Sequence record: NC_101837.1
Direction: 5' to 3' (one strand)
DNA length: 64,000 bases
DNA from: a phage
Shown here: piece by piece, positions 1 through 64,000 of the stretch
Layout of the letters: every line of letters begins with the position of its first letter
Numbering within the stretch: position 1 is the first letter of the stretch
Notes under the pieces: generated by a model
Seen by the model: the letters and a program-made list of their open reading frames with translations, nothing else
Database searches by the model: none
Told to the model about the DNA's origin: nothing
Translations under genes and position numbers: made by a program

Positions 1-5
1 ACTGC

Positions 6-800
6 TTGCACACAATTAAGTGTAAAGCTAATGCAGTCCTTAATTATCTCGGTATTCCGGAAGATCGGTGCGTGGGGGTACTTGGAGGCACAGGTAATTT
101 CAGACTAGATCTTCCCATGCCGGAAAGATATAAAGCCAACCGTAACAATACTCTTCGACCACTGCTGCTTGGAGATGCAAGACAGTATCTCCAAAAGCAG
201 TATAATGCTCAAGTGATCAACGGTATCGAGGCTGACGACTGGTTAGCTATCCAGCAATTTGAAGGTTGGAACCACTACCAAAAAACAGGTAAGTTCAACA
301 AGTTTATTATCTCTATTGATAAGGACCAAAGAACACTACCGGGGCTTGTGTTCGATCCCATGCGAAACGATAAGGGAGATTTTGTAAGAGAAACCCCTAT
401 GCTGATCGATAACGGTATGGGGAACATCTTCATGAAGCCTAATGGAGAGGTTGGTGGTTACGGAATGCTGTTCTTCGGATACCAAATGCTGTGTGGTGAC
501 TCTGCTGACAACATTAAGCCGTATCAAGGACTTATCGGTAAGGGTAAGTTCGGAGATGCCTCAGCATTCTACCTACTGTCTCAGTGCAGCACTCCAAAGG
601 AGATGTGGGTGGCTATTATTGATCAGTACAAGAAGTGGTTCCCAAAAGGTGTTGTTAAGTATACTGACTTCAATGGTATTGATCGTAGAATTTCCGTAGG
701 TCAGTGGATGAGTATAATTTTTGACTGTTTGTATATGAAGCGAACATTCAATGATCAAACAAAACTTGTTAACGTTCTTAGAAATGTTGGAGCAATTTGA
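6..800 (+). CDS. 5'-3' exonuclease / flap endonuclease, C-terminal part; gene starts upstream of window
   Basis: GIEADD acidic motif and H3TH-like GDSADNIKPYQGLIGKGK; reading frame is open to the window edge. Confidence 0.6.
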   Translation: MHTIKCKANAVLNYLGIPEDRCVGVLGGTGNFRLDLPMPERYKANRNNTLRPLLLGDARQYLQKQYNAQVINGIEADDWLAIQQFEGWNHYQKTGKFNKFIISIDKDQRTLPGLVFDPMRNDKGDFVRETPMLIDNGMGNIFMKPNGEVGGYGMLFFGYQMLCGDSADNIKPYQGLIGKGKFGDASAFYLLSQCSTPKEMWVAIIDQYKKWFPKGVVKYTDFNGIDRRISVGQWMSIIFDCLYMKRTFNDQTKLVNVLRNVGAI

Positions 801-1132
801 TGACTAAAAATTCTGTAGATAACGCAATTATGGAAGCTGTTTTTGAGGATGATCACACAACAGGGGCACTTAAAACAAAAAATACATTCGTTGTTGCCAC
901 AGGTATGTGGCGGTTGTATGAAGATGACACCATTTCATACATCCTGTACACGGATGATTACGCAGATGACCGTGTATGGTCTGCTGTTTTAAAAGAGGAT
1001 TGTGAGCTGATTGAGGGCGAGCGGTTATGCATGTTCACCAGTGTGGAAACAGATGTTAAGCTTTGCTCTCTCGTCTTGTTCAAAGATAAGGCTTATGCTC
1101 CTGATGAAGGAGAGGAGGACGAGGAAGCATGA
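797..1132 (+). CDS. hypothetical acidic protein
   Basis: 111 aa ORF, start overlaps upstream stop (ATGA), acidic C-terminus. Confidence 0.4.
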   Translation: MMTKNSVDNAIMEAVFEDDHTTGALKTKNTFVVATGMWRLYEDDTISYILYTDDYADDRVWSAVLKEDCELIEGERLCMFTSVETDVKLCSLVLFKDKAYAPDEGEEDEEA

Positions 1133-1758
1133 GAGAGCGTCTATTATCCATAGACCAGTCGTTGACACACACAGCTTGCGTTGTATGGGACGATGGAAAG
1201 CCTGTTCATAAGGTTGTGTTACGAACTCAAAGCTCATCTGCAAAAGAGAAGAAACCAGGGACGGTTTCTTTTGCAACAGCTGCTGAGCGTATTGACTGGA
1301 TCTGCAAACAGGTCAGGTATTATATCCACACGTACGGCGTTGACACCGTAGTTATGGAAGGGCTTTCCTTTGGATCACGCGGAGATGCCACACGTGAACT
1401 GGCTGGGTTGTTTTACGGTCTTGAAGTTATGCTTTGGGATGCTTTAGCTGATTGTGAAAATGACGGCCTGTTTAAGGTCCACACAGTGACACCAACAACT
1501 GCCAAAAAGTTTGCTCGTAGTCATCTTCCTGAGGAACTTGCTTTCGAGGAGAAGAAAAAGCTTGACAAAAAGACAGGTAAAGAGCATACTGTGAAGAAAC
1601 CTGTTACGATGGATAAAAAGTTGATGGTTAAGGCCTGCGAAGTATCTGAACCTGGGTTCCTAGATGGGATCAATTTGGTACAAGGTAAGGCCGATCTCGC
1701 AGATGCTTATTGGATAGGCAGGGCGCATCTGGAGGGATTATCGCAAAGCGTAAAATAA
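1129..1758 (+). CDS. putative RNase H-fold nuclease (RuvC-like resolvase?)
   Basis: N-terminal SIDQSLTHTACVVWDD and VVMEGLSFG resemble RuvC-type catalytic strands; weak. Confidence 0.3.
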   Translation: MRERLLSIDQSLTHTACVVWDDGKPVHKVVLRTQSSSAKEKKPGTVSFATAAERIDWICKQVRYYIHTYGVDTVVMEGLSFGSRGDATRELAGLFYGLEVMLWDALADCENDGLFKVHTVTPTTAKKFARSHLPEELAFEEKKKLDKKTGKEHTVKKPVTMDKKLMVKACEVSEPGFLDGINLVQGKADLADAYWIGRAHLEGLSQSVK

Positions 1759-2315
1759 GAAAGAGAGCTGTCAAAGCCCCCGTTCATAACGGGTGGTTAA
1801 AAGATTCTAAGGACATAGCCAACTTTCGAAAAGAATTGTCAGAGGAGCAGGATGGTCTTGATCCGATCTTGTGCGAGCCACTTCGTAAGCCTTGTTTGGA
1901 TCATGACCATCTGACTGGTCGTTGCAGGGGTGTTTTGTCACAATGCACTAATACCTTTGAGGGGTATGTGCTTAAATACTGGATGAAATACTGTAACGAG
2001 TATACAGATTGCAGTTTATCAGAGGCGTTGCGCCGGATGGCTGACTATTTGGAGAAAGACTACAGCGACTTCCCGCTCCACAAAAACTACAGAGATGATA
2101 TGACAAAGTTCTTGAGGAGATGCTCTAAAGCTACGATCATTGCACGAGCAGAATCAGATCTCAATCTTGTCATTAATCCAGAGTGCACCAAGCATGAGGC
2201 TATTGAGTTCTACATGCAAGAGTTTATAAAGAAAACTGAGGAGAGAGATTTCTATGGGGATGAAAAAGGTATTCAATCCTTGCGACTCAGTCCTGATCAG
2301 GATGAAATACCGTAA
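1710..2315 (+). CDS. endonuclease VII-like (HNH-type) recombination endonuclease; true start likely downstream of 1710
   Basis: CEPLRKPCLDHDHLTGRCRGVLSQCTN matches Endonuclease_7 pattern C..C..DHDH.TG..RG.L..CN. Confidence 0.65.
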   Translation: MDRQGASGGIIAKRKIRKRAVKAPVHNGWLKDSKDIANFRKELSEEQDGLDPILCEPLRKPCLDHDHLTGRCRGVLSQCTNTFEGYVLKYWMKYCNEYTDCSLSEALRRMADYLEKDYSDFPLHKNYRDDMTKFLRRCSKATIIARAESDLNLVINPECTKHEAIEFYMQEFIKKTEERDFYGDEKGIQSLRLSPDQDEIP

Positions 2316-2475
2316 CTGGAAAGGTGTTGTTGCAGATCGCTGCGTTACTGAGCCTAATTTATGGTTTGGCTCTACAGAGTATCATAAAGAAGAGCAGTGG
2401 TTGATGCGTGCCTTCGATGTAGACAAGGGCGAATATCGTGACTTCGCTTTAAAAGACATTCTTCAGTTTTACTAA
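2254..2475 (+). CDS. hypothetical small protein
   Basis: 73 aa ORF; overlaps end of previous ORF in another frame. Confidence 0.3.
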   Translation: MGMKKVFNPCDSVLIRMKYRNWKGVVADRCVTEPNLWFGSTEYHKEEQWLMRAFDVDKGEYRDFALKDILQFY

Positions 2476-2487
2476 GGAATCTTAACG

Positions 2488-3471
2488 ATGATGACAAAGT
2501 TAACTCTTGAGCAAATTTTAACACTAAAGCAACAGGGATACACTAATAGACAAATTGCTCGTGAATTTTTAGGCCGTGAGTCACGTGAGAGCTGGATCCG
2601 ACTACAGCTTAAACGTGCACAGGAGAATATGTCAGAGATTGTAGGAGAAGCAACGGAGCGCTTCCTTGAAGAGCACAAAGGTGCTAAAGTTTGGGTGTAT
2701 GATACAGAGACATCTCCAACAAACGGCTGGTTCTTTGGGCACTATAAGACCAACATTCAAACCTGCGGTATTGAAATTATGCCCTACATGCTAACTTTCG
2801 CAGGTAAGTGGTTAGACAGTCCTAGTGTGGTTGACTGCGCTCTTCCCGATTACAAAATGTGGGATGAGGATATTCACAATGATCTCGAATTGATTCAGGA
2901 TTTGTGGTATTATCTAGATAAATGTGATGTCGCAGTAGCCCACAATTCAGGTTTTGACTGTGGGTGGGCCAACCAACGATTTGCATTTCACGGGTTGCCT
3001 CCAACAAGCCCCTACAAAGAGGTTGACACCCTTAAAATGATCAAGAAGGCATTCCGTTTGAATGCAAACACTTTGGAGTATGCATGCAAATACTTCCAAC
3101 TGGCCCGACAGAAACTGATTGATCACACATTTGAAATGTGGATCAAGTGTGTCCATGGTGATCTTGAGGCATTTAAACAGATGCGGGAGTATAATGTTGG
3201 TGATATCCTGTCTCTGGAAGGACTGTATTTGCTGGCTCGCCCGTTTGCTAAGCAGCACCCAAACATGTCATTGTACTATCAAGACGAGGAGCCAAAAGTT
3301 CGTTGTCCACGCTGTGGTGGAGAACACCTTCACGAGGAAGAAGCTTTGGCGTATACTCAACTGAGTGCATTTAAAACATACCGCTGCGAAGGTTGTGGAT
3401 CTGTTGTTCGTGACCGTAACAACATCCGCACCAGAGAAGAAATGAAAAACACCCTGATTCAGATAATCTAA
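2488..3471 (+). CDS. DEDDh 3'-5' exonuclease (DnaQ-like) with C-terminal zinc ribbon
   Basis: Exo motifs YDTETS, AHNSGFDCGW, H..D; C-terminal CPRCGG...CEGCG. Confidence 0.55.
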   Translation: MMTKLTLEQILTLKQQGYTNRQIAREFLGRESRESWIRLQLKRAQENMSEIVGEATERFLEEHKGAKVWVYDTETSPTNGWFFGHYKTNIQTCGIEIMPYMLTFAGKWLDSPSVVDCALPDYKMWDEDIHNDLELIQDLWYYLDKCDVAVAHNSGFDCGWANQRFAFHGLPPTSPYKEVDTLKMIKKAFRLNANTLEYACKYFQLARQKLIDHTFEMWIKCVHGDLEAFKQMREYNVGDILSLEGLYLLARPFAKQHPNMSLYYQDEEPKVRCPRCGGEHLHEEEALAYTQLSAFKTYRCEGCGSVVRDRNNIRTREEMKNTLIQII

Positions 3472-3479
3472 CAATTATA

Positions 3480-3501
3480 GGGAGGCTTGCGCCTCCCTTT
3501 T
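3480..3501 (+). terminator. intrinsic terminator
   Basis: GGGAGGC-ttgc-GCCTCCC hairpin followed by TTTT. Confidence 0.55.
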
Positions 3502-3516
3502 CCTCTTGGAGGCACT

Positions 3517-4335
3517 TTGAGCAAGAAAGAGTCCAACGACAAATACTACACAAACCCTGAGTATGCAGAATATCTTGTTGGTAAAGTAAAAGATAAGTAT
3601 GGGAATTGTGCATACGTTGAGCCTTCTGCTGGAAGGGGTTCTTTTTCAAAACTATTTTCAGAGATACTGTCGTACGATTTAGTACCAGATCCTGAATTTG
3701 AAGGACCAACACCGTGCATTCAGGCAAACTTCTTGGAGGTGCATCCCAAGGCAGATGTCTTCATAGGTAACCCACCATTTGGCAAGAATTCATCCTTAGC
3801 TTGCAAATTCTTTAACCATTGTGCATCATTGCTAGAGCTTGGAGGGGCTATAGCCTTCATCTTGCCACGGACATTTGAAAAAATATTTTTTGCAAACAAA
3901 CTGGACATGTCGATGCACCTTGTCTACAGCGAAAGGTGCCCTAAGAATTCGTTTTTACTTAATGGCAAACCTTATGACGTGCCATGTGTTTTCCAAATTT
4001 GGGAGAAAAAGGCGTGCAATAGGGATCCTGTAGAGATTGGAGAGAATAAGTTATTTTCTTTTAGCACACCAGATGACTACGACTTCTGTGTAAGACGTGT
4101 TGGGTATAATGCTGGAAAAGTATTGGGGGATGATGACCCAAAATCTGAAGAATCAACATATTTCATAAAATCTTTAGTTGACGGTGTTGACAGAGTGTTT
4201 GCTGAATGCTATTCTTCTTTTCAAGAAGAAGCAGGTAAGACTGCTGGAATGAAGAGTATAGGTAAGAAAGAACTACAATACATTTTGGAGACCAGGTATG
4301 ATCAAAAGCATAGACTTGACCAAAGAACTTACTGA
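3517..4335 (+). CDS. DNA N6-adenine methyltransferase (gamma-class); start reassigned to in-frame TTG after GGAGG
   Basis: Motif X YYTNPEYA, motif I YVEPSAGRGSF, motif IV GNPPFG; the ORF-track start lies inside the upstream terminator. Confidence 0.6.
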   Translation: MSKKESNDKYYTNPEYAEYLVGKVKDKYGNCAYVEPSAGRGSFSKLFSEILSYDLVPDPEFEGPTPCIQANFLEVHPKADVFIGNPPFGKNSSLACKFFNHCASLLELGGAIAFILPRTFEKIFFANKLDMSMHLVYSERCPKNSFLLNGKPYDVPCVFQIWEKKACNRDPVEIGENKLFSFSTPDDYDFCVRRVGYNAGKVLGDDDPKSEESTYFIKSLVDGVDRVFAECYSSFQEEAGKTAGMKSIGKKELQYILETRYDQKHRLDQRTY

Positions 4336-4756
4336 TGCAAAAGCTTTTGGTGAGACAGCGGTACAAAGAGGACAGGCGATGGGACTGGCACTACCTTTCG
4401 TCTTAAAAGAGCACTTTACAGATTTTCAACTTATCAAAGGTGATAAGGGAATGCTTATCCTGGAGCATAAGTTGAGTAAGAAACGCTATAAAGTCGTTTT
4501 TAATTCTAAAGCTCCAACAAAACTGGGATTCAGAACTTACAATCTTAACCCATCCTACACTAAGGGTGTTGGAAGGGTAGAACAACAGCATTTCAGTGCC
4601 AGAGCTTCTTTAGCCCCTTTGATGCTAAATTTCTCAGGGGTGGCTTTAGGATACCTTGATAAGAAAAGGGTTCTTCATGTTCGTTTCACAGACTTTGTAA
4701 CGCTTTTAGCTAACAACGAGGTTGATGAGAAGGGACGTGTAAAAACAAACTTCTAA
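4298..4756 (+). CDS. hypothetical protein
   Basis: 152 aa ORF on coding strand of operon. Confidence 0.4.
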   Translation: MIKSIDLTKELTDAKAFGETAVQRGQAMGLALPFVLKEHFTDFQLIKGDKGMLILEHKLSKKRYKVVFNSKAPTKLGFRTYNLNPSYTKGVGRVEQQHFSARASLAPLMLNFSGVALGYLDKKRVLHVRFTDFVTLLANNEVDEKGRVKTNF

Positions 4757-4771
4757 TAACGCATAGTATGA

Positions 4772-4975
4772 TTGGAGACCGAAATGACACTAGAGTTAAC
4801 AATTCCAGACAGCTTTTCAGAAAACTTTATCCCAGAAATGATGAGTAAGATGCGATCATTGCTTGATCAGATTGAGGAGGCTGTTTGGGAAGACGATGCT
4901 GTAGTGGCTAACGAGCTGGTAGATAAGTGTAAAAGTATTATTGATGCAGTTGAAGAATACCACGGAGGTTTTTAA
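4772..4975 (+). CDS. hypothetical small acidic protein
   Basis: 67 aa ORF, stop overlaps next start. Confidence 0.4.
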   Translation: METEMTLELTIPDSFSENFIPEMMSKMRSLLDQIEEAVWEDDAVVANELVDKCKSIIDAVEEYHGGF

Positions 4976-5589
4976 TGGATATTATTGTTCTTAACGCCCC
5001 ACCCAGCAGTGGTAAGGATCACATTGCAGATCTCTTGTTGGAAGCTATTCCTAACTCACACCACCGTGAGGTTAAGGAAATGCTCTTCAGTGTGGCAATT
5101 AAGGCAGCTGGTGTAACTCCTCAACTCTGGAATGCACTTTATGACCGCCACTACAAAGAAGAGCCTTGCCCTTTCTTAATGATAGACGGCAAGCATGTTT
5201 CTCCGCGAGAATGGATGATCCATTGTAGTGAAGATCTGATTAAACCTATCTTTGGTGAAGATGCTTTCGGTAAAGCCGCAGTCGCATCTTTGAAGAAAGA
5301 TTTTCCTGAAAGTAAAGGGGTTATTGTTTACTCCGATGGTGGATTTAAAGAGGAGCTGGCATGCCTTAGCGAGTACGCATACAGCACAGGTGGAGATCTG
5401 TTGTTGTTCCGTATTCACCGTGTAGGATATGACTGGGGAAATGATTCCAGAACCTATCTAAGTCTGGAAAAGAACGGAATAAAAGGGGTTGAGTTTGATG
5501 TTGTAAACCCTGAAGGTGCACCTTGGGAGTGTGCATCGGAGATTGTGTGCAAGTATATTGATGCTAAAGAGGCCCAAGAAGAATGTTAA
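4975..5589 (+). CDS. deoxynucleoside monophosphate kinase-like P-loop protein
   Basis: N-terminus MDIIVLNAPPSSGKDHIADLL resembles phage dNMP kinase N-terminus (..SG..SGKD..AD). Confidence 0.5.
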   Translation: MDIIVLNAPPSSGKDHIADLLLEAIPNSHHREVKEMLFSVAIKAAGVTPQLWNALYDRHYKEEPCPFLMIDGKHVSPREWMIHCSEDLIKPIFGEDAFGKAAVASLKKDFPESKGVIVYSDGGFKEELACLSEYAYSTGGDLLLFRIHRVGYDWGNDSRTYLSLEKNGIKGVEFDVVNPEGAPWECASEIVCKYIDAKEAQEEC

Positions 5590-6176
5590 TCGGAATTGAT
5601 GTAGATTTGACACTGGTAGATTCAGGAACAGCATGGTGGGAGTGGTTGGAGCGTTTGTATGGTCCAGCCAGTAAGACAGTCGCTAAACCTTCTAACGGAC
5701 TGATGTATTACGATCTGTCAAAGTATTGGCCTGATCGCCCCAAAGAAAACATCATAGGGCCTTTTGATTTCTGGAGTGACCCGTTCCTTTACGACTTTCT
5801 TAAGCCTGAAGAGGGGGCTATTGAGGTTATGAAAGATTTGGTGGCTCGTGGTCACAAGCTTGCGTTTATCTCGGTATGCAAGAAAGGTCACCTTGCATCT
5901 AAATCAAGGTTCTTAAAGCGTTGGACCAGTGATTTTATGGATCTGGACGATCACACCCAGGGCCACGGATTCTACGCCACACATTTCAAAGGGAATGTGG
6001 CTGTAGATGTTATAATTGACGACAGGCATGAATACCTGAACCAATTCGCTTCACGACCTGAAGTTATTAAAATCCTAAAAGATACGCCTTATGAGCAATT
6101 CGAGGAGTTAAAGGTCAGTATTGACTATGCCGCTAATAGCTGGTATAAAATAGGAAAGTTTTTAGAAGGTATTTGA
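5583..6176 (+). CDS. HAD-family 5'(3')-deoxyribonucleotidase-like
   Basis: N-terminal HAD motif I GIDVDLTL (DxDxT). Confidence 0.5.
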   Translation: MLIGIDVDLTLVDSGTAWWEWLERLYGPASKTVAKPSNGLMYYDLSKYWPDRPKENIIGPFDFWSDPFLYDFLKPEEGAIEVMKDLVARGHKLAFISVCKKGHLASKSRFLKRWTSDFMDLDDHTQGHGFYATHFKGNVAVDVIIDDRHEYLNQFASRPEVIKILKDTPYEQFEELKVSIDYAANSWYKIGKFLEGI

Positions 6177-6177
6177 A

Positions 6178-6378
6178 ATGGGCAGATGTTCTAAAGGTGG
6201 CGATCCTGTAGTCAGATACGGAGACTGGCTAGAGGTATATAATCTGGAGGGAAAGCTAGTGTATGCTTCCAGGATCACCCAGGATATGTGCTCTGATATG
6301 TTTAACAGGTACCTTGCATTTAAGGCCAACATAAACCCAGACGAAATTTCCAAAATTAAAACAAGGAGAGCTAAATAA
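6178..6378 (+). CDS. hypothetical small protein
   Basis: 66 aa ORF tightly packed between neighbours. Confidence 0.35.
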   Translation: MGRCSKGGDPVVRYGDWLEVYNLEGKLVYASRITQDMCSDMFNRYLAFKANINPDEISKIKTRRAK

Positions 6379-7361
6379 TGCTAAAACTGTGCACTGCAAA
6401 GATTATTGCTGACAGCATTTCCGAGAAAGGTAAGCGTATAACCACTTTTGAGCTAGAGTATCCTAGAATCATTCACTCTGAACTCATGACACACCGAGTT
6501 TTCAGCAGAAACGCCATGTCCTCTCGTGCAGTACCTGTTAACAAAATGCTGCAGCAGGTTGTGGAAAATCCTGCAATGCCAGTTCGTTTTGGTGTAAACC
6601 AGCGAGGTATGGAGGATGGTGGCGATCACGATCAGAAGATCCGTGTAGAGTATACTGATCTTGAGTTCTCTCCTGAAGAGTTCTGGAAAGAAGCTGCCAA
6701 AAATGCAGCCTGGCATGCAGAGAAGTTCGCACTTGCTGGTTACCATAAGCAAGTATGTAACCGCTTAGTGGAGCCTTTTCAGCGCATGAAAACAGTTGTA
6801 ACAAGCACCGAGTGGAATAATTTTTTCCACCTCCGTTGCTGGCACGATGCGGATCCTACGATTCAGATGTTGGCTAATTGTATGTGGGAGGCTCTTGGGA
6901 ATAGCACTCCTGAAATCCTTAAACCGGGTCAATGGCACACCCCATATGTAGAGCACGTTTATTTGGACGGAGAGTTTAACTACGCTGTGCGTGACACAGA
7001 AGGAAAGCTCTGCATTCTCGATACTAAAGAAGCTCTGTCTATCAGTGCTAGTTGCTGTGCACAAGTATCTTATCGAAATATTGACAGCACGTTTGAAAAG
7101 GCAGACAGCGTGGCTAAAAAATTGATTGGTGGGGATCGTATTCATGCAAGCCCTTACGAGCACCAGGCAACACCCATGGATCACGATAACGCAATGGAAC
7201 GTTTAAACTACTACCTGTCTTCATGTGAAATCACACAAGACATCAGTACTTGGCAGGAAGGTGTAACCCATCAAGACCGTGATGGTAAATTCTGGTCTGC
7301 CAACTTTTGTGGGTGGGTTCAGCACAGACAACTGCTTAATAACCACTTCGTGAAAGGTTAA
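6378..7361 (+). CDS. thyX: flavin-dependent thymidylate synthase ThyX-like
   Basis: SELMTHRVFSRNAMSSRA resembles ThyX RHR-x7-S signature (first Arg replaced by Thr); 327 aa is longer than typical ThyX. Confidence 0.6.
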   Translation: MLKLCTAKIIADSISEKGKRITTFELEYPRIIHSELMTHRVFSRNAMSSRAVPVNKMLQQVVENPAMPVRFGVNQRGMEDGGDHDQKIRVEYTDLEFSPEEFWKEAAKNAAWHAEKFALAGYHKQVCNRLVEPFQRMKTVVTSTEWNNFFHLRCWHDADPTIQMLANCMWEALGNSTPEILKPGQWHTPYVEHVYLDGEFNYAVRDTEGKLCILDTKEALSISASCCAQVSYRNIDSTFEKADSVAKKLIGGDRIHASPYEHQATPMDHDNAMERLNYYLSSCEITQDISTWQEGVTHQDRDGKFWSANFCGWVQHRQLLNNHFVKG

Positions 7362-7390
7362 TCCTATCACAGCGATAGGTAACTTTTGTG

Positions 7391-7419
7391 TTGACTAATA
7401 GTATTAGATAATCTATAAT
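7391..7419 (+). promoter_or_regulatory. sigma70-like promoter
   Basis: TTGACT-17 nt-TATAAT. Confidence 0.5.
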
Positions 7420-7459
7420 AATGGCTCACTTTGTTAGTGAGCCAGAAATGGAGACAGAT

Positions 7460-7921
7460 ATGAGTAATGTTATGATTCCTAAAAAGACATTTATTTCAGT
7501 TACTTTGGATTTCCTATCTACCGTTCCCGGGTTTAACGTTCGCACACGAAACGGTCTCCGAGCTGCACTCTTTGCCGTAGGGTTTGATTTAAAAAGTATT
7601 GATGTTCTTCGTGGAAAAAACGTTCGATGCAAAAATAAGCCAACACATTATCGAAAGGCAGATGTATTTGCTGGTGTCATGCGTGCAGACTTTAGATACC
7701 CGCAAATGTATAACGGTGTAGATATTTTAGACGTAGATAAAGCACCCGGTGAGGCAATGCTTGTGCAAGATCTTCCGTATGATATCCCTGTAGAGGATCG
7801 TGTTAATGTAAGAAAGTATACAAAACAATCTGAAAAGGCTGAAGATATTCATATTGTTGATGAACCTTTCAATTTTGAAGATCTGCATCGCCTGGAAAAA
7901 TTATTCGGTATTGAAAGCTAA
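7460..7921 (+). CDS. hypothetical protein (start moved to internal ATG downstream of promoter)
   Basis: ORF 7421-7921; the -10 box ends 1 nt before the first ATG, so internal Met (MSNVMIPKK) with GGAG RBS is more plausible. Confidence 0.4.
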   Translation: MSNVMIPKKTFISVTLDFLSTVPGFNVRTRNGLRAALFAVGFDLKSIDVLRGKNVRCKNKPTHYRKADVFAGVMRADFRYPQMYNGVDILDVDKAPGEAMLVQDLPYDIPVEDRVNVRKYTKQSEKAEDIHIVDEPFNFEDLHRLEKLFGIES

Positions 7922-7931
7922 GGTGGTGAAG

Positions 7932-8162
7932 ATGAGTCATAACTCCAAGTGGAAGGATCTTGGTTTTGCAAGTCGGGCAGAGTATGTTGGTTGGCTTTGG
8001 TTCAATGGCCTGACAAACGATATTAAAATGTATGATGATGTCTATTATGACGAGTATACAGGTAAAATTATAAATATCTCTGTAGAAGAGGATACTTTTA
8101 TCCAGCAAGATACTGATACCTGCCTTGATAAATACGTTAGTGAAGTGGAGGAAGCAAATTGA
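7932..8162 (+). CDS. hypothetical small protein
   Basis: ATG preceded by AAGGTGG RBS; ends at nrdA start. Confidence 0.35.
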   Translation: MSHNSKWKDLGFASRAEYVGWLWFNGLTNDIKMYDDVYYDEYTGKIINISVEEDTFIQQDTDTCLDKYVSEVEEAN

Positions 8163-10474
8163 TCACCAAGGTAATTAAAAGCAACGGATGTGAAGTGGCA
8201 TTCGATCCAGAACGTTTAAATAAGGCAGCTATTTTCGGTGACGACGGTAACGGCAATTGGTCACATATTGCACTGGATGCCTACAAGCGGTTGTATGATG
8301 GATGTACAACCAAAGAAGTTAACCAAGCTATTATAGACTCTTGTGTTAGCCGTAAAGACGAAGCACATTCCCGTATGGCTGGTCGTGTTCTTATTGGTCA
8401 GATTTATAAAGAGGCTTTTGGAGGGTTTACAAAGATCCCTTCCTTACCATCATTTTACAATACCATGGTTGAGAAAGGGTATTGGGAGGATATGGGCTAT
8501 AGCTTTACCGAGCTAAACACTTTAGACGCTGTTATTGACCACAGTAAAGATCTCGGTTATGGCTATGCAGTCCTTAAACAGTTTCGCGACAAATACGGGA
8601 TCAAGGATACTCTTAAAGACACCCTGTTTGAATCTCCCCAGATGATGTTTATGGGGATAGCAATGGCTGTCATGAAGAATATGCCGAAAGAACGTCGTAT
8701 CAACGATGTTGTAAAATTATACACTTATCTGTCCGACTTAAAGATCAATGCCCCGACACCGTACTTAAACGGGCTGCGCACAGGTAAGACAGGGTATGCA
8801 TCTTGTTGTGTAATAAAAGCTGACGATACAGCAAAATCTATTGGTGTGGCACGTGAAGTTGCGTACACAATGACGGTTAACCAAGCAGGTATCGGCTACT
8901 ACTTATCCTCAAGATCTGCAGGCGATGGTGTTCGTGGTAACACTATTAAACATATGGGTAAGATTCCATATTATCGAGGTATTGATGCTGGTGTTAAGGA
9001 GAACAGACAACAATCACGTGGCGGTTCTGCAACAGTATCATTCCTTGCACTGGACCCGCAGATTGATGAGCTAATCCGTTTGAGAAACCCTATGACTGTT
9101 GCTTCAAAAAGAATCAACACCATGGACTACTCCATCGGTATTAATAGGTCGTTTATCAACCGTGTGGCTAAGAATTTAGATTGGATGCTTGTTTCTTATA
9201 AGCACGCTCCTCAACTGCATGAGGGTATCTTCACCATGTCTATGGAGGAGTTCGATGCAGAGGTTGAGCGTATTGCTAAAGATGACAGTATTCCTAAAAC
9301 ATGGATCCGAGCCAGAGATCTTGCTGTTGAACTGATCACGCAGCGTACTGAGGTGGGAAGGCTGTATGTATACTGGACAGATGAGATGAATAGACATACA
9401 CCTTTTAAAGATGTGATCTATTCAAGTAACCTGTGTGCAGAAATAGCCCTCCCGACAAAAGGCTATTCAGATATGCGTAATATCTTCAAGTACGATGCTG
9501 ATGATGGAGAGGTTGCATTGTGCTTCCTGTCATCTCTTGTAGCTGGAAGGGTTACTCCAGAGGAGTATGAGGATGTTGCATACTACACGGTGCTTATGAT
9601 TGACAATGTTATGGAAATCATGACATATCCGTATGAAAATATGGAAAGCACAGTTAAAAAACGCAGATCCATCGGGGTTGGCCTTACCAATGTTGCACAT
9701 TTTATTGCCAGCCACAAGGTTACTTACGGGTCTCCTGAAAGTAAACAGCTCGTTCACGATCTTGCAGAACTTCACAGCTACAGCTTGCATAAGGCAAGTT
9801 TACGGTTGGCAAAAGAGCGTGGTGTCTGCGAGTGGATGCATAAAACAAAATATCCAGAAGGTTGGTTACCAATCGACACCTATAACAAAGAGGTCGATAG
9901 CGTGGTGAAAGATCCTTCTCTTAAACAGGATTGGGAAGGGTTACGTAAAGAAATCATTGAGAATGGTGGGCTACGTAATAGCGTTCTTGAAGCATATATG
10001 CCTAATGAAAGCTCTTCGCTGGCAACAAACACCACTAACGGGGTTTATCCTGTCCGTGAGCACATTATCTTTAAAAAGTCGCCACAAGGGCAGGTGCTGT
10101 TTATCGTTCCTGACTATGATGAGTTGAAAGAGTATTACACCTCGGCTTGGGACGTTGATACTAACGACATGATCGATATGTATGCCGTGATTCAAAAATT
10201 CACAGGTCAGGCAATCAGCGCGGATTTATACATAGACTACACCAAGTTGAAAGATGGTAAAATTTCAATGAAGGAGCAGTTAGGGTACCTTATCCGTGCC
10301 ACTAAATTCGGGATGAAGACATGGTATTATTTAAACTCTAGGGTTGGTGCTGGTGACTCCTTGGCAGAGGAACTTCATGCCAAGAAACAGGCTGAAGATG
10401 AAACCAGAAAGAACTATCCTTTGATTGCAGATAGTTCAGTTGAAGATCCGTATTGCGAAAGCTGTGCACTATAA
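8159..10474 (+). CDS. nrdA: ribonucleotide reductase class I large subunit
   Basis: N-terminal ATP-cone, NLCAEIALPT active-site region, 771 aa; TTG start after GGAGGA. Confidence 0.9.
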   Translation: MITKVIKSNGCEVAFDPERLNKAAIFGDDGNGNWSHIALDAYKRLYDGCTTKEVNQAIIDSCVSRKDEAHSRMAGRVLIGQIYKEAFGGFTKIPSLPSFYNTMVEKGYWEDMGYSFTELNTLDAVIDHSKDLGYGYAVLKQFRDKYGIKDTLKDTLFESPQMMFMGIAMAVMKNMPKERRINDVVKLYTYLSDLKINAPTPYLNGLRTGKTGYASCCVIKADDTAKSIGVAREVAYTMTVNQAGIGYYLSSRSAGDGVRGNTIKHMGKIPYYRGIDAGVKENRQQSRGGSATVSFLALDPQIDELIRLRNPMTVASKRINTMDYSIGINRSFINRVAKNLDWMLVSYKHAPQLHEGIFTMSMEEFDAEVERIAKDDSIPKTWIRARDLAVELITQRTEVGRLYVYWTDEMNRHTPFKDVIYSSNLCAEIALPTKGYSDMRNIFKYDADDGEVALCFLSSLVAGRVTPEEYEDVAYYTVLMIDNVMEIMTYPYENMESTVKKRRSIGVGLTNVAHFIASHKVTYGSPESKQLVHDLAELHSYSLHKASLRLAKERGVCEWMHKTKYPEGWLPIDTYNKEVDSVVKDPSLKQDWEGLRKEIIENGGLRNSVLEAYMPNESSSLATNTTNGVYPVREHIIFKKSPQGQVLFIVPDYDELKEYYTSAWDVDTNDMIDMYAVIQKFTGQAISADLYIDYTKLKDGKISMKEQLGYLIRATKFGMKTWYYLNSRVGAGDSLAEELHAKKQAEDETRKNYPLIADSSVEDPYCESCAL

Positions 10475-10480
10475 TTTTAA

Positions 10481-10500
10481 AGGGGCTTCGGCCCCATTTT
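10481..10500 (+). terminator. possible intrinsic terminator / attenuator between nrdA and nrdB
   Basis: GGGGC-ttcg-GCCCC hairpin followed by ATTTTA. Confidence 0.4.
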
Positions 10501-10512
10501 AGAGGTAGAATA

Positions 10513-11601
10513 ATGGCTGTATTTAATGCTGAGAACACCGCTCATAAAACTGGTGACTATCCGCTGTTTCTGGGACAGCAAATGGGTATGTACGACTCTA
10601 TCAACAAAAAATATCCACAACTGTTTGAACTATACAAAAAACAAAAAGAGCAAGATTGGGCAGAGGATGAAGTGGATTTGTCGCAATCTATTTCAGATTT
10701 TGTAACATGCTCAAAGTCAACTTATGACGTGATGGTGCAGACCTTGATGTGGCAATGGGAGGCTGATAGCGTTGCGGCAAGATCGATCATCTGCCTCTTT
10801 TCACCATTCATCACTAATAGTGAGCTTTTCACTCTATTGATGAAACAGTCAGAGATTGAAGTTCTTCACGCACTAACTTACTCAGAGATTGTTAGACAAT
10901 GCCTCCCTAATGCCCGTGAGATTATAGAAGAGATTCAGGAAAACCAAAACGTTCTGAGCAGATCCGGAGTTATTGTCAAATACATGCAAGAGCTTGAGGT
11001 TATTGGTGCAAAATACCGACTGGATCCTTCTAGTGTTGAAGAAGATGTTGTGCGGAAATGCATTCTTAGAGCGCTTTTTGCACTTTTAGCTCTGGAAAGT
11101 ATTGAGTTTATTGCAAGTTTTGCATGCACTTTCGCAGTAGCTGAACAGGGTATCTTTGTTCAGGTGGCGCAGCTTGTTCAAAAAATCATGCTTGACGAAA
11201 TGCTACATTCGAAAGGTGATTTTGCCATCATTGATATCTTGCTTAATGATCCCGCATGGGAGAAAAGCTTCCTTGAGATAAAGGGGGAGTTAAAAGAGAT
11301 TCTTGATGAAGTACGAACCAAAGAGTACGGTTGGAGTGACTATATTTTCAGCGAAGGAAGAGCGATTATAGGTCTTAACTCACCGTTGCTTAAAGAGTGG
11401 GTTGACTATAACTGCTCACCGATTTATGATTACTACGACATCGACAAAGACTTTGTGCCGCCAACAAAGGACCCGCTACCGTTTATGCAGGTGTGGATGA
11501 AACCTTCATTGCAACAGACGGCGAACCAAGAAATGTCGAACACTGACTACCGCGTCAACACAACTGTTAACGACGCTGAAGAAGAAATTTGGGAGTTTTA
11601 A
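10513..11601 (+). CDS. nrdB: ribonucleotide reductase class I small subunit
   Basis: Di-iron/tyrosyl-radical type sequence with E..H motifs (ALTYSEIVRQ, DEMLHS); start at ATG 10513 rather than ORF-track 10453. Confidence 0.85.
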   Translation: MAVFNAENTAHKTGDYPLFLGQQMGMYDSINKKYPQLFELYKKQKEQDWAEDEVDLSQSISDFVTCSKSTYDVMVQTLMWQWEADSVAARSIICLFSPFITNSELFTLLMKQSEIEVLHALTYSEIVRQCLPNAREIIEEIQENQNVLSRSGVIVKYMQELEVIGAKYRLDPSSVEEDVVRKCILRALFALLALESIEFIASFACTFAVAEQGIFVQVAQLVQKIMLDEMLHSKGDFAIIDILLNDPAWEKSFLEIKGELKEILDEVRTKEYGWSDYIFSEGRAIIGLNSPLLKEWVDYNCSPIYDYYDIDKDFVPPTKDPLPFMQVWMKPSLQQTANQEMSNTDYRVNTTVNDAEEEIWEF

Positions 11602-11604
11602 TAT

Positions 11605-11883
11605 ATGAGCTGCGAAAAATCTTTTTTCATCATCATTTACGGTAAGGATAACTGCCCACATTGTGTCAGAGCAAAAGAATTTGCAATCAGCAAAGGTCTG
11701 CCTTTTGTATATAAGACACTTGGCGAGGGCTACACAAAAGAAGAGCTTATTGAGAAGTGTAGTCCAATCGTCCCCAGAACGTTGCCGCAGATCTTCTTAG
11801 AAAGCGATCTTGACAGTGTCCATATAGGCGGTGCAGACGATTTCATCTCTTTTGTTAAGAATGGTTTTGGAGAGAAAAAGTGA
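11605..11883 (+). CDS. glutaredoxin / NrdH-like redoxin
   Basis: CPHC active-site motif (YGKDNCPHCVRAKEF), 92 aa, between nrdB and nrdD. Confidence 0.7.
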   Translation: MSCEKSFFIIIYGKDNCPHCVRAKEFAISKGLPFVYKTLGEGYTKEELIEKCSPIVPRTLPQIFLESDLDSVHIGGADDFISFVKNGFGEKK

Positions 11884-12743
11884 AAGTTGTAAAACGGGAC
11901 GGTAGAGAAGAGTTTTATAACGGAATTAAGGTGATCAAGGCGGCAGAGTCCGCCTTACTTGAGTCTGGACATACTGAAGAAGAAGCTTACCGGATAGCTT
12001 GTGCAGTTAATGAAGTTGTTGCTAACAATCTACCAACCGACCAGTGCACGATCTCTGTAAAAAATATCCATATCCTTGTTGAAGATGCTCTTATGGATAT
12101 GGGTTTAAAATGTGCAGCCAGAGAATACATCCAGTATAGACAGACAAGAGATAATAACAGAGAGGCAGGTGGAAAACTGCTTGCAGATATTAGTGGCTTC
12201 TTGGATCGAACTTGTGATGAATTTACAAAAGAAAACGCAAATAAGCCTACTAATCATGTACACACTCATCGCGACCTGCTTGCAGGCATCCTTAGCAAAC
12301 ACCTTGCATCAACACAGATCCTGCCAGACCGTGTTTCAGAAGAGCACAATAAAGGCTTCATCCATGTGCATGATCTTGACTACTTGATCAGTCCGTTAAC
12401 AAACTGTTGTTTGGTAAATTATCCAGATATGTTGGAAAACGGATTCAACATTGGCAACGCCCATGTCAGTAAGCCGAAGTCAATAGGGGTTGCAACAACA
12501 ATCCTTAGTCAAATCTCTAGCGCGGTAGCTAGTGCTCAATATGGTGGTCAGACTATGAGCCATATTGATCATTATCTGGCACAGTATGCTGAAGCAACCT
12601 ATGAGAAGAACCTTAAATTTTGCCAGGAACATTGGTTGCCGGATGCTGAAACTGTTGCAATGCAAATGACAGATAAAGACGTGTTTGACAGCATGCAGAC
12701 GTTGCTTTATCAGATCAACACACTAACCTCGGTAAACGGTTAA
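11880..12743 (+). CDS. nrdD: anaerobic ribonucleotide reductase NrdD, exon 1 (3' boundary approximate)
   Basis: N-terminal ATP-cone (MKVVKRDGREEFYNGIKVIK); ORF terminates where structured non-coding RNA begins. Confidence 0.7.
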   Translation: MKVVKRDGREEFYNGIKVIKAAESALLESGHTEEEAYRIACAVNEVVANNLPTDQCTISVKNIHILVEDALMDMGLKCAAREYIQYRQTRDNNREAGGKLLADISGFLDRTCDEFTKENANKPTNHVHTHRDLLAGILSKHLASTQILPDRVSEEHNKGFIHVHDLDYLISPLTNCCLVNYPDMLENGFNIGNAHVSKPKSIGVATTILSQISSAVASAQYGGQTMSHIDHYLAQYAEATYEKNLKFCQEHWLPDAETVAMQMTDKDVFDSMQTLLYQINTLTSVNG

Positions 12744-13027
12744 CAAACTGGCCGTTTTAAAACTCTGCTAACCTCAGTATGAGGGGTCAGCTGATCGCTG
12801 GCTAACGGGGAACGCTAAGGCGAAAGCTATGCCAATCCCGTGACTAGCTTCACAAGGAGTGAGGCGGTTGTAACGACTAACCTTTTGGTGTAGGGATTAT
12901 GGAAGATTCCGAAACGCAGGGGTCTGATTAAGAATCACACGGTGTGATTTCAGGCAAGAGATAGTCTGGCCTTGTGGAAACATAAGGGTGGGGACCGCAA
13001 ACCCCTTTTATCACATTAAGTTTAGGT
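12744..13027 (+). other. putative group I self-splicing intron interrupting nrdD (boundaries approximate, no internal ORF)
   Basis: ~285 nt non-coding insert between two halves of one NrdD; contains GACTA...GCGG (R-like) and AAGATAGTC (S-like) elements typical of the group I core. Confidence 0.55.
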
Positions 13028-14260
13028 TTGGACACTTCGGTCTTTGGTAGAATGATTACCAAAAATTACTTGAAAGTCCACAAAATGGGTCTTGGTGAAG
13101 AACGTATCACACCTGTGTTCCCTAAAGTGCTGTTCTTCCTGGAAGAGGGTGTCAACATGAACCCTGGGGATCCTAACTATGATTTGAAACGATTAGCTCT
13201 GGAATGCTGTGCAGAACGTATCTATCCTGACTTCGTATCTGTACCACTAAATAGAAAAGTGACAGGCTCGACAGATGGCAAAGTAACTAGCATGGGTTGC
13301 AGGAGTTTTCTTAGCAAATACAATGACTTGGAAACAGGCGAGGAGAAATACCTTGGCAGATTTAACTTAGGCGTTGTTAGCCTTAACCTGCCAATGATTG
13401 CGGCAAAAGCTAAGACGGAAGGTGTTGATTTCTTTGCAGTTCTTGACGAATACTTGGATCTTGCATATGAGGCTCACCTTGTAAGGGTTAACCGTCTAAA
13501 AGGAACAAAGGCAGGGCAGAACCCCATCATGTGGTGTGAAGGCGCTCTTGCTCGCCTGGATCCTGAAGAGAGTATTGATAAACTCTTCTATGACGGGTAC
13601 GCTTCCATCAGTATTGGGTATATTGGTGTGTATGAAACCTGTCAGATTTTGGGCAGAGAGGGTGACAAGGCTTTAGCTCTTGGAATCCTTCAGCACATGA
13701 GAGATGCTTGTGAGCGATACAAGAAGGAAAGTAGACTAGCATTTAGCTTGTACGGCACTCCTTCTGAGAGTCTATGCTATAAAGCTGCAACCTGTCTGGA
13801 TCGTGAATATCCGGAAGTGTTGAAGCACGAGCATGAATATCTCACCAACAGTTTCCATCAGCCAGTGTGGATAAATAGCTCTCCTTTTGATAAGTGGGAG
13901 TATGAGGAAGGTTTTGCTATGATCTCCTCTGGTGGCAACATTGGATACGTAGAGACACCTAACCTGAAAAACAACCTGGATGCTTTAGAGGCTCTTGTTG
14001 ACTTCGGGTATAAACATATTATGTATTTTGGTATTAACCAACCTGTGGATAAATGTCTCAAGTGTGGTTTCTCTGGTGAGTTCAGTGCAACAGCTAAAGG
14101 GTTCTGCTGCCCTGCGTGCGGATGCCACGATGAACAATATATCTCAGTGATCCGAAGAGTGTCTGGATATCTTTCCAGTCCTAACTCCCGTCCTTACAAT
14201 AAAGGTAAGCAAGCGGAAGTTATCGAGCGAGTTAAGCACTACGGAAGTTGTGGTTGCTGA
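13028..14260 (+). CDS. nrdD: anaerobic ribonucleotide reductase NrdD, exon 2 (5' boundary approximate)
   Basis: C-terminal Zn site CLKCG...CCPACGC and glycine-radical motif RRVSGYL; frame open upstream of the first ATG back to ~12986. Confidence 0.8.
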   Translation: MDTSVFGRMITKNYLKVHKMGLGEERITPVFPKVLFFLEEGVNMNPGDPNYDLKRLALECCAERIYPDFVSVPLNRKVTGSTDGKVTSMGCRSFLSKYNDLETGEEKYLGRFNLGVVSLNLPMIAAKAKTEGVDFFAVLDEYLDLAYEAHLVRVNRLKGTKAGQNPIMWCEGALARLDPEESIDKLFYDGYASISIGYIGVYETCQILGREGDKALALGILQHMRDACERYKKESRLAFSLYGTPSESLCYKAATCLDREYPEVLKHEHEYLTNSFHQPVWINSSPFDKWEYEEGFAMISSGGNIGYVETPNLKNNLDALEALVDFGYKHIMYFGINQPVDKCLKCGFSGEFSATAKGFCCPACGCHDEQYISVIRRVSGYLSSPNSRPYNKGKQAEVIERVKHYGSCGC

Positions 14261-14297
14261 TACTTGACAAAAGCCACAAGGATGTGGCACTATACAG

Positions 14298-15290
14298 ATG
14301 TTTAGGGAAGTTAGGAAACAAGAAATGGCTAAATTATCAACAGAAGAGTTTATAGAGAAGGCGAAAATCATTCACGGTTATAAATACGATTACACGAAAA
14401 CAGTGTACGTGGATTGCTATGCGAAGGTTTGCATTACCTGCCAAATCCATGGGGATTTTATGCAAGCACCTTGTAAACACTTGCAAGGTCGTGGTTGTCC
14501 TTTTTGTGCAAAACTTTCTCGTGCTGCAAAGTGTAATAAAGGTCTTAAATTTGTAGAAAGGGCCAAAGAAATCCATGGAGATAAATATGACTACTCTCTC
14601 GTATACTACAAGACTTGCAAAGACAGGGTAGAAATAATCTGCAACACTTGTGGAAATCACTTTACACAGACACCTGATAACCATATAAATTTGAAAAGAG
14701 GTTGTCCAGTTTGCAAGGGGTCAAGAATCTCACAAAGTAAAACATCACCACACGAAAAGTGGGTTGAGTCCATAAGAAGTAGAAATCCTTATGTTGAGAT
14801 ATTGGAAGAAATTATTGGGTGGGATAAGAAAGTCCTGTGCTGCTGTAAAGGTTGTAGCCACACATGGTTAACCGTACCAAGCAGTCTTAAGCAGGGACAT
14901 GCTTGCCCTAGATGCGCTAAAACAGGATTTTTATCACACGATAACGGAAAACTCTACATTATGGTTGATGATCCAGAAGTACCTACATTTATGAAAATAG
15001 GGGTCAGTCATAATGAAAGTAAGCGAAGAGACCAGATACTTAAAAGTGCACAAAGATCTAGAGCTGGTATCCGCGATCTTCACATAGTGAAAACGTTGGA
15101 AGGATCAACTGAAAACATGCTGGCTGTAGAAAAATCTATGCACAAAGCCTTCAGTAAATATAAAATAAACTTCCCTGTAAAATTTGATGGTAGTACCGAA
15201 TTCTTTAACTACAGACCTGAAGTGTTCAGTATGGTAGAATCAGCGCACAGAGAGATTTGTTGTAAACATAGGACAGGTAATAACCTGTAG
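14298..15290 (+). CDS. free-standing homing-endonuclease-like protein (T5orf172 / GIY-YIG superfamily C-terminal domain, repeated Cys/His N-terminal modules)
   Basis: Repeated HG(Y/D)KYDY...GCP(F/V)C modules; C-terminal LYIMVDDPE...KIGVS...STEFFNY resembles T5orf172 domain. Confidence 0.45.
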   Translation: MFREVRKQEMAKLSTEEFIEKAKIIHGYKYDYTKTVYVDCYAKVCITCQIHGDFMQAPCKHLQGRGCPFCAKLSRAAKCNKGLKFVERAKEIHGDKYDYSLVYYKTCKDRVEIICNTCGNHFTQTPDNHINLKRGCPVCKGSRISQSKTSPHEKWVESIRSRNPYVEILEEIIGWDKKVLCCCKGCSHTWLTVPSSLKQGHACPRCAKTGFLSHDNGKLYIMVDDPEVPTFMKIGVSHNESKRRDQILKSAQRSRAGIRDLHIVKTLEGSTENMLAVEKSMHKAFSKYKINFPVKFDGSTEFFNYRPEVFSMVESAHREICCKHRTGNNL

Positions 15291-15338
15291 AGCCATATAT
15301 CAACCTTTAAACATGTTATAAACTAAAGGAGGTGCAGC

Positions 15339-15455
15339 ATGTCATCAGGCATTTATAAAATTTGCAAGTGTGGTTGTCGTTGCAATCTTCGTTGGTGCAA
15401 GGCACTGGACGATTTTATTTGGCATTGCCCTGAATGTGATACGGAGTATCTATGA
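15339..15455 (+). CDS. 38-aa Cys-rich zinc-ribbon micro-protein (not in ORF track)
   Basis: Strong RBS AAGGAGGT 7 nt upstream of ATG; CKCGCRC...CPEC; stop overlaps nrdG start (ATGA). Confidence 0.45.
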   Translation: MSSGIYKICKCGCRCNLRWCKALDDFIWHCPECDTEYL

Positions 15456-15925
15456 ACATTGTCGGATACACAGAAGTATCTTACACAGAAGGGCCAGGTA
15501 TTAGAACTGCCTTGTGGGTATCTGGGTGCCCACACGCTTGCCCTGGTTGCTTTAATCAGGCATTTTGGTCAAAAGATAAGGGGAGGGAGTTCACTGAAGA
15601 AGATTTGCAAAAAATCTTGTCAGATCTGGATAACCCGTCTGTGTGCGGTATCTCTCTGCTGGGTGGAGAACCCTTAGCATACTATAATGAGCCAGGTATT
15701 ATTAGCCTGATGGAGAAAATTAAGGAAAAATTTGGTGACAAGAAAACTATTCTTGTATATACTGGGTTCACATTTGACCATATCTCTAGTGATGTTCTTA
15801 AACTGGCTGATATCATCATTGACGGTAAGTATGTAAAAGATTTACCAACCAAGAAACCGTTCCGAGGCAGTGATAACCAAAGAATGTTTAAAAAAGTATC
15901 AGGCGGTTGGGTTCAGGTAGACTAG
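15452..15925 (+). CDS. nrdG: anaerobic RNR activating enzyme (radical SAM)
   Basis: CPHACPGC radical-SAM cysteine cluster near N-terminus, 157 aa, adjacent to nrdD. Confidence 0.85.
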   Translation: MNIVGYTEVSYTEGPGIRTALWVSGCPHACPGCFNQAFWSKDKGREFTEEDLQKILSDLDNPSVCGISLLGGEPLAYYNEPGIISLMEKIKEKFGDKKTILVYTGFTFDHISSDVLKLADIIIDGKYVKDLPTKKPFRGSDNQRMFKKVSGGWVQVD

Positions 15926-15928
15926 TTG

Positions 15929-15958
15929 TTGACAAAGCTTTGTTTAGATAGGTATAAT
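15929..15958 (+). promoter_or_regulatory. sigma70-like promoter
   Basis: TTGACA-18 nt-TATAAT. Confidence 0.55.
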
Positions 15959-15989
15959 TATCGTAAAATGAAAGCAGAGGAGGTGCCAA

Positions 15990-16103
15990 ATGGCTAAAAA
16001 AGCCTTGAAGAAGGCGTACAAGAAAGAGATTGCGCTTGAGCTTAAGAAAAAACACAAGCGTGAAAAGAAACATCATGAAGATGAAGAGGGGGTGCAACAG
16101 TGA
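15990..16103 (+). CDS. 37-aa lysine-rich micro-protein (not in ORF track)
   Basis: ATG after GAGGAGGTG RBS; MAKKALKKAYKKEIALELKKKHKREKKHHEDEEGVQQ. Confidence 0.4.
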   Translation: MAKKALKKAYKKEIALELKKKHKREKKHHEDEEGVQQ

Positions 16104-16450
16104 CACAAGAACGTATCGATTTGGCTAATAAGTTTGTAGACCTCATTTTGCCACGGTTAGTTACTCAACATGCAGATGCTATTTCTACTAATCTTGATGG
16201 CTTACGCCTAATGCTGAATCGCACAGATGACCCTCGTATTCGGGCTGATTTAGAAGCCTCTGCCAACAAACTGGAAAAGTTCTTGCAAGTAGACACGCAA
16301 GAAGCCTTGCACAAGATTATGGTGGAAGGTTTCTCTAAAGAATTTACCATTAAAGAGCTTAAGGAGCTGATCCACCAAGAAGAGATGAATATCCGAGTTC
16401 AGGCTGTTGCAAGCAGCATGGAAGCGGCTATTGAAAAACTGTTGCAGTAA
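16100..16450 (+). CDS. hypothetical protein
   Basis: 116 aa, GTG start 8 nt after GAGGGGG. Confidence 0.45.
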   Translation: MTQERIDLANKFVDLILPRLVTQHADAISTNLDGLRLMLNRTDDPRIRADLEASANKLEKFLQVDTQEALHKIMVEGFSKEFTIKELKELIHQEEMNIRVQAVASSMEAAIEKLLQ

Positions 16451-16488
16451 AAGTACTTGGCACATCTCAATCTGAAAGGAGTCCCAAC

Positions 16489-17277
16489 ATGGGTCGAGCT
16501 AAAGAAACAAAACGCATGCGTGATGAAGCTAGAGAGGCTCGCAAATCTGATCGCCTGCGTAAGGCTGCTGAGAAATTTGCTGACGAAAGAGAGCACACCG
16601 CTCCAGCTCTCCGACCAATGAATAAGAAGCAGCAAAAGTATCTTGATTATCTAGGGTCACGTAAGATTATTATTGTAAACGGCGTGTTTGGATCCGGTAA
16701 GACATTTATGGCATCTGCATATGCAGGTGATCTTCTGCGTAAGAACGAGATTGATAAGATCATTGTTGCACGTCCTTACGTCCAGACAGGAAAGACTTCA
16801 GGATTTAAACCCGGAAATGCAATGCAGAAACTGTGGCCCTATCTTCGAAGCATGATGGACACGATTTGTCGTCGTGTTGGCAAAGGTGCTTTTGCCGCAA
16901 TGCTGGGAGACGGTCAGAACAGTCGTATCGAGATTTGTGAAGTTGAAAGCATTCGTGGTCGTAGTTTCGATGAGCGATGCTTTGTCCTGATTGACGAGGC
17001 ACAGCAAACTAACCCTGAAGAAATGTTGTCAATTATCACAAGGATCTCTGATCAAGCCACCCTTGTAATTATGGGTGATAATAGCCAACGTGACATCCCT
17101 GGTAAATCTGGCCTTGCATGGGTGACGGATTTCTTTACTCGTCATCCAGATCCTGAGGTTGGAATGATCAGCTTTGATAGTCCAGACGATGTCGTTCGTT
17201 CCGGGTTGGGTCGTCAAATCGCACTCAATCTTATTGAGGATCGTGCAAATCATATTTGGACCCCTGTTTCCGAGTAA
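16489..17277 (+). CDS. phoH: PhoH-like ATPase
   Basis: Walker A GVFGSGKTFMA, Walker B-like VLIDEAQ, PhoH-like overall layout. Confidence 0.8.
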   Translation: MGRAKETKRMRDEAREARKSDRLRKAAEKFADEREHTAPALRPMNKKQQKYLDYLGSRKIIIVNGVFGSGKTFMASAYAGDLLRKNEIDKIIVARPYVQTGKTSGFKPGNAMQKLWPYLRSMMDTICRRVGKGAFAAMLGDGQNSRIEICEVESIRGRSFDERCFVLIDEAQQTNPEEMLSIITRISDQATLVIMGDNSQRDIPGKSGLAWVTDFFTRHPDPEVGMISFDSPDDVVRSGLGRQIALNLIEDRANHIWTPVSE

Positions 17278-17321
17278 TACAGAAGGGTGGTTATTCCACC
17301 CTTAAATATCTAAAACAGTTG

Positions 17322-17350
17322 TTGACAAACAGGTAAGCTTTAGATATTAT
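17322..17350 (+). promoter_or_regulatory. sigma70-like promoter
   Basis: TTGACA-17 nt-TATTAT, preceded by GGGTGG-ttatt-CCACCC hairpin. Confidence 0.55.
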
Positions 17351-17380
17351 TATCGGACAAGACAAGGAGAAGGAGATAGT

Positions 17381-17692
17381 ATGGCTACAATACAAGAGAG
17401 ACTGAATAAAATATACTGCCTGTTTGTCTATAACGGCGAGACAATTTTGGCAAATAAAGGATCCAAGAATGTGTGGATCAAGGACAGCGGTGGTAATATA
17501 ATCAACTTAGCGTTGCTACGTGAGCGCCGACACAGATTCTTTATCGAGTCTCGAATTATTGAAAGCAGCACTTGCTACAGAACAGGCGATAAAGTAATTG
17601 TTGACAATGATACGTGGTATGTGGTAGATTGGCAATCATTGAGTTGTGATGCTTCTGACAATCGTAAGTACTCCATAGTGATTGCTAAATAA
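17381..17692 (+). CDS. hypothetical protein
   Basis: 103 aa ORF with AAGGAGA RBS downstream of promoter. Confidence 0.45.
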   Translation: MATIQERLNKIYCLFVYNGETILANKGSKNVWIKDSGGNIINLALLRERRHRFFIESRIIESSTCYRTGDKVIVDNDTWYVVDWQSLSCDASDNRKYSIVIAK

Positions 17693-17752
17693 AGGTAAAT
17701 GTGAATCAGGTTTAAATAAATAGCTTTCAACTTCCAATATTAAGGATTTCTC

Positions 17753-18802
17753 ATGAATTTAACACCTCGCAGCACCATGGTACACGGCATGAAAGAAAAA
17801 CAGAACGGTTTCGAACCTATGAGTAATAAAATGTTTGGTATGCCGGGCGGTATCATGGAAACATACAGCTACCCAACACCTGTTGTTGACCACGTTCTTT
17901 ATATCGACGATTTGGAGGACCTGCAGGATCATATGTCTCGTCTGCAGACGATCCGTATGGCTCAGCCGGAAGAAAGCATTCGTGTGATCATCAATAGCCC
18001 TGGTGGTTGCGTGCACATTGCAATGGCCTATCTGCAGGCATTCCGCGAGTCTCAGGCAAGCGTTGTTGCACATGCTGAAGGGATGTGCTGCTCTGCTGGA
18101 ACAATCTTATGGCTTGGTTGCAAAGAACGTACTGTGGCTCCGGACACAGAATTTATGTTCCACTACTATCAAGGTGGCACTTATGGTAACGGTGTTAACA
18201 TGAATACTCAGGTCAGCTACTGGAAAAAACGTTTTGAACACCTGATCGAAAAATACTACGGTGGGGTGCTGACAGAAGATGAGATCGCATCCATCACAGC
18301 TGGTGGCGAAGTGTGGTTGGACGGAGAAGAGTTGGCAGCACGCACTGGAGCTATTATTCTGGATGAAGGCAACATACAACGCATCCAGAACGGACAAAAA
18401 CCGAAAAAGCTTCTGGCAAAAGGTGATGAAGAAGGCGTGTTAGGTGAAGCAGGTCTTCCGGAGATTCATCAGTGCACATCTTTAGATGAGTTAGTTCATG
18501 CTGTTGAATCTGCAAAAGCGGGTGGTTCGAAAGGTGATGTTCACACTGTGTTCCTGAATCTGCAGATGGAAAGTGGCGAGACCGTCCGAATTGCCCTGGG
18601 TGAGATTACTTCAGAAGATCTGCAGAGATTCTCTGTCGTTGAACTTCAGGATATTCTGTCTCAATTGAAGACTACTCTGAACGGCGGTGAAGAGGTTAAG
18701 GTGAAAGATAAGACTCGCAAGCGTCTTGTGGACAATATTATTAAAACAGCAAAAGAGCTCAATGAAAAAATCCTTGGTGCAGGAATTGTCGAAGAAGCTT
18801 AA
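17753..18802 (+). CDS. ClpP-family serine peptidase with ~150 aa C-terminal extension
   Basis: ClpP-like Ser (GMCCSAGTILW) and His (MFHYYQGG) motifs; acidic/coiled C-terminal tail. Confidence 0.6.
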   Translation: MNLTPRSTMVHGMKEKQNGFEPMSNKMFGMPGGIMETYSYPTPVVDHVLYIDDLEDLQDHMSRLQTIRMAQPEESIRVIINSPGGCVHIAMAYLQAFRESQASVVAHAEGMCCSAGTILWLGCKERTVAPDTEFMFHYYQGGTYGNGVNMNTQVSYWKKRFEHLIEKYYGGVLTEDEIASITAGGEVWLDGEELAARTGAIILDEGNIQRIQNGQKPKKLLAKGDEEGVLGEAGLPEIHQCTSLDELVHAVESAKAGGSKGDVHTVFLNLQMESGETVRIALGEITSEDLQRFSVVELQDILSQLKTTLNGGEEVKVKDKTRKRLVDNIIKTAKELNEKILGAGIVEEA

Positions 18803-18813
18803 ACATTAATTCT

Positions 18814-18838
18814 AAAGCCCTCTTCGGAGGGCTTTTAT
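18814..18838 (+). terminator. intrinsic terminator
   Basis: AAGCCCTC-ttcg-GAGGGCTT hairpin followed by TTT. Confidence 0.7.
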
Positions 18839-18853
18839 GATCTGGAGATTTGC

Positions 18854-19387
18854 ATGACTTGTGCTAGAAAACCTGATGAACAACGTAACGCCTACGATGA
18901 GTATGTGACACCGGAATGGTGTGCAGAAGGGCTGTATGACCTTATTCCGTTCCCAGAAGACTGGACCTACTTAGAGCCTTGCAGGAATAGTGCCTCAGGT
19001 GTGTTCTACTCCCGTATGCCGTTAGGATCTGCATGGGGAGAAATCCAAGAAGGTGTTGACTATCTGAATACAGAATACAACCATGTTGACTGTATTATCA
19101 CCAACCCGCCGTACAGCCTGGCTCGTGAGTTTGTGAACAAGGCGTTGAAAGATGCCGACGTAGTTATTATGCTTTTGCGTCTTAATTTTCTGGAAAGCAA
19201 AGCCAGATTTGAATGGTGGCTTGATAATGCACCTACTACTGTGATCACAATATCTAAGCGTCCATCATTTCAATCAAACGGCAGAACTGACGGGCAAGCA
19301 TATGCATATTTTGTGTGGGATAAGAAAAACCGTTTAGACTTGCCGCCGTTTATGTGGTTGGCACCCCCAGAGGTAGACCTGAAATGA
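18854..19387 (+). CDS. small DNA N6-adenine methyltransferase (phage Dam-like, gamma-class)
   Basis: EYVTPEW, YLEPCRNSASGVF (motif I), ITNPPYS (motif IV); 177 aa. Confidence 0.6.
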   Translation: MTCARKPDEQRNAYDEYVTPEWCAEGLYDLIPFPEDWTYLEPCRNSASGVFYSRMPLGSAWGEIQEGVDYLNTEYNHVDCIITNPPYSLAREFVNKALKDADVVIMLLRLNFLESKARFEWWLDNAPTTVITISKRPSFQSNGRTDGQAYAYFVWDKKNRLDLPPFMWLAPPEVDLK

Positions 19388-19668
19388 AAATGAGTGCTAA
19401 GGACAAATTACACCAGCTAGCGCTAAAACGCCCTGTAACGCTCCCTGACGAGCTTAACTCCATTTATGATGCGATTGTAGGGGAGATACAAAATAAAGCG
19501 TTAGCAGGCTTTCTGGGGTGCGGATTTTCGATAAATCTACCCTCGCATCTCTCAGATTACTTCCCGCACATTGTTGGAGATTTAAGGGCAGGAGGTCTGC
19601 AGGTAGATGTTGTTGGCATCTCCCCAGAGAAAAATAATACGGTTGCCTACTTGACAGTAACCTGGTAG
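19384..19668 (+). CDS. hypothetical protein
   Basis: ATG overlapping upstream stop; 94 aa. Confidence 0.4.
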   Translation: MKMSAKDKLHQLALKRPVTLPDELNSIYDAIVGEIQNKALAGFLGCGFSINLPSHLSDYFPHIVGDLRAGGLQVDVVGISPEKNNTVAYLTVTW

Positions 19669-19704
19669 TTGTGTATTGTTGTTTTCAACAAGAGGGGGTC
19701 ATTT

Positions 19705-19944
19705 ATGTACAAGTCATTTTCAATCTACTCAAGACAGGCGAAACACTACACAGAGATCCTGATCACTCAGAAAAAATCTGTGGAAGGTGAGTGGGAATAT
19801 CACCATAAAATGTTGCGTCCAGACTGGGTTTTTGATAGACTTATTGCTATGATCCCTCTCGGAGAAGTATACCCTCTGACAGCCCATCGCGATGCTTGGG
19901 ATTTAATTGATTACATAGATTCATTTAAGGAGCCTAGATTATGA
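19705..19944 (+). CDS. hypothetical protein
   Basis: ATG after AGAGGGGG RBS. Confidence 0.35.
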   Translation: MYKSFSIYSRQAKHYTEILITQKKSVEGEWEYHHKMLRPDWVFDRLIAMIPLGEVYPLTAHRDAWDLIDYIDSFKEPRL

Positions 19945-20339
19945 AGATTGAGATTACTAAAGAAGGTAAGAAAGTGTCCGGCAACTATGCAACAGTAATT
20001 CGGGATTTAATGTTTGAAGCCACCAAGATCGGTACATCTAAAGTTGGTCAAACTGTTAGTGTGAAAAGTAATATCTCCACAGGAGAGAAGGTATTCATTG
20101 TGGTCAAAGGGCAGGATCCCGTGGAAGGAACAGTGGGCCGAGGTGGCTACCTGTGCATTTCTGAAGAGCCGCGTATGTTAGTGGCTGACGCTACTATGGG
20201 TGGGAAACGTGTGTGCGAGGCGGATGAGGTAATGATTATCCAACCTGTTGATCCAGATGACCCAGCAACTTGGGTGGTAGGAAATGAAATCTTCTCTTTA
20301 GAAGAGTTATCCTTCCCAGCACCGCGCTCTGTTCAGTAA
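19941..20339 (+). CDS. hypothetical protein (possible distant member of small acidic paralog family A)
   Basis: MKIEITKEG N-terminus, VKGQD core, acidic C-terminal region. Confidence 0.45.
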   Translation: MKIEITKEGKKVSGNYATVIRDLMFEATKIGTSKVGQTVSVKSNISTGEKVFIVVKGQDPVEGTVGRGGYLCISEEPRMLVADATMGGKRVCEADEVMIIQPVDPDDPATWVVGNEIFSLEELSFPAPRSVQ

Positions 20340-20376
20340 TAATTTATCTTACCAGGGACGGTAGGTAGGAGGTAGC

Positions 20377-20610
20377 ATGAAAGTTAAATTTCTTACAGAT
20401 TTAGGGTACCCTTCCTTGGTTGACTGTGTTGGTAAAATTGTGGAAGCAAAACGGCTATCTGCAAACGAGAATGTTGTCCTGGTTAAAGGGAAGGATTTAC
20501 TAGCTGCAGGTGCAGAGTCTGGCAGGATCTCTCCTGATTATATGTATTACCTATCTTTAAGTAATCTGCCAGAGCGAGGCGGTAAAGGCCTTGAAGTTGT
20601 GGAGGAGTGA
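20377..20610 (+). CDS. small acidic protein, paralog family A
   Basis: MKVKFL..., VLVKGKDLLAAGA, C-terminal EVVEE. Confidence 0.5.
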   Translation: MKVKFLTDLGYPSLVDCVGKIVEAKRLSANENVVLVKGKDLLAAGAESGRISPDYMYYLSLSNLPERGGKGLEVVEE

Positions 20611-21140
20611 CAGGTATGCTTCTGATTAACTGGGAAGACCTCTATGGGGACAAAGACCCTGTTGCGTTTGTTGATCGTAGGTGGAGATACACTGAAGAAC
20701 AACTGGCGGCAAAAAATCTAACTGCAAAACGCAGAAAGATCATCCAGTGCAAGTACAAATACGCACAGTTTGCTGCAAAAGTGTCTCCACAAATCGAGAG
20801 CTTTGTGCTTAAATTGTATGACGAGTACCTCAAATCCAAATTGGATTTTGTGCAGGTGTACCGTGCACAGGTACGACCAGATACCAACATGTGTAGATGG
20901 AAGGTTGTTTGTGAAGGTAAAGATTTGCCGCTCAGCTTGACAATTGAGTGGCGTTATGGGTATCATGAGTGTGGTCTGTATGATATTTGGGATGTCATTG
21001 TAGATCCTGCTAAGCATCTGAACACAGAGGAGCTGGAATATATCAATAAGGTTATTCTCGATATGTTTTTCAGCTACACACATGAAAACTCTGAGAAAGA
21101 ACGGGATAATTTTCTTGACACCCTCAGCGACCATTTGTAG
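20607..21140 (+). CDS. hypothetical protein
   Basis: 177 aa ORF. Confidence 0.45.
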   Translation: MTGMLLINWEDLYGDKDPVAFVDRRWRYTEEQLAAKNLTAKRRKIIQCKYKYAQFAAKVSPQIESFVLKLYDEYLKSKLDFVQVYRAQVRPDTNMCRWKVVCEGKDLPLSLTIEWRYGYHECGLYDIWDVIVDPAKHLNTEELEYINKVILDMFFSYTHENSEKERDNFLDTLSDHL

Positions 21141-21170
21141 TATACAATTTAACCTACAAAGGGAGGACCA

Positions 21171-21398
21171 ATGAGTATAAATGTTGTGCTAATAGGTTAC
21201 CTGGTAATGTCCGTTATAACAGCGGTATTCTTGACAGGTGTATGCATCGTGTCCAGACGAAGGGTGAAGTTTGATGATTTTATCACCATCATCACTGCTG
21301 CACCTTTTTGGCCTGTTGTTATCTTCATCGTAATAATGTGCCTAGTTGATTACTACAAGAATATCAGGAAGGAGAGTAGGGATGGAGACCGCACCTAA
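21171..21398 (+). CDS. small membrane protein
   Basis: Two hydrophobic segments, GGAGG RBS. Confidence 0.45.
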   Translation: MSINVVLIGYLVMSVITAVFLTGVCIVSRRRVKFDDFITIITAAPFWPVVIFIVIMCLVDYYKNIRKESRDGDRT

Positions 21399-21617
21399 AA
21401 CTATCTATACTGTTCTTAAAGAGATTGCGTTCTACGCAGATCTTAGCCAGGCACCTTTATGGGAAAAGAGCATGTATTTAAAATGGTGCGTTAATTTAGG
21501 GAGACCTTCCAGTGTTTCAAGCCATGTTTATTGAGATGCTATCTGGGATATTGTTACTGGTAGCCATCTTAGGTGGTGCAGTTCTGATGTATAACTATCT
21601 TGAAAAAGGAGACAGCA

Positions 21618-21803
21618 ATGGTAAAAAATAAATCTTTAGAGCAGGCTGAAAACCTTCTCCACGAGCTGGTAAAGGAGTGGAAAGTTGAATACTCAGATTT
21701 TAATGCACGAGAGGGTGAAGATTATTGGCCTACGGAGCGCTCAGAGGGCGAATGGTATCAAGATTTTATAGAGTGGTTATATCAGACGTGCGATGAGGGG
21801 TGA
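21618..21803 (+). CDS. hypothetical small acidic protein
   Basis: ATG after AAAGGAGA RBS (MVKNKSLEQ...). Confidence 0.4.
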   Translation: MVKNKSLEQAENLLHELVKEWKVEYSDFNAREGEDYWPTERSEGEWYQDFIEWLYQTCDEG

Positions 21804-22270
21804 CGATGTTTGTTAAATATGTAAAAACGTGCCTCAACAGTCTTGGCAGAGAGCATTGGTACACCTTGCTTGAAAAAGGGGAAATTTTAACAAAATCTGG
21901 AAAGATAACTTTGATACCTCTTGATAGTAAAGGTAAAGACCCGTCACGACTTGTTATAGATGATTACGTTACAGGTGTGACGTTCGAGGTCTCTGTGGAG
22001 AGGTTAATACGCAGAGCTGGCGGCCCTTATGACCGAAGAGAGTATGTTTTCGATTCCGTTACAGAGATGGGGGAGCATCCGTCTTTAATGTTCAGGATGG
22101 TAATCAGAGATATGAGGTCATCTATAGATAGGATCGTAAAGGACATTAAGGAACCTTTTAGAGTAAAAGTTAAGAAGTTTTTCGATTCTAAGATTAACAT
22201 ACTCGCCGTTGCACTAGGTGTAGTTCAACTTCTGTTAATTTTGCACTATTTTGAACTACTATTTAAGTAG
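21800..22270 (+). CDS. hypothetical protein with C-terminal transmembrane anchor
   Basis: C-terminal ILAVALGVVQLLLILHYF hydrophobic helix. Confidence 0.45.
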   Translation: MTMFVKYVKTCLNSLGREHWYTLLEKGEILTKSGKITLIPLDSKGKDPSRLVIDDYVTGVTFEVSVERLIRRAGGPYDRREYVFDSVTEMGEHPSLMFRMVIRDMRSSIDRIVKDIKEPFRVKVKKFFDSKINILAVALGVVQLLLILHYFELLFK

Positions 22271-22332
22271 TAGTTGAGATATGGCACAAAGGATGTGCCA
22301 TAGTGAAATAAACTAAGAAAGAGGTAGAGAGA

Positions 22333-22680
22333 ATGCCAAAGATTAAAACGTTATTACTGTGGGTAGCTGTTTTAGCTTTTATAGGGTACTGGACTTGGGA
22401 AACTGAATTAAAAGATATCGGATATACCAGTCTTGAGAGCAAGGCGTGCATTGGCATAACCGATGCGTTCAGGCAAAATGCTATGGATCATGAATGTGTT
22501 GATGCAGATATAGATGAGAAACTGTCTAAGGACAAAGATTTTTACCATGGGCATGCTTTACTTGATAGTGGTGACACTGTAGAGTTCTGGTCGTGGTTTC
22601 GTGAAGATGGAACAATAAAAACAGCAGTAAAGATCTCTAACAAAGAGTTAATGCTGTTGCAGCAAAAGGAGGCTCAATGA
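22333..22680 (+). CDS. hypothetical protein with N-terminal signal-anchor
   Basis: N-terminal LLLWVAVLAFIGYW hydrophobic segment. Confidence 0.45.
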   Translation: MPKIKTLLLWVAVLAFIGYWTWETELKDIGYTSLESKACIGITDAFRQNAMDHECVDADIDEKLSKDKDFYHGHALLDSGDTVEFWSWFREDGTIKTAVKISNKELMLLQQKEAQ

Positions 22681-22964
22681 TCTGGATATCCTATGCTGAT
22701 GGTACCATGCTGTATACTGCAGGTACCAGATATGAAGTTCAGGAGAACGATAAAAAATTTATCGTAAAAACATTTGACAAGGACGACAACCTTTTGCTAG
22801 AATTGACTTACAAAGTTGGAGAGGTATCCAATATCCAGTTGGATTGTGGTCATAAAGATAATCCACTCAAAAAACCTGGAGTAGGTAAGGCTTCAGAAGA
22901 ACGTCTGTCTCGTATTGCAGAAAGCGTTTCTCCCCAAAAATCTAAGAAGAGGACTAGAAAATGA
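22677..22964 (+). CDS. hypothetical protein
   Basis: 95 aa, translationally coupled. Confidence 0.45.
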   Translation: MIWISYADGTMLYTAGTRYEVQENDKKFIVKTFDKDDNLLLELTYKVGEVSNIQLDCGHKDNPLKKPGVGKASEERLSRIAESVSPQKSKKRTRK

Positions 22965-23155
22965 AAAACTTACGTTTTAACACTTATTACTACAACACAT
23001 TGAATGATTTGTATTATATTGTTCGAAGTAAAAGTCCTGAAACAGTCCTATTCTGCCGCGAACCTTTCAAAGGGGAGGAAGTAGAGTCTGAGATGAATGT
23101 TAGCCAGATCACCTCTTTGTTGCTCTCAGGCGCAATGGAAGAAGCAATATTCTAA
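22961..23155 (+). CDS. hypothetical small protein
   Basis: 64 aa, coupled start. Confidence 0.4.
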   Translation: MKNLRFNTYYYNTLNDLYYIVRSKSPETVLFCREPFKGEEVESEMNVSQITSLLLSGAMEEAIF

Positions 23156-23173
23156 ACCAGGCAGGAGGGTTTT

Positions 23174-23362
23174 ATGAAGCACTATTGCCTGTCTGGTAGA
23201 ATGGGTGCAGATTGTGATTGGGTTTTCTTAAAACTTGTCAGCATTCGAGAGTTCATCCCAGAGGAAGAGCAAGAAAGCGAGCTGATGTCATGGATCAACC
23301 ATTACGGTAACACTTTTCGGCATGTTAAGGTAGAAGAGTTGCCAAGCGAGGCTGAATTATGA
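23174..23362 (+). CDS. hypothetical small protein
   Basis: 62 aa, GGAGGG RBS. Confidence 0.4.
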   Translation: MKHYCLSGRMGADCDWVFLKLVSIREFIPEEEQESELMSWINHYGNTFRHVKVEELPSEAEL

Positions 23363-23655
23363 AACTTTTTGAGTGGTTTAAAAAGTTTAAATATAAAGCT
23401 GTAGCCATCGTGCCGTGGTCCATTCAGTGGGTTGATGAAGGTGGTCTACCGATACCTGGTGACAAAGATACTGGGTACTGGATTATGATGGAGAACGGGT
23501 TTGGAAAGCGAAAGTATACGTGCACAAACTCTACTCGATCTGCACTTAATAGAGTGCCTGGTTACAAACTTATGGTTGTGTGGAAAATGTCAGGCGTGCC
23601 TCCAGCCAATGCTCAATTTCTTACTGACAATCCGACCACGGTAGAGGGAGATTGA
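23359..23655 (+). CDS. hypothetical protein
   Basis: 98 aa, coupled start. Confidence 0.45.
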   Translation: MKLFEWFKKFKYKAVAIVPWSIQWVDEGGLPIPGDKDTGYWIMMENGFGKRKYTCTNSTRSALNRVPGYKLMVVWKMSGVPPANAQFLTDNPTTVEGD

Positions 23656-23657
23656 TA

Positions 23658-23939
23658 ATGAAAAAGATTAACAGTAGTGAAGTAGAGTTTAAACTTGTCG
23701 GAAAAGGCACTTACTGGGAAGTTCGTCAAAAGGTATATTTGTTCGGTCTTATTCCCTACTGGTCTAAATTCTACTGGGGAGCTAACGAGTTGGGAAGATA
23801 CGCCACCAAATCAATGGCACTTATTGGTATAGCAGAGTACATTGCAGCCCGAGACAGGGTTGGAACCACTTATTACTACACTGCTGACGATATTCGTAAC
23901 AGTGTTTACGTCCCACAACCACCTGATGGAGACCGTTGA
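23658..23939 (+). CDS. hypothetical protein
   Basis: ATG after GGAGGGAG RBS (ORF-track start 23652 is TTG). Confidence 0.45.
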   Translation: MKKINSSEVEFKLVGKGTYWEVRQKVYLFGLIPYWSKFYWGANELGRYATKSMALIGIAEYIAARDRVGTTYYYTADDIRNSVYVPQPPDGDR

Positions 23940-24163
23940 TGAAAGTTAAAGTTTTAGATTCAAGCTTCTATATTGGTCAGGAGCCTTTAGTAGGAAAAGT
24001 GTTTACTGCTGTCCCTAACGAAGATTACCCTGACCTTTTAAAAATAAAAGGAGCAGATCTTATTGCCGCTGGTGCATCTCAGGAATGCTTTGACAGTCAG
24101 TGGACCTATAACTTTGCCCTAGGTGAGGATGTAGAGGTAGTGGAGGACGATCATGAAGGTTAA
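23939..24163 (+). CDS. small acidic protein, paralog family A
   Basis: MKVKVLDSSFYIGQ..., KGADLIAAGA, C-terminal EVVEDD. Confidence 0.5.
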   Translation: MKVKVLDSSFYIGQEPLVGKVFTAVPNEDYPDLLKIKGADLIAAGASQECFDSQWTYNFALGEDVEVVEDDHEG

Positions 24164-24407
24164 AATTCTTGATTCTAACGTCTACTTGGGACAATCCTTC
24201 CTGAATGGAAAGGTCGTTCCTGCGGTATACTTTGAAGGGTTGCCGTGGGATGATCCTGTGCGGCAACATCACAGTTATGTAGGCCACAACGTGGTGTTTA
24301 TCTTGGGATCAGACCTGATCACCGCTGGTGCACCTGAATATTATTTCGGGGAAGAGTCCTACTATGCCTTTGGGGTAGGGTCAGATGCAGATATTGTAGA
24401 GCTGTGA
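24153..24407 (+). CDS. small acidic protein, paralog family A (tandem duplicate of 23939-24163)
   Basis: MKVKILDSNVYLGQ..., GSDLITAGA, C-terminal DIVEL. Confidence 0.5.
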   Translation: MKVKILDSNVYLGQSFLNGKVVPAVYFEGLPWDDPVRQHHSYVGHNVVFILGSDLITAGAPEYYFGEESYYAFGVGSDADIVEL

Positions 24408-24419
24408 TGGGTAACCGTT

Positions 24420-24818
24420 GTGAAAAATAAACTGTTTAAAGTTACAATGAAAATTCGCGGGGCTTGGAGCGTAAAGCAAGGGCGTATCCCAGAATTTGAG
24501 AAAGACTTCTACGTAGTCTCCACCTCGGAGGAGGCTGCATGCTGGCAGGCTGGCTATGCATATGCAAGAACCTGGTACGAAGGATACCAGACTGGTGGCT
24601 ATGACGGAGAAATTATCAGCAAGGGTGTAGAAGAAATTAATGTGTTGACAAGTGAAAAAGTTTTTGTTATAGTGCATCCAGATTCCAGAGTGAAGCATTA
24701 CTGGAATGCCAGAACAAAAACTTGGACACCGTTTGCAGATTCTGCTACACCACTTTTAAACCAGAAAGCTCTTGACTCTGTCCCGAGCTATGGGGTTGTT
24801 GAAGAAAAGCTAAACTGA
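24420..24818 (+). CDS. hypothetical protein, paralog family B (start uncertain)
   Basis: Shares EKVFVIVHP.S...YW......WTP block with 26625-27020. Confidence 0.45.
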   Translation: MKNKLFKVTMKIRGAWSVKQGRIPEFEKDFYVVSTSEEAACWQAGYAYARTWYEGYQTGGYDGEIISKGVEEINVLTSEKVFVIVHPDSRVKHYWNARTKTWTPFADSATPLLNQKALDSVPSYGVVEEKLN

Positions 24819-24835
24819 AACGGTGAGGTACTAAC

Positions 24836-25126
24836 ATGATGGATTTAGTTCTAGACACTGATAACACCGGAGCGTTTAAAAAGGATGGTGTAACAAGCGT
24901 TGACCAATCATTCCCTGCCAAGATTGACTCAAAATGGACCTACAAGTTTGATGGAGAGATCTTCGCAAATGATGAGAAGGTTGTAGATGCTGCAGCCATT
25001 TTGAACGCTCTAGGGTACGACCCTGTGAATTCTTTGATCAAGGATCCTGTTGAGTTTGCAGAGTATGTTCGAAAAATGGCAGATCTTGCTGTGGATATTT
25101 TAAAAACTATCGACAACAATCTGTAA
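24836..25126 (+). CDS. hypothetical acidic protein
   Basis: 96 aa, GGTGAGG RBS. Confidence 0.45.
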   Translation: MMDLVLDTDNTGAFKKDGVTSVDQSFPAKIDSKWTYKFDGEIFANDEKVVDAAAILNALGYDPVNSLIKDPVEFAEYVRKMADLAVDILKTIDNNL

Positions 25127-25132
25127 AAACTG

Positions 25133-25161
25133 TTGACACAACGCTTCAGATTTAGTATCAT
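25133..25161 (+). promoter_or_regulatory. sigma70-like promoter upstream of HPF-like gene
   Basis: TTGACA-17 nt-TATCAT. Confidence 0.5.
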
Positions 25162-25208
25162 TGTTTTCAAAGAGGGTTTGGTTCCCTCTTCTTTAAAAGG
25201 AACACGTT

Positions 25209-25526
25209 ATGCAAATTGAAATCACTGGCAACGTAGAAATCACTGAAGGTATGGTGTCTTTCATTTCCCACAAAATGTCTAAGCTGGAGCGTTTGCATCC
25301 CTCTGCCAACTATGCACGTGTGAGTGTAAAAGTTGAAAATGATCACCAGGAAGTTATGGCGTTCATTTTTGACAATTCTGGAAAAGAAGTTATTGCCAAA
25401 GCTAAAGGCAGTGATGCTTACGAGGCAACTGACCGTATGGTAGATGTTGCAGCACGTCAACTGGCTAAATGCGGTGGAAAGAGAGGTAAGGGGAAAGGCA
25501 AAGTAAAGATTGACTTTAGAGAATGA
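25209..25526 (+). CDS. hpf: ribosome hibernation promoting factor / RaiA (YfiA) family homolog
   Basis: MQIEITGNVEITEGM...KLE...VKVEN...KAKGSDAYEATDRMVDVAARQLAK matches the HPF/RaiA family pattern along its length, as recalled (not computed). Confidence 0.75.
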   Translation: MQIEITGNVEITEGMVSFISHKMSKLERLHPSANYARVSVKVENDHQEVMAFIFDNSGKEVIAKAKGSDAYEATDRMVDVAARQLAKCGGKRGKGKGKVKIDFRE

Positions 25527-25535
25527 GGTGCTACA

Positions 25536-25637
25536 ATGGGTGTGATCAAGAAATTAGTCCCAAATGTAGAGATTGCATGCTTTGAAATTATGTTTGCAAT
25601 CGCAGTTGTAGTTAATGTGTTAGGTTACGGCTATTAA
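25536..25637 (+). CDS. 33-aa hydrophobic micro-protein (not in ORF track)
   Basis: ATG after GAGGTG RBS; one predicted TM helix. Confidence 0.3.
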   Translation: MGVIKKLVPNVEIACFEIMFAIAVVVNVLGYGY

Positions 25638-25663
25638 TATCAAATAATTGAGGAGACCTCTAA

Positions 25664-25933
25664 ATGAAAATTAAATTATTCAAAACTGAGCTGGCAGACA
25701 AAAACTGTGGACTGGTTGAAGGTATGATTGTCGAAGCACAACCAGTTGACTATATGAAGGTGGTTCGTGATGCCCTGGGTGAAGGTTTTGATCTGATGGA
25801 GCCAGCTCTGCGAGAAGATGTTATCGAGATGGCTAAAAAGCACACACCTGAAGGCATGGTGGTGTTTGTTGCACCGGGTAACGGAGAAGAGTTGATTGTA
25901 ACTCCGGATGTGTATGAGATTGTAGAGGAATAA
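25664..25933 (+). CDS. small acidic protein, paralog family A
   Basis: MKIKLFKTE..., C-terminal YEIVEE. Confidence 0.5.
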   Translation: MKIKLFKTELADKNCGLVEGMIVEAQPVDYMKVVRDALGEGFDLMEPALREDVIEMAKKHTPEGMVVFVAPGNGEELIVTPDVYEIVEE

Positions 25934-26024
25934 TCCTGCTTGGATTAGCATACTTCCTCGATAAGGAAGGTTTGTAATTATTTGTGGGAAAGGAATCCCA
26001 ATCTCTTACCAGAGGTGATACTAT

Positions 26025-26288
26025 ATGATTGTTTATTTTAAAACTTCAGGTGGATACCCTGATTCTCAAAGCTTGATCGGAAAAACGTGCACAGCATACT
26101 CACCTCTTGATGAGGAGGTAGGCGATATTCTACGAAATATGTATCGGATTGATCCTCAAGAAGCTTTTGATCAAAACCTTGTATTTGTCAAGGGCTCAGA
26201 CATGAAGTCTTTGGGAGCATTCCCTGAAGCAGATGATGATGCCGTTTATTCGTTCATGACCCCTTTTGAAGCTATGGTTGTTGGGTGA
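26025..26288 (+). CDS. small acidic protein, family A-like
   Basis: VFVKGSDMKSLGA core. Confidence 0.45.
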   Translation: MIVYFKTSGGYPDSQSLIGKTCTAYSPLDEEVGDILRNMYRIDPQEAFDQNLVFVKGSDMKSLGAFPEADDDAVYSFMTPFEAMVVG

Positions 26289-26292
26289 TAAT

Positions 26293-26625
26293 ATGAAAGT
26301 ACGCTTTATTGGTGAAACAATTCCTGTGCATCTCCGGTCGCCTGAGGATTCTGCAGATCTTGCATCTCAAAAGGCGAGAGGTTATGATAAGAAAGTAACC
26401 TCAACTGATGTAGTGCTTGAGGCTACTAGTCTACCTGACCCTGCTGCATTCTTTAATCATTATGGGTACTATTTCAGCAATCTGATGAATATCGGTGAGC
26501 TTGTGTTTATTAGTGGTGGAGAAATTGTTAGCAAGCTTGGCGGCGATCCGGATATCTTTCATGAAACCTGTCCTTTTGCATTTGTAGTAGGTTCAGATGT
26601 GGAAGTTATTGAGGAGGTGCGGTAA
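26293..26625 (+). CDS. small acidic protein, family A-like
   Basis: MKVRFIGE..., C-terminal VEVIEEVR. Confidence 0.45.
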   Translation: MKVRFIGETIPVHLRSPEDSADLASQKARGYDKKVTSTDVVLEATSLPDPAAFFNHYGYYFSNLMNIGELVFISGGEIVSKLGGDPDIFHETCPFAFVVGSDVEVIEEVR

Positions 26626-27020
26626 TGGTAAGCCTATACCGTGTTGAGTATAGCTCAGATACTGTATACAACGTAAGAAGCAAAGATCGCAGCGACAGAG
26701 TGCAAGAAATGTATGTTCTTGCCGACAGTCCGTTATCTGCAGCGTTCAAGGCAGGGGCTCTTGCATCTCGTTGGAAATTTGAAGGTGGATCTTTCTATGA
26801 AGAAACCCTTGAAGATTCTGTTGTTATTTCTTCTGTAGAGGTTTCAGATGACTACGAAGGGAAAAAGTTCGTAATGCGGCACCCACACAGCAACATTGCG
26901 TACTACTGGGATGTTCTGAACAACGAGTGGACCCCAGATCTTCAGAAGGCTACTGTGCTAACACCGTTTTTGGCAGATAAGTTCCCACCAGAAGGTAATT
27001 TATCCGCACTGTTTCAGTAA
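26625..27020 (+). CDS. hypothetical protein, paralog family B
   Basis: KKFVMRHPHSNIAYYWDVLNNEWTP block shared with 24420-24818. Confidence 0.45.
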   Translation: MVSLYRVEYSSDTVYNVRSKDRSDRVQEMYVLADSPLSAAFKAGALASRWKFEGGSFYEETLEDSVVISSVEVSDDYEGKKFVMRHPHSNIAYYWDVLNNEWTPDLQKATVLTPFLADKFPPEGNLSALFQ

Positions 27021-27038
27021 TTTTCTTGCACACAGGTG

Positions 27039-27067
27039 TTGACAACGCCAACCCTGTGTGAAATAAT
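27039..27067 (+). promoter_or_regulatory. sigma70-like promoter with flanking palindrome
   Basis: TTGACA-17 nt-AATAAT; CACAGG...CCTGTG inverted repeat brackets the -35. Confidence 0.5.
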
Positions 27068-27099
27068 ACCTTCATCTTAACAAGACAGGGGACCGATTG

Positions 27100-27357
27100 A
27101 TGAAGATTAAATTGAAAAACCTTGAAACGGCAGAGATTCAGGACGGTGTTGATTTCCGTTCTAAAGATGGTGACATCTTAGAGGTAAATATTCCAACCTA
27201 CGAGCTGATTAAAGGTTTTGGCAACGTTCCGGAAGAGGATATTACAGAAATTCTTATGATGTTGATTCTTGACGGAACTGTGTTTGTAGGTGAAGGTGAG
27301 AACGCTATTGCAATCCCAGGCCATTTTTATGAAGTAGTTGACGAAGAGGTGCTGTAA
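27100..27357 (+). CDS. small acidic protein, paralog family A
   Basis: MKIKLKNLE..., C-terminal YEVVDEEVL. Confidence 0.5.
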   Translation: MKIKLKNLETAEIQDGVDFRSKDGDILEVNIPTYELIKGFGNVPEEDITEILMMLILDGTVFVGEGENAIAIPGHFYEVVDEEVL

Positions 27358-27708
27358 ATGAAAGTAGAAATTACCGGTTTTGATGTGAATGTGGTTCCGG
27401 AAGATATTTTAGCTAAACTTCCAGAAGGTTTTGGTAACGGCGTTGTGGTGGATGCTGTTCCTCCTACTAAAGACATTCTGCTGCAGTATGGTGTAGCAGA
27501 GGAAGATGTCGATAAAGTTCTTACAATGATGGCAATCGATCGTGTTGTCGTTGTTAAAGGTCTCGATAATTTTGAGAGTGATCCACTGATTATTCGTGGA
27601 GATGACTACAAAATCATCGATAATGAAGGCCAAGAGTTCTATGAGCCTTGTGCAGAAGATATTCTTAACTTATTACTGGAAGCAGGCACCGAAGAGGAGG
27701 ACGAATAA
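27358..27708 (+). CDS. small acidic protein, paralog family A
   Basis: MKVEITGF..., VVVKGLD, acidic tail EEEDE. Confidence 0.5.
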   Translation: MKVEITGFDVNVVPEDILAKLPEGFGNGVVVDAVPPTKDILLQYGVAEEDVDKVLTMMAIDRVVVVKGLDNFESDPLIIRGDDYKIIDNEGQEFYEPCAEDILNLLLEAGTEEEDE

Positions 27709-28037
27709 TGAAGATTGACCCGTTACTGAAGGCTCGTGCAGAAAAAGCGTACACCATTAAGTTGACCAACTTGGTTCCTACTTGTCATCCGGATGTAGGT
27801 TGGCCCGAAGGTTTGGTGGAGGGAACTGTAACAGCTGCATACCTTCCTAACATCAAATACCTCATGGAAATCTTGGAGCTGGATGAGGAAACGGCAGAAG
27901 AGTTCCAGTTGGACATGAAACAAAGTGGGACTCTGGTTATTCACGGGTGGTACAATACTAAAGATGCAGAAGACCCTCTGGTAACTTCTAATCTGGCATA
28001 TGAAATCTTAGGGCCTTTGAACCTGGAGGAAGACTAA
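27708..28037 (+). CDS. small acidic protein
   Basis: 109 aa, acidic C-terminus, coupled start. Confidence 0.45.
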   Translation: MKIDPLLKARAEKAYTIKLTNLVPTCHPDVGWPEGLVEGTVTAAYLPNIKYLMEILELDEETAEEFQLDMKQSGTLVIHGWYNTKDAEDPLVTSNLAYEILGPLNLEED

Positions 28038-28324
28038 TGAAAGATCTGGTTAAGATTAAGATTAAAGATACCAATGGAGAACTCAGCCATTTTGGAATTA
28101 ATGATGGTGACGAGCTGATCGCACACCTGCCTACCAAGGAAGTTGTAAGCAAAGCAGTTGCCGGAGAAGAAGATGCAATGCAGGCTGCAGGTGTGGATGA
28201 AAACTATGTAGCTATGTGCATGTGCCGAGATCAGGTTGTTCTGTATAAAGCGTATCGACCAAACGGAGCCACGGAGTGGCTTGTATTCCGACCAGAAGGA
28301 TATGAAATCTTAGAGGCACTATGA
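28037..28324 (+). CDS. small acidic protein, paralog family A
   Basis: MKDLVKIKIK..., C-terminal GYEILEAL. Confidence 0.5.
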   Translation: MKDLVKIKIKDTNGELSHFGINDGDELIAHLPTKEVVSKAVAGEEDAMQAAGVDENYVAMCMCRDQVVLYKAYRPNGATEWLVFRPEGYEILEAL

Positions 28325-28413
28325 TAAATCTTGCCAAGGTTGCAACGGCACTATTAATTATTTGCTGGTCAGTAACCTTAACACTGTGTCTTGTATTTCA
28401 GTAAGGTGCTTAT

Positions 28414-28677
28414 ATGAACATCCTGATGTGGGTTGTAGCAGTGGCGTTTGTTGCATGTTTTTGCTGCTGGGTTGCGGTGAGGATTTCTGTAGCTACCCTT
28501 CGGAAGTTGGGGTTCTCAGAGTGGGATATTAATATCCTTTCTTTTCGCAATGAAACAATCTCAGCCGCCCTACTCTGTAAGAAATTCAAGTGGGAACCTT
28601 GTGAGGTCATGAACTATCTAAGAACGGGTGATATACCTGAAAGATTTAAAAAAGTTCTTGACGGCAATGATAAATGA
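28414..28677 (+). CDS. small membrane protein
   Basis: N-terminal MNILMWVVAVAFVACFCCWVAV TM helix. Confidence 0.4.
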   Translation: MNILMWVVAVAFVACFCCWVAVRISVATLRKLGFSEWDINILSFRNETISAALLCKKFKWEPCEVMNYLRTGDIPERFKKVLDGNDK

Positions 28678-28705
28678 TAGTATAGTGACTAACAAGAGGT
28701 GAGGA

Positions 28706-28843
28706 ATGACTGATTTTACTGAAGCTTTAATGATGGCCTTGTCTGTTTTAGCGCTATCGGTGTGTTTTGGGGCGTTATTCACATCTCTGGTTAAAGTTTT
28801 ACATACAGTATTATTACCCAAGGAGCGCAGTAATGACGAAGAT
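28706..28843 (+). CDS. 45-aa hydrophobic micro-protein (not in ORF track)
   Basis: ATG after AAGAGGTGAGG RBS; TM helix ALMMALSVLALSVCFGALF. Confidence 0.3.
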
Positions 28844-29084
28844 TGACTTAAATGCTGGAGACCATGTTGTTGTCAAATGCATCGGAGATTATCTTGGATT
28901 CACAATCGGCAATACTTACGAGGCGGTAGTGGCGAAGGTTTACCATGATAAAGTCCTCAGTCTTGTATTTGACTGCGATGATGATGGGGATGACCGATAC
29001 GTCTGTGAGGTGCTGGCACGAGACGATAGTGAAGACCAGAAATTCCTGGTTATTGAACTGAACGGTATTTTTGTAGAACGTTAA
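28833..29084 (+). CDS. hypothetical acidic protein
   Basis: ATG after AAGGAG RBS (ORF-track 28767 start unlikely). Confidence 0.45.
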   Translation: MTKIDLNAGDHVVVKCIGDYLGFTIGNTYEAVVAKVYHDKVLSLVFDCDDDGDDRYVCEVLARDDSEDQKFLVIELNGIFVER

Positions 29085-29112
29085 TTTAAAACAACATAAG
29101 GAGACTCTTACT

Positions 29113-29418
29113 ATGGCTAAATCTAAAGTTGAACTGTTCACCTCTCTTCCTTCTGACACTGCAGAGCGTGATCGCCTTCGCAAAACAATCGAAGAACTGG
29201 TAGAACTCCAACTTCAGATTAAAGATCTGAAAGATGCCATTAAGGATATCATTCTCGTTGAGAAGCAGGATCACCTGTATTCTCCTAAATTCATCAAATC
29301 TCTGGTGGCTACCGAGTTCGATATTCGCTATGAGGCTGAAAAACGTCGCGCTAAAATCGAAGAAGAGGTTGAGCACATGTCTGAGGCAGACATTCTGTTC
29401 AAACGCTCTGTAGAATAA
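29113..29418 (+). CDS. hypothetical coiled-coil protein
   Basis: 101 aa, AAGGAGA RBS, followed by strong terminator. Confidence 0.5.
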   Translation: MAKSKVELFTSLPSDTAERDRLRKTIEELVELQLQIKDLKDAIKDIILVEKQDHLYSPKFIKSLVATEFDIRYEAEKRRAKIEEEVEHMSEADILFKRSVE

Positions 29419-29423
29419 TGACA

Positions 29424-29452
29424 AAGAGGGGGGCTTGGGCCCCTCTTTTTAC
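29424..29452 (+). terminator. intrinsic terminator
   Basis: AGAGGGG-ggcttgggc-CCCCTCT hairpin followed by TTTT. Confidence 0.7.
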
Positions 29453-29473
29453 TATCTATGAAGGAGATTTGAG

Positions 29474-29800
29474 ATGGGTATGCCGATTACTGTAAAAGAG
29501 CTAAATGAACGTGATGCAGGTGGTCTATGGCCTGCACGAAAAATCCGCTGCGTCTATATGAAAGAGAATCTTGAACATCTTGATCAACAGGTAAAGGTCG
29601 GCGATATTTTCGAGGTCTTCTATTCCAATCGGCGCAACTGGGAAACCATTCAGCCTTCTGGTTTTGTTCTTGCCAAACTTGACACTGGAGAAGTGATTAT
29701 CCCTGGGTTGGATATTGTCTTCGAAATTATCCAAGAGTGGGATCCGGATAAGATTAGATACGAAGAATTATTCGGTAAAGGTATTATCAAACCTGTGTGA
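29474..29800 (+). CDS. hypothetical protein
   Basis: 108 aa, AAGGAGA RBS. Confidence 0.5.
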   Translation: MGMPITVKELNERDAGGLWPARKIRCVYMKENLEHLDQQVKVGDIFEVFYSNRRNWETIQPSGFVLAKLDTGEVIIPGLDIVFEIIQEWDPDKIRYEELFGKGIIKPV

Positions 29801-29808
29801 GGTGGATT

Positions 29809-30108
29809 ATGTCTACAAAGGCGGCTAAATACTCCTATATGCCATCAACCTCTGCAGAGGTAGACTTTAGTTTCGATGTGTTTCCACTGTTTGAGGTGAT
29901 TCTGGCATACCCAACAATACTATCTACTCCTGAATCACTTGTACCTGTTAAGTTGCAGAACGCTATGCATTCTATGCACTACAACAATAAATGTAGGCAC
30001 AGATGGTGTCAGGACGAGGAAAAAGATTTGGATAGTTTGAGGGATTTTGACAGTCACCTTTTGACACCTTTCAGCTACTCCAACCTTGATAAGCCCTCAT
30101 GGGTATAG
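29809..30108 (+). CDS. hypothetical protein
   Basis: ATG after GAGGTGG RBS. Confidence 0.4.
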   Translation: MSTKAAKYSYMPSTSAEVDFSFDVFPLFEVILAYPTILSTPESLVPVKLQNAMHSMHYNNKCRHRWCQDEEKDLDSLRDFDSHLLTPFSYSNLDKPSWV

Positions 30109-30132
30109 CAAAATATCAAATTTAAGACACCT

Positions 30133-30159
30133 AGGACGCTCTGTGGCGTCCTTTTCTTT
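30133..30159 (+). terminator. intrinsic terminator
   Basis: AGGACGC-tctgtg-GCGTCCT hairpin followed by TTTCTTT. Confidence 0.65.
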
Positions 30160-30321
30160 ATCTGGTGCACGATTGCATACCTTGGACAGATAATCTCGTT
30201 ACAGAGCGTTTAAGAGCTTTCTACAAACAAGTCTCTCTTTCGAGCGTAGCGAGAACGCACGTCCGTTTTGACCCAAATCACCATACGCTCGGATTTTAAC
30301 CAAACCCTCGCGGCGTTTCTG

Positions 30322-30350
30322 TTGACACATTACCGCTCTCGTGATAGTAT
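30322..30350 (+). promoter_or_regulatory. sigma70-like promoter
   Basis: TTGACA-17 nt-TAGTAT. Confidence 0.5.
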
Positions 30351-30468
30351 CCACACATCGTTTGGAGAATATGGGATACACAATGAGAACATTGTCTGAA
30401 GTTTTAGTGGTGATCCTGATGATTATTACGTCCATAGCGGCTGTTGCCGGAATACTCACAGGTGGAAC

Positions 30469-30681
30469 ATGATCAACACACATGCATCTGAAGAGACATC
30501 CAAAGGAGTGACCATATGTCCATTGGCTGAGCCAGTGAAAGGGGAAAACTTCGATTCTGAAGATTCTCCATCTTCGCTCCAGGTAGATCCTGAGGCTGAT
30601 GACTTGACGTGGGGAGACATCGTAGATATCTGGTTCTCTATTATGCCTGAGCACGAAGAGTTCAGAGGTGGTAGACTATGA
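30469..30681 (+). CDS. hypothetical acidic protein
   Basis: 70 aa, AGGTGG RBS. Confidence 0.4.
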   Translation: MINTHASEETSKGVTICPLAEPVKGENFDSEDSPSSLQVDPEADDLTWGDIVDIWFSIMPEHEEFRGGRL

Positions 30682-30803
30682 AGCACCGAGCCCACACAGG
30701 TTCCTCATGCTAAAGCATGGCCTGAAGAGGCAAACGTGCATAATTCCAGCGTATTGGAACGCATAAAACCCTGTTCACACTCTCATTTTCCAGAGGAGAT
30801 TTC

Positions 30804-31019
30804 ATGAAGATAGAAATATTTGGTGGGGCTGACAACACTCGTGGCCTGATTTACCTTGAATTCGATGAATCATACCTGCCAGAGGTGTTAAATATAGACT
30901 CTGTTGCTGAGGCTTTGGGAGTAAACCCTAAAGAACTCCACTCTTGTGCTGAGATCGATGGTTGGGAAGAGACCATGAACATTGATTTCAGTGAAGTAGA
31001 GGATGAACCGCTGGACTGA
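30804..31019 (+). CDS. small acidic protein, family A-like; last plus-strand gene before the non-coding region
   Basis: MKIEIFGG..., acidic C-terminus EVEDEPLD. Confidence 0.45.
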   Translation: MKIEIFGGADNTRGLIYLEFDESYLPEVLNIDSVAEALGVNPKELHSCAEIDGWEETMNIDFSEVEDEPLD

Positions 31020-32549
31020 CACACAATTAGCTGCCCGGCTAAAGTGCTGGAAGCACCTATAACACATCTTTCAACTAAATTTCCTACCACCACAATCACT
31101 TACCTCCCACACATGACTGTTTGCTTGTTTAGTGAGCAGTCATGCCTTGACATTCTTGCCTATCTTGATAAAATTAAGTTCTTCTCTTTTCTTTTACCGA
31201 GTAATTCGGGTTTTCTGTTCTCTTCGGTTTGAAGGGGTATGGAGATACACCTGAGTGAACAGGGTGAACAACCGAACCTTTGGCTATGGCATTAGCATGG
31301 CGAAGCGGACGGGTGACGAAAGAGGGGCCGGAGGACACCAGTCACTGCCATATGATATATGGGTGATAACCTGAAGAGTCTGAATAAGTGTTTAAGTACC
31401 AGTCAGAGGAAAAGGTGAATGGTAGCCGAAGGGGGATGGGGGGTTTCTTGTATCTTTAATTTGTATATTATGTATACACTTGTAAACCAATCTCATCTGA
31501 ATCTGTTTACCACACAAAGCGGATAGAGACAAATATCACCTATTAAACTTGAATTATTTATAGAAAATACCACAACACCAATTAAGTCTTTGATTTTAAA
31601 CACAAATCCTACAGATATTCAACCTCCATATTTAACATACTCGTAACATATTCCATACTCTACCTGTCTGATCAATTTACCCAACTACATCCCCATATTT
31701 TCCCTGTCTGTACTACCCCATCCCCGCCGGGAGTCCCGTCATATCTGGCTTTCCAGCAAATATCACACCCACAAATATCATTGCCTGAAGAGGGTTTCAT
31801 CCCATAATACATGCCTTACATGAAGAGCGCTTCATACACCACGTAAATTTTTTAATTGACCTCCCCGCCGCCGGAGAGGTTGGCTTTTCCCCACACAGAC
31901 CTGAAGAGTCAGCCAGAAATATCTGAACAGGTCCAGTTCTGCCTTGTCATGAGCCGTAGCGACTGGAGTGCTGCCAGGCGGACGGAATGGGAATACTTCT
32001 CATTCTTATAATAATTCTCAAATATCGAGGCAGTGAGGCAAATTAATAGGTGAGGCCGTTCACACAGTGGCACAACATTTGCAATCTATTTTGTGGGGGT
32101 GAATGAGAATACCTATCATTGTGAGAACTGTTATCATTACGGGCAATTTAACATAATACCCATTATGCGCACCACTGGCGATCCATACAGGGATTGATAA
32201 CATGAGTTACAGTTTACGCATATAACAATCATATTTCTTACTATTTGTGTGGGATATAGTTAGCAGCCGATAGATTAGATATTGACCTGTGGACTTCCAA
32301 CCGTCTAGACGTCTAAACGCCCACACAACAAGGATTATACATACATTACTGAATGTAAACAGGGCCGCAAAAATGCTACCATACCAGTTTGTAAATTTTT
32401 CATGCAGCACTTGACAAAGAGAGGAAAAACTTGTCTGACATGCTGGGCATACTTCACACCTTAAACATACTCAACACTGGATACAATAACAATTGTTACT
32501 ATTGCATGCCTCACTGTTCACGTATAGACTATTTGCTCAAAAATGATAA

Positions 32550-32569
32550 GCCATGCCATTCGTTTGCAT
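32550..32569. repeat. 20-bp direct repeat, copy 1 (GCCATGCCATTCGTTTGCAT)
   Basis: Exact 20-mer repeated at 32822-32841. Confidence 0.7.
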
Positions 32570-32654
32570 GATAACAATAACGATCAACAACAATAAAGAC
32601 TGAAATGATAACGTTGTTGATTTGACTGACTAACAATTAACAGGCTAATAATCT

Positions 32655-32798
32655 ATGACATAATATAAAAGCAGGGCAACTATTAGCAGATCTATAGTTG
32701 CCTTGCTTGTTATGTCATGATTAACTAAATACAAGGCAACTATGATCTGATTAATAGTTTGCAGACAAACTATCACGGGGGTGATGGTTACTGCTTTT
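32655..32798. repeat. iteron-like cluster bracketed by an 18-bp inverted repeat
   Basis: ATGACATAATATAAAAGCAG ... CTGCTTTTATATTATGTC arms enclose at least 5 copies of GGCAACTAT / ATAGTT(T)GCC in both orientations. Confidence 0.65.
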
Positions 32799-32821
32799 AT
32801 ATTATGTCGCGACTCCGTCGC

Positions 32822-32841
32822 GCCATGCCATTCGTTTGCAT
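32822..32841. repeat. 20-bp direct repeat, copy 2
   Basis: Identical to 32550-32569; followed by a further ATAGTTGCC copy. Confidence 0.7.
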
Positions 32842-33502
32842 AGTTGCCTTATTGTTACAGATAAAATAATTGTATTGTTAATTATTTCTTATCTTTCTAT
32901 TAGTCATCTAATGATTCCAGTTAGTATAGTAACGTACAGTAAACATTAGACGACTAAAGATTTCTCTGATTATGATAACTTGCCGTGACAATTTCAGACT
33001 GTTTACGAAAAATGTTGACACCTGAGCTGATTTATGTTATGCAATTTAAACGAATAATTATTTTATGCAGGTATTGACTATTCTGTTATCCTATGGTCGG
33101 AATAAATACTTAGCAGGCTATAGAATGGTGAGCGTACGTAAATTCTGAGATCTGTCGGCTATAGTTATACTCGATTTTTCACGTAGAACACGCTTTTTGG
33201 TTTGTGTAAGTGTATGACTTATAAAGATTTTTAGTTGTTGACAAGATATTGAAGATGTGCATCAGGTTAAATTTTGTGCAATAGCTGCATTACGTGCAAT
33301 TTTGGAAGGAAAACGGGTAAAAATAGCACCGCTACCACACAATGAAAGGTTATGCAATAGTTATTTTACATGTATATTTGTACAGTGTGTGGGATTGATG
33401 GCTCGTCAATTATTCCACTTGCCAGGTAGGGCCGTTTATGGTAGGGAGGAAGAGCAGACAAAAAGAAAGGGACCTAAGCCCCTTGATAATTCAGTTAAAA
33501 AA

Positions 33503-33922
33503 TTATAATGATTCGTATATTTCAAAAATCCGATTTGCCAGGTCGTTACGGTACCGGAATTTTTCATCACGTTTGATCATAAGATCTTTATAGCCGTACT
33601 CTTTAAGCACTTCATTAACTTTATGGCGGCACACCTTCATATTATCCTGAGCGTCACCAATAAACCTGTTGCTATGGTGCATGGCTTTAATTTCTTCTTC
33701 CAGGACCAGGGCAACTATGCGGACCGGATCAAGCTGATAGGCGGTAACATCCATGCGGCATTGTAAACGGCTTTTTACGTCTGCCACCGGATATACTGCA
33801 ACCTCTTCCCCGTCAACATTGACAATAATTAGTTTACCATCGATTTCGAATCCTTTCGCCGCCGGACCGTGACAAAAAGCGTTATCAAAGCTATATGCCG
33901 GATTATTAGATTTAATGTTCAT
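33503..33922 (-). CDS. hypothetical protein
   Basis: 139 aa, AAGAGG RBS. Confidence 0.5.
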   Translation of the reverse strand: MNIKSNNPAYSFDNAFCHGPAAKGFEIDGKLIIVNVDGEEVAVYPVADVKSRLQCRMDVTAYQLDPVRIVALVLEEEIKAMHHSNRFIGDAQDNMKVCRHKVNEVLKEYGYKDLMIKRDEKFRYRNDLANRIFEIYESL

Positions 33923-34065
33923 GGTGTTTTTACCTCTTAGTTAATTTTCTTACAACTTCCCTTCAAAAAAGAATATAGCAAAACTGCCGATCCCTGTCAA
34001 CCAGGGATAGCATAATTTTTATGTGATCAAGGGGCTTTAAGCCCCTGACCGTGCACCTTGTTGTA

Positions 34066-34329
34066 TTATTTGTTGCTCATCCAGTTTTCCCAAGCTGCCT
34101 GATAATCTGCCTCACTACGGCGGATCTCTTCTTGCTCTTCAAGTCGGATCTCTTCTTCCAGGTACCCCAAGATGTCAGCCTTTTTGGTCTGGCGTAGCAT
34201 CCAGTCATCTTTTTTGCGAGTGAAGATCTTATAAGCTTTCTCGCAAACCTCTTTTTTGCTACCTTTCTGGACTTCAAGAACACGATAAGCCATATATTGA
34301 ACTAATTTGAGCTGATCAAGGCGTTTCAT
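34066..34329 (-). CDS. hypothetical charged protein
   Basis: 87 aa, AAGAGG RBS. Confidence 0.5.
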   Translation of the reverse strand: MKRLDQLKLVQYMAYRVLEVQKGSKKEVCEKAYKIFTRKKDDWMLRQTKKADILGYLEEEIRLEEQEEIRRSEADYQAAWENWMSNK

Positions 34330-34391
34330 GATGTTTTTCCTCTTTATGTGGTTTTTGTTTAGTGGGCCTTTTGGCCCGTGTCATTATCTTA

Positions 34392-34664
34392 TTACTTACG
34401 GCGGCAGAATTCAAGCGTTTTTAATTGATAATCTTCCTCAGCCTGGAGTACAACCGCCTCGATCATTTCGTTGGCATTGTTGAAGCCATATCCTTTAGCG
34501 AATTCATCCGCACCACCTTCGTGATCATGTTCTGCGTTCATCGCTTCCACGAAATGGAATTCAAGATTATTGAGATAAGGGCTTGATGTTCCGTCCTCTT
34601 TTTCGATGAGATCCCAAATAGCATTGAAACGTGATTCAACTTCTTGGTTAATCCAGCTTAACAT
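34392..34664 (-). CDS. hypothetical acidic protein (start at internal Met with RBS)
   Basis: GAGAGG RBS before MLSWINQ... Confidence 0.5.
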   Translation of the reverse strand: MLSWINQEVESRFNAIWDLIEKEDGTSSPYLNNLEFHFVEAMNAEHDHEGGADEFAKGYGFNNANEMIEAVVLQAEEDYQLKTLEFCRRK

Positions 34665-34767
34665 GGCGTTTTCCTCTCTTCCGGTTGTTGTGTGGGCGCT
34701 TTTGCCCCCTTCGAGATAAATGCTACCCCACCACCTGGCAGATGTCAACGGTTTTTATAGTTTTTAT

Positions 34768-34815
34768 ATAGCAGGCACACCCGGTGATTGTCTCCCCCCC
34801 GTCGCCAGGTGCCTG
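34768..34815. repeat. GC-rich ~48-nt intergenic element (inverted copy of the 43723-43772 element)
   Basis: GCAGGCAC...CCGGTGATTGTCTCCCCC...GGTGCCTGC; reverse complement matches CGGCAGGCACC...GACGGGGGAGACAA.CACC at 43723. Confidence 0.55.
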
Positions 34816-34877
34816 CCGTGAAACAAGTATAACAAAAAACAGGACCATTGCAAGCCCTGTTTTGTAGTTTATAAGGA

Positions 34878-35069
34878 TTATATTTTTTCGCCTATGTAGT
34901 CCGGTCGGTTTTTCTCTGTCATGCGCTTTAGCAATTCTTGCATGTTACTTATGGCTTGTAGTGTATCCCCTTCCAGGCTTGAATCGACATAATCAGGATC
35001 GTCTATGACCTTTCTATGATTATGATAACGCAGTACCGCCAATACCTTTCTAACTTGTTCGATATTCAT
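34878..35069 (-). CDS. hypothetical small protein
   Basis: 63 aa. Confidence 0.45.
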   Translation of the reverse strand: MNIEQVRKVLAVLRYHNHRKVIDDPDYVDSSLEGDTLQAISNMQELLKRMTEKNRPDYIGEKI

Positions 35070-35081
35070 TTTTACCGCTCT

Positions 35082-35216
35082 TTAAAACAAGGTGCCAACC
35101 GTTTCCAATAGATCACTGACTACCAGGACAATACCGATCAGCACATACCTAACCATAAGGAGAAAGAGCGCCAGCGATCCCGCCACAATCCCCAAGGTGA
35201 TGATTATCTTTCTCAT
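35082..35216 (-). CDS. 44-aa hydrophobic micro-protein (not in ORF track)
   Basis: MRKIIITLGIVAGSLALFLLMVRYVLIGIVLVV; start 2 nt after upstream stop. Confidence 0.4.
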   Translation of the reverse strand: MRKIIITLGIVAGSLALFLLMVRYVLIGIVLVVSDLLETVGTLF

Positions 35217-35218
35217 GG

Positions 35219-35503
35219 TTAACGGTTTACGTAAGTTTTCCCGTTTACGGTGATGGGCAGATCCTCCAGGTCTGGATCTTCCTTAAGGTCGCGAGCAAGT
35301 TCACCGCACCGGACACCCTCGAATCCGTAGTACTCTGTCGTGCCGTCCTTAAAAGTTTTAGCGGCAAGGCATAAGCGATAAGTAACCCCGATTCGATTGA
35401 CGGCATGAATATCCGTTAGATTAACCTCTTTTGCCAGCTCTTTAGCCATTACAGGCGCATTAAGTCCAACAACCAGGGCAACCACTGCGATCATCTTTTT
35501 CAT
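35219..35503 (-). CDS. small secreted/periplasmic protein
   Basis: N-terminal signal peptide MKKMIAVVALVVGLNAPVMA-KE, AGAGGA RBS. Confidence 0.5.
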   Translation of the reverse strand: MKKMIAVVALVVGLNAPVMAKELAKEVNLTDIHAVNRIGVTYRLCLAAKTFKDGTTEYYGFEGVRCGELARDLKEDPDLEDLPITVNGKTYVNR

Positions 35504-35594
35504 TGTGTCTATCCTCTTTCTGCTACGTTTAAGGCGGCGGTAACCGCCTGTTTATGCTTTGTTGGTTAATTTTCGGGTATCGGTATAAATTAAA

Positions 35595-35810
35595 CTATGC
35601 TGTACGCTCAACTATAACAACGGTTTGAGGGATCTCACCTTCCACCACTATCAAGGCCTTTTTCTGCGTGATGGATATCTTTACCCGTTGCAGCGTGGCG
35701 GTGAAGTCTTTCATTTCGTCACGTGGTGTTTTAGTGCAATACCAGATCTCAGGCTTGCCGATCTGTAAGTTGCGTAAAAATTCCGTTTTGCCTGTTTTGT
35801 TAGTGATCAT
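35595..35810 (-). CDS. hypothetical small protein
   Basis: 71 aa, GGGTGAGG RBS. Confidence 0.45.
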   Translation of the reverse strand: MITNKTGKTEFLRNLQIGKPEIWYCTKTPRDEMKDFTATLQRVKISITQKKALIVVEGEIPQTVVIVERTA

Positions 35811-35819
35811 TTGCCAACC

Positions 35820-35924
35820 TCACCCGATACCGTTGGAAGACAAGATCACATTAGCCATGGTTGCAATCAGGCCAATACCCAGGGCAATAACCAGGATCAC
35901 CGCATCAATTAATTTCTGTTTCAT
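35820..35924 (-). CDS. 34-aa hydrophobic micro-protein (not in ORF track)
   Basis: MKQKLIDAVILVIALGIGLIATMANVIL...; GAGGAAAAC RBS. Confidence 0.4.
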   Translation of the reverse strand: MKQKLIDAVILVIALGIGLIATMANVILSSNGIG

Positions 35925-36014
35925 TTTGTTTTCCTCTTCTTGTTCCAGGTGGCGGACCATTCCACCGCCTTATGTATTATGCTTTGTAAGATGGTTGTTT
36001 GTTTTCAAACTATT

Positions 36015-36194
36015 TTAACGATAATCATCGTACGCTTTATTAACCTGGCGAATATAACATTCAAAAGCCAGATCAATAGATTTATATTCACGGATATACT
36101 CACCATAGGAAACCACATACATTTCTATAGCTTCCTCATATGCGAGGAGAATAGAATCCAAGCCTACGATCTCAGTCTTTGCAATAATAGCCAT
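36015..36194 (-). CDS. 59-aa hypothetical protein (below ORF-track cutoff)
   Basis: ATG after AAGAGGA RBS. Confidence 0.4.
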   Translation of the reverse strand: MAIIAKTEIVGLDSILLAYEEAIEMYVVSYGEYIREYKSIDLAFECYIRQVNKAYDDYR

Positions 36195-36265
36195 GATTTT
36201 TATCCTCTTTGTGGTTGGTGGGGCTTGCCCCTTTGATTTATATACTACAGTCTTATATGGTCATG

Positions 36266-36499
36266 TCAACTATTTTCAAAAAATTTTTCTGCTGTGATAT
36301 TTTTCCCGGTAGGGTTCGCTACTTTCAAAATTTTATCATGCACTGGACGCCCAAAAGAATAAGCGCCGTACACAGTACACCAATAATCGCCGTCAGGCTG
36401 TACTATTACCGCCGCATAGGGTACGCCTTTTTCGTTTTTGCTGACAAAATAGATCACGTTGCCATTAATAGCCTCGGCGCGTTTAATTTGTTCCATCAT
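36266..36499 (-). CDS. hypothetical small protein
   Basis: 77 aa. Confidence 0.5.
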   Translation of the reverse strand: MMEQIKRAEAINGNVIYFVSKNEKGVPYAAVIVQPDGDYWCTVYGAYSFGRPVHDKILKVANPTGKNITAEKFFENS

Positions 36500-36554
36500 G
36501 ATGATTTGCCTCTCTTTATTTTCATAATTGGGGGCCTTTTCGGCCCCGCCAGGT

Positions 36555-36839
36555 TTATTTGTTGATAGCGTGCAGCGGGAAAGGTACGCCAGGTTGATAG
36601 ATAACTTTTACAACCTCATCAGGGCAAAAGAAATTACAAAATTCACCCTGATAAGCCTCATCCTCTTTTAATTCTTCATCAACATACTGGAAAAAGTAGT
36701 CAATGCTTGGATAATCCTGACCGGGATTATATTCAACCATGGTTAATAACAATTCTTGATCATTCCGTATGATATGCATACCAGCTTTTAAGTATTTGGC
36801 TTCCATTTCTACTACATCGCCAACGGTAACAATAGCCAT
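36555..36839 (-). CDS. hypothetical acidic protein
   Basis: 94 aa, TAGGAG RBS. Confidence 0.5.
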   Translation of the reverse strand: MAIVTVGDVVEMEAKYLKAGMHIIRNDQELLLTMVEYNPGQDYPSIDYFFQYVDEELKEDEAYQGEFCNFFCPDEVVKVIYQPGVPFPLHAINK

Positions 36840-36984
36840 GGTTTTAACTCCTATCTATCCGGTTAATGATTGGAGGCCTCACCGCCCCCCCGACACCCTT
36901 TATTATCCATATTGTAGGACTTGATGCAAGTACTTCTTTAAAAATTTTTTAAGCGCCTTGGGGGCCGCTGTAACGCCAAAATAA

Positions 36985-37011
36985 TAAAGGCTATGCAACC
37001 GCATAGCCTTT
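36985..37011 (-). terminator. intrinsic terminator (minus strand)
   Basis: On minus strand: AAAGGCTATGC-ggtt-GCATAGCCTTT, 11-bp stem, followed by ATTATTTT. Confidence 0.6.
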
Positions 37012-37046
37012 ATGTGATTATATCGCTGCAGGCCCTGCCAGGGGCC

Positions 37047-37397
37047 TTATTTTGCATTCTTTCCTATATTGCCGCTACGGTACCAGCGTTTACGGTGAAA
37101 ATGGTAATAATCACCATCGGCATTAAACATTAGATGATTTTCAATAACCAGCTTACGAAGGTGGGCCGGATCTTGTTCCATTCTTGCCAGATTCTGGCGG
37201 CTGTTACGTAAGCGGATAAATTCCATATTCAGGCCGTTGATTGCAGCATGGATGTCAAAGTAACCACCTTTGAGACGTTCACGCATGGAGTTAAGCTCAA
37301 CACAATATACAGATTTCTCACAAATCAAGGTATTAGCCAGGGCGCGGACCTGGGCAAGGGGGTTAAGCTCATTAAGGTAATATAGTTTTACTTTCAT
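37047..37397 (-). CDS. hypothetical protein
   Basis: 116 aa. Confidence 0.5.
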   Translation of the reverse strand: MKVKLYYLNELNPLAQVRALANTLICEKSVYCVELNSMRERLKGGYFDIHAAINGLNMEFIRLRNSRQNLARMEQDPAHLRKLVIENHLMFNADGDYYHFHRKRWYRSGNIGKNAK

Positions 37398-37414
37398 AAA
37401 ATCACCTGCTGAAA

Positions 37415-37735
37415 TTAGTTTGAGAAAACATCGTTCACAATAGCGATCACAATGCCGCCCACCTTGTCACGGTCAACAATGCACAAATCACCATAGATCA
37501 TGTGGTAGTCTGGATGATCTTTCACGGAATAATCAATGAGTGTTTTCTTGTCATCCAGCTTACTAACTTCCATTCTCATAACGATATGAGAATCATCAAA
37601 GGCATTATTCCGAAAAGTCATAACCTGACCGCCAGGGCACCCGGTGATTTCCACCTCCACGCCGTCTACGATCTGACCATCAAAGAAATAAAGATTATTA
37701 GCCTGGATAAACATGATCATTACTCCTTTTTGCAC
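37415..37735 (-). CDS. hypothetical protein
   Basis: 106 aa. Confidence 0.5.
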   Translation of the reverse strand: MQKGVMIMFIQANNLYFFDGQIVDGVEVEITGCPGGQVMTFRNNAFDDSHIVMRMEVSKLDDKKTLIDYSVKDHPDYHMIYGDLCIVDRDKVGGIVIAIVNDVFSN

Positions 37736-37760
37736 TGATTATTTTAACAGGGTTTAAATT

Positions 37761-37805
37761 TACTTTATTGATGGCCCTGGAGTCAAGGCCATCTAAAAAT
37801 AAATT
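37761..37805. repeat. conserved ~45-nt hairpin element, copy 1 (abuts stop codon of 37806-38006)
   Basis: TTTACTTTATTGATGGCCCTGGaGTCAAGGCCATCTAAAAATAA; GATGGCC/GGCCATC 7-bp stem, 10-nt loop. Confidence 0.7.
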
Positions 37806-38006
37806 TTACAGGCCTACAATCTCTTTAATTCGTTTTACTGCTGCCTCAGCGCCTTGAGGGTAAAAATTATGGTAACCAATCACGCGAGTGATACTAATCG
37901 CCGTTTGATGATCTTCATAATCACCTTTAAAGATTTCTTGACCGTCAATCAGCACGGCAATTTTTTCTTCTTTTTTGAAGTTAATAACGCGGATATTGTT
38001 GCTCAT
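37806..38006 (-). CDS. hypothetical small protein
   Basis: 66 aa, AAGGAGAAA RBS. Confidence 0.5.
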   Translation of the reverse strand: MSNNIRVINFKKEEKIAVLIDGQEIFKGDYEDHQTAISITRVIGYHNFYPQGAEAAVKRIKEIVGL

Positions 38007-38146
38007 TTTGTTTCTCCTTTTGGAACTTTGTCTATGCGGTGGGGAGTGTCTCCCCGTTGATTGTTATTATCCATATTCTGGATCGGATTGCAACACTCAG
38101 GGAGAAAAAAATTTGAAAAGTTAGGCCCCAGGGATCGGGGCCGTTA

Positions 38147-38266
38147 TCAATTACTTACAGCGATAAAATACATCCCTACGCCTAACAATATTTCAAGGGC
38201 GATGATCTCAAGCCATACCATAACACGGCGCGCCTTATCGGTGCGGGGCTTATCCTTGGGTGTCAT
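38147..38266 (-). CDS. 39-aa hydrophobic micro-protein (tentative, not in ORF track)
   Basis: MTPKDKPRTDKARRVMVWLEIIALEILLGVGMYFIAVSN; AGGAGG upstream. Confidence 0.3.
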   Translation of the reverse strand: MTPKDKPRTDKARRVMVWLEIIALEILLGVGMYFIAVSN

Positions 38267-38485
38267 CGTCTCCCCCTTTCCTCCTGTTAGCAGTGACGTG
38301 GTTTGCAATGGCCCCCAGGAGTATTATCACCACGCACATTACAAGAAAAATTATCTCTGTCGTTGTTCGATCCATTGTTATAAAATTCCTTAAGATCAGG
38401 CCTGAAAATAAAGCTTTCGTTATTGAATCCATCCCGCCAGGCGGCTGGCTTCAAATCTTCACTAAAGGGGTTAATTAACGTGGCA

Positions 38486-38857
38486 TTATTTAAACGGCTG
38501 GTCCACATATTTTCTATTCCTCTCAAATAGGCGATCCGCCTCAGTTAAACAAATCTCATGGGCGTGATCTCTGGTTTTAGCTTCATCGAAAACCTGTTGT
38601 GCAAGGCTGCAACGTAGGGAGACTGGAAGATCGCTGTAGTAGGCGTTGACAAATGTTTGAGCGTCGTACAGGTCTGAAAATACTTTACCCTTTCTATTAT
38701 TCCCCTTGTCAACAATTGCAAGGATAACAAGTACAATAGTTGCAACCACCCCCAGGAAAATAGATATAATAAACCATAAAAAAGCGGATCTACCCATCTT
38801 GCCAGCGATCCAGGCGTTGAACAAGGCAACTACTACAGCCAAAATAATAAATTCCAT
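38486..38857 (-). CDS. membrane protein (2 TM helices + soluble C-terminal domain)
   Basis: Start at internal Met MEFIILAVVVALF with AAAGAGG RBS. Confidence 0.5.
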   Translation of the reverse strand: MEFIILAVVVALFNAWIAGKMGRSAFLWFIISIFLGVVATIVLVILAIVDKGNNRKGKVFSDLYDAQTFVNAYYSDLPVSLRCSLAQQVFDEAKTRDHAHEICLTEADRLFERNRKYVDQPFK

Positions 38858-38921
38858 TCTATGTACCTCTTTTGCAGTTCTGTTTAACAATAAGGCGGCA
38901 AATATGCCGCCTGTTACCTGA

Positions 38922-39302
38922 TTAAAAATTATCGCCGTAAATCTTTCCGCTTTCTGCCCACACCACCACGCGGGGCATGTTATCCCATACATCTTGTTTC
39001 AGATTTAACGCGTGCAATTCTTCGGTGGTGCTCATACCGGGCACGGGCTGATTGTATACTGCAAAACGACCGCCTGCATAATCATAGGCCAGAGTTAAAT
39101 CACACTGGATCATCTTTTTGATCATGGCGTTAAGCATAGCGTTAGCCGCGTACTGGTCACGTTTTAAAGGCAACTCTTTGATTAGTTTGCGATAGTTTTC
39201 GATATGGTCGCACACTGTTTCACGTGGAAGATCTTTCATATCTTCACGGAATGTAACCAGGTTAAACATAACGGTGTCAATAGCTTTAGTAGTGTTTTTC
39301 AT
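38922..39302 (-). CDS. hypothetical protein
   Basis: 126 aa. Confidence 0.5.
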   Translation of the reverse strand: MKNTTKAIDTVMFNLVTFREDMKDLPRETVCDHIENYRKLIKELPLKRDQYAANAMLNAMIKKMIQCDLTLAYDYAGGRFAVYNQPVPGMSTTEELHALNLKQDVWDNMPRVVVWAESGKIYGDNF

Positions 39303-39393
39303 GATGTTTTCCTCTTTGTTTTGTGGGGGGGCAAGTCATCTCGCCCCTTGAGTTTTTAATATAGCAGGTTTTTAGATTATTGCAACACTTTAT

Positions 39394-40017
39394 TTATGAA
39401 AAACTCATCTCCCCATATTCATCCACATCAAACCGCCAATCATTGGCTTCAATAAGGCCGATCAGGTTTTCGGTAGTAAACTGTTCAAGATAGGCCTCCT
39501 CCAGGTCTACGTAAACCTTGCGGGATAGCTCCCGTACCGTCTCGGTGATCAGCTCTTCCAGCTCTTCAACTTTGTCCTCTTGCTTGGTGGTCAGGTCTAG
39601 CCAATTAGTATCGATGCACCCTCCTATTGTGTTTTCGTGATGATAATGGCTAAACGGGATACGTTCAACACTGGCTGATAACTCGCCATCGTGCATTGTG
39701 CCGAACAAGTGACGAATTGATCGGAACTTGGTCAGGGCCTTTACTTTACGCAAGAATTTTTCTAAATCCACGTTTTCAGCACTGATTGACGCGCCATCGC
39801 CTTGACACCAAAAGCCGGACCAACGTATTTCGGTATCTTCAAGGCCGTACTCTGGAAAGACATATTCTTTATAGTGTTCAATTACACTTTCTGCAAAAAA
39901 ATTATCCCCGCTGTGTTCTTCTCTTTCGCGGACCATTTCAATAGCTTTTTCTTTTTGTTCGTCGGTCAGCACGTCGAAAGATAAATTGTAACCTGTGGTA
40001 ATGTTAACGGTGGTCAT
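39394..40017 (-). CDS. hypothetical acidic protein
   Basis: 207 aa, Asp/Glu-rich, AGGAGAAAA RBS. Confidence 0.5.
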   Translation of the reverse strand: MTTVNITTGYNLSFDVLTDEQKEKAIEMVREREEHSGDNFFAESVIEHYKEYVFPEYGLEDTEIRWSGFWCQGDGASISAENVDLEKFLRKVKALTKFRSIRHLFGTMHDGELSASVERIPFSHYHHENTIGGCIDTNWLDLTTKQEDKVEELEELITETVRELSRKVYVDLEEAYLEQFTTENLIGLIEANDWRFDVDEYGEMSFS

Positions 40018-40091
40018 GATATTTTCTCCTATTTTCTTTGTTAGTGGCGGGAAGTTTTCCCGCCTGTGTGTTTAAGTATACTTATCGAGAT

Positions 40092-40352
40092 TTACTTGTC
40101 AACACTATTTTTTAAATTATTGTGGCGTAAAATGTTCAAGATCTCTTCAACGTCATCAACACGGCGGCAATTTTTAAACGCTACCAGTTGCCCCAGTATT
40201 TTAATCACTGGACGGCCTTGCCAGTGCCCTTGGAGAAAGCGAGCTTTAACTTTATCGGTGGAACTATCACGCCACCAAATGGCCTTGTTGTTGCAGTAGT
40301 AAAAATTATTCAGGACAACATCAACTTTATCAAAATTTTTTAATTTACGCAT
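40092..40352 (-). CDS. hypothetical small protein
   Basis: 86 aa, AAGGAG RBS. Confidence 0.5.
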   Translation of the reverse strand: MRKLKNFDKVDVVLNNFYYCNNKAIWWRDSSTDKVKARFLQGHWQGRPVIKILGQLVAFKNCRRVDDVEEILNILRHNNLKNSVDK

Positions 40353-40394
40353 GGCGTTTACTCCTTTCTCTCTTTGATGTGGTTAGTATAGCTA

Positions 40395-40422
40395 ACCTGT
40401 TTAAGATGTCAAGCTTTAAATA
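40395..40422 (-). promoter_or_regulatory. sigma70-like promoter (minus strand)
   Basis: Minus strand TTGACA-16 nt-TATACT. Confidence 0.5.
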
Positions 40423-40560
40423 AAATCACTGTCAATGATATTTTTAACGCCATAAAACGGCCCTAAGCGATGTTTTCAGGTTAAAGGGGGGCGATTGCAT
40501 AGGTGGGGCCTTTTTGGCGCTTACAGGGCCAACCGGGGGCGCTATTCGTAGGATAGAAAT

Positions 40561-40585
40561 AAAAAGCCCCGCACAATGGCGGGGC
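40561..40585 (-). terminator. intrinsic terminator (minus strand)
   Basis: Minus strand GCCCCGC-cattgt-GCGGGGC followed by TTTTT. Confidence 0.65.
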
Positions 40586-40593
40586 GTTGGTTG

Positions 40594-40815
40594 TTATTTG
40601 CCTTTGTGGCGGTATCGTTCCGCCTGTCGTTCACGTTCCAAAAGCAGGCCCGGTAATTTGCGATCATAATGATTCCGCCAGATCTTCCCAAATCTTTTTG
40701 GCTTATTCAGTTTATTGTTGCGCTGGCGGCGTTCCGGCAGCTCTTCGGAAGCATGAGATCGCTTTACAATTTTCTCGAAATTAATTTTCATATATTCCCC
40801 CCTTGCTAACTTCAA
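40594..40815 (-). CDS. hypothetical basic protein
   Basis: 73 aa, Arg/Lys-rich. Confidence 0.45.
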   Translation of the reverse strand: MKLARGEYMKINFEKIVKRSHASEELPERRQRNNKLNKPKRFGKIWRNHYDRKLPGLLLERERQAERYRHKGK

Positions 40816-41134
40816 TATTGGCCTGAATAGCCCGGATACGGCGCTTTATAACTTCCTGATCTGTGTGGTCGTATCCCCAAAAGTCTACAATTTTTGCGCC
40901 CCCCGCCTCCAGGCGGTATAGTGTTTCCTGCATTTTGTAAGCCGGGATCGGTCGCGGTGTTACTTGGTCACCTTCTTTATTTTTATACTTTATAATATAA
41001 TCTTCGTTATCGTTGAATGCCCAAAATGGATATTCTGCAAGGGCGGTACTTCCTCTTTCCTTTTTATCCTGGATCTTATTTACAATTAAAGCCGTAGCAA
41101 TAGCGCCAATAATAAAACTTGCCCCGCTGATCAT
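40781..41134 (-). CDS. membrane-anchored protein
   Basis: N-terminal TM SGASFIIGAIATALIV. Confidence 0.5.
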   Translation of the reverse strand: MISGASFIIGAIATALIVNKIQDKKERGSTALAEYPFWAFNDNEDYIIKYKNKEGDQVTPRPIPAYKMQETLYRLEAGGAKIVDFWGYDHTDQEVIKRRIRAIQANIEVSKGGIYEN

Positions 41135-41208
41135 GTACTTTCTCCTTTCATGGTGTTAATAAATTATCTTTATAGATGGCCCTGCAACCAGGACCACCGA
41201 AAAAATAA

Positions 41209-41454
41209 CTATTTCACAATGCCTACAAAACAGATCCCGCCTTCACCTATATAAGCAATATCGGTCACTTTATAACTTGTCAAGATCTGCTTATTTAGTT
41301 CATTAATAAAATCGGTCATTGCGTTGGTGTAGTTGTCTTCCGTGTCTAAGGCATAATCCCAGGTGTACACCTTTTTACGTCCGAAGCCTTTTACCATGAT
41401 ACGGGCGCTTTTGGTGTTGGTAGGGGCATAATATTTGGTGATTAGTGCTGCCAT
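41209..41454 (-). CDS. hypothetical small protein
   Basis: 81 aa, TAGGAG RBS. Confidence 0.5.
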   Translation of the reverse strand: MAALITKYYAPTNTKSARIMVKGFGRKKVYTWDYALDTEDNYTNAMTDFINELNKQILTSYKVTDIAYIGEGGICFVGIVK

Positions 41455-41500
41455 GGTTTTAACTCCTATGCATTAGTTCAGTGTTAACAGTATAAAGTTT

Positions 41501-41545
41501 ACTTTATTGATGGCCCTGGTGTCAAGGCCATCTAAAAATAAGCTT
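41501..41545. repeat. conserved ~45-nt hairpin element, copy 2 (abuts stop codon of 41544-41885)
   Basis: GTTTACTTTATTGATGGCCCTGGTGTCAAGGCCATCTAAAAATAA. Confidence 0.7.
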
Positions 41546-41885
41546 ACTCGTTTTCTTCCAGCTCCGCAAGCTCTTCTTTTGCTTCTTCTAACTCTGTCTG
41601 TAATTCCTGGTATTCTTCATCGTCCTCAATATCCAGGCTGTCGATGTAGTCGCTAAATCCGCAGCGGTAAGCGATAGGATCTAGCTCCTTGAGGATACGC
41701 GACGGAAGAAAAGAAATGTTTCCGATCATAATTTCGCCGTAGATCTCGTCTAACCATTCATCATAGTTTTCGTCGTACTTGTCCTCGTCGATTTCAAAGT
41801 TATCGATCTTATTCTCAAGGTCTGCGATCTGTTTTTTCAGTTCAGCGATCTGCATAGCTTTTTCTGAGGCGGTCATAGTAGTCAT
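41544..41885 (-). CDS. hypothetical acidic coiled-coil protein
   Basis: 113 aa, Glu-rich. Confidence 0.5.
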   Translation of the reverse strand: MTTMTASEKAMQIAELKKQIADLENKIDNFEIDEDKYDENYDEWLDEIYGEIMIGNISFLPSRILKELDPIAYRCGFSDYIDSLDIEDDEEYQELQTELEEAKEELAELEENE

Positions 41886-41937
41886 GGTGTTTTTCTCCTT
41901 TTGTGTGTTCTGGGAAGTTTTCCCGTTTATGTGCTTA

Positions 41938-41965
41938 TTATATCGATTTAAGTTAGCTTGTCAAT
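41938..41965 (-). promoter_or_regulatory. sigma70-like promoter (minus strand)
   Basis: Minus strand TTGACA-16 nt-TATAAT. Confidence 0.5.
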
Positions 41966-42084
41966 TAAAAGTTTAAGAAAAATTTTGCGACACCGTTGGC
42001 GCTACCCATCAACATTTGCGCCAGGATGTACCCAATGATGCAAACGATGATGGTTACCTTTGTGTGCTGGCGTGTAGTGCTCAT
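41965..42084 (-). CDS. 39-aa hydrophobic micro-protein (not in ORF track)
   Basis: MSTTRQHTKVTIIVCIIGYILAQMLMGSANGV...; GGAAAAGGAGGC RBS. Confidence 0.4.
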   Translation of the reverse strand: MSTTRQHTKVTIIVCIIGYILAQMLMGSANGVAKFFLNF

Positions 42085-42120
42085 CTTTAAGCCTCCTTTT
42101 CCGCTCAACTGTGGTTAGTT

Positions 42121-42165
42121 TACTTTATTGATGGCCCTGGTGTCAAGGCCATCTAAAAATAAACT
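42121..42165. repeat. conserved ~45-nt hairpin element, copy 3 (abuts stop codon of 42165-42560)
   Basis: TACTTTATTGATGGCCCTGGTGTCAAGGCCATCTAAAAATAA. Confidence 0.7.
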
Positions 42166-42560
42166 CAATAAGTTTTTAGTACTTTCCCGTCCAATCTGTC
42201 AAGCTGGATCTCGATAGCTGCAGAAAACCTATTGTAAACCACATCGCCCAGGGAGTCCAGCCAATCTATGACGTTATATACCTGCTCTTTATTCTTGCAA
42301 GTCCGGATCCGTTTCATTACGTAAGACGGATCAATATTAGCGCTCTCGTTGTTGTGGTCCTGCGCCTGGCCTGCTGCGCTAGTTATAGATTTTACAACCA
42401 CCTGAAAGGGCTTTAAGGTGCCTTTTGCGTTCATCTCACGCGCTTTTGCGGCGCGGTTGTTATATGTTACACAACGGCGGCAAATGTTGACCAAATGCAT
42501 ATCAATAATTTTTTCATCGTTTGCCAGTTCGTTCATGATGCGGCGTACGTTCTTATTCAT
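42165..42560 (-). CDS. hypothetical protein
   Basis: 131 aa. Confidence 0.5.
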   Translation of the reverse strand: MNKNVRRIMNELANDEKIIDMHLVNICRRCVTYNNRAAKAREMNAKGTLKPFQVVVKSITSAAGQAQDHNNESANIDPSYVMKRIRTCKNKEQVYNVIDWLDSLGDVVYNRFSAAIEIQLDRLDGKVLKTY

Positions 42561-42608
42561 GATCTTTTTCCTTTGTGCTGGCGGGAAACATTCCCGCCTT
42601 TTGTGTCT

Positions 42609-42636
42609 AGTTTACTTAAATTTTGCAGCGTGTCAA
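42609..42636 (-). promoter_or_regulatory. sigma70-like promoter (minus strand)
   Basis: Minus strand TTGACA-16 nt-TAAACT. Confidence 0.45.
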
Positions 42637-42642
42637 TGATTT

Positions 42643-43041
42643 TTATTCGTGGGCGCATGTTACAATGTGTTTTTTATAGCCCAGGTGGTCAGCAAGTGCC
42701 GACAAAAACTCTTCTTCGTAGATCCAGCCGTCGGCAGTGATCCCCATAGCATTTAATGCGCTCTCAAGTGCTGCGTTAGCTTTATCGTAACCGTGACCGC
42801 TCGCCTTGCCGCCAGTATAACCGTACTTATTGTTCTTGTTGTCGTGAATCCAAAACACGCAGTAGTGAGTGTTCCCGCTGGCGGCGGCATAATACCGGAT
42901 CTCAGCTACTTCGTGCAAATTATTGTCATCGTCCAGGCCCACCAGATTATAAGCCTTGTAAAATCCACGATCACGGCGGCAGTTCTTGACATCAGAAAAA
43001 GAAAAGTCCGCATTATCAAAATTAAAGGTAGTGGTTTTCAT
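42643..43041 (-). CDS. hypothetical protein
   Basis: 132 aa, Gly-rich ...GGKASGHGYDKANAALESALNAMG... Confidence 0.5.
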   Translation of the reverse strand: MKTTTFNFDNADFSFSDVKNCRRDRGFYKAYNLVGLDDDNNLHEVAEIRYYAAASGNTHYCVFWIHDNKNNKYGYTGGKASGHGYDKANAALESALNAMGITADGWIYEEEFLSALADHLGYKKHIVTCAHE

Positions 43042-43105
43042 GATTTTATCCTCTTAGTGTCTTTTGTGCTTTTAGTGTATTTGGTGTCGGACTATATGTC
43101 AATAC

Positions 43106-43303
43106 TTATTTTTTATTAAACCAGTGGTTGATCTGTCCTTTTGTCAGGGCGCAACGATTAAGCTGTTGCCGGGTATAGCTCTGACCGCGACGGAATTTAT
43201 AAAGGCCTTGCCCGTTGTTGATGGTTACGTCCACCTGGCAAACCATTTGATCGGTGACCACCTGGCGAGTGTTGCGACGTACTTTGATCCCGTATGCGTT
43301 CAT
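43106..43303 (-). CDS. hypothetical small basic protein
   Basis: Start at internal Met with AAGAGGA RBS. Confidence 0.45.
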   Translation of the reverse strand: MNAYGIKVRRNTRQVVTDQMVCQVDVTINNGQGLYKFRRGQSYTRQQLNRCALTKGQINHWFNKK

Positions 43304-43384
43304 AAATTTATCCTCTTTACTGGTTAGTGCGGTGTTGTTCACCTTGTAGGGTAATAATACCATGATTAACCTTGTTGTCAACGA

Positions 43385-43525
43385 TTATTTTAAATTATTT
43401 TTATGATAGAATCCACCTGCCGCCCCCGCCAGGTTAACCACCATTTTTTCGTACTCTTCTTTATGTTCCCGCGCTTCTGTATCATTAATCACTACATTTC
43501 CCAGGTGAGTAGCATTACCTTTCAT
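43385..43525 (-). CDS. 46-aa micro-protein (not in ORF track)
   Basis: ATG after GAGGAGG RBS; MKGNATHLGNVVINDTEAREHKEEYEKMVVNLAGAAAGGFYHKNNLK. Confidence 0.4.
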   Translation of the reverse strand: MKGNATHLGNVVINDTEAREHKEEYEKMVVNLAGAAGGFYHKNNLK

Positions 43526-43722
43526 TTTTGTACCTCCTCTTCAATTGTTTACCCTACAGTATGGGCCTACCAGGTTTGCAAGATTTCACCCTCTCCCACC
43601 TGGTCAGTTAGGTCCTGCCAGGCTGGCCCCGCCAGGTTGCAGCGGTTAGCGCATCAGGTTAGAAAAATTTTTTGAAAAGTGTTGACAGCGGCCCCGACAG
43701 GTGGCACAATATACCTATCGAA

Positions 43723-43772
43723 AGGACGGCAGGCACCGGTGACGGGGGAGACAACCACCAGGGATGGGCGCT
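43723..43772. repeat. GC-rich intergenic element (forward copy; partial third copy at 43865-43905)
   Basis: CGGCAGGCACCGGTGACGGGGGAGACAACCACCAGGG; related GGCCGGGAGACAATCACCGGGCC at 43877. Confidence 0.55.
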
Positions 43773-44039
43773 GCATAAAATGAGAACGGTTATCATTATC
43801 ATTTAAAAATTTATGCAAAAAATCCTTGCTTTCTTTGTCCTGTGTGATACTATAATAACAAGCCGGGGCAACAGGGGCCGGGAGACAATCACCGGGCCTG
43901 CCCGTTATTCTGCAAACGAGAATGATTATCATTCAAGATTCTAAATGAGAACTCCTCGCATTTAATAAATTTAATTAGCACGCTAATTACCCTCCGTAAC
44001 AATTTACTATAAAATAGTATCCACTAAAATATTCCCATA

Positions 44040-44510
44040 TAGAAATTTTAAAAATCCATTTCTGAAAACGAAAAATCGATTTCGTCCCCAAAAATTTCAG
44101 GTTGAGAGCCGGAACGATTTCCAGAAAATCCGATTCAGAAAACGAAAAACAGGTCGAGTACTGAGAAATTTATCGAGAAAAATTTTCAGAAAATCCAAGC
44201 CCTGAAATGAAAAGTAGATCGAGTACCTGGAAAGCTGCACCGCAACTTCAAGATAGCGGTTAGATTGTTACCATAGAAGGTCAAGGGTAAGTGGAGGAAG
44301 TTCTAGTAGAGGGAGGTTAGCATGTGTGGGAAATCTATAATGGTGGCCTGGAATATGGTGCAAACGATAGGATGAGTTATTCAGCTTGTCGCGCCTACTC
44401 TGAAAAATCCATTTTAGTTTTCGATCCATTTTCTGATTTTCTAAGAATTTTAAAATATCCAGCCCGGTGAAATATCAAAAGGAGGAAATCCATTTTAGAA
44501 ATCCCCCTTA
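44040..44510. repeat. degenerate direct-repeat array (core GAAAATCC(A/G)(A/T)TT, at least 5 copies) in a 1.1 kb non-coding region
   Basis: aaaatccatttctgaaaacgaaaaatcga / cagaaaatccgattcagaaaacgaaaaac / cagaaaatccaagccctgaaatgaaaag / gaaaaatccattttag / ggaaatccattttag. Confidence 0.6.
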
Positions 44511-44538
44511 TACTTGATATGCCAGGAATTTTCAAGTA

Positions 44539-44868
44539 TCAGTTGTCTTTGTTTTTAGGTTTGTACATGCGCAGAGGTATGGTCTTTGTAACATTCCATT
44601 TCCTCAACCCTTCCCAGCTCCAGTTGTGGGCGTGGTATCCGGTTATGCATGCACTACTGGAGTGATCGTAAGCATAAGAGAACGCTAAGCGCACCAGGTG
44701 GGGCCAGTCCTTCCATGGTTGTGGACCGTAAGCTTTTCTCCAACACCGACACAAACTAAATGTCTCAAGAATAGGAAGGATAACAAATCCATACACCGCC
44801 ACCAGAATAGCCAGCGCAATGATTGTCAGGAATACATACCCTGCAGTTGAAATGATGATCTCTGTCAT
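44539..44868 (-). CDS. membrane protein
   Basis: N-terminal TM IISTAGYVFLTIIALAILVAVYGFVILPI. Confidence 0.45.
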   Translation of the reverse strand: MTEIIISTAGYVFLTIIALAILVAVYGFVILPILETFSLCRCWRKAYGPQPWKDWPHLVRLAFSYAYDHSSSACITGYHAHNWSWEGLRKWNVTKTIPLRMYKPKNKDN

Positions 44869-45062
44869 TTGTCCTCCCCTTTCTTACGAATATAGATGTG
44901 AGAGCCTGCCTGTATATAAATTTCTCGACCATCTTCTGCAAAGATATGAAATACACGATCACCTTCGTACTCGATACGAGATATTTTCATAATGGTCTTT
45001 CCACCTGGGATACGGATCTCGTCCCCCACAGCGATGTTCCATGCAGATTTAAGCTTAAACAT
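44865..45062 (-). CDS. hypothetical small protein
   Basis: Start at internal Met with AAGGAAGG RBS. Confidence 0.45.
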   Translation of the reverse strand: MFKLKSAWNIAVGDEIRIPGGKTIMKISRIEYEGDRVFHIFAEDGREIYIQAGSHIYIRKKGEDK

Positions 45063-45300
45063 CTGCACCTTCCTTTGGGAGCTCGAACTCTGGCATAGCC
45101 ATATACGCCACAACAGGGTTGTAATCAAAGTAGAAATGACCGTTAATTATCCCAGTTTTGTGAGCATAGTCACCAGATCCTGCAAGAACAACCTCGCAAA
45201 CTCCGAAATCAACCTTGCCATTCTCATCTGCCATGGCTACAATATACTTTCCTAGAGGCATGTTTTTAACGCCGTCTACAAATGTCCACCCTTTGTTCAT
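45055..45300 (-). CDS. hypothetical protein
   Basis: 81 aa. Confidence 0.5.
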   Translation of the reverse strand: MNKGWTFVDGVKNMPLGKYIVAMADENGKVDFGVCEVVLAGSGDYAHKTGIINGHFYFDYNPVVAYMAMPEFELPKEGADV

Positions 45301-45321
45301 AACTTTATCTCCTGGACTTTC

Positions 45322-45654
45322 TTAAGGTAACCAGTAAACAATTTCGCCTTTCAGTTCCATGTCGTTACCGACATAGATTTTCCAGCCATCCATTTTAGCC
45401 ACTGCAGGAGTGAAGTCCGAAGAACCACTAACCTCTTTCCAAGTCCCGTAGTCAGGTTGCCAGATATAGAATCCACCTTCCTTGTCCCATGCTCCATATA
45501 CCACATCGAGCAGGTTGCCCATTGCAACAATAGTAGGCCGTGGGAATAATACATCTACAGATGCACCACAATTTCGGGTAGATTTTAAATTACAATCCCA
45601 AAAGATGTCTGCCAGTGTGGCGGCAATAGCTTTACGTCTTTCCAATGTTACCAT
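45322..45654 (-). CDS. hypothetical protein
   Basis: 110 aa. Confidence 0.5.
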   Translation of the reverse strand: MVTLERRKAIAATLADIFWDCNLKSTRNCGASVDVLFPRPTIVAMGNLLDVVYGAWDKEGGFYIWQPDYGTWKEVSGSSDFTPAVAKMDGWKIYVGNDMELKGEIVYWLP

Positions 45655-45664
45655 GGCACGATAC

Positions 45665-45856
45665 TCACTTGTTGTTAAGAAGTTCTAAAACTTTCTGTTT
45701 TACTTTGTCAAGGTCTGTGGATTCAAAAACTGTACGATATCCCCAACTTTGCCCATAGGAGTGACTGCAATCCCCGTAGCACCATTGCTCAATTTGATAG
45801 TATTCAAGGAACGGGTGCTGTCTAACTATGATACCATCCCGGTTAAAAATTACCAT
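45665..45856 (-). CDS. hypothetical small protein
   Basis: 63 aa. Confidence 0.45.
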   Translation of the reverse strand: MVIFNRDGIIVRQHPFLEYYQIEQWCYGDCSHSYGQSWGYRTVFESTDLDKVKQKVLELLNNK

Positions 45857-45919
45857 AATACATCACCCTCTGTTAGTTTATGCGTATATTATACACTGCA
45901 GTTTTCAGATGTCAACCTC

Positions 45920-46114
45920 TTACAGATTGCTCCAGTACAATCGGCATTTACATTTTGGGCAATGAGGTTCTTTTATGTAGTAACCGTCAGTCTTTGGAAC
46001 ACTTTTTGGTGCAGTTTTAAGATTGTACCTGGTAAAACATCGGAAGCAGGTTACCTCTCCCACCTGTTGATCGTTGATCCACTCACCGGAGTAAAGTTCT
46101 TTCTTGTTTCTCAT
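45920..46114 (-). CDS. small zinc-ribbon protein
   Basis: CFRC...CPKCKC; start at internal Met. Confidence 0.4.
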   Translation of the reverse strand: MRNKKELYSGEWINDQQVGEVTCFRCFTRYNLKTAPKSVPKTDGYYIKEPHCPKCKCRLYWSNL

Positions 46115-46365
46115 AATTCTCTCCCAAATCCTCTGCAATCTTATACCAAAATCTCCAGCCAGAAAGCACACGGGAACACTTTGAGGATTGAATCTTTACT
46201 TGGCTAGGAAGTTCTTTTTCCGTATGGTAGGTAGAAATACCCTCCTGCAGATTCGAATATAGCTCCTTCGGTTGTATCTACCACAGCAAGAATTAAGATT
46301 TTAGTCTCCACAGTGCTCTCCTCTCTTAGTTGTCGTGGAAACTATATCACCTCAGAAGATGGTCG

Positions 46366-46905
46366 TCAACACTTTTTGTACTCCACCACGACAATATCTA
46401 TGTCGAAAGTGGCAAGGTTAATAACGTCCTCTACGTGTTCCCACTTCAAACCGCCTATGCCGCACCCGATCTTAGGGATGTAGAATGGTAAAGTCGATCC
46501 GCTGAATACTTCATTGACTAGCTCAAAGCCTTTCAGGATTGAGAAATACTCAGCATTAGGTCCTGGGTAGAACTGGGTATATAGATTGATTCCGTAGACA
46601 ATACCTATCGGAGATAAGTGCTCCCATCGGGAGAACGCACCCAGTTTACTTAGGCAACCGTATCTAGTCTCTTTGTCGGCTGACAGTGCTTGAGGAAACT
46701 CACGGGCAATCTGTTTTGCTATACCCTTGCCCATTGTGTGGAAGCAGTTACAACCGTGGATCAGGTGACCAGCACCGCTCTTAAAAAGGGAGATTAAATC
46801 TCCCTCTACAGTATCAATAATCACGGTAAGCCAGCTCCTCTTCCGCAATTTCAAAAAACTCAGTCCAGCACTGTGGCATATTGGAGTTACCGAAGTGGCT
46901 TTCAT
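46366..46905 (-). CDS. macrodomain protein, TARG1/OARD1-like (putative ADP-ribose hydrolase); start uncertain, overlaps upstream ORF
   Basis: GDLISLF...HLIHGCNCFHTMGKGIAKQIAREFP and C-terminal IPKIGCGIGGL resemble the TARG1/OARD1-type macrodomain pattern (GDLF..HC.S.D..MGAGIA..FK..FP) as recalled. Confidence 0.55.
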   Translation of the reverse strand: MKATSVTPICHSAGLSFLKLRKRSWLTVIIDTVEGDLISLFKSGAGHLIHGCNCFHTMGKGIAKQIAREFPQALSADKETRYGCLSKLGAFSRWEHLSPIGIVYGINLYTQFYPGPNAEYFSILKGFELVNEVFSGSTLPFYIPKIGCGIGGLKWEHVEDVINLATFDIDIVVVEYKKC

Positions 46906-47239
46906 AGTAAAGGTTCTTACCGCTAGGAAGGTAGAAATCTGTTACCTCATAAAATCCACAATCGTCGCACTCACCTTCTTCAAACTTGGCCTTAACCTTA
47001 ATACCGAGGAAGGTGAAAAGTTTATGGACATCTTCAGTTTCGAACTCCCAGGGAATGTTGTTTTCCGCATCGGTGTAGAACTGGATCAGCAGACCATTGT
47101 CCAGTTTACCAAAATACTCTGTGAAGTAACTTCCTTCCCAGAAATCTTTATGACAAATAATATCCATGCGTTTGCCCATAATAATGGTGTGAGCGTTTTG
47201 GGCATCGTCACGAATCAGTTTTGGCATTTCATAGATCAT
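46814..47239 (-). CDS. hypothetical acidic protein
   Basis: 141 aa. Confidence 0.5.
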   Translation of the reverse strand: MIYEMPKLIRDDAQNAHTIIMGKRMDIICHKDFWEGSYFTEYFGKLDNGLLIQFYTDAENNIPWEFETEDVHKLFTFLGIKVKAKFEEGECDDCGFYEVTDFYLPSGKNLYYESHFGNSNMPQCWTEFFEIAEEELAYRDY

Positions 47240-47307
47240 CTTAGTTCTCCTGGTTCAACAGGTGGTGGCGCTACAGGAAGATCATAAAACATAGCTATCA
47301 CAGTCTC

Positions 47308-47505
47308 TTACACAGGAATTGCTTCAAACAGGCCGTTATCTATACCGTCCTTCAGATAGAGATTATATTCTATGTCGGTATCTGTATAAAGGGCAGCATC
47401 CAGCATTCTATCTGTGAGTCCATCCATTGGGTGGAGAAACCACCACCCACGCCAGTCAAAGTAACAGCCTGGTGCATCTTCTCTTACACGGATTCGATAA
47501 ATCAT
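47308..47505 (-). CDS. hypothetical small protein
   Basis: 65 aa, AGGAGG RBS. Confidence 0.45.
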   Translation of the reverse strand: MIYRIRVREDAPGCYFDWRGWWFLHPMDGLTDRMLDAALYTDTDIEYNLYLKDGIDNGLFEAIPV

Positions 47506-47601
47506 GGGCAGTGGCCTCCTGTTAGTTATACATCCCAGTTTTCTTCGTTCATCGCGTCCTCCCGTTATATGAAGTTATAATTGCACACCTTTCAACCTGT
47601 G

Positions 47602-48018
47602 TCAACAGAAAACTTCAACAAATTCTTCCACAGTTTTAATGTCGTGGGAAAAAGGTTTACGGCTATAACGGGCAATAGCACTATCAACCACCGCCCGGTA
47701 CTCTAAATCTTCAGAATATTTCATGAAGCATTGTAGCGTCTCTGGACAGATAGCTAAATAGCTCCACCACCCCTCTTCAGATTGGTAGTCAAATCCCATA
47801 CTCTCCAACCATGAAGCATATACGCCTGCACCCTCAAGCCAGTGAGTATTTTCATCCAGAAACTTGTTAATAGACATGTGAGCTTCTAAGCATTTATCCA
47901 GCTCTTTTCCGTTAACCAGCCACGCACTGACCGTGGCGCATCCAAGGTCTACAGATTGAGTTGACAGGTTGTATTGGTCATAGTTCTCAGGTTTAACAAT
48001 GATATCTTCTAATGTCAT
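47602..48018 (-). CDS. hypothetical protein
   Basis: 138 aa. Confidence 0.5.
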   Translation of the reverse strand: MTLEDIIVKPENYDQYNLSTQSVDLGCATVSAWLVNGKELDKCLEAHMSINKFLDENTHWLEGAGVYASWLESMGFDYQSEEGWWSYLAICPETLQCFMKYSEDLEYRAVVDSAIARYSRKPFSHDIKTVEEFVEVFC

Positions 48019-48039
48019 TTTTCAGATCTCCTTATACAA

Positions 48040-48068
48040 AAATGCCCCACCCTTTCGGGCAGGGCTAT
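48040..48068 (-). terminator. intrinsic terminator (minus strand), copy 1 of a duplicated terminator
   Basis: Minus strand CTGCCC-gaaa-GGGTGG (GAAA tetraloop, G-U wobbles) followed by GGCATTTTT; near-identical at 58761-58788. Confidence 0.55.
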
Positions 48069-48080
48069 GTTAGTTATGTG

Positions 48081-48659
48081 TTAAAAGTATTCGTATAAGT
48101 ATCCATCTGGAGCTGGAATTTTTTCATGAATGTAGTAACCAATATATATTCCGGTTTCTCTGCTACAAGAGTTGTGAGATACCCATTCTTTAAGAACGTT
48201 ACCATTCATGTCCAACCTCCTTACATTTTTGCACCGTCTACCGCTGGTGCTTCTATGTAACAGAATATCCTCTGTCTGCTTGTCTTTATTTTCTCCCCAA
48301 GTCGTTAAACGGATATTATCAAAAGAGTACCCTTTGAAATCATCTATCCTGTCACAAGAAGGCTTTTTCCTTTTGTCGTATCCGCTGGCTACCCACTGAT
48401 CATACAACTCTTTGTAACCGTTAAGGTATAGCCACTCCTTAAACTCTTTTTTGGTGTAAGTCGGAGGAGGGTGACCTCTTTGCTTGCTGTTGCACTTTTG
48501 AGCCTTGTACAACACACGTATTACACCTTTTTCTGAAGAGTCTTTAGCAAATTGGTCAGCCTCCCTGCTGGCCTTCTTGCAACACTCTTTGCACGTTGAT
48601 TTGTTACTGGTGTAGAAGTCGGAGGCCTCCTTGTCCTCTCCACAACGTTTGCATTTCAT
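48081..48659 (-). CDS. HNH-like (HNH_3/AP2-type) homing-endonuclease-like protein with N-terminal zinc ribbon; catalytic His apparently replaced by Arg
   Basis: MKCKRCG...CKEC; SCDRIDDFKGYSFDNIRLTTWGEN vs HNH_3 pattern DH.D...NN..NL.L.T..EN. Confidence 0.4.
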   Translation of the reverse strand: MKCKRCGEDKEASDFYTSNKSTCKECCKKASREADQFAKDSSEKGVIRVLYKAQKCNSKQRGHPPPTYTKKEFKEWLYLNGYKELYDQWVASGYDKRKKPSCDRIDDFKGYSFDNIRLTTWGENKDKQTEDILLHRSTSGRRCKNVRRLDMNGNVLKEWVSHNSCSRETGIYIGYYIHEKIPAPDGYLYEYF

Positions 48660-48667
48660 AACTGACC

Positions 48668-49894
48668 TCAGAAAGGGATCGAGTCATCGAACTCATACTG
48701 CGCCGGATTCTGATCCATCGGGTCATCTTCCTCGTCATTTACAGGAGGAGCGTCTACAGTGTTTTGCTGTGGAGCTGCTTCCTGTTTGGCAGCTTGAGGT
48801 TCTTGATGGTCAGTGGACCCAGCACCGTTCTTGATCCAATCGTACAACGGCTCAGCCAGATTAGTCAAGACATCTTTCGCTTCTGCAGTAATTGCCACTG
48901 CAAAATCATCAACTTTCGTTTTCTTGTCAATACGGCGACAAGCGTTCAACACCGCATTACCGACACTGGCACCTACTTCATCTTCAGTTCGGTTGGTGGC
49001 TTGAGCATACTCTTTCTTAAGCTCAATGGTGACTACGTGCAGTGTTTTAGCCACGCCCAGTGGGTCGTCTACCTTAAACCCGCGATCCAGGATGATCTGC
49101 AACGCATTGATGCTATGCCCCGTTTCCACACCGATAGGGTCGTAAGAGGATTTACGCTTGCCACCGGAGCCTTGAGTGCCGTTCTCTGCCTTAGGGGGAT
49201 AGGCTTTGAAACCACTGATAATGTTTCCGGTGTCTTTGTCAACAATGGCTGCAACACGACCACCTACCACCAGGTCTTTAAGCTGCTCATCAGTTACAAC
49301 CATAGCACCTTCGCCAATCTTGTGGTCATTAACAGTAACCACGTTGCCAACAATCTGAGTCACATCGCCATAGATGCGTAAAACGTCCTGATTGGCATTC
49401 TGCTGAGGTTTCTGCTTCTGGCCTTGTGATTGTGCACCTTGTTGCTGTTTTTGCTGCTGAGTCGCTGCTGGAGCCTCTCCTGCACCCAGCTTGACCATCT
49501 TAGCCAGTGAGCCTTTGTAATAGGTCTTACCGTTATGCTCGTTTGCCTTCAAAGGGATATTTACGATCCATCCCGGCGTTACGGTTTCCCACTTGTCATC
49601 AATTTTAACAGAGACAGAGTCTTGATGACCAGGTTTAAGCAGCTTATCACCCATGCTGATCCAGACTTCTTCACCACCTTGAAGCAGGTTATCAGAGGAA
49701 TCCAGTTCAGAAATCAGTAAAGAGATGGTGTGGCTGGACTCAATTTTCTTACCTTGCCACACAGTGGTTTTAATACCTGTTGTAGGATCAGCACCTTTGA
49801 TAGGCTTGATGCTGACGCGTTTAATCATGCCGTGAGCCAGTAAAACAGTTTCACGCGGATTCATCGGGTTAGCGAATTGTTGAATAACGCTCAT
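48668..49894 (-). CDS. putative ssDNA-binding protein with SSB-like acidic C-terminal tip
   Basis: 408 aa; Gln-rich linker (QQQKQQQGAQSQGQKQKPQQ); C-terminus EEDDPMD...EFDDSIPF resembles bacterial SSB DDDIPF tip; N-terminal fold not recognised. Confidence 0.4.
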   Translation of the reverse strand: MSVIQQFANPMNPRETVLLAHGMIKRVSIKPIKGADPTTGIKTTVWQGKKIESSHTISLLISELDSSDNLLQGGEEVWISMGDKLLKPGHQDSVSVKIDDKWETVTPGWIVNIPLKANEHNGKTYYKGSLAKMVKLGAGEAPAATQQQKQQQGAQSQGQKQKPQQNANQDVLRIYGDVTQIVGNVVTVNDHKIGEGAMVVTDEQLKDLVVGGRVAAIVDKDTGNIISGFKAYPPKAENGTQGSGGKRKSSYDPIGVETGHSINALQIILDRGFKVDDPLGVAKTLHVVTIELKKEYAQATNRTEDEVGASVGNAVLNACRRIDKKTKVDDFAVAITAEAKDVLTNLAEPLYDWIKNGAGSTDHQEPQAAKQEAAPQQNTVDAPPVNDEEDDPMDQNPAQYEFDDSIPF

Positions 49895-50259
49895 TATTTG
49901 TCTCCTTGTTCTTCGTTAGTGTTTGCCGTGTGTGCAAACCCTGCTTGAATTAATTTGTCCTGAACTTGAGCCAACAGGCCCATTGCAAAACTTGTGGTCC
50001 CAGAGAGGGCCATCAGCATATCTCGTTGTTGAGCTACCCAACCTAAGGCATAGTCCAAACGACGATATTTTTCTTCTTCACGCAGAGCCTGAAATAATTG
50101 TTCAGCCTCCGGTTGTTGTGTGAGCTCCTGAAGTCTTCCCATGAAAGAAGAAAGCACTAGCAAAAGAGACACTTGATCTTTACTTAACCCTAAGAAAAAT
50201 TCTTGAGGTTGTTCTTGCTCGTTCATCGCAACCGACGCTTGATCGTTCATTTGTTCCAT
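49894..50259 (-). CDS. hypothetical protein
   Basis: 121 aa, coupled to downstream gene. Confidence 0.5.
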   Translation of the reverse strand: MEQMNDQASVAMNEQEQPQEFFLGLSKDQVSLLLVLSSFMGRLQELTQQPEAEQLFQALREEEKYRRLDYALGWVAQQRDMLMALSGTTSFAMGLLAQVQDKLIQAGFAHTANTNEEQGDK

Positions 50260-50342
50260 TATGGAATCTCCGATTTTATTTGAACAACATAGAAGGAGAC
50301 ACTATTTTAGCATCCCCTTCTGCAAATTACAATAGGTATTTG

Positions 50343-50588
50343 TTAGCCAATCACTTCAAAAGTTCCCCAATTCCCGTCCAGCAGGCAGGTGATCGGATCC
50401 CCATCGTCGTCAAAGATTTCAAAGTTTTCAGCATCCAGGATGTGACCCTCGAACACGATACTTTCGTCGCCACCACCAGAAATAACAGCGTATTCCTTAC
50501 CTTGAGTCAAGTTTTGACACCCTTTGCCACCAAAACCTACTTCAACACAACGTACTTTCTGTCCTGCGCGAGCAACTGCTTCAGTCAT
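50343..50588 (-). CDS. hypothetical small acidic protein
   Basis: 81 aa. Confidence 0.45.
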   Translation of the reverse strand: MTEAVARAGQKVRCVEVGFGGKGCQNLTQGKEYAVISGGGDESIVFEGHILDAENFEIFDDDGDPITCLLDGNWGTFEVIG

Positions 50589-50605
50589 CTTAAGGTCTCC
50601 TGATA

Positions 50606-50926
50606 TTAATCGTCAAGTTCAAAATAGATTTTAACAGCTTCATCAAAGATTGGAATCCCGATGTTGTTGATAAGCTGCCAAACTACCATATCTTTACCCG
50701 GATCTGGGAGAATGTCAACCTTTCTCCATGCGCTGTATATCCAGTTCGGACCACCTTCTGCACTAACTGGCAGATTTTCACCAGCCTCCTGCAGATACTT
50801 ATACAGCAAAAGATATTCTGGATACTCTAGAACACTGTCCTCTGTAGTATATAGCAGTTCACGGTATACTTTTAAGAACCCTGCTGGGGTAATGTTTTCA
50901 GTCTTCATTTGCCGCTTCTCCTGCAT
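50606..50926 (-). CDS. hypothetical protein
   Basis: 106 aa. Confidence 0.5.
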   Translation of the reverse strand: MQEKRQMKTENITPAGFLKVYRELLYTTEDSVLEYPEYLLLYKYLQEAGENLPVSAEGGPNWIYSAWRKVDILPDPGKDMVVWQLINNIGIPIFDEAVKIYFELDD

Positions 50927-51290
50927 TCATCAGGTCTGCCATAGCGTCACCTACGAAGAGAACAACCACATCGTTGACAGCGTCAGCATCATCTTTGTTG
51001 ACGTTGCTGAATTTAGGACACACAGCAATGATCATATAGACACCGTTACCAACCTGGACTGTCCGTGTGGTGCACATCATGGCGGTATTTGTGCCTTCTT
51101 TGAAGGCGAAGCCTTGAAGACGCTCCTCTAAAGTGTTACCGGTAGATTTCAGAAGCGCCAGCTCGTCCAAGGCATAGATGATATCTCCGGAAGTTAGTGT
51201 TGCCTTGCCATCAGACACCATAATAACTCCATCAGCACCGTCAAGCTTAGAGGCTTCAAAGATATCAATATCCCAAATATTTTTCATCAC
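50898..51290 (-). CDS. hypothetical acidic protein
   Basis: 130 aa. Confidence 0.5.
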   Translation of the reverse strand: MMKNIWDIDIFEASKLDGADGVIMVSDGKATLTSGDIIYALDELALLKSTGNTLEERLQGFAFKEGTNTAMMCTTRTVQVGNGVYMIIAVCPKFSNVNKDDADAVNDVVVLFVGDAMADLMNAGEAANED

Positions 51291-51547
51291 GCTTCCTCTT
51301 CGTCTAAGGAGTTGAAGATTTCACCGAAGTATTCTAAGACTTCTAGCTCCCGTGTGGTGCAGAAAACACAGTCACCGTTGTCATCCTCGATAACTGCCTC
51401 TTTACCCAGCACATCTACTTCAAGTTTATCGTTCAACAGGACAGCTCCTGTGTAAACTTTGTCGGCTGTGCAGTCCCGAAAAGCAGAGTCCTTCTCCAGA
51501 TAGTCTGGCTTAACCTTGGCTTTAATTCGTTGATATTGTTTGGTCAT
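51287..51547 (-). CDS. small Cys-containing acidic protein, paralog family D (start moved to ATG downstream of promoter)
   Basis: DSAFRDCT...DDNGDCVFCT shared with 51611-51865; AAAGGGGA RBS. Confidence 0.5.
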   Translation of the reverse strand: MTKQYQRIKAKVKPDYLEKDSAFRDCTADKVYTGAVLLNDKLEVDVLGKEAVIEDDNGDCVFCTTRELEVLEYFGEIFNSLDEEEA

Positions 51548-51578
51548 TGCTGTGGTCCCCTTTCGTTTTGATAGGGCC

Positions 51579-51607
51579 ATTATATTAGGCCCCATCGCTA
51601 TTGTCAA
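51579..51607 (-). promoter_or_regulatory. sigma70-like promoter (minus strand)
   Basis: Minus strand TTGACA-17 nt-TATAAT (consensus). Confidence 0.55.
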
Positions 51608-51610
51608 GTA

Positions 51611-51865
51611 TTAATGCTCAGGTTTTACAAAAACCACTTCATTAACAGTGCACCAGACAGAGTCTCCTTCATCATCTTTAAAGGTAAGGCACTGTGCTGA
51701 GTTTTCCAGCTCATCAATCTCTTCTTGTGATAAAGGAGCCCCTTCTTCCAGAAGGGCTTTTACCAGAGGGTTCTCACAAAACTCCGCTTCATAAATTGCA
51801 CCGATTGTGCAATCTTTAAAAGCTCGGTCATTTTCAACGCATTCTGGCTTCAAAGTAATTTTCAT
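51611..51865 (-). CDS. small Cys-containing acidic protein, paralog family D
   Basis: DRAFKDCT...DDEGDSVWCT. Confidence 0.5.
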   Translation of the reverse strand: MKITLKPECVENDRAFKDCTIGAIYEAEFCENPLVKALLEEGAPLSQEEIDELENSAQCLTFKDDEGDSVWCTVNEVVFVKPEH

Positions 51866-51941
51866 CTTAGCGGTTTCCTTAGTTATTTAAAAATCAACGC
51901 TCTGTTTGTGTGAAGCATCTTATATCTAATCTTACTTCTTG

Positions 51942-52313
51942 TCAATGACTATTTTCAATCAGCCACACAGGGTCGAGGTAAATTTGTTGGCGTGTTGCCC
52001 AATGACAAACTTCATTGTACATCTGAACCTCTTTGTCTGTCAATTCACGAATAGGCTCATCTATACCCTCATTTTTGTGGTAATCCCAGTCGGCATCGAT
52101 TTCCCACAGCCATGACTTGTTGTCACCACGCTTACGCACACAGAAGTCACCAGGACGGCCTGCCAGTGCATTTAAGAACTCGTTCTCTGCTCGCTCCTGA
52201 AGAATGCTAAGGAGCAAAACGTTGGAGCATGACCGTAAAATATGCTTCAGCTCGCAGTCATCAATCTCAACTTCAATACGTTGTTTGACTGTGTGGGTAC
52301 CTTTTACTAACAT
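51942..52313 (-). CDS. hypothetical protein (start at internal Met with GAGGAG RBS)
   Basis: MLVKGTHTVKQ... Confidence 0.5.
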   Translation of the reverse strand: MLVKGTHTVKQRIEVEIDDCELKHILRSCSNVLLLSILQERAENEFLNALAGRPGDFCVRKRGDNKSWLWEIDADWDYHKNEGIDEPIRELTDKEVQMYNEVCHWATRQQIYLDPVWLIENSH

Positions 52314-52323
52314 TCTATCTCCT

Positions 52324-52518
52324 CTATACAAACTCTGCAAGTGTTGTGTTGTTCACTGCACCGCAGTAAATGGAGTATCCCAGCCCATTAGGGTGCAGAA
52401 ACCACGGCGTGCCGAAATTATCTTTCACGTAGACATCGCCGTTGCTTGTAAAGGGCCAATATTCTTCACCAAGGGTGAAATACCTGCTCATACCCTCAGC
52501 CAGATACTTTACTTTCAT
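52324..52518 (-). CDS. small protein, paralog family C
   Basis: GTPWFLHPNGLGYSIYCGA motif shared with neighbours; GAAGAGG RBS. Confidence 0.45.
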   Translation of the reverse strand: MKVKYLAEGMSRYFTLGEEYWPFTSNGDVYVKDNFGTPWFLHPNGLGYSIYCGAVNNTTLAEFV

Positions 52519-52742
52519 AGGTCCTCTTCAACAGCTACAAACTTGGCAAGCAGGGTGGTTCCGTAGATATGATACTCACCGTTTGCCAGATGGGAGATAA
52601 ACCAGGCAATCCCTTCCTCGTCTTTAATCATCTTGTTTGCACGAGCTTTATCGTAATAAACCTCGTAGGTCTTTCCTTCTTTAAAGAATGACAGGTCTGT
52701 CATCTTTTCTTCTACAAAAGTAGCTTTAACCAAAGTTGTCAT
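52515..52742 (-). CDS. small protein, paralog family C
   Basis: GIAWFISHLANGEYHIYG; AAGGAG RBS. Confidence 0.45.
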   Translation of the reverse strand: MTTLVKATFVEEKMTDLSFFKEGKTYEVYYDKARANKMIKDEEGIAWFISHLANGEYHIYGTTLLAKFVAVEEDL

Positions 52743-53023
52743 TGATCGGTCTCCTTCTTGTTAAGTCTGAATACTGCAATAATAGCATTCCCAAGGTGCA
52801 GTGTCAAATCATTTCCAAGATACCACAGCATTCCACGGTCATCTTTGATGAAAGGGTAGCAATCTGGTGCCTTCCAGACATTGTACACTTTCCCAACCTG
52901 AAAGAAATCAGGCCCTGTTGGGATTTTAGTGCCTGGCCACACTTGAGATACCTGAACACACTCCACCTGCATAATAACAGGGATAGTCATGGATGTAAAT
53001 GTTTTTGTTGGTTCTACTACCAT
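52739..53023 (-). CDS. small protein, paralog family C (start at internal Met)
   Basis: GMLWYLGNDLTLHLG; AAGAGGAG RBS. Confidence 0.45.
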   Translation of the reverse strand: MVVEPTKTFTSMTIPVIMQVECVQVSQVWPGTKIPTGPDFFQVGKVYNVWKAPDCYPFIKDDRGMLWYLGNDLTLHLGNAIIAVFRLNKKETDQ

Positions 53024-53072
53024 AAAAGTCTCCTCTTTGCTCAACAACACTTCCATGTGTTGATAGTTTACA

Positions 53073-55850
53073 TTAGTGACAATCACCCCAATTACGACCA
53101 CACAGGTATTCACCTGTGATCTGGAACGGGACGCCCATCATTTTAGAAGCTTGCCAGAAGCAATGCACCACCATTTCACCCACAGGGCTCCAGATAAGTT
53201 CAAGCTTTCCGTCATCGTTCAGGATAGGATCGTACACCGTGTTTCCGTCTCTGTCAACCACTTCGTTTCCGTCCTCATCCTTGCGTGCCTTTTTGTACTT
53301 ATGACCGTCGAACACATGAAGTTTGGCCTCCTGCTCTGCCTTAAATGCTTCCAGTTCTTCGATTGTGTCGAAGGTGTACACAGTCTTATACTTCGGTGTG
53401 TCAGGGACTTGAAGCTGATATTCGTCATGGTAATAGATAATACGACGAACACCTTCATCGTACCACCCACGCTTCACCATTTGATGGTGCATGAGTATCC
53501 CAACTAAGTCACACAACGATGCGCCGCCATTTTGTTGGTATGCATTAAGTAAAGAGTGTTTAGATCGGGTCCAGATAGCATGACCATCAAAAGAGTAGAT
53601 AAACTTCTTACCCGTTGCTTCCCAGAATTTCTCCAGATCTTCTTTACGCCCCTTAAGACCAGGGTTGGCATCCCAGAGTGCATCGATTACCCTTTGTCCC
53701 AACTCTGGAGAGATGTCCAGCATATCTGCAACTTTATCTTTTTGTGCCCCATACATAACCCCATACGTGATAGGTTTACCGTCGTTACGAGACACCTCTC
53801 TACCTGCTACTTTTGTATATGCCTCAGCATTGTTTTGGTGTGCGTCCCCGTTACTTACAACATCGTAATACAGGCCGTTGTCGAACTCAAAGGCACCCCA
53901 AGCCCCGATAAGCTGCTCTAAGTTGGACCCGTCAATACCGATCTCAAAGTATCCTGGAGGAACACCCCACAGACTACGCATCTCTTTACCCATAACCACT
54001 TTAGGAGATGGTTTAGGCATGTTTGCACAAATACTGTGTTTCTGTCGGGAAGTGTTTGTTAATCCAGAACTTTTAGCAGGAAGCTTATGGTCAATCTTCA
54101 AACGTGGGTGATTAAGAAGACCAGTATCAACCTTATCCTCCTTGATTGGATCAAGGACCGATCTGCGGTTTCGCAATGATAACCACAAGACGATATCTTT
54201 AGCCATCTCTCCGTTCAATTTTTCAAGATTCGGGCATAGGTGTCCAAACGTATCTTTCAGTTGCGGAGAAGTAATAAGTGCCCTAGCTTTTCTACGTATT
54301 TTCCCGAATACTTCCTTTTTAATCCTTTCGGAGTTAGGAAAGCTTCGGAACTTGTGCACGGTTGTCTGGAACTTAGCATCAGTTTTGTTCCAGAAGTTGA
54401 TAATTAGGTCACAATACTCTGACTCTAAAAGCTCGTCCATATATGCATACACTCGTGCATCAACATCTGCATCAGGTAGAGCTTTCTTCTTGCTGTCTTT
54501 AGTTACATCCTTAGTTCTCCACATTGTCGGAAGCCAACCAGCACTGATCAGGTATCGCTTAATATCGTCCTGATTGCTGATTTTCATAGGTATCTTGCAG
54601 TCAGGCATTCGCTTCTGCTGTAGATCACTTATTGCCTGATCCATTAGCTCTTTAGGTAAAGGTTGTGGTGTGGAGGTGCCCTTGATATAGCCCCTCAAGA
54701 AATCCGCCATCTTGTCAGGGTCTTTACAGCCCATCTCTTCACACCATTTTATCCCCATCTTACTGACATCTCCTGTGGAGGTAAATGCTCGCTTAGGAGG
54801 AGCTTTGAATTCTAAAGCACTCATGTCCACAGGGTAGCCAAGCTTGTCTTTTAACCATTTCCAACCATTATTGGAGATTGTCCCATCCTGGTTAAACGGC
54901 TTTTCAGGGAACTTAGGCCGCTGAGACATTGATAACTCTTTTAAAGGAAGTTGTGGTTCAACACGATCAGCGATCTCTTTCATCCACGCATCGCAGCGGT
55001 CACGTAAAGCAATAGCCCCATCTATGTCGAAATACACACCCTGTCGAGCCTGCAGCTCCATCAGGAAATGCTGCAGCATGCCTCGGCGTAATGCATTCTT
55101 CCAGGTAATCTTCTTGAATCCTTTAGGCTTCTCTTTGGCAGGGTCATACATAAAGTTCTGCATGTCAGATTTGCCGTAGAATACACCTTTTGATTCCGCT
55201 ACCAACTCTTTCCAGAGCAACTCCTGGATGATAACGTCCTCGAACACACGATCCACATATTTCCACAGCGGAAGATCGCGCCAGTCATCAATTTGAACTT
55301 TCTGGTTACCAAGGGCGTAGCCCCATGCCATAAGGCCGTGAGGACCAACAGGTTGCATTTTCTTAGTAACCGGGTTGAATACAGCGTCCGGACAACCTTT
55401 TGGTAAAGGGCGATCAGGCCACAAGATTCGGCTCATAGCCAACGTATCAAACAGGTTAACCTGGTGGTCGTTGATAGTCCCCATGCATTTAGGATCACGG
55501 AACATATCAAAATGAATACCGGATAATCTTTCCATTAGCATAAAGTCATAACTGTAGCAGTTATGGCAGTTCAAAGCTGTTGGTGACCAGTCAGAATTGC
55601 CTGTAAGCCAACCTTCCAACTCCGAAAAATCTGCTATGCGAACTTCAAAATCTTTATAAAGAGTTTTCTTTGCCAGAATGAAGTTCTTAGCCTTTTCTAT
55701 ATCCTCCTCGGAGTAGTGTGTGCGGTCATTTAGAGGAAGGAACAGCATAAAACGGTTCTTATTCAGCTCTTTAAACAGACCGCAGTGATAATAAAGATCT
55801 GGGTCTTCCAGCAAACCGGATGACTCAAAATCGAAAGACCACATACTCAT
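53073..55850 (-). CDS. family A DNA polymerase, T7 gp5-like
   Basis: 925 aa; motif B-like KPITYGVMYGAQ, motif C YYHDE, C-terminus GRNWGDCH resembling T7 gp5 terminus (recalled); AAGGAG RBS. Confidence 0.9.
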   Translation of the reverse strand: MSMWSFDFESSGLLEDPDLYYHCGLFKELNKNRFMLFLPLNDRTHYSEEDIEKAKNFILAKKTLYKDFEVRIADFSELEGWLTGNSDWSPTALNCHNCYSYDFMLMERLSGIHFDMFRDPKCMGTINDHQVNLFDTLAMSRILWPDRPLPKGCPDAVFNPVTKKMQPVGPHGLMAWGYALGNQKVQIDDWRDLPLWKYVDRVFEDVIIQELLWKELVAESKGVFYGKSDMQNFMYDPAKEKPKGFKKITWKNALRRGMLQHFLMELQARQGVYFDIDGAIALRDRCDAWMKEIADRVEPQLPLKELSMSQRPKFPEKPFNQDGTISNNGWKWLKDKLGYPVDMSALEFKAPPKRAFTSTGDVSKMGIKWCEEMGCKDPDKMADFLRGYIKGTSTPQPLPKELMDQAISDLQQKRMPDCKIPMKISNQDDIKRYLISAGWLPTMWRTKDVTKDSKKKALPDADVDARVYAYMDELLESEYCDLIINFWNKTDAKFQTTVHKFRSFPNSERIKKEVFGKIRRKARALITSPQLKDTFGHLCPNLEKLNGEMAKDIVLWLSLRNRRSVLDPIKEDKVDTGLLNHPRLKIDHKLPAKSSGLTNTSRQKHSICANMPKPSPKVVMGKEMRSLWGVPPGYFEIGIDGSNLEQLIGAWGAFEFDNGLYYDVVSNGDAHQNNAEAYTKVAGREVSRNDGKPITYGVMYGAQKDKVADMLDISPELGQRVIDALWDANPGLKGRKEDLEKFWEATGKKFIYSFDGHAIWTRSKHSLLNAYQQNGGASLCDLVGILMHHQMVKRGWYDEGVRRIIYYHDEYQLQVPDTPKYKTVYTFDTIEELEAFKAEQEAKLHVFDGHKYKKARKDEDGNEVVDRDGNTVYDPILNDDGKLELIWSPVGEMVVHCFWQASKMMGVPFQITGEYLCGRNWGDCH

Positions 55851-55908
55851 ATACAGTTCTCCTTAAAGGGGAGGCGGTTGTACTACCCCTCCCACTCTTT
55901 GTTAAACA

Positions 55909-57987
55909 TTAAAAAGGCGTTTCATCATCCTCAAAACCAGGGACCGGGTCAGAGGATGGATCATCGTACTGGAGGTCTTCCTGCGTGTCAACAGGCTTAA
56001 CAGTAGGAGTTACAACCTTATCAGCCACAACCTTGCCCATAGGTGTTTCTACAACTGCATGCTCCTGATCCTCAAACATAGCCTGAGGTCTCCAAACAAC
56101 CTCCCCACCTTCTCCATCTGTAAACATTTGCATTTCTTTGTCCCAGTACCAATTACTGGCATCATGGAACTTACCTGTGTGCGGGTCCATAACCAAAGTG
56201 TCAGCAATACCTAGAGTTTTTGCTGGACGGTTTTTAAGACCTACCAGACGGACACGTCCACGAGAACGATCCACCATTTCTTCGGCCTCGACACCTATGA
56301 CTACCCAACTCAACTGTTCAAGCCCCGCCGATCCTCGCAAATTCTCTTTTCGCACAGGATACCAGAAAGGTAACGGGTTACCATCCTTGTCCTTAGGAGG
56401 CACAATCTCTGTACGTTTGAGGTGAGCGATCACCAAGATAAACACGTTAAACTGCTTACAAAACGCAGCCAGTTGAGTCATAGCCATGTCCAGTTCTTTT
56501 CGCTCATCCTTAACATTAAGCCCTGAAATTACCATGGACAGGTGATCCAGCACAATATAACGGCAATGGTACAGGCAAACCATTTGCTTAAGCTTGGTAA
56601 TCAACTCGTCCACCGGAATAGATCCGAAATGTTTGAACACTTTGATTTTTCCAGCTTTTGCCCATGATTGGTGAATCTCTGCGTGTTCTTGATCAGTTAA
56701 AAACTGGCTAGGATCTTCAACAAACTCTTTAACATCAAACCCTAACTGGTTTGCATACAAGGAGTTAATTGCTTCCTCTGGGTCCTCCTCAAGATGGATC
56801 ATACATAGACGATCATCCTCTTCATAGTCATCAGCCTTCTGGCATGTCGGGTCCATTAGGTATCTTGCAATACAATGTTCCAGTTTTTTAGCTACAGTTG
56901 TTTTACCGCCCCCTGATGGCCCTGTAAGCATTACGAGTGTCCCTTTGTGCAAGCCTTTTAGCATTTTTTGCAGTTTTGGGAACTCTGCGCTGATATCTAC
57001 CCCGTTGGAAGTCTTTTTCCGCAAAGACTCGATAGAGAAGTCTTCTAAATCCGACACAGCATCAGGCACATATTTAACAGGGTGCCGGAACATGTTGACA
57101 ATATCTTCCAGCTTTTTAGCCTTCAGCATGTCACGGATATCTTTTACCCCGTCAGGGTCATTTACTTCACCAGGGTATTCTACGTGGTAAACGTTATCAG
57201 CCATCAAAAATGCTGCGATATTGTGCGTGGCCTCAACACCTTTAATGACGTGTTTTTGCTTCTCTACCTCGTTAGCTGCATCGTTATCCATTGCCAGCAC
57301 AACTGTTCCATAGCTACGGATAAACTTCTCATTGTTTGCAAAAGTATCCACTGCGTTTGCACATCCACAGTTAATTCCAACAAAAGGCAGGCAGGGTTTT
57401 CCTGCCAGATCACCACCGTTGATAACTGCGTCGATCCCGTCCTGGACCTCTTTAGCCCACTGCTTCACCTTTGCCGGGGCTTTAGCGTTGGTGAGAATCC
57501 CTTTTACTTGTATCTGATATGCAGCCTGCCATGCTGCAATAACATCACCTTCCCCCTCACAAACGTTAATCTGCTTACGGTTGTTGGAAGATGCACACAG
57601 CTTTTGACCAAACATCTGGGAGTTGGCCTTTACGATGCCAACAACGGAGAAGTGGCCCCTTTGTTCTTTAGGAATAGTCCAGTCACGCTTTTTGAAACCG
57701 GACAGATTTCCGTAGCGGTCGTAATATGGGAAATATGTTGCAGTGACTGTCACACCGTCTTCTTGTGACAATGCTGATCGCACACCAAAATATTGTGCAG
57801 CCATCAGACCGATATTTTGTTGTGGGACAGGGACAATTTTAGTATTTTCTAAAACAGTCTCTACAGTTTCAACTTCTTTTTCATCACGATAGTCTCGTTT
57901 CACACTTCCCCCACTTTTATACTTAGTTGCTTTCGGGTTTGGCTCACCGAAACGGTTGTATGCAGATGCCATAAATTTACTTCCCAT
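55909..57987 (-). CDS. bifunctional primase-helicase (TOPRIM + DnaB-like), T7 gp4-like
   Basis: TOPRIM CEGEGD and DNDAAN; Walker A LTGPSGGGKTT; 692 aa; AAGGAG RBS. Confidence 0.85.
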   Translation of the reverse strand: MGSKFMASAYNRFGEPNPKATKYKSGGSVKRDYRDEKEVETVETVLENTKIVPVPQQNIGLMAAQYFGVRSALSQEDGVTVTATYFPYYDRYGNLSGFKKRDWTIPKEQRGHFSVVGIVKANSQMFGQKLCASSNNRKQINVCEGEGDVIAAWQAAYQIQVKGILTNAKAPAKVKQWAKEVQDGIDAVINGGDLAGKPCLPFVGINCGCANAVDTFANNEKFIRSYGTVVLAMDNDAANEVEKQKHVIKGVEATHNIAAFLMADNVYHVEYPGEVNDPDGVKDIRDMLKAKKLEDIVNMFRHPVKYVPDAVSDLEDFSIESLRKKTSNGVDISAEFPKLQKMLKGLHKGTLVMLTGPSGGGKTTVAKKLEHCIARYLMDPTCQKADDYEEDDRLCMIHLEEDPEEAINSLYANQLGFDVKEFVEDPSQFLTDQEHAEIHQSWAKAGKIKVFKHFGSIPVDELITKLKQMVCLYHCRYIVLDHLSMVISGLNVKDERKELDMAMTQLAAFCKQFNVFILVIAHLKRTEIVPPKDKDGNPLPFWYPVRKENLRGSAGLEQLSWVVIGVEAEEMVDRSRGRVRLVGLKNRPAKTLGIADTLVMDPHTGKFHDASNWYWDKEMQMFTDGEGGEVVWRPQAMFEDQEHAVVETPMGKVVADKVVTPTVKPVDTQEDLQYDDPSSDPVPGFEDDETPF

Positions 57988-58741
57988 TAATTCTGCTCCT
58001 TACTACAGGCTCGTTTGCTAGGAATACGGCTTTTGCCCAGCCACGTGGTGTGAGGCTTCGAATCATCTTCGTTCTTGCACTCTTTCCACCCAGCTTGGCG
58101 TGTTGCATGGAATACCCGCTAACCGCGTCAACTATTTGCGGGACAGGTTTTGTGGCTGGGATTATAAATCCATTACCTATCCAGCCGCAAGTTATTTTTG
58201 GATAGGCATCACGTGGAGCTATAAATTCAGGAAACCATGGGTTTACATCATCTTCCGGTAAATACCCGCCATAATCCGAAGGGTGAAAACGGTAATCAGG
58301 TTTGCGCCACAGTGTGGACATAACACCCACAGGATTCTCTACATGCCACGGGCAATCGTAAATCTCTCCCATCTCTTCCGCAACCCGAGCATCCTTTACA
58401 GCATTAATTTGGATCATGGGGTCCTTAGCCAGCTTTTTCTTAAAATGTGCAGCACCTGATACCGCTAAATGCGTGCACGGAGGAAATGCAAGAATAAAAT
58501 CTGGAGCCGGATACATGCAAAAAGTTTCCTGAGGGAACCACGGGTCAATCCAATAGTCCACATAGTGAATGTTGGGATGATCGGTGATCACCTCTGCATA
58601 ACTGCCGTGATCAGCGCCTTCTGCATTAAAGCACAGGCACAGGTACCCAGCTTTTGCCCAGTCAATGACTGCACCACCAGACCCGTCAAATAGACTCCAC
58701 ACAACACCTTTGTGGTAGTGTTCTTTGTAGATAAATTTCAA
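57977..58741 (-). CDS. short C5-cytosine methyltransferase-like protein (motifs I, IV, VI present, no obvious target-recognition domain); start moved to TTG after AGGAG
   Basis: SLFDGSGG (motif I), AFPPCTHLAVSG (PC motif), VENPVG (ENV motif); ORF-track GTG start lies inside a terminator hairpin. Confidence 0.5.
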   Translation of the reverse strand: MKFIYKEHYHKGVVWSLFDGSGGAVIDWAKAGYLCLCFNAEGADHGSYAEVITDHPNIHYVDYWIDPWFPQETFCMYPAPDFILAFPPCTHLAVSGAAHFKKKLAKDPMIQINAVKDARVAEEMGEIYDCPWHVENPVGVMSTLWRKPDYRFHPSDYGGYLPEDDVNPWFPEFIAPRDAYPKITCGWIGNGFIIPATKPVPQIVDAVSGYSMQHAKLGGKSARTKMIRSLTPRGWAKAVFLANEPVVRSRINGK

Positions 58742-58760
58742 TTTGCTGTCTCCTAATGCA

Positions 58761-58788
58761 AAAAGCCCCACCCTTTCGGGCAGGGCCT
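58761..58788 (-). terminator. intrinsic terminator (minus strand), copy 2 of duplicated terminator
   Basis: Same CCCCACCCTTTCGGGCAGGGC core as 48040-48068, followed by T-run on minus strand. Confidence 0.55.
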
Positions 58789-58792
58789 AGTG

Positions 58793-59275
58793 TTAAACCC
58801 GGATACCTATTGTATACTCGGTGGATACCAATGTCAAATCTAAATTTAAAATTTCTTGCATCTCATAATATGCGTCCAGGGTTAGATACATTTCCCCATC
58901 CTTTTCTGCATACTTGTCCAAGTGCTTAAGGCATTTCGGATAACTATCGAGTGCAGCTTTCAGACACTCAAATTCTGTGCTGTTAATGAATCCTTCCATC
59001 TTAGCTACCCGTTCTGGAGTAACGATAGCACTGTAGTGAGATTTAGCTTCCTGAATGCAATGGGTCCAAGCATCAACTTTCTCTTCGAAAAGCCCGAAGA
59101 ACTTCTTTTTGGTGAGCTTCAGATTCTTTAAGTGCTTAAGCACTCGGTTGCCGATCACAGCCACATCACGAAACTTAAGGATCACTTTGTCGATATCCTC
59201 GCGGCCTATTTTCACAAAGCAAGCCTCGCACATTTCAGGAGTGGCATAGCCTACTTTCCACATAAAATCTGACAT
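58793..59275 (-). CDS. hypothetical protein
   Basis: 160 aa. Confidence 0.5.
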   Translation of the reverse strand: MSDFMWKVGYATPEMCEACFVKIGREDIDKVILKFRDVAVIGNRVLKHLKNLKLTKKKFFGLFEEKVDAWTHCIQEAKSHYSAIVTPERVAKMEGFINSTEFECLKAALDSYPKCLKHLDKYAEKDGEMYLTLDAYYEMQEILNLDLTLVSTEYTIGIRV

Positions 59276-59287
59276 AACACCCTCCCC

Positions 59288-59683
59288 TTATTCCTGAAAA
59301 GCAACGATATCATATGAACTTGCAGATGATCCTGGTGAAGAATGACTCCAGTCTAGGTCATCAGAGTAGTCAGCGTACTGTGCACCACTACGTAGTTTGT
59401 ATTTTACCCACTTACCTGGTGCAGGGTTTTCACCACCTTCCCATACTTCCCAGCCTTCTGGCAGGCCGTCCTGGGGGTAGTCATCCACCTCACTAATAAT
59501 CTTAGGGTTTGGCACCAAGATCCCTGCAGGCTCTTCCTTCCTGATAAGTGTCCACACAGCGTAGGTGTCTGAGCAGGCGCATGATAGCAAAGTATATCCA
59601 CTATTCAGAACTTCTGCAAGCTCTTTCTCAGCATCTTCCAACTTGGTTAAGTGGTATTGGACAATCTTCACATCTGTAATCAT
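59288..59683 (-). CDS. hypothetical acidic protein
   Basis: 131 aa. Confidence 0.5.
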   Translation of the reverse strand: MITDVKIVQYHLTKLEDAEKELAEVLNSGYTLLSCACSDTYAVWTLIRKEEPAGILVPNPKIISEVDDYPQDGLPEGWEVWEGGENPAPGKWVKYKLRSGAQYADYSDDLDWSHSSPGSSASSYDIVAFQE

Positions 59684-60027
59684 CAGAAACCTCCCACTTC
59701 TTCGGCAAATGCAGCTGCTGTCGTCGCTGCATCAAGATAGGACTCTAGTTCACGGGCTGCACGTTTGTAAATTGAGTGGCGCATATCGTTTGGCAGTTTG
59801 TGGAAGTCCACCTCTTCACCGTTGTGGTAAACATGCACATCAGTGATCTGTCTAAATCCATAATAGTCAACATCAGAATCACGACACTCTGGGTCTGGCA
59901 ACTGGACAACTGCCTGAGCTTCCACAGTGAACATATCGTCAAGTTCAAAATCGATTTCAAAAGTGTATGGTTTATAACGTTTCATCATTTGATTGTACTC
60001 TTTATTGATCAGACTTATCTTTCGCAA
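59683..60027 (-). CDS. hypothetical protein
   Basis: 114 aa. Confidence 0.5.
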   Translation of the reverse strand: MRKISLINKEYNQMMKRYKPYTFEIDFELDDMFTVEAQAVVQLPDPECRDSDVDYYGFRQITDVHVYHNGEEVDFHKLPNDMRHSIYKRAARELESYLDAATTAAAFAEEVGGF

Positions 60028-61327
60028 CTAAGGCCGGGGCAAGTTTGTAATAACGGAAGCCACCACCACCTTGCCAGTTTACAGACTTAGAAATACCACC
60101 TTGATCTTCGCCATCGATCACTTTTTCCAAGCGCGGAATAATATGGGTATGACAATGATCACCTAGCTCGATTGAGATCCAGCGTCTTTTCATCTTATGA
60201 GCTACAGCAGCAGTAGTTCCCGAACCACCGAATGAATCCAATACCAAATCGCCTTCTCGCGTGCACATTTCGAAAATCCGCTTCAAAAGCGCTTCTGGTT
60301 TTTTCCCATTTTTGAAACTAACGCCGCCTTCATTTGCTATTCCATTCCAACTAATGTCTGTCCAAACATCAGTTATTAGTTCCGCAGGTTGCATCTCACC
60401 GTCAATTTCCAAAAGCCTATTGGAGTAAAAGACCATTTGCCTACCATTTGCGATATAAAATCCTTCAACATCCTCATTTGGATGTACATAAACCTTATCC
60501 CTATCTTTCTTTGACTTCTCGATAGTTTCTTTTCTCTTTATTTTAGCACCACCACCAATTGCAACAGATTGAAATACACGTTCTGCATTATCAATTGCGA
60601 ATTGTGCTAATTCATCATCGAATGTATCAGGCAGTTTTTTCTTGGCTTCTTTTGCATCTTTATAGCCATTGGCCTTTGCAAACGCATCGGCAATACTGCA
60701 CCACGTCCAATTTTTATAATGGTCATCCGGGTTTAATAGGTATTTGTTATATCCTGTATCATACCCTTTAGGTATATAGATTTTGTTAAGCGGTTTCTGG
60801 GTGCGATCTTTTGCATATACAAGCAAAAAGTTTGCTGTGGAGAAAACTGTGGCTCCTGTTGCCTTAAATCCCGAAGGGGAATTTGTGGTCATCGATATGG
60901 TATTTAACTGATTTGCACGACCAAAAATCTCGTCCATCAAAACTTTTAAATACGCCATTTCGCAATCATCTAAGTGAACGAATATTACCCCATCATCACT
61001 TAGAAGATTACGAATTATTTCTAACCTATCCCTCATTAAGCCCAGCCAAATGGAATGCTCCAGGCTATCATCGTAATGCTCAAAAGCCCTCCCGGTATTG
61101 AATGGTGGGTCTATGTAAACACACTTCACTTTGCCTGCATACTCTTGCTCTAGCGCCTTCAATGCTAATAAGTTATCTCCAAAAATCAGTTTATTATCAA
61201 AAATATCGTTTTCGGTCACTTTCTGGCTGTGGTAAGATTTGCTAGAATCTTCTAACAAAATGTGTGGCTCTAACTTTTTGCGCTCGTTTTTACCTATCCA
61301 GGTAAGTTCTAATTTGGTTTTGCTCAT
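60002..61327 (-). CDS. orphan DNA methyltransferase, N4/N6 beta-class (Mod-like)
   Basis: N-terminal LTWIGK, motif IV VYIDPPFNTG, motif I DLVLDSFGGSGTTAAVA. Confidence 0.75.
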   Translation of the reverse strand: MSKTKLELTWIGKNERKKLEPHILLEDSSKSYHSQKVTENDIFDNKLIFGDNLLALKALEQEYAGKVKCVYIDPPFNTGRAFEHYDDSLEHSIWLGLMRDRLEIIRNLLSDDGVIFVHLDDCEMAYLKVLMDEIFGRANQLNTISMTTNSPSGFKATGATVFSTANFLLVYAKDRTQKPLNKIYIPKGYDTGYNKYLLNPDDHYKNWTWCSIADAFAKANGYKDAKEAKKKLPDTFDDELAQFAIDNAERVFQSVAIGGGAKIKRKETIEKSKKDRDKVYVHPNEDVEGFYIANGRQMVFYSNRLLEIDGEMQPAELITDVWTDISWNGIANEGGVSFKNGKKPEALLKRIFEMCTREGDLVLDSFGGSGTTAAVAHKMKRRWISIELGDHCHTHIIPRLEKVIDGEDQGGISKSVNWQGGGGFRYYKLAPALVAKDKSDQ

Positions 61328-61388
61328 CGTTTGGTGCTCTCCTTAGTTTTTTGTGGGGAGGAGGCCTCCCCTTTATACTCACATCTTA

Positions 61389-61730
61389 CTACTCAAGGTC
61401 TTCAGAGTCAAGCTCAAAAAGAATCAAACTGTGCATGCCTGCAGATAGATTAACACACCCTGCAACAATAAGGGTCTGATAGTAAGGTTCAGCACCCTCA
61501 ATGTCTTCGTTAAAATCCACAACAAGGTAGTCACCTTTGTTAAAGGTGTATTTGTCCGATGTAAACGCAAAACCTGCCCAGTCCCCTACTGCAGGGTCTT
61601 TATCAGTCACCTTTGTTAACAGTAGATCTTTTTCACGGGATCTTTTAGTAAAATCGTGAATCACAACATCCTTCTCTTCAGGAGTTGGATTGCCACACAC
61701 GTAGTTAACTATATTTCTCCACAAACTCAT
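61389..61730 (-). CDS. hypothetical protein
   Basis: 113 aa, coupled to helicase gene. Confidence 0.5.
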   Translation of the reverse strand: MSLWRNIVNYVCGNPTPEEKDVVIHDFTKRSREKDLLLTKVTDKDPAVGDWAGFAFTSDKYTFNKGDYLVVDFNEDIEGAEPYYQTLIVAGCVNLSAGMHSLILFELDSEDLE

Positions 61731-63097
61731 ACGTCCCCCTCTTCGGCTCTGGTTTCAAAATCTTTCCTGACAATTTTGTCCAAGTCAGGGAATGTTGTAT
61801 TGTAAAACTCTACGACTCGCGGGTCAACAATAATGTCAACTTCTCTTAGTGGACGCAACAAGTTTATTCCTTGTATTGTCTTAACCCGACTCAAAGCAAC
61901 ATACGTCATCCCAGGAGAGAAAGCTCCGTTCTTTCCAAGGTCCAGGTTGTAACAATCTAGCGTAAGTCCTTGACTTTTATGAGATGTTACGGCATACCCA
62001 GATTTCAGAGGAAGTTGCCTGTATGACCCAATCACTACCCTCTCTATAAACTTCTCCATCTTCCTTTCTGCAATGTTGTATCTCTGAGATGGCTTATACT
62101 CGTTATTTTCCCACAACCTCTGCTCTATGTCAACCTGTGTTCCATCTTCAAGCTCTACCACCACCGCCTTGTTCTTAAATTTAACAATTGTGGCACGTGT
62201 TCCGTTAACATAATAAGGTACTTTGTGCGTCGGGTCAACATCGTTGGCGGTTATCATAACTTTCATGCCAATTTTCAACTTCATCTCCTGCTCAACTGGC
62301 AGGGTGGAGGGAAACTTACCCTTCATTTCACCAGTGTATACCTTCTCTGGGGCGTTGATGGCATCATAGAACCTTCTGTTCACTTCCTCTGCTTGTTTGT
62401 TGGTGGCGCAAATTGTGAGAGCGTCTGTTGGTACACCGCCTTTGTAACAGCGAGCATTAAGTTCTGCTACAACCTCTTTTATGCGACGACCCTCACGAAC
62501 ACAGTTGAGCATTGTGGCAAATCGAATAGACTCCTGTCGGAACTGGTCTATTAGGGCTATGTTGTGAAGGTCCAGCTCTTTCCAAGATTCGGTATAGCAA
62601 CACAGGTCCGTATGGTAGAAGTTGAAATAGGCTTCCTTCTCCACAGAAGAGACAACAGGAGGTGCCTGGTAAAAATCGCCAAACAATATGACCTGTATGC
62701 CTCCGAAAGGTTTGTCATTTTTTCGAAGGAAGCGGAGTTTCCTATCCATCTCTATAAACTTATCAGCACGGATCATAGAGATTTCATCGATAATTAGGAT
62801 GGTAAATGCCTTGCTTTTCAAAGGCTTTGCTGTTTTTGCCCTTATTGCGGTCCAGTCTGACTCCATGCTCACACCTGCTGCAAGATCGAAGGTTCGGTGT
62901 GCTGTTGCTCCATTAACGTTTAAAGCGGCTACCCCTGTCGGGGCAACCGTTATGCAAGAGTCTCCATACATCGACTGGATCATGTTGATGAGATACGTCT
63001 TCCCACAACCTGCAGGTCCTGAAACGAAGACATTCTCACCGCTCATGATTGCAACGAGGGCAGCATCTGTGCCTACATCATACTGCCCTTTTTCCAT
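61727..63097 (-). CDS. SF1 DNA helicase, Dda/RecD/PIF1-like
   Basis: Walker A VSGPAGCGKTY, Walker B LIIDEISM, 456 aa. Confidence 0.8.
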   Translation of the reverse strand: MEKGQYDVGTDAALVAIMSGENVFVSGPAGCGKTYLINMIQSMYGDSCITVAPTGVAALNVNGATAHRTFDLAAGVSMESDWTAIRAKTAKPLKSKAFTILIIDEISMIRADKFIEMDRKLRFLRKNDKPFGGIQVILFGDFYQAPPVVSSVEKEAYFNFYHTDLCCYTESWKELDLHNIALIDQFRQESIRFATMLNCVREGRRIKEVVAELNARCYKGGVPTDALTICATNKQAEEVNRRFYDAINAPEKVYTGEMKGKFPSTLPVEQEMKLKIGMKVMITANDVDPTHKVPYYVNGTRATIVKFKNKAVVVELEDGTQVDIEQRLWENNEYKPSQRYNIAERKMEKFIERVVIGSYRQLPLKSGYAVTSHKSQGLTLDCYNLDLGKNGAFSPGMTYVALSRVKTIQGINLLRPLREVDIIVDPRVVEFYNTTFPDLDKIVRKDFETRAEEGDV

Positions 63098-63987
63098 TAC
63101 GCCTCCTCGTAAAGAATGTCGATAGTGTTACCGTCACGATCAACTACATATTCAATAGGGTCTCCATCTTTGCGTGCTTCCGGAGCTACCACAATCTCAT
63201 AGCGGCATGCACGGCACTTGGCGCTATTGTGTTGGTATGGCACACTAACCACATCTGCAGGGTCAACCATGACAGTCATTACAGTGCCGTAGCTCTTTGC
63301 ATACTCTTTGCTGGCGCAGTGTAAGCCATAGGAGCACGCAGCTTCCGGATCATCCTCTACAAAGTTACGAGGCATGGATACAAAAGCACCCTGGTATTGT
63401 GGAACTTTACCACTGTGCCAATCTACCCACTTGCTGCCGTTAAACTGAACCCCTTTGTAGCAAATGATTCGACCATCTTCTGCAATCTGGATATCGTTGG
63501 CCTGCATAAAATCGTAGAGCATGTTTACAGATTTTGCAGAAGGATTGCGTAGCAGGCGAACTAGGAATTTCACATAGCGGTCATCCAGTGTTCCGTCTGC
63601 ATAATCTTTCTCAATTTTCTTTGCAATGGTGGATCGCATCTCTACACCGTAGTAGTAGAGCTTACCATCCTTCATGATCAGGTTGTCTGCAAGTGTGGTG
63701 AACTCATTCTTGCGTTCCAACCAGACAAGGATTTCACCAATTGCCTCGTCATATTCCTGAACAGAGATATGGTCGAAGACTTTCTGGTAAACTTCCTCAC
63801 TTTCACTGCGGCGAATTTCAAAAATACCTTCGTTGCAGGTGATCTGGAGGAGTTCTCCACAAATAACTACTAAAGGCTCGATGCTTCGAGTCTGTTGCTG
63901 AGACACACTGCTCACCACCTCCAGCACCGGATCTTTGACTTCTACTAAAGGTTCTTCTGACTTGATTGCCACCCCAGTGAACCCCAC
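63097..63987 (-). CDS. hypothetical protein (start near window edge)
   Basis: 296 aa, coupled to helicase; no motif recognised. Confidence 0.45.
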   Translation of the reverse strand: MGFTGVAIKSEEPLVEVKDPVLEVVSSVSQQQTRSIEPLVVICGELLQITCNEGIFEIRRSESEEVYQKVFDHISVQEYDEAIGEILVWLERKNEFTTLADNLIMKDGKLYYYGVEMRSTIAKKIEKDYADGTLDDRYVKFLVRLLRNPSAKSVNMLYDFMQANDIQIAEDGRIICYKGVQFNGSKWVDWHSGKVPQYQGAFVSMPRNFVEDDPEAACSYGLHCASKEYAKSYGTVMTVMVDPADVVSVPYQHNSAKCRACRYEIVVAPEARKDGDPIEYVVDRDGNTIDILYEEA

Positions 63988-64000
63988 ACCGTGAACAACA

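Follow-up and report, generated by a model that had tools for sequence, protein, structure and literature searches.

The locus raises the question of what a short stem-loop sequence, recurring directly behind the stop codons of several minus-strand genes, does in the genome of an rV5-like Vequintavirus, the source phage of the 64,000-nt stretch analysed here (sequence record NC_101837.1; hereafter the window). A repeat search revealed a family of four 49-nt copies, designated A to D; the coordinates of about 45 nt given in the initial annotation begin 4–5 nt inside the true element. With copy C (41496–41544) as the identity reference, D (42117–42165) is 98% identical, A (37757–37805) 92%, and B (41162–41210) 69%. 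The pattern GATGGCC-N10-GGCCATC, with up to two mismatches, occurs four times in the window versus 0.12 expected, and the 44-nt consensus, with up to one mismatch, three times versus zero expected, confirming the near-identical repeats first noticed. All four copies are located within an ORFan cluster at 37.7–42.2 kb. A search for further copies across the 64-kb window with a covariance model of the element returned these four alone, the divergent copy B included (69–80 bits; next best 13.7 bits).

The element is present in 120 phage records, all of them Vequintavirus, at about four copies per genome, and was not found anywhere searched outside Vequintavirus. A covariance-model search of rV5 coordinates 1–80 kb returned zero copies, and no Rfam 15 family matched any copy at E≤1. 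The copies start at, or 1–2 bases from, the stop codons of minus-strand ORFs, so the reported abutment holds to within 1–2 bases at most. The features of the region, in the direction of transcription, are as follows.

42609..42636, minus strand: upstream early promoter TTGACA-N16-TAAACT, homolog of rV5 P194
42165..42560, minus strand: 131-aa ORFan, homolog of rV5 gp189, upstream of D and ending at it
42117..42165, minus strand: element D, its first base being the final A of the TGA that ends the 131-aa gene
41965..42084, minus strand: 39-aa gene between C and D
41964-41937, minus strand: promoter TTGACA-N16-TATAAT between the 39-aa and 113-aa genes
41544..41885, minus strand: 113-aa gene between C and D, ending at C
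41496..41544, minus strand: element C, its first base being the final A of the TAA that ends the 113-aa gene
41209..41454, minus strand: 81-aa ORFan served by the predicted promoter of C, followed by B and ending at it
41162..41210, minus strand: element B, its start overlapping the TAG that ends the 81-aa gene
40781..41134, minus strand: 117-aa ORFan downstream of B; SD AAAGGAG, ATG 28 nt past the element
40566..40585, minus strand: canonical intrinsic terminator, the first downstream of D/C/B; GCCCCGCCATTGTGCGGGGC then TTTTTATTTC
37806..38006, minus strand: 66-aa ORFan upstream of A and ending at it
37757..37805, minus strand: element A, starting one base past the TAA stop of the 66-aa gene
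37415..37714, minus strand: 99-aa ORFan downstream of A; SD AAAGGAG, ATG 43 nt past the element

The flanking proteins matched no Pfam family, and the PHROGs matched are groups with no assigned function; homologs of the 81-aa ORFan occur in unrelated phage genera. A terminator scan detected no minus-strand terminator from P42636 to 40585 or from P38093 to 37013, and all four hairpins are therefore internal to polycistronic units. Since the first canonical terminator downstream is that at 40566..40585, D, C, and B are placed inside one such unit, and read-through RNA from the promoter at 42609..42636 would include all three of their hairpins.

A two-tier hairpin in the sense RNA

On the coding-strand RNA, all copies fold so that a tetraloop is closed by an inner 10-bp G/C stem, which a 2x3 internal loop separates from an outer 10-bp A/U stem. 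The inner stem is GAUGGCCUUG/CAGGGCCAUC and includes one U.G pair; what had been described as a 7-bp stem with a 10-nt loop is actually this 10-bp stem with its 4-nt loop, enclosed in the second, A/U stem.

42117..42165, minus strand: hairpin D; outer stem 42165-42156/42126-42117, inner stem 42153-42144/42139-42130, tetraloop ACAC 42143-42140
41496..41544, minus strand: hairpin C; two-tier fold as in D
41162..41210, minus strand: hairpin B; two-tier fold kept via G.U pairs and compensatory swaps
37757..37805, minus strand: hairpin A; two-tier fold as in D, loop ACUC

The folding energies of the four copies in the window, calculated for the coding strand, are -20 to -24 kcal/mol, with z-scores of -5 to -7; over all copies the range is -20 to -29 kcal/mol. 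The initial annotation was misleading in calling B degenerate, since its hairpin is the most stable and only the promoter described below has been lost.

Covariation was analysed over 26 distinct copies from 15 genomes, comprising 520 pair cells. Bases are paired in 99.0% of these cells, versus 35–57% in slid registers; on the opposite strand pairing drops to 86.5%, and the mean MFE is -14.3 as compared with -24.0 on the coding strand. Four outer-stem pairs are changed on both sides (GC/AU, UA/CG, UA/AU/GU/GC, and AU/UA), four inner-stem pairs alternate between Watson-Crick and G.U, and one U.G is invariant; the independent compensatory events are few (about five), and gene conversion has made the copies of one genome partly uniform. 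In variants carrying GGTGGTCC, GATGGTC, or CTAGGG, the DNA palindrome is broken while RNA pairing is kept by G.U, on the coding strand only. The element is under structural constraint at the RNA level, and this constraint is specific to the sense RNA.

Predicted embedded promoters and recombination between copies

The hairpin tip of A, C, and D carries a sigma-70 -35 box, TTGAC(A/T/G), followed after N18 by TAAA(C/T)T in the 3' arm of the outer stem. The initial annotation had overlooked this -35 box.

42117..42165, minus strand: predicted promoter in D; -35 TTGACA 42146-42141, -10 TAAACT 42122-42117
41496..41544, minus strand: predicted promoter in C; -35 TTGACA 41525-41520, -10 TAAACT 41501-41496
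37757..37805, minus strand: predicted promoter in A; -35 TTGACT 37786-37781, -10 TAAATT 37762-37757

C and D (TTGACA-N18-TAAACT) match the consensus at 10/12 positions and A (TTGACT-N18-TAAATT) at 9/12. Upstream of the -35 box lie TTATTTTTA and the stop codon, and downstream, 31–43 nt past the element, an SD and an ATG; the inner stem shares bases with the -35 box, and the outer stem with both the AT tract and the -10 box. The TTGAC core is the same in each of the 19 distinct A/C/D sequences, with variation at the sixth position of the hexamer and at the last base of the loop. Where the -35 box has its first T, A, C, and D keep a U.G pair and B has C-G; B reads CTGGTT in place of the hexamer and has no -35 box. 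With a -35 box at the hairpin tip, a -10 box 18 nt on, and an SD and ATG beyond, A, C, and D are probably early promoters, their firing being predicted from sequence. The rV5 P194 promoter has the identical -10 hexamer, TAAACT. The 18-nt spacer and this hexamer are both suboptimal, and the A-rich stem arm may account in part for the -10-like hexamer. Sites of the A/C/D type are absent from the promoter list of the rV5 authors.

A 621-bp segment, comprising the C-D cassette (41545..42116) and one repeat copy, is missing from magaca, ime, phiWec189, ECP32, and the IMG/VR contig UViG L014. The deleted genomes, at least five in number, carry one chimeric element with D upstream and C downstream, and such D/C junctions were found on two different upstream-gene alleles. 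Judging from these junctions, recombination between C and D has removed the 39-aa and 113-aa genes from at least five genomes. The role of the copies as recombination junctions had likewise been overlooked.

Proposed RNA processing and alternative explanations

RNase III-type processing or RNA stability was a reasonable candidate role in the initial annotation, and it is strengthened by the covarying coding-strand helix of about 20 bp and by its resemblance to the T7 site layout. When folded, the T7 early intergenic RNase III regions display the same architecture as the element; the R1 fold is (((((..(((((((((....)))))))))...))))), with the stop codon at the base of the lower stem. As a candidate processing site, the element matches the R1 and R0.5 folds in geometry and lies between cistrons. 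E. coli RNase III requires about two helical turns, and internal loops limit it to one bond, leaving protective 3' hairpins (PMC1540722). The element provides a helix of this length, with 10 + 10 bp around the 2x3 internal loop and 99% pairing across the 26 copies. Next to the loop-closing pair, A, C, and D have a U-A/U.G step like that of the R1.1 fold, and B has C-G. Further determinants of RNase III recognition are the proximal and distal boxes, which are positioned relative to the cleavage site, and a lack of antideterminant base pairs. We infer that RNase III would cleave the element.

Like the element, the T7 sites R0.3, R0.5, R1, R1.1, and R1.3 form a dispersed family of similar hairpins of about 45–50 nt, situated between the early cistrons of a single polycistronic RNA; both have a stop-codon-based A/U lower stem, an asymmetric internal loop, a 9–10-bp G/C upper stem, and a 4–5-nt loop. 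T7 also has minor promoters in the RNase III intergenic gaps, but with hexamers outside the hairpin, whereas those of the element are within it. There is no sequence homology between the two, and cleavage of the element is a prediction.

On balance, we lean towards a composite, dual-coded intergenic cassette combining an RNA hairpin, promoter DNA, and a recombining repeat. The genomes themselves show the strand-specific constraint on the RNA structure, the consensus match of the promoters, the setting within transcription units, and the natural recombinants, whereas promoter firing and RNase III cleavage are inferred. Read-through RNA from upstream early promoters would fold the 49 nt from the stop codon into the ~20-bp helix, which would most likely act as an intercistronic signal for processing and stability, like the early RNase III sites of T7. 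If the internal loop were cut once, the upstream cistron would end in a protective 3' hairpin, and at a minimum the hairpin would block 3' exonucleases. In the DNA of A, C, and D, the same bases would form the sigma-70 early promoter of the next gene (AT-rich tract, TTGACN, N18, TAAAYT), while B would retain the RNA function alone. The near-identical copies are also substrates for homologous recombination, whereby the genes between them are excised.

A purely passive role, in which the hairpin is only a barrier to 3' exonucleases, like a REP-type mRNA stabiliser, and no endonucleolytic processing occurs, would leave the promoter and recombination roles unchanged. It would agree with a hairpin of -20 to -29 kcal/mol directly after each of the stop codons and with RNase III determinants that are only putative. 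Nevertheless, we consider it rather unlikely: the inner G/C stem would by itself be sufficient for a barrier, yet the weak A/U outer stem is kept by four pairs with double-sided compensations, which suggests a role for the overall length of the helix, about two turns, and the internal loop, conserved and asymmetric, agrees with that of the T7 RNase III sites.

Intrinsic termination was rejected, as the 3' flank is AAUAAAGUAAA(C/U)U without a U-tract and the U-rich side is 5' on both strands. The initial annotation had likewise argued that the element is not a canonical terminator because the coding-strand hairpin lacks a 3' U-tract, and the terminator scan agrees. The authors who described promoter-early stem-loops (PeSLs) in the T4-like phages RB49/phi1, KVP40/nt-1, and T4/PST (Arbiol et al. 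2010, PMC2839356; Comeau et al. 2014, PMC4122927) proposed for their own stem-loops a role as terminator or attenuator insulating adjacent early cassettes; in front of lacZ, a PeSL stem-loop cut expression as much as rrnB T1 (PMC2839356). In promoter-coupled terminators, the stem-loop DNA doubles as the -35 box of the next promoter (Fletcher et al. 2026 preprint, 10.64898/2026.08.19.745784), a placement like that in the element. Either role appears improbable here, since the flanks are reversed on both strands (5' U-rich, 3' A-rich), a U-tract is absent after the inner as well as after the outer stem, and the scan skips the elements yet calls four canonical minus-strand terminators nearby.

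A DNA operator, at which a dimeric phage or host regulator overlapping the -35 box would shut off the early promoters, is highly improbable. The palindrome GATGGCC-N10-GGCCATC does flank the -35 hexamer, but the binding site for a phage regulator considered initially is left unsupported by the natural variants mentioned above, which lose DNA symmetry and keep coding-strand RNA pairing; moreover, B retains the structure with no promoter to regulate, and the covarying outer stem reaches far past typical operator size. Hardly more credible is a folded ssDNA or dedicated-phage-protein site serving as a recombination or replication signal, like integron attC or HUH-transposase hairpins: strand-specific folding that tolerates G.T, the stem/spacer/stem geometry, and the loss of the cassette precisely at the repeats would fit, but no integrase or HUH enzyme was found (the two rV5 genes annotated as 'transposase' lack such Pfam domains), homologous recombination between 49-bp identical repeats explains the deletions fully, and every copy is sense-oriented inside transcripts, beginning at the stop codon.

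The analysis predicts three early promoters absent from current rV5-family annotations, places four candidate mRNA processing sites to nucleotide precision, and explains the recurrent deletion hotspot at the 39-aa and 113-aa genes, which bears on the genome stability of phage preparations and on insertion sites for engineering. The rV5-like phages are widely used in therapy and biocontrol and include members of the BASEL collection.

Comparison with PeSLs and other promoter-associated stem-loops

Other cassettes in this window and in PVP-SE1 consist of a promoter followed by a 5'-terminal GC hairpin. They share with the element the early region and the logic of promoter plus stem-loop plus SD, but their hairpin lies past the start site, at the 5' end of its own transcript, whereas in the element the hairpin precedes the start site and read-through RNA alone contains it. 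Promoter-coupled terminators resemble the element in having the -35 box within stem-loop DNA and in coupling adjacent transcription units; however, they have a T-tract from the hairpin to the -10 box and terminate, while the element has AATAAAG and no intrinsic termination.

A close parallel is provided by the PeSLs. Like them, the element is an intergenic motif repeated, here in four copies, within a hyperplastic region of ORFans, and both have the same order of parts, namely a stop codon in an AT-rich tract, sigma-70-like -35 and -10 boxes, an SD, and an ATG, an order from which B departs. The stem-loop of PeSLs may overlap the -35 or the -10 box, and the stable stem-loop of the element overlaps both. 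In both systems, recombination between copies leads to indels of the flanked ORFans, as in the loss of 621 bp from at least five genomes. Reporter-assay activity as promoter and attenuator, and mini-circles, also belong to the definition of PeSLs. On the other hand, the PeSL hosts are T4-like myoviruses and that of the element is a Vequintavirus, with no sequence similarity, and PeSL stems are frequently polyG/polyC, unlike GAUGGCCUUG/CAGGGCCAUC. The element is further distinguished by a two-tier helix of about 20 bp extending over the whole promoter and covarying under sense-RNA selection, by flanks that exclude intrinsic termination, by a copy (B) with the hairpin and no promoter, and by only four copies per genome.

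The best reading is therefore that of a PeSL-like composite cassette, a distinct variant of the T4-like PeSLs. It would be a cleaner case than the original ones, being no terminator, showing a sense-RNA constraint, and splitting hairpin from promoter function in B, and it would extend the PeSL idea of regulating and shuffling accessory genes beyond T4-like phages to the unrelated rV5-like coliphages. Only tentatively, one could propose in full that a single 49-nt sequence has two readings, as the DNA of a sigma-70 early promoter and as an RNase III-type hairpin present in read-through RNA alone, that the phage would thus separate upstream messages, given a protective 3' hairpin, from downstream messages initiated at the promoters, that the unit also serves as a portable junction for ORFan exchange, and that it is PeSL-like but of independent origin outside the T4-like phages. 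On this proposal, it would provide the first covariation evidence for a PeSL-like stem-loop as an RNA-level feature rather than a terminator.

A genus-specific repeat at stop codons of early genes

The 6 kb surrounding the element share 98.2% identity with Escherichia phage WalterGehring and 90–97% with about 120 other rV5-like phages (genus Vequintavirus, subfamily Vequintavirinae), and the genes in this region are small minus-strand ORFs. Among the matching records, 17 of the MG0656xx series, named 'Campylobacter phage' (e.g., C12, A147, D1) with C. jejuni as the host, are 95–97% identical here to E. coli rV5-like phages; the host given for them seems questionable and may stem from contamination or mislabelling.

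A repeat search of the window returned a single family of four 49-nt copies, with B at 69% identity.

Copies of the element
37757-37805, minus strand, copy A
41162-41210, minus strand, copy B
41496-41544, minus strand, copy C
42117-42165, minus strand, copy D

The stop codon of the upstream minus-strand gene lies at, or 1–2 bases from, the start of all four copies. Four matches to GATGGCC-N10-GGCCATC are present in the window versus 0.12 expected, and the 44-nt consensus with at most one mismatch occurs three times versus 0 expected. The element is thus conserved and real, as the initial annotation had it in describing a hairpin repeat adjoining minus-strand stop codons; the start of each copy had been set 4–5 nt too far inside the element. 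The further copies whose search had been proposed did not appear: a covariance model found only A–D in the 64-kb window (69–80 bits; next best 13.7 bits), and it gave no match in rV5 coordinates 1–80 kb.

BLAST detected about three copies per genome in 120 phage records, every one of them rV5-like. None was found in 5,426 complete E. coli genomes, which rules out a host REP/BIME-like repeat. The early region of Salmonella phage PVP-SE1, of the sister genus, gave no covariance-model match, so the element is genus-specific. A pattern scan of IMG/VR with CAGGGCCATCNATAAAG yielded 18 loci. The element is present at just three of them, located on two contigs with rV5-like sequence; the remainder are coincidental matches in coding sequence. 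An Rfam scan of 36.0–44.5 kb (E<=1) assigned no family to any copy and gave one weak unrelated match at 39300-39372. The records of rV5, EdH4 and Alma have no annotation at the element sites, and a full-text literature search for the element sequence and for rV5-like intergenic stem-loops revealed no relevant report, no paper quoting the sequence and no transcriptome study of the genus.

Structure of the hairpin and the predicted embedded promoter

The minus-strand sequence of copy D (5' to 3') is TGA-G-TTTATTTTT-AG-GATGGCCTTG-ACAC-CAGGGCCATC-AAT-AAAGTAAACT, followed by AACCACAGTTGAGCGGAAAAGGAGGCTTAAAG-ATG. All four copies have an identical minimum-energy RNA fold, with folding energies of -20 to -24 kcal/mol and z-scores of -5 to -7. 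A 7-bp stem with a 10-nt loop, as proposed initially, under-describes it: an outer 10-bp A/U stem, whose first pair in C and D takes the last base of the stop codon, is followed by a 2x3 internal loop and an inner 10-bp G/C stem with one U.G pair, closed by a tetraloop.

The four sites yielded 26 distinct sequences from 15 genomes; in their alignment, standard pairs occupy 99.0% of the 520 pair cells of this two-tier structure, as against 35–57% when partners were slid by 1–3 columns. Four outer-stem pairs changed on both sides (7-53 GC/AU/GU; 8-52 UA/CG; 10-50 UA/AU/GU/GC; 11-49 AU/UA), four inner-stem pairs alternate between Watson-Crick and G.U, and pair 12-48 is U.G throughout. At pair 10-50 of the B copies, the series A-U, G.U, G-C reads as a textbook compensatory path. 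Since G.U pairs turn into A.C mismatches on the complementary strand, the structure is strand-specific: pairing and mean MFE are 99.0% and -24.0 kcal/mol on the coding strand versus 86.5% and -14.3 kcal/mol on the other. The independent compensatory events are modest in number (about five) and copies inside a genome are partly homogenised, although the pattern is still consistent and directional. From these substitutions we conclude that the hairpin is under selection as sense-strand RNA. The pairing data may also be compatible with the same strand acting as single-stranded DNA. A role for an HUH/IS200-type single-stranded-DNA transposase at the hairpins is not supported by the two genes annotated as 'transposase' in rV5, which are without such a domain.

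The tip of the inner hairpin is TTGACA, the sigma-70 -35 consensus; after an 18-nt spacer comes TAAACT, or TAAATT in A, within the outer stem's 3' arm, and the T-rich 5' arm occupies the position of an UP-like AT tract. In a promoter scan, C and D matched 10/12 consensus positions and A 9/12; other early promoters in the window are of the TTGACA-N16/17-TATAAT-like type. The rV5 paper lists promoter P194 as TTGACA-N16-TAAACT; its search was confined to N15–17 spacers, with none listed at the A, C and D sites, and its promoter and terminator tables have no entry at any element site. All 19 distinct sequences of A, C and D share TTGAC, with variation at the sixth base (A/T/G) and at the loop base after it, and a destabilising U.G pair is kept in A/C/D exactly at the first T of the -35, where B has C-G. 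Such comparisons hint that the promoter predicted in A, C and D is genuine.

Copy B has CTGGTT at the -35 position, and its -10-like hexamer follows the series GATAAT, GATAGT, GACAGT, each step of which improves RNA pairing. Stability is greatest in the B hairpins (down to -28.6 kcal/mol); therefore B is not a decayed copy, and the label 'degenerate' given to it initially is misleading, since only the predicted promoter is missing. B would represent the hairpin function without the promoter, which speaks for an independent role of the hairpin.

Transcription units, recombination and the surrounding early region

The inner stem is flanked on the 3' side by AAUAAAGUAAA and on the 5' side by the U-rich tract; because the element is near-palindromic, this flank polarity is reversed on both strands. 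The terminator consensus scan did not call the element, though it called canonical intrinsic terminators on the minus strand. An intrinsic terminator is thereby ruled out, in agreement with the initial annotation.

Canonical intrinsic terminators (consensus scan)
40585-40566, minus strand
38912-38893, minus strand
38142-38124, minus strand
37013-36984, minus strand

No terminator was detected in the scan between the predicted sigma-70 promoter P42636 and 40585, or between P38093 and 37013; therefore hairpins D, C and B lie inside one polycistronic unit.

Order of the transcription units
Unit 1, minus strand: 131-aa gene, D, 39-aa gene, P41964, 113-aa gene, C, 81-aa gene, B, 117-aa and 65-aa genes, terminator
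Unit 2, minus strand: 66-aa gene, A, 99-aa and 116-aa genes, terminator

Phage magaca lacks the 621-bp C–D segment (one repeat, the 113-aa gene, P41964 and the 39-aa gene), and one chimeric element is left, with the upstream flank of D and the downstream flank of C both 100% identical. The identical D/C junction is present in phiWec189 and ECP32 on the other upstream-gene allele (83–84% nucleotide identity), as well as in phage ime and one IMG/VR contig; the C–D arrangement is intact in most other genomes. A mosaic-boundary test with 300-nt flanks was suggestive only, save for the clear D/C chimeras. Identical loop variants are common to copies within one genome (e.g., C and D in the window), which suggests gene conversion between them. 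The 5' UTR between A and the ATG of the 99-aa gene (37715-37756) exists in two versions, …taatcagtgcaaaaaggagtaatgatc and …taccacgcagttaacaaggagtgatagac, on comparison of the window with regions of magaca (L004), FFH2 (L025), TP14 (L026) and navn (L029). The latter version resembles the UTR downstream of D, and the switch after A is a small mosaic patch beginning about 10 nt past the element.

The flanking genes are all ORFans. The 81-aa ORFan downstream of C (41209-41454, minus strand) has homologs in siphoviruses and Pseudomonas phages that are unrelated; those of 30–46% identity belong to Seuratvirus/Nonagvirus-type coliphages (CAjan, Skure, JenP1), Pseudomonas phages (KIL, PPpW-4) and Klebsiella phages, as would fit an accessory gene that moves horizontally.

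At most of the other early sigma-70 promoters in this region, a GC-rich hairpin lies 3–5 nt past the predicted start site (-13 to -15 kcal/mol for the four strongest, others weaker), followed by a CA-rich leader and an SD, with no U-tract.

Promoters with start-site hairpins
P42636, minus strand, hairpin 42598-42580
P41964, minus strand, hairpin 41925-41911
P40102, minus strand, hairpin 40064-40046
P39385, minus strand, hairpin ~39347-39325
P38093, minus strand, hairpin ~38058-38041
P36269 and P34748, minus strand, same pattern

These look like 5'-terminal stabiliser hairpins; the plus-strand terminator scan mis-flags them as terminators. An analogous promoter/hairpin/SD cassette is repeated in PVP-SE1 (region L030; families D1/D3/D4).

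The TTGACA hexamer occurs 97 times on both strands of the 64 kb, versus about 31 expected from length alone, in many cases with an A/T-rich 5' flank and a -10-like hexamer 16–17 nt downstream, so the sigma-70 promoters of the genome probably outnumber the 33 given for rV5. A tandem pair of TTGACA boxes (40435 and 40412) lies in 40353-40593, 240 nt between the strong terminator 40585-40566 and the next gene that have no convincing ORF; at its counterpart the rV5 record annotates two tiny overlapping ORFs, gp182/gp183. Gene-poor 44051-44236 (plus strand) contains three ~47-nt direct repeats, 65–74 nt apart (AAAATCC...GAAAACGAAAAA...), and three 67-nt repeats of similar composition occupy the corresponding position in PVP-SE1 (L030, 30986-31194). 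The window repeats may be iterons, an origin-like or regulatory array, and perhaps fall within the stretch that the rV5 genome map labels 'non-coding'.

Candidate RNA role and comparison with known systems

E. coli RNase III substrates typically comprise about two helical turns; internal loops confine cutting to one bond, after which a 3' hairpin remains that shields upstream RNA from exonucleases (PMC1540722). For comparison, the early intergenic gaps of T7, set by the CDS coordinates of its record, were folded. These gaps contain the classical sites for RNase III; site names follow Dunn and Studier 1983. The R1.1 assignment was cross-checked by its GCAA tetraloop, mentioned in PMC1540722. 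Like the element, the T7 gaps have an A/U-rich lower stem beginning at or beside the stop codon, an asymmetric internal loop, a 9–10-bp G/C upper stem and a 4–5-nt loop, the 2x3 loop and tetraloop geometry of R1 being identical to that of the element. They likewise form a dispersed family of similar ~45-nt hairpins between early cistrons and hold minor E. coli or T7 promoters.

Since the weak outer A/U helix is kept by selection, total helix length can be argued to matter, a constraint that would fit RNase III better than a simple exonuclease barrier. Beside the loop, A, C and D carry a U-A/U.G step similar to the canonical distal box, and B lacks this step. The RNase III-type or RNA-stability role suggested initially thus gains from the T7-like fold and the outer-stem selection, with the distal-box-like step confined to three copies. 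That the hairpin is a processing or stability element of some kind is likely; its cleavage by RNase III, predicted by analogy with T7, is a more tentative proposition. The experimental predictions are sharp and cheap.

Two other readings fail. The rV5-like phage PhiTE carries a type III toxin-antitoxin pseudo-antitoxin (PMC3475682), but such RNAs are tandem repeats, whereas the element copies are dispersed single hairpins. Translational bypass at a stop-codon hairpin, as in T4 gene 60, is ruled out by the separate SD and ATG of every downstream gene.

The main comparison is with the promoter-early stem-loops (PeSLs) of T4-like phages, in which a stop codon in an AT-rich tract is followed by a sigma-70 promoter, a stem-loop possibly overlapping the -35/-10, and then an SD and ATG. 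PeSLs show enrichment among ORFans, and recombination between them mediates indels (PMC2839356; PMC4122927). The order of parts and the recombination behaviour of the element match. However, it belongs to a phage lineage unrelated to T4-like phages and has no sequence similarity to PeSLs, its helix is two-tiered and covers the whole predicted promoter, selection appears to act at the RNA level, its flank polarity excludes the terminator role proposed for PeSLs, and one copy (B) is without a promoter. Promoter-coupled terminators (preprint 10.64898/2026.08.19.745784) also carry the -35 inside a stem-loop, but require a T-tract, which is absent in the element. By analogy, the description that suits the element best is a PeSL-like composite cassette carrying a putative RNase III-type RNA hairpin, a cleaner, strand-resolved example of such cassettes and not a new category.

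Follow-up and report, generated by a model that had tools for sequence, protein, structure and literature searches.

A conserved non-coding island with promoters, repeats and Fur-like boxes in the early region of an rV5-like Escherichia coli phage

Results

Layout and coding status of the island

The sequence analyzed here is a 64,000-nucleotide stretch of phage DNA (record NC_101837.1; "the window"). It comes from an rV5-like E. coli phage of the genus Vequintavirus that is 99.6% identical to phage nomine. Positions 43526–44540 form a non-coding island of about 1 kb. A preliminary description, made from the letters alone, had proposed such an island at 43530–44540, and this was borne out, as both the annotated ORFs and a mini-ORF in it fail coding or conservation tests. 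The following features were identified in the island and, for the last two, elsewhere in the window.

43526–43681, minus strand: the island's left edge, holding the leader and putative promoter of a 46-aa minus-strand gene; rich in CCWGG
43682–43710, plus strand: predicted promoter P1, TTGACA-17-CACAAT with TG upstream; 10 of 12 matches in the promoter scan; invariant in six Vequintavirus sequences
43712–43775, plus strand: element A, a GC-rich leader with GGGAGACAACCACC at 43746–43759; a diverged duplicate of element B
43779–43803: Fur-like box A, AATGAGAACGGTTATCATT (26.5 bits), overlapped by a second site (10.3 bits) that starts 6 bp further right, at 43785; matrix scan
43826–43853, plus strand: predicted promoter P2, TTGCTT-16-TACTAT with an extended -10 (TGa); read from the sequence
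43857–43910, plus strand: element B, a GC-rich leader with GGGAGACAATCACC at 43880–43893, then the deeply conserved CCTGCCCGTTATTC at 43897–43910
43907–43936, minus strand: purely hypothetical leftward promoter, TTGAAT-18-CAGAAT, its spacer filled by box B1; read from the sequence
43915–43933 and 43944–43962: Fur-like boxes B1 (26.5 bits) and B2 (18.1 bits), 29 bp apart; matrix scan
44003–44030, plus strand: predicted promoter P3, TTTACT-16-TAAAAT; 9 of 12 matches in the promoter scan
44038–44233: three diverged tandem units of 65–74 bp, each AAAATCC(A/G)ATT...GAAAACGAAAAA; (G/A)TCGAGTAC closes the second and third units
44234–44395: variable spacer with 52–66% invariant columns, containing the non-conserved mini-ORF 44322–44375
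44396–44545: conserved right block, with AAATCCATTT-type motifs at 44405, 44423 and 44487 and AAATATC at 44453 and 44470
31986–32138: second cluster of Fur-like boxes, at 31986 (20.6 bits), 32102 (22.3 bits) and 32120 (16.1 bits), within a 2-kb ORF-poor region
34768–34853, minus strand: element C, a third copy of the promoter and GC-leader cassette, TTGCAA-16-TATACT followed by GGGAGACAATCACC

The 46-aa minus-strand gene at 43385–43525 is real: an AGGAGG ribosome-binding site precedes its ATG at 43525, and its product matches PHROG 21957. Within the adjoining left edge, 43530–43630 is poorly conserved and 43620–43680 is conserved. A coding reading was rejected for the minus-strand ORF at 43654–43932 (92 aa, annotated in relatives, PHROG 14993), as its three codon positions vary equally (11/11/12) and one relative carries two in-frame stops inside it. 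The plus-strand ORF at 43403–43675 was also set aside, having no homology to the small plus-strand CDSs that lie ahead of the island in other genera. The 17-codon plus-strand mini-ORF of the preliminary description (44322–44375) does exist, but its status as a gene did not hold up: conservation is lowest in the segment where it sits, and YN3, FV3 and L071 do not share its start, length or ribosome-binding site. A genome terminus or pac site was considered as well and rejected. Three records start within the island, against approximately 2.6 expected from random opening of circularly permuted assemblies (our own estimate rather than a computed result), and the terminase is not adjacent to the island, which counts against this reading.

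Promoters and conservation across phages

The plus-strand sigma70-like promoters reported earlier were recovered at 43682–43710 by the promoter scan and at 43826–43853 by reading the sequence. P1, P2 and P3 all point rightward into the repeat block, opposite to the surrounding leftward early genes. The island promoters are under selection: in 10 genera, P2 orthologues differ in sequence yet preserve the -35, the -10 and a spacer of 16–18 bp. At the position of P3, relatives have better promoters (TTGACT-17-GATACT in Klebsiella; a TTGACA -35 in PVP-SE1 and 4MG). For the candidate leftward promoter, only some 9 of the 15 orthologues preserve the -11 A.

The island matches 248 phage records, the distant genera matching only over element B and the box, and a separate search with the PVP-SE1 version of the island matched 359 records. 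Its architecture recurs in hundreds of phage genomes of the Vequintavirinae and Stephanstirmvirinae and in one Aeromonas phage: rightward sigma70 promoters, GC-rich leader elements, phased 19-bp palindromic boxes, a third promoter, three repeats of about 70 bp, and AAATCCATTT and AAATATC motifs. The order of these parts is kept in Seunavirus, Certrevirus, Henunavirus, Mydovirus, Phapecoctavirus, Justusliebigvirus and Aeromonas phage PAc. Within the island, only element B aligns to distant genera, at 72–88% identity. Judged by these comparisons, the island appears to be a deeply conserved control region.

Repeat block and right end

The three tandem units (repeat family D1) are 61–72% identical to one another and nearly invariant within the genus. 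The CGAGTAC repeats noted earlier, at 44155 and 44221, turned out to be unit ends. Tandem Repeats Finder (TRF) does not detect this array of roughly 70-bp units. Conservation of the repeats in relatives, which the preliminary description had set as a test, was found at two levels, with the units nearly invariant in the genus and the layout shared across genera: three units ending in GATCGAG(A/T)ACC also occur in Seunavirus, Mydovirus and a Serratia phage, while Certrevirus shares the recurring GATCGAGACC at motif level. The claim of at least five direct repeats stood only in part, as copies exist but only four GAAAATCCRWTT lie in the island at no more than one mismatch (44050, 44124, 44403 and 44484). 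AAATCC occurs six times in the island, always on the plus strand. The right half of the island is AT-rich (GC 0.37). Its right block includes an inverted repeat at 44507–44542 followed by a T-rich run on the plus strand, which could mark the end of rightward transcripts, and equivalent AAACCATTTC and AAATATCA clusters are found in other genera.

GC-rich leader elements and RNA structure

The GC-rich element and its inverted copy, as first described, share the motif GGGAGACAAYCACC, whose plus-strand copies lie at 43746 and 43880 and whose minus-strand copy lies at 34783–34796; this motif has 4 matches against 0.65 expected. Element C runs in the same direction as the genes and is without a Fur-like box. 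When single sequences were folded, element B had z = -2.66 and element C z = -2.36; the majority of z-scores were insignificant and fell between +0.7 and -1.8. RNAalifold found no consensus structure for element B ("unit 2") across genera (18 orthologues, -1.7 kcal/mol, one compensatory pair), and by eye there is limited covariation in an outer stem, AUAGCG/CGCUAU versus AUGGCG/CGUCAU. In other genera, the position of element A is occupied by a different element ("unit 1") with 8 of 17 pairs compensatory, which appears to be a structured RNA element with real covariation.

The suggestion that the island encodes a non-coding RNA was not supported. The Rfam/Infernal scan proposed along with it gave no island match at the gathering threshold or at E ≤ 10, nor any in eight relatives at E ≤ 1; the GC-rich element has no consensus fold; and a structured long RNA from P3 was rejected with z = -0.14 for the 0.5-kb downstream transcript. 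ARAGORN found no tRNA in the window or in relatives and does not support the tRNA-Met/Ile/Lys features placed over the island region in OY978796, which are misplaced. The pseudo-ToxI type III antitoxin mimic of the phiTE escape locus is a different locus, the island homologue in phiTE lying at about 38–40 kb.

Fur-like boxes

The GAGAA motifs, previously noted to recur near 32.1 kb, are GAGAAYNRTTATCATT, present in the island at 43782 and 43918 and in the other region at 32105 and 32123. Fur, which had been named only in passing, proved apt, as the GAGAAnnnTTATCATT motif is a Fur-box look-alike. Our criterion for a Fur operator was a match to the consensus GATAATGATAATCATTATC, which is 19 bp long and has AATGAT-n-ATCATT as its core. 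Box B1, GAGAATGATTATCATTCAA, matches this consensus at 14 of 19 positions with both 6-bp core half-sites identical, and its 4MG orthologue matches at 15 of 19. There are 6 boxes of at least 16 bits in the 64-kb window, compared with 0.055 in shuffles. A symmetric matrix built from 44 phage boxes only was then scanned over 120 kb of E. coli K-12. At 600–630 kb, the top six matches all fell in the fepA-fes, fepD-entS and fepB-entC promoters; at 150–190 kb, the top match was the fhuA promoter; and at 3535–3585 kb, the ryhB promoter was top (site AATAATAATCATTCTCATT, 28 bits) with feoA tied second. Of the K-12 matches of at least 13.5 bits, 6 of 7 lay in classical Fur-regulated promoters. The boxes have Fur-like sequence specificity.

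Box spacing has two modes: 29 bp in homologous islands (34 cases) and a 6-bp offset in unrelated phage contigs (56 cases). Real Fur clusters contain overlapping sites offset by 3 or 6 bp (PMC2189734). Because 69 of 78 deviations are one-sided, the boxes vary as DNA half-sites and not as RNA hairpins, and the hairpin reading was rejected. Phage boxes favor GAGAAT over Fur's GATAAT (69% G versus 26% T). No phage-encoded Fur was matched by tblastn in the window. Vequintavirinae, Stephanstirmvirinae and T5-like phages all carry this box, as do many environmental contigs, with up to 10–14 boxes per 12–14 kb in some relatives and unrelated contigs. For one box-rich unrelated contig (L093), no relative was found in the phage collection. 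A BLAST search of E. coli genomes with the box region gave no useful information, so short a query being unsuited to a database of 28 Gb.

Relative to the predicted transcription starts, boxes lie at about +60 from P2 and about -84 and -113 from P3. They overlap no -35 or -10 of P1, P2 or P3; the only promoter they overlap is the weak leftward candidate.

Discussion

We propose, with a probability of roughly 0.45, that the island is a conserved cis-acting control hub for non-coding transcription gated by host Fur, in which Fur binding, the sign of regulation and the output are all predictions. The "regulatory hub" of the preliminary description is supported because promoter geometry is kept across genera despite sequence turnover and the shared motif resembles an operator for a host regulator. 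Under the proposed mechanism, host RNA polymerase would start at P1, P2 and P3 and run rightward against the leftward early genes. Three 19-bp palindromic operators with the specificity of host Fur would lie between P1/P2 and P3, and downstream of P3 polymerase would meet the three repeats of about 70 bp and further short repeats in AT-rich DNA. Iron-loaded host Fur on the operator array would gate transcription through and out of the hub. It might block the path of P1/P2 transcripts, influence P3 from its upstream position, or repress a leftward promoter with B1 in its spacer. The non-coding transcription that runs rightward into the repeat block, antisense to the early genes upstream, would in that case be governed by host iron status or by the titration of Fur as copies of phage DNA accumulate. 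Host iron status, or Fur itself, may thus be wired into phage development. However, several features count against this model. Fur usually represses by covering the -35 and -10, and the boxes appear to lie off those of P1, P2 and P3; the -11 A of the leftward candidate is poorly preserved; and 29-bp phasing is, to our knowledge, not a known Fur spacing. A conserved 14-mer, CCTGCCCGYYATTC, and the GAGACAAYCACC motif are also unexplained by it.

Other readings concern what the boxes bind or what the island does. The consistent preference for GAGAAT makes it possible that a different protein with related specificity is involved. Such a protein could be a phage-encoded dimeric DNA-binding protein, with the resemblance to Fur arising from convergence or competition, and 29-bp phasing, which is not described for Fur, would suit it. 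However, the box is common to lineages that cannot be aligned in DNA or that belong to different families or subfamilies, and the ryhB promoter site AATAATAATCATTCTCATT scores 28 bits with a matrix made from phage boxes; we consider this reading unlikely. It is less likely still that the boxes serve as a decoy, with hundreds of copies of replicating phage DNA, each bearing six or more putative high-affinity Fur sites, titrating host Fur and de-repressing iron uptake and other Fur-controlled genes to the benefit of iron-dependent phage enzymes. The two clusters in the window, the dense arrays of some relatives and unrelated contigs, and the same boxes in unrelated T5-like phages are all consistent with a decoy, and plasmid-borne Fur sites do titrate Fur in the classical FURTA assay (PMC2189734). 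Yet a decoy needs neither a fixed position relative to promoters nor strict 29-bp phasing.

The island might instead act through its DNA repeats or its leaders. As a phage replication origin, it would offer a phage initiator iterons in the form of its repeats of about 70 bp and their GATCGAG-type motifs; its A/T tracts would be an unwinding element, P1–P3 a source of transcriptional activation or an RNA primer, and the Fur-like boxes accessory host-factor sites. The AT-rich right half, three phased units whose layout is kept across genera while their sequence changes, GATC clusters in relatives, three promoters aimed into the region and a location within the early/replication arm all fit this picture, and no origin is known for rV5 (PMC3606486). 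GC skew is somewhat less negative to the left of the island (about -0.07) than to the right (about -0.13), but this difference is slight, and transcription direction shapes skew in these phages; for rV5, skew was reported to change only where transcription changes direction (PMC3606486). No initiator gene was identified next to the island, the only DnaA-like box (44019–44027) was rejected as it is not conserved within the genus, and the homologous box array of T5 lies in the terminal repeat rather than at mapped origins (10.1101/866236). We regard an origin as a tentative, rather doubtful explanation. It is compatible with the Fur-gated hub, which possibly doubles as a transcription-activated origin. 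Alternatively, P1 and P2 could each yield a short structured trans-acting small RNA (elements A and B) with host or phage targets. Strong predicted promoters directly ahead of GC-rich hairpins, the low z-scores of elements B and C, a cassette present three times in the genome and the covarying unit 1 of other genera argue for small RNAs. Nonetheless, there is no Rfam match even at E = 10, the unit 2 consensus is weak, the single-sequence z-scores are for the most part insignificant, neither A nor B is followed by an intrinsic terminator, and the most conserved stretch is primary sequence running into a DNA box. We give small RNAs little credence.

Sites for host regulators are well known in temperate phages, for example those for LexA, and for Fur at stx1. 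For virulent phages, we found no description of Fur-type operator arrays in the literature searched. Phased arrays of host-Fur-type operators may be a recurrent, previously unrecognized building block of the large, conserved non-coding regions of virulent enterobacterial phages that reads host iron or strips Fur, although we hold this generalization to be speculative and rather improbable. The phages concerned are rV5-like, phAPEC8-like, T5-like and many uncultured ones. If true, Fur and iron would time a step of development, for example replication start, early-gene shut-off or DNA entry, or replicating DNA would strip the chromosome of Fur. Should Fur bind, the iron physiology of the host would be connected, in a concrete way that experiments could probe, to the infection programme of phage groups widely used for therapy and biocontrol. 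A function would also be suggested for a 1-kb region that annotation pipelines fill with spurious "hypothetical proteins," and a new angle would be opened on the long-unexplained injection-stop region of T5.

Among known systems, Repeat Region 3 of the T5 left terminal repeat (copies 1–4 of direct repeat C and palindromes E–I) is likewise conserved and untranslated, spans about 1.2 kb and carries ordered repeats, and its palindromes are the same boxes (24.9–31.6 bits at 9473, 9577 and 9612). These repeats were catalogued without a link to Fur, at least in the T5 work examined. The T5 region lies in the terminal repeat beside a 7.9% nick, has paired DnaA boxes and was proposed as the region of the injection stop signal (10.1101/866236). 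The island, in contrast, is internal to the early gene block, has promoter and GC-leader cassettes and lacks a conserved DnaA box. The two regions share the Fur-like boxes alone, with no homology outside them; membership of the island in this class was rejected on its internal location and its single non-conserved DnaA-like 9-mer. Among phage origins, lambda ori has iterons and an AT-rich region, the T7 primary origin has tandem promoters, and T4 oriF and oriG are activated by transcription. The island resembles these in having tandem promoters that read into AT-rich, repeat-bearing non-coding DNA and repeated 19-bp sites with dyad symmetry, but its dyad sites resemble those of host Fur. In coliphage 186, pR and pL form a face-to-face promoter switch. 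The leftward candidate, if real, would face P2 at a distance of about 40–50 bp, although that promoter matches only weakly by sequence and the phage studied here is virulent. The closest likeness of the boxes themselves is to the E. coli Fur operators at ryhB, fhuA, fepA-fes, fepD-entS, fepB-entC and feoA, with which they share a 19-bp AT-rich palindrome, an identical AATGAT-n-ATCATT core and overlaps offset by 6 bp, and whose promoters were recovered as top matches by the phage matrix. Unlike those operators, the phage boxes favor GAGAAT, are phased at 29 bp and lie between promoters rather than on them.

A conserved non-coding hub

Plus-strand genes fill the window from 1 to 30.1 kb, an ORF-poor region follows at 31.1-33.2 kb, and small minus-strand early genes occupy the stretch from 33.5 kb on. 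The island is within this last block. The region shares 99.6% identity with three Vequintavirus (rV5-like) phages of Escherichia: nomine, HdK5, and CarlMeissner. Its main features, with a related cassette, are as follows.

43682-43710, plus: predicted sigma70 promoter P1, TTGACA-17-CACAAT
43712-43775: element A, GC-rich leader cassette
43826-43853, plus: predicted sigma70 promoter P2, TTGCTT-16-TGaTACTAT
43857-43910: element B, GC-rich leader cassette
43915-43933 and 43944-43962: 19-bp palindromic boxes B1 and B2
44003-44030, plus: predicted sigma70 promoter P3
44038-44233: three diverged 65-74-bp units
34768-34853, minus: element C, GC-rich leader cassette outside the island

A preliminary description had reported two plus-strand promoters; a promoter scan bore out P1, and the sequence itself P2. 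The GC-rich element said to have an inverted copy was likewise recovered, as GGGAGACAAYCACC at 43746 and 43880 and inverted at 34783 (four matches versus 0.65 expected), and the GAGAAYNRTTATCATT motif shared with the 32.1 kb region was found at 43782 and 43918 in the island and at 32105 and 32123 outside it. Both CGAGTAC motifs were also seen, as ends of the three diverged units. The GAAAATCC repeat exists but is less abundant than claimed, with four copies at ≤1 mismatch; its core, AAATCC, occurs six times, on the plus strand every time. A proposed mini-ORF falls where the island is least conserved, and relatives do not keep it. The feature is real and more interesting than that description suggested, and single repeats count for less than the conservation of the hub and the identity of the shared motif.

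The island is truly non-coding, because the ORFs annotated there by other groups are not genes; coding tests rejected them. A 92-aa minus-strand ORF has its own PHROG, yet its variable columns are spread 11/11/12 over the three codon positions, one relative has two in-frame stops, and a change in poly-T length shifts its end. In Klebsiella phage OY978796.1 (1878-2573), annotated tRNA-Lys, tRNA-Ile, and tRNA-Met are placed over the non-coding island. None was recovered by ARAGORN, and their coordinates are probably misplaced.

Within Vequintavirus, 43630-44230 is 90-98% invariant, and the flanks (43530-43630 and 44230-44395) only 24-66%. Outside the genus, BLAST alignment is restricted to about 43865-43975 (element B and the first box), at 72-88% identity, in phages that include Phapecoctavirus, Mydovirus, Seunavirus, Certrevirus, Henunavirus, and Serratia phages; a search with the PVP-SE1 version matched 359 records. 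All homologous loci inspected share a single architecture, a 0.8-1 kb gap within a minus-strand gene block, ordered from left to right:

1, plus-strand sigma70 promoter
2, conserved ~85-nt unit 1
3, TGTAAAGAnnTGTAAAGA
4, second plus-strand promoter
5, unit 2, the counterpart of element B
6, one to five 19-bp palindromic boxes
7, third plus-strand promoter (usually)
8, three ~70-bp repeats with GATCGAG(A/T)ACC ends
9, variable stretch
10, block of AAACCATTTC-type and AAATATCA motifs

Unit 1 is missing from the rV5-like genus, where element A, a diverged duplicate of unit 2, occupies its place. Across ten genera the second promoter retains its -35, its -10, and a spacer of 16-18 bp despite changes in the bases themselves, which is good evidence for selection on rightward transcription. 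As a hub, the island is deeply conserved and common to two phage subfamilies.

Element C is a third copy of the promoter and GC-rich-leader cassette (TTGCAA-16-TATACT, then GGGAGACAATCACC), directly upstream of a second promoter that serves gene 34392-34666. In Klebsiella relatives, one more copy lies some 4 kb away from the island (L087, minus strand, ~8034; L019, ~4307), and within a genome the cassette appears to be duplicative or mobile. CCWGG (Dcm-site) motifs recur in GC-rich tracts in and around early-promoter spacers (GCCCCGCCAGGTT and similar), in the window at 43413-43440, 43557-43640, 43687-43703, and 34727-34740. Relatives share this pattern (e.g., CTTGCAACCTGGGGCC in the Klebsiella phage).

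Fur-like boxes

The window holds six boxes of at least 16 bits, versus 0.055 expected: three in the island (43779, 43915, and 43944) and three within 31986-32138. Of the 19 positions of the Fur consensus GATAATGATAATCATTATC, box B1 (GAGAATGATTATCATTCAA) matches 14, and the AATGAT-n-ATCATT core is identical. For a test independent of that consensus, 44 boxes from 16 homologous islands (consensus AAATGAGAATnATTCTCATTT) were made into a symmetric matrix with which E. coli K-12 was scanned. At 600-630 kb, the top six matches all lay in the Fur-regulated divergent promoters fepA-fes, fepD-entS, and fepB-entC, after which the score fell from 8.6 to 5.4 bits. The fhuA promoter was the top match at 150-190 kb (18.4 bits). 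At 3535-3585 kb the top match (28.0 bits) lay upstream of ryhB by 6-24 bp, with a site upstream of feoA tied for second. The 120 kb scanned gave seven matches at ≥13.5 bits. Six were classical Fur-regulated promoters; the seventh, outside known Fur promoters, was ATTGAGAATCATTCTGAAT (14.1 bits), between map and tff-rpsB (K-12 189581-189599; 39582-39600 of the compared piece, L135).

Phasing of 29 bp was seen in 34 cases in homologous islands. Overlapping sites offset by 6 bp occur at 43779/43785, and this is the commonest spacing in unrelated contigs; it agrees with the 3- or 6-bp offsets at which real Fur sites are reported to cluster (PMC2189734). Deviations from the palindrome were one-sided in 69/78 cases, which argues that the boxes evolve as protein-binding DNA half-sites and rules out reading them as RNA hairpins. 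The boxes are Fur-box look-alikes whose sequence fits a DNA operator with Fur-like specificity.

The region at 31100-33250 is a 2-kb ORF-poor, AT-rich stretch at the convergence of the plus- and minus-strand gene blocks. Here there are numerous direct and inverted repeats (e.g., 32650-32860) and three strong Fur-like boxes (31986, 32102, and 32120); the region is probably the grey "non-coding" box on the map in the rV5 genome paper.

RNA structure

Rfam gave no match for the island or for eight relatives. Elements B (z = -2.66) and C (z = -2.36) folded better than shuffled sequence; element A did no better (z = -0.54). Across 18 orthologues of unit 2/element B, no consensus structure was found (-1.7 kcal/mol, one compensatory pair), and single-sequence z-scores were insignificant for most. 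By eye, the outer stem shows slight covariation (AUAGCG/CGCUAU, AUGGCG/CGCUAU, AUGGCG/CGUCAU); the real conservation is of primary sequence, GAGACAAYCACC and CCTGCCCGYYATTC. The 0.5-kb transcript predicted from P3 showed no gain in stability over shuffles (z = -0.14).

Unit 1, absent from the window, is a promoter-driven ~85-nt element, GCCACCCCACGGCGaAAAGGCGGGGCUAAC...GGAAGGUGGAUCGCCGGUAG, with examples in relatives at L109:1838-1935, L004:2316-2410, and L114:1885-1965. RNAalifold on the versions of other genera gave 17 pairs, 8 with compensatory changes, among them a hairpin with good support and a change from CCCC:GGGG to CCAU:AUGG pairing. A loop-to-downstream pseudoknot pairing is likely. 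Unit 1 has no Rfam match and may be a new structured RNA of the Vequintavirinae and Stephanstirmvirinae. Given its covariation, the rightward transcripts of the hub probably carry a functional RNA in those other genera.

At 38030-38100 (minus), an early promoter, TTGCAA-17-GATAAT, precedes a perfect 5' UTR hairpin, GGGGAG-ACA-CTCCCC, similar to the GGGAGACA core that elements A, B, and C carry. Early transcripts of this phage may generally have a hairpin in the 5' leader.

Possible function

The island carries three host-type rightward promoters and a box array, with the repeat block downstream. Relative to the predicted starts, boxes lie at about +60 (P2) and at about -84 and -113 (P3). We propose that host Fur-Fe2+ would sit on the array and control transcription that passes through it or leaves it; rightward non-coding transcription would then respond to iron or Fur titration. 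We put the probability of such a Fur-gated transcription hub at roughly 0.45. A candidate leftward promoter, TTGAAT-18-CAGAAT (43936-43907), has its spacer filled by box B1, and its -11 A is kept in just ~9/15 orthologues.

The main rival, compatible with Fur gating, makes the repeat block a replication origin activated or primed by P1-P3. The repeats, AT-richness, and promoter direction all fit, the skew evidence is weak, and no initiator gene was identified next to the island. We give an origin a lower probability than Fur gating; the rV5 genome paper reports none and does not describe the island (PMC3606486). Alternatively, the island may produce trans-acting small RNAs, the boxes may be a decoy for Fur, or a phage protein may bind them instead of Fur.

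Comparison with other phages

An exact-word scan of IMG/VR with a 17-mer returned 103 stretches, many with box clusters and from phages unrelated to this one; the T5-like phage DT571/2 was among the box-bearing stretches. The literature searched offered nothing relevant on Fur boxes in lytic or virulent phages, and a comparative study of T5 Repeat Region 3 treats DnaA boxes and never mentions Fur (10.1101/866236). In T5 itself (AY587007), boxes at 9473, 9577, and 9612 score 24.9-31.6 bits, and the array (9468-9637) falls on features annotated as "direct repeat C copies 1-4" and "palindromes E-I". These belong to Repeat Region 3 and lie in the proposed injection-stop region, immediately to the left of the 7.9% nick. 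By sequence, the shared motif is a host Fur-type operator common to T5-like and many uncultured phages, and the feature would belong with host-regulator operators in phage control regions. T5 Repeat Region 3 has the same Fur-like boxes as the rV5-like island.

Follow-up and report, generated by a model that had tools for sequence, protein, structure and literature searches.

The window analyzed here, the whole 64-kb stretch of DNA, encodes a stand-alone macrodomain that is probably a glutamine-type eraser of DarT2 DNA ADP-ribosylation belonging to the T4 Tk.4/AdfM family. We place the probability of this reading at roughly two in three, based on homology, a predicted structure, and analogy to the enzyme SCO6735. 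The present analysis provides the fold and class of the protein, its active-site residues, and its relationship by homology to T4 Tk.4; the T4 knockout and the SCO6735 biochemistry come from the literature. The original prediction for this gene had suggested that it counters DarT-type immunity. Full-length homology to T4 Tk.4, which has a knockout phenotype, supports that idea, and the hypothesis is already the published function of the protein's family.

Fold and class of the protein

The protein matched the Pfam Macro family (PF01661) with 27.4 bits, above the gathering cutoff of 22, and PHROG 335 with an E value of 5.8e-59 for the 179-codon open reading frame (2e-59 is given for the 152-aa coding sequence). 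Based on these scores, the reading frame is therefore not a chance one. The AlphaFold2 model, built from a 55-sequence alignment, reached a mean pLDDT of 97 and a pTM of 0.91 and has the three-layer alpha/beta/alpha macro fold.

A comparison with TARG1 and DarG by AlphaFold and Foldseek, proposed along with the original prediction, returned the macro fold with TARG1 first among the PDB structures (E=7.3e-10, TM 0.78/0.85). Next in rank were Poa1p, the DarG proteins of Thermus aquaticus and Mycobacterium tuberculosis, Thermosipho DarTG, BT1257, TTHA0132, and SCO6735, and the coronavirus and alphavirus macrodomains ranked below the ALC1-like proteins. The ALC1-like class is the name given to the TARG1/DarG clade in PMC9411070. 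When all PDB sequences were searched with a profile of the family, only members of this class matched (4e-18 to 1e-5), and the nearest relatives by profile and by structure are set apart from the MacroD, viral, and PARG types. The models for DarG matched over their macrodomain half only: PADLOC DarG at E=2.9e-13 (profile positions 4-142 of 329) and NCBIfam antitoxin_DarG (NF048014) at E=2.4e-12 (positions 3-141 of 338), the latter with 46.8 bits, below its 250-bit cutoff.

Because Foldseek, the PDB profile matches, and the DarG models all agree, profile matches and the predicted structure confirm that the 152-aa protein is a stand-alone macrodomain and belongs to the ALC1-like class (TARG1/DarG/Poa1p/SCO6735). 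Its earlier assignment to the TARG1/OARD1/DarG clade thus holds, as all of the best hits, whether by sequence, by profile, or by structure, are to TARG1, DarG, Poa1p, BT1257, and SCO6735.

Gene boundaries and start codon

An uninterrupted 179-codon reading frame with an ATG start, read from the sequence, runs along the minus strand at 46366..46905. It contains the motif blocks GDL, HGCNC, MGKGIA, FP, and GCGIGG, as originally described, except that the block given then as HC.C reads HGCNC. The features that bear on the start of the gene are as follows:

46366..46824, minus strand: macrodomain coding sequence (very probable extent), 152 aa plus stop, with a GTG start; homologue of T4 Tk.4/AdfM
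46825..46905, minus strand: 81-nt 5' extension of the mechanical 179-codon reading frame, equal to the 3' end of the upstream gene
46835..46839, minus strand: AGGAG, Shine-Dalgarno-like, 10 nt 5' of the GTG start, read from the sequence
46814..47239, minus strand: upstream 141-aa gene, sharing 11 nt at its stop with the start of the macrodomain gene; PHROG 8157, no annotated function

The GTG at 46824 is where homology starts for every relative, T4 Tk.4 included; residue 1 of the 152-aa protein aligns with residue 1 of T4 Tk.4 and falls at the same PHROG 335 profile position. Clusters of this macrodomain family in the databases are 150-155 aa long, and both the RefSeq entry for slur16 and the GenBank entry for FV3 annotate a 152-aa, 459-nt coding sequence with an 11-nt overlap with the upstream gene. 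The AGGAG motif is also kept in slur16, FV3, and 241Ecol014PP. No homologue reaches into the extension at 46825..46905. Two changes separate the extension from slur16 and one from FV3, a small sample; all three are synonymous in the frame of the upstream gene and non-synonymous in that of the extension. The extended frame remains open in close relatives, where no stop codon argues for the shorter coding sequence.

The extension is probably not translated in the macrodomain frame, and the coding sequence is very probably the 152-aa one from GTG 46824. We dropped the 179-aa reading, the length first proposed, since the start of homology, the AGGAG ribosome-binding site, the slur16 and FV3 annotations, and the few substitutions favor GTG 46824. 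With this start, the overlap with the upstream gene, which the original prediction had noted, exists but does not have the 92-nt extent of the longer frame; it is therefore 11 nt, GTGATTATTGA. An overlap of 11 nt suggests translational coupling of the 141-aa gene and the macrodomain gene.

Relationship to T4 Tk.4/AdfM

By BLASTP, the window protein is 39% identical to T4 Tk.4 (E=3e-41, residues 1-150 against 1-152), and PHROG 335 is the top-scoring family in either case. The two proteins share the blocks HGCNCFHTMG, NLYTQFxPGPN, and P+IGxGIG, of which the first two are identical, including the Gln. Both are stand-alone macrodomains of about 152-155 aa from E. coli phages. They differ in origin, Tequatrovirus for T4 and Vequintavirus here; only the T4 copy has a phenotype. 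Their neighborhoods differ as well: T4 tk.4 has vs and tk.3 as neighbors, whereas the vequintavirus gene adjoins the 141-aa gene instead. The family is large, with 1,434 clusters at 50% identity (E<=1e-30), and tblastn found relatives in 2,771 phage records; in T-even phages the match is gene tk.4.

The function of the T4 member has been addressed genetically. T4 lacking adfA and adfN is still resistant to DarTG2 (PMC11825919), which implied a further anti-DarTG2 factor. In a preprint of November 2025, T4 was examined by transposon sequencing on a host with DarTG2, and tk.4 came out as the single hit; a clean tk.4 knockout made T4 sensitive to this system, and the authors gave the gene the new name adfM, for anti-DarT factor Macrodomain (bioRxiv 10.1101/2025.11.20.689424). 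T4 AdfM is proposed there to strip ADP-ribose from DNA enzymatically, and the T4 evidence is genetic. We found no published biochemistry for members of the Tk.4 family. The same HIDEN-SEQ study includes a library of the vequintavirus Bas54 (bioRxiv 10.1101/2025.11.20.689424), for which no DarTG2 result is reported. Our literature search on Vequintavirinae against DarTG2 found no such test and returned only the NADAR protein AdfN in Bas60-62, reported against DarTG1. Homology to T4 Tk.4 would extend the AdfM function to Vequintavirus, and we infer that the vequintavirus copy has the same activity and role.

A second phage protein also bears the name AdfM. PhiKZ gp104 is a phage-encoded orphan macrodomain, like the window protein, but it is DarG-like with a lysine (Lys78); it removes thymidine-linked ADP-ribose (T-ADPr) from oligonucleotides in vitro and shields chimalliviruses from DarTG2 (PMC13309987). 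The Tk.4 family has an invariant Gln. This difference in sequence suggests that PhiKZ AdfM and Tk.4/AdfM are two macrodomain lineages, or catalytic types, sharing one name.

The protein is also distinct from DarG itself (M. tuberculosis 5M3I; T. aquaticus 5M31/5M3E). DarG has a catalytic Lys where the window protein has Gln84, and the C-terminal DarT-binding domain of DarG is missing from the 152-aa protein. DarG is encoded beside darT, whereas the genes neighboring the phage macrodomain have no DarT, Pfam, or PADLOC match.

Active site

To map the active site, the protein was aligned by MAFFT with T4 Tk.4, human TARG1, yeast Poa1p, M. tuberculosis DarG, BT1257, and SCO6735. For TARG1 and Poa1p, the sequences used were identical to the PDB chains; those of DarG, BT1257, and SCO6735 were taken from PDB alignments. 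Conservation was scored over 151 sequences, namely the best 150 family cluster representatives plus the window protein. Three segments contain the residues of interest:

46747..46758, minus strand: HGCN, codons His23-Gly-Cys-Asn26; Asn26 corresponds to DarG Asn22 and SCO6735 Asn27
46573..46587, minus strand: NLYTQ, codons Asn80-Leu-Tyr-Thr-Gln84; Gln84 at the position of TARG1 Lys84 and DarG Lys80
46450..46476, minus strand: diphosphate-binding loop, Pro117-Lys-Ile-Gly-Cys-Gly-Ile-Gly124-Gly125; Gly124 at the position of TARG1 Asp125

None of the 151 sequences departs from Asn26, Asn80, Tyr82, or Gln84, and 149 of them have His23. Pro117, Gly120, and Gly122 are likewise invariant in this set, and position 124 is Ala or Gly. 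The window protein thus carries the family signature of His23, Asn26, NxYTQ, and PxIGxG.

The catalytic dyad of TARG1 is missing, with Lys84 replaced by Gln84 and Asp125 by Gly124. The catalytic pair of DarG is half kept: Asn22 is matched by Asn26, and Lys80 is replaced by Gln84. T4 Tk.4 has Gln at the same site. The original prediction had expected the TARG1 Lys/Asp positions and treated their absence as refuting it; Gln84 and Gly124 stand there instead. This absence does not refute the function, because SCO6735 and BT1257 also have Gln at the Lys position and SCO6735 is active on T-ADPr DNA. The Lys/Asp test was too strict.

In SCO6735, Gln85 is equivalent to the TARG1 and DarG lysines; the enzyme takes DarT-made, thymidine-linked ADP-ribose off DNA, the Q85A variant is inactive and N27S nearly so, and the proposed mechanism is water mediated, with the Gln positioning the distal ribose (PMC9411070). 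The role of the active-site Asn is taken from PMC9411070 and PMC13309987. The window protein has the SCO6735-type combination of Gln at the Lys position (Gln84) and a conserved Asn (Asn26), and the invariant Gln would, by analogy, tie the family mechanistically to SCO6735. The resemblance has its bounds. SCO6735 (5E3B) and BT1257 (2FG1/2AFC) are cellular proteins, about 22-23% identical to the window protein, and have NMIGQH where it has NLYTQF. After the Gln, SCO6735 and BT1257 have an insertion of 5-6 residues with DNA-contacting lysines, which neither T4 Tk.4 nor the window protein has; the extended mobile loop of SCO6735, with Lys89 and Lys94 after the Gln, is not in the window protein.

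The conserved His, the glycine loops, the fold, and the class are shared with human TARG1/OARD1 (4J5R) and yeast Poa1p (6LFQ). At the Gln84 and Gly124 positions, TARG1 has the Lys and Asp described above; Poa1p has Ser and Phe, plus a long insertion. Of the Poa1p active-site residues His23, Ser30, and Phe152, which are those mutated in 6LFS, 6LFT, and 6LFU, the first is kept, the second corresponds to Thr30, and the third to Gly124.

An alternative is that the protein is a housekeeping hydrolase of ADP-ribose-1''-phosphate or O-acetyl-ADP-ribose, which would serve a phage sirtuin and RNA-repair module and not counter-defense. We consider this improbable. Poa1p does have His23, Asn26, and a Ser/Thr at position 30 in common with the protein, in matching register; rV5-type phages are reported with sirtuin, tRNA ligase, and RNA-repair genes (PMC9503650); and PHROG 335, RefSeq, and several GenBank records label the gene "phosphatase" or "Poa1p-like." The label "phosphatase," however, appears to be carried over from the old A1pp domain name, Poa1p has Ser at the Gln84 position and Phe at the Gly124 position, and the sole known phenotype in the family is anti-DarTG2. 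Among the open reading frames scanned in the window there is also no sirtuin, ART, or NADAR gene; the Pfam search for such companions (ART, sirtuin, NADAR) covered the four reading frames around the macrodomain gene and 20 plus-strand reading frames of the left arm. We set the "phosphatase" annotation aside, as it appears to be a name transfer and not evidence.

Conserved residues also bear on whether the protein is an enzyme. The macrodomain of ALC1, a binder, has Gln at the same position, and the Q85A variant of SCO6735, although catalysis is lost, continues to inhibit DarT by interacting with it (PMC9411070). A protein that binds ADP-ribose without catalysis might inhibit DarT2 itself or soak up an immune signal derived from ADP-ribose. 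All 151 sequences nonetheless keep the Asn and Gln on which hydrolysis by SCO6735 depends, and these occur with His23 (149/151) and both glycine loops, a pattern typical of enzymes. To our knowledge, moreover, the known phage sponges have other folds. We regard a pure binder as very improbable.

Proposed mechanism

Read as an eraser of DarT2 marks, the protein would act as follows. In infected E. coli with DarTG2, the DarT2 toxin would ADP-ribosylate thymidines in single-stranded phage DNA and stop replication. The phage macrodomain would hold the ADP-ribose via its two glycine-rich loops, GKGIA and GCGIGG, and hydrolyze the ribose-thymine bond, freeing ADP-ribose and restoring the DNA. Catalysis would proceed without the lysine of TARG1 and DarG, with Gln84, held by Asn26, placing the distal ribose where water can attack it, a mechanism proposed for SCO6735.

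The substrates of macrodomains are not readable from sequence (PMC9503650), and the ALC1-like class is functionally mixed: Poa1p is an ADP-ribose-1''-phosphate phosphatase, TARG1 represents protein de-ADP-ribosylases, and the ALC1 macrodomain, which has Gln at this site, binds without catalysis. The protein might be a broader eraser, taking ADP-ribose off proteins or RNA and removing marks left by other host ART defenses or by phage ARTs. TARG1 heads the Foldseek list, SCO6735 works on both DNA and protein substrates (PMC9411070), and the breadth of the family (1,434 clusters, 2,771 phage records) would suit a general role. On the other side, the TARG1 Lys/Asp dyad for Glu/Asp-ADPr is missing, the scanned reading frames of the window include no ART gene, and DarTG2 sensitivity is the only phenotype reported for the T4 member. 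We give this broader role a small chance of being correct. All three alternatives, the housekeeping hydrolase, the binder, and the broader eraser, are less supported than the anti-DarT2 role, and they are not mutually exclusive.

DarTG systems block phages via DNA ADP-ribosylation, and carriage of an eraser helps to predict the host range of therapeutic phages, such as the rV5-like viruses.

Genomic context

A megablast search with 45000-49000 matched 119 phage records (90-99% identity). Almost all belong to rV5-like E. coli myophages (Vequintavirus, Vequintavirinae), DrSchubert, at 98.5% identity, being one example. The relatives label the gene variously as "macro domain-containing protein," "phosphatase," "Poa1p-like family protein," or "hypothetical protein." It lies within a long minus-strand run of small genes, downstream of rIIA/rIIB, a helicase, and DNA polymerase.

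Searches of Pfam, PADLOC, NCBIfam, and PDB sequences with the product of the upstream gene returned nothing, and it has only four homologue clusters, all restricted to vequintaviruses. AlphaFold2 predicted it with a pLDDT of 77, only a single model out of five being confident, and Foldseek gave no structural match with an E value under 0.1. The 141-aa protein has an invariant cysteine at position 29 and a CDDC motif at 91-94, of which C91 and C94 are invariant. We considered whether it could be a split-off C-terminal (DarT-binding) domain of DarG and rejected this on present evidence, as it has no recognized domain or fold match and only four clusters.

Upstream of these genes, a consensus scan identified a candidate promoter:

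47577..47605, minus strand: sigma-70-like promoter candidate, TTGACA-17-AATTAT with TG; consensus scan only

Reading from 47605 to 47577, this candidate could drive a 65-aa reading frame, the 141-aa reading frame, and the macrodomain gene. Promoter-like sites number 19 in 44500-50500, against 9.3 +/- 3.3 expected from shuffled sequence; the candidate above and a perfect consensus at 45915..45888 are among the 19. These consensus matches would fit early transcription by host RNA polymerase, and they are the sole sign here that the gene lies in an early region, as the original prediction had it.

Divergence of the macrodomain gene among relatives

Comparison with slur16 revealed a sharply bounded difference within the macrodomain gene:

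46384..46809, no strand assigned: nucleotide divergence island against slur16, with 101 mismatches in 426 nt, within the macrodomain coding sequence

The flanks of this island are 97-99% identical to slur16. Over the macrodomain coding sequence, the divergence from slur16/FV3 is about 24% at the nucleotide level and 18% at the residue level; the differences from slur16 comprise 59 synonymous and 42 non-synonymous changes, a ratio that indicates purifying selection on the sequence. The confinement of the island to the gene, together with this ratio, therefore suggests that the macrodomain allele was swapped for a diverged but functional one, rather than having decayed.

The T4-like Krischvirus ECD7 (L004 1501-1956) has a 69%-identical copy of the gene at the syntenic vs-tk.4-tk locus. 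This copy is only 44% identical to T4's own Tk.4, and it reads NLYTKF, with Lys where Gln is otherwise invariant. These features may reflect gene exchange between E. coli phages that are not related, as well as a natural Gln-to-Lys switch.

A further idea, which we regard as rather doubtful, is that the NxYTQ (Tk.4) family makes up a mechanistically separate lineage of phage enzymes that remove ADP-ribose from DNA without a lysine, and that phages recruited it separately from the Lys-type PhiKZ AdfM. If so, the vequintavirus allele replacement and the Gln-to-Lys change in ECD7 could mirror adaptation to DarT2 variants, or else adaptation to further ADP-ribosylating defenses, with substrates broader than thymidine-ADPr DNA.

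Two more short islands of divergence from slur16 lie in the same small-gene arm, at 43350-43650 and 44250-44700 (53-79% identity).

Other features of the window

No tRNA genes were found by ARAGORN in the whole window (1-64000). The genes of the window form two convergent arms, a plus-strand nucleotide-metabolism arm at 1-22 kb and a minus-strand arm at 30-64 kb. The 20 plus-strand left-arm reading frames scanned with Pfam are largely nucleotide-metabolism genes. Among the features of this arm is a split nrdD, the gene for anaerobic ribonucleotide reductase, encoded at 11880..12743 (Pfam NRDD positions 1-154) and 13028..14260 (positions 172-562), with about 285 nt between the two parts. No Rfam family matched at the gathering threshold when this split gene was checked for a group I intron. 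The reading frame that follows, 14298..15290, encodes a T5orf172/zinc-finger protein, possibly a homing endonuclease.

Two additional reading frames are likely mobile homing endonucleases: 1710-2315, which has a Pfam Endonuclease_7 match, and 48081-48659, which the annotation of relatives gives as endonuclease VII or a homing endonuclease. A terminator-like hairpin is located at 48065..48044 on the minus strand.

Further along the minus-strand arm, an 83-aa reading frame at 45920-46171 (minus strand) encodes a phage zinc-binding domain (PF23903, E=1.6e-22). A perfect sigma-70 consensus, TTGACA-16-TATAAT, is present at 45915..45888 on the minus strand, between this zinc-binding reading frame and the next small one.
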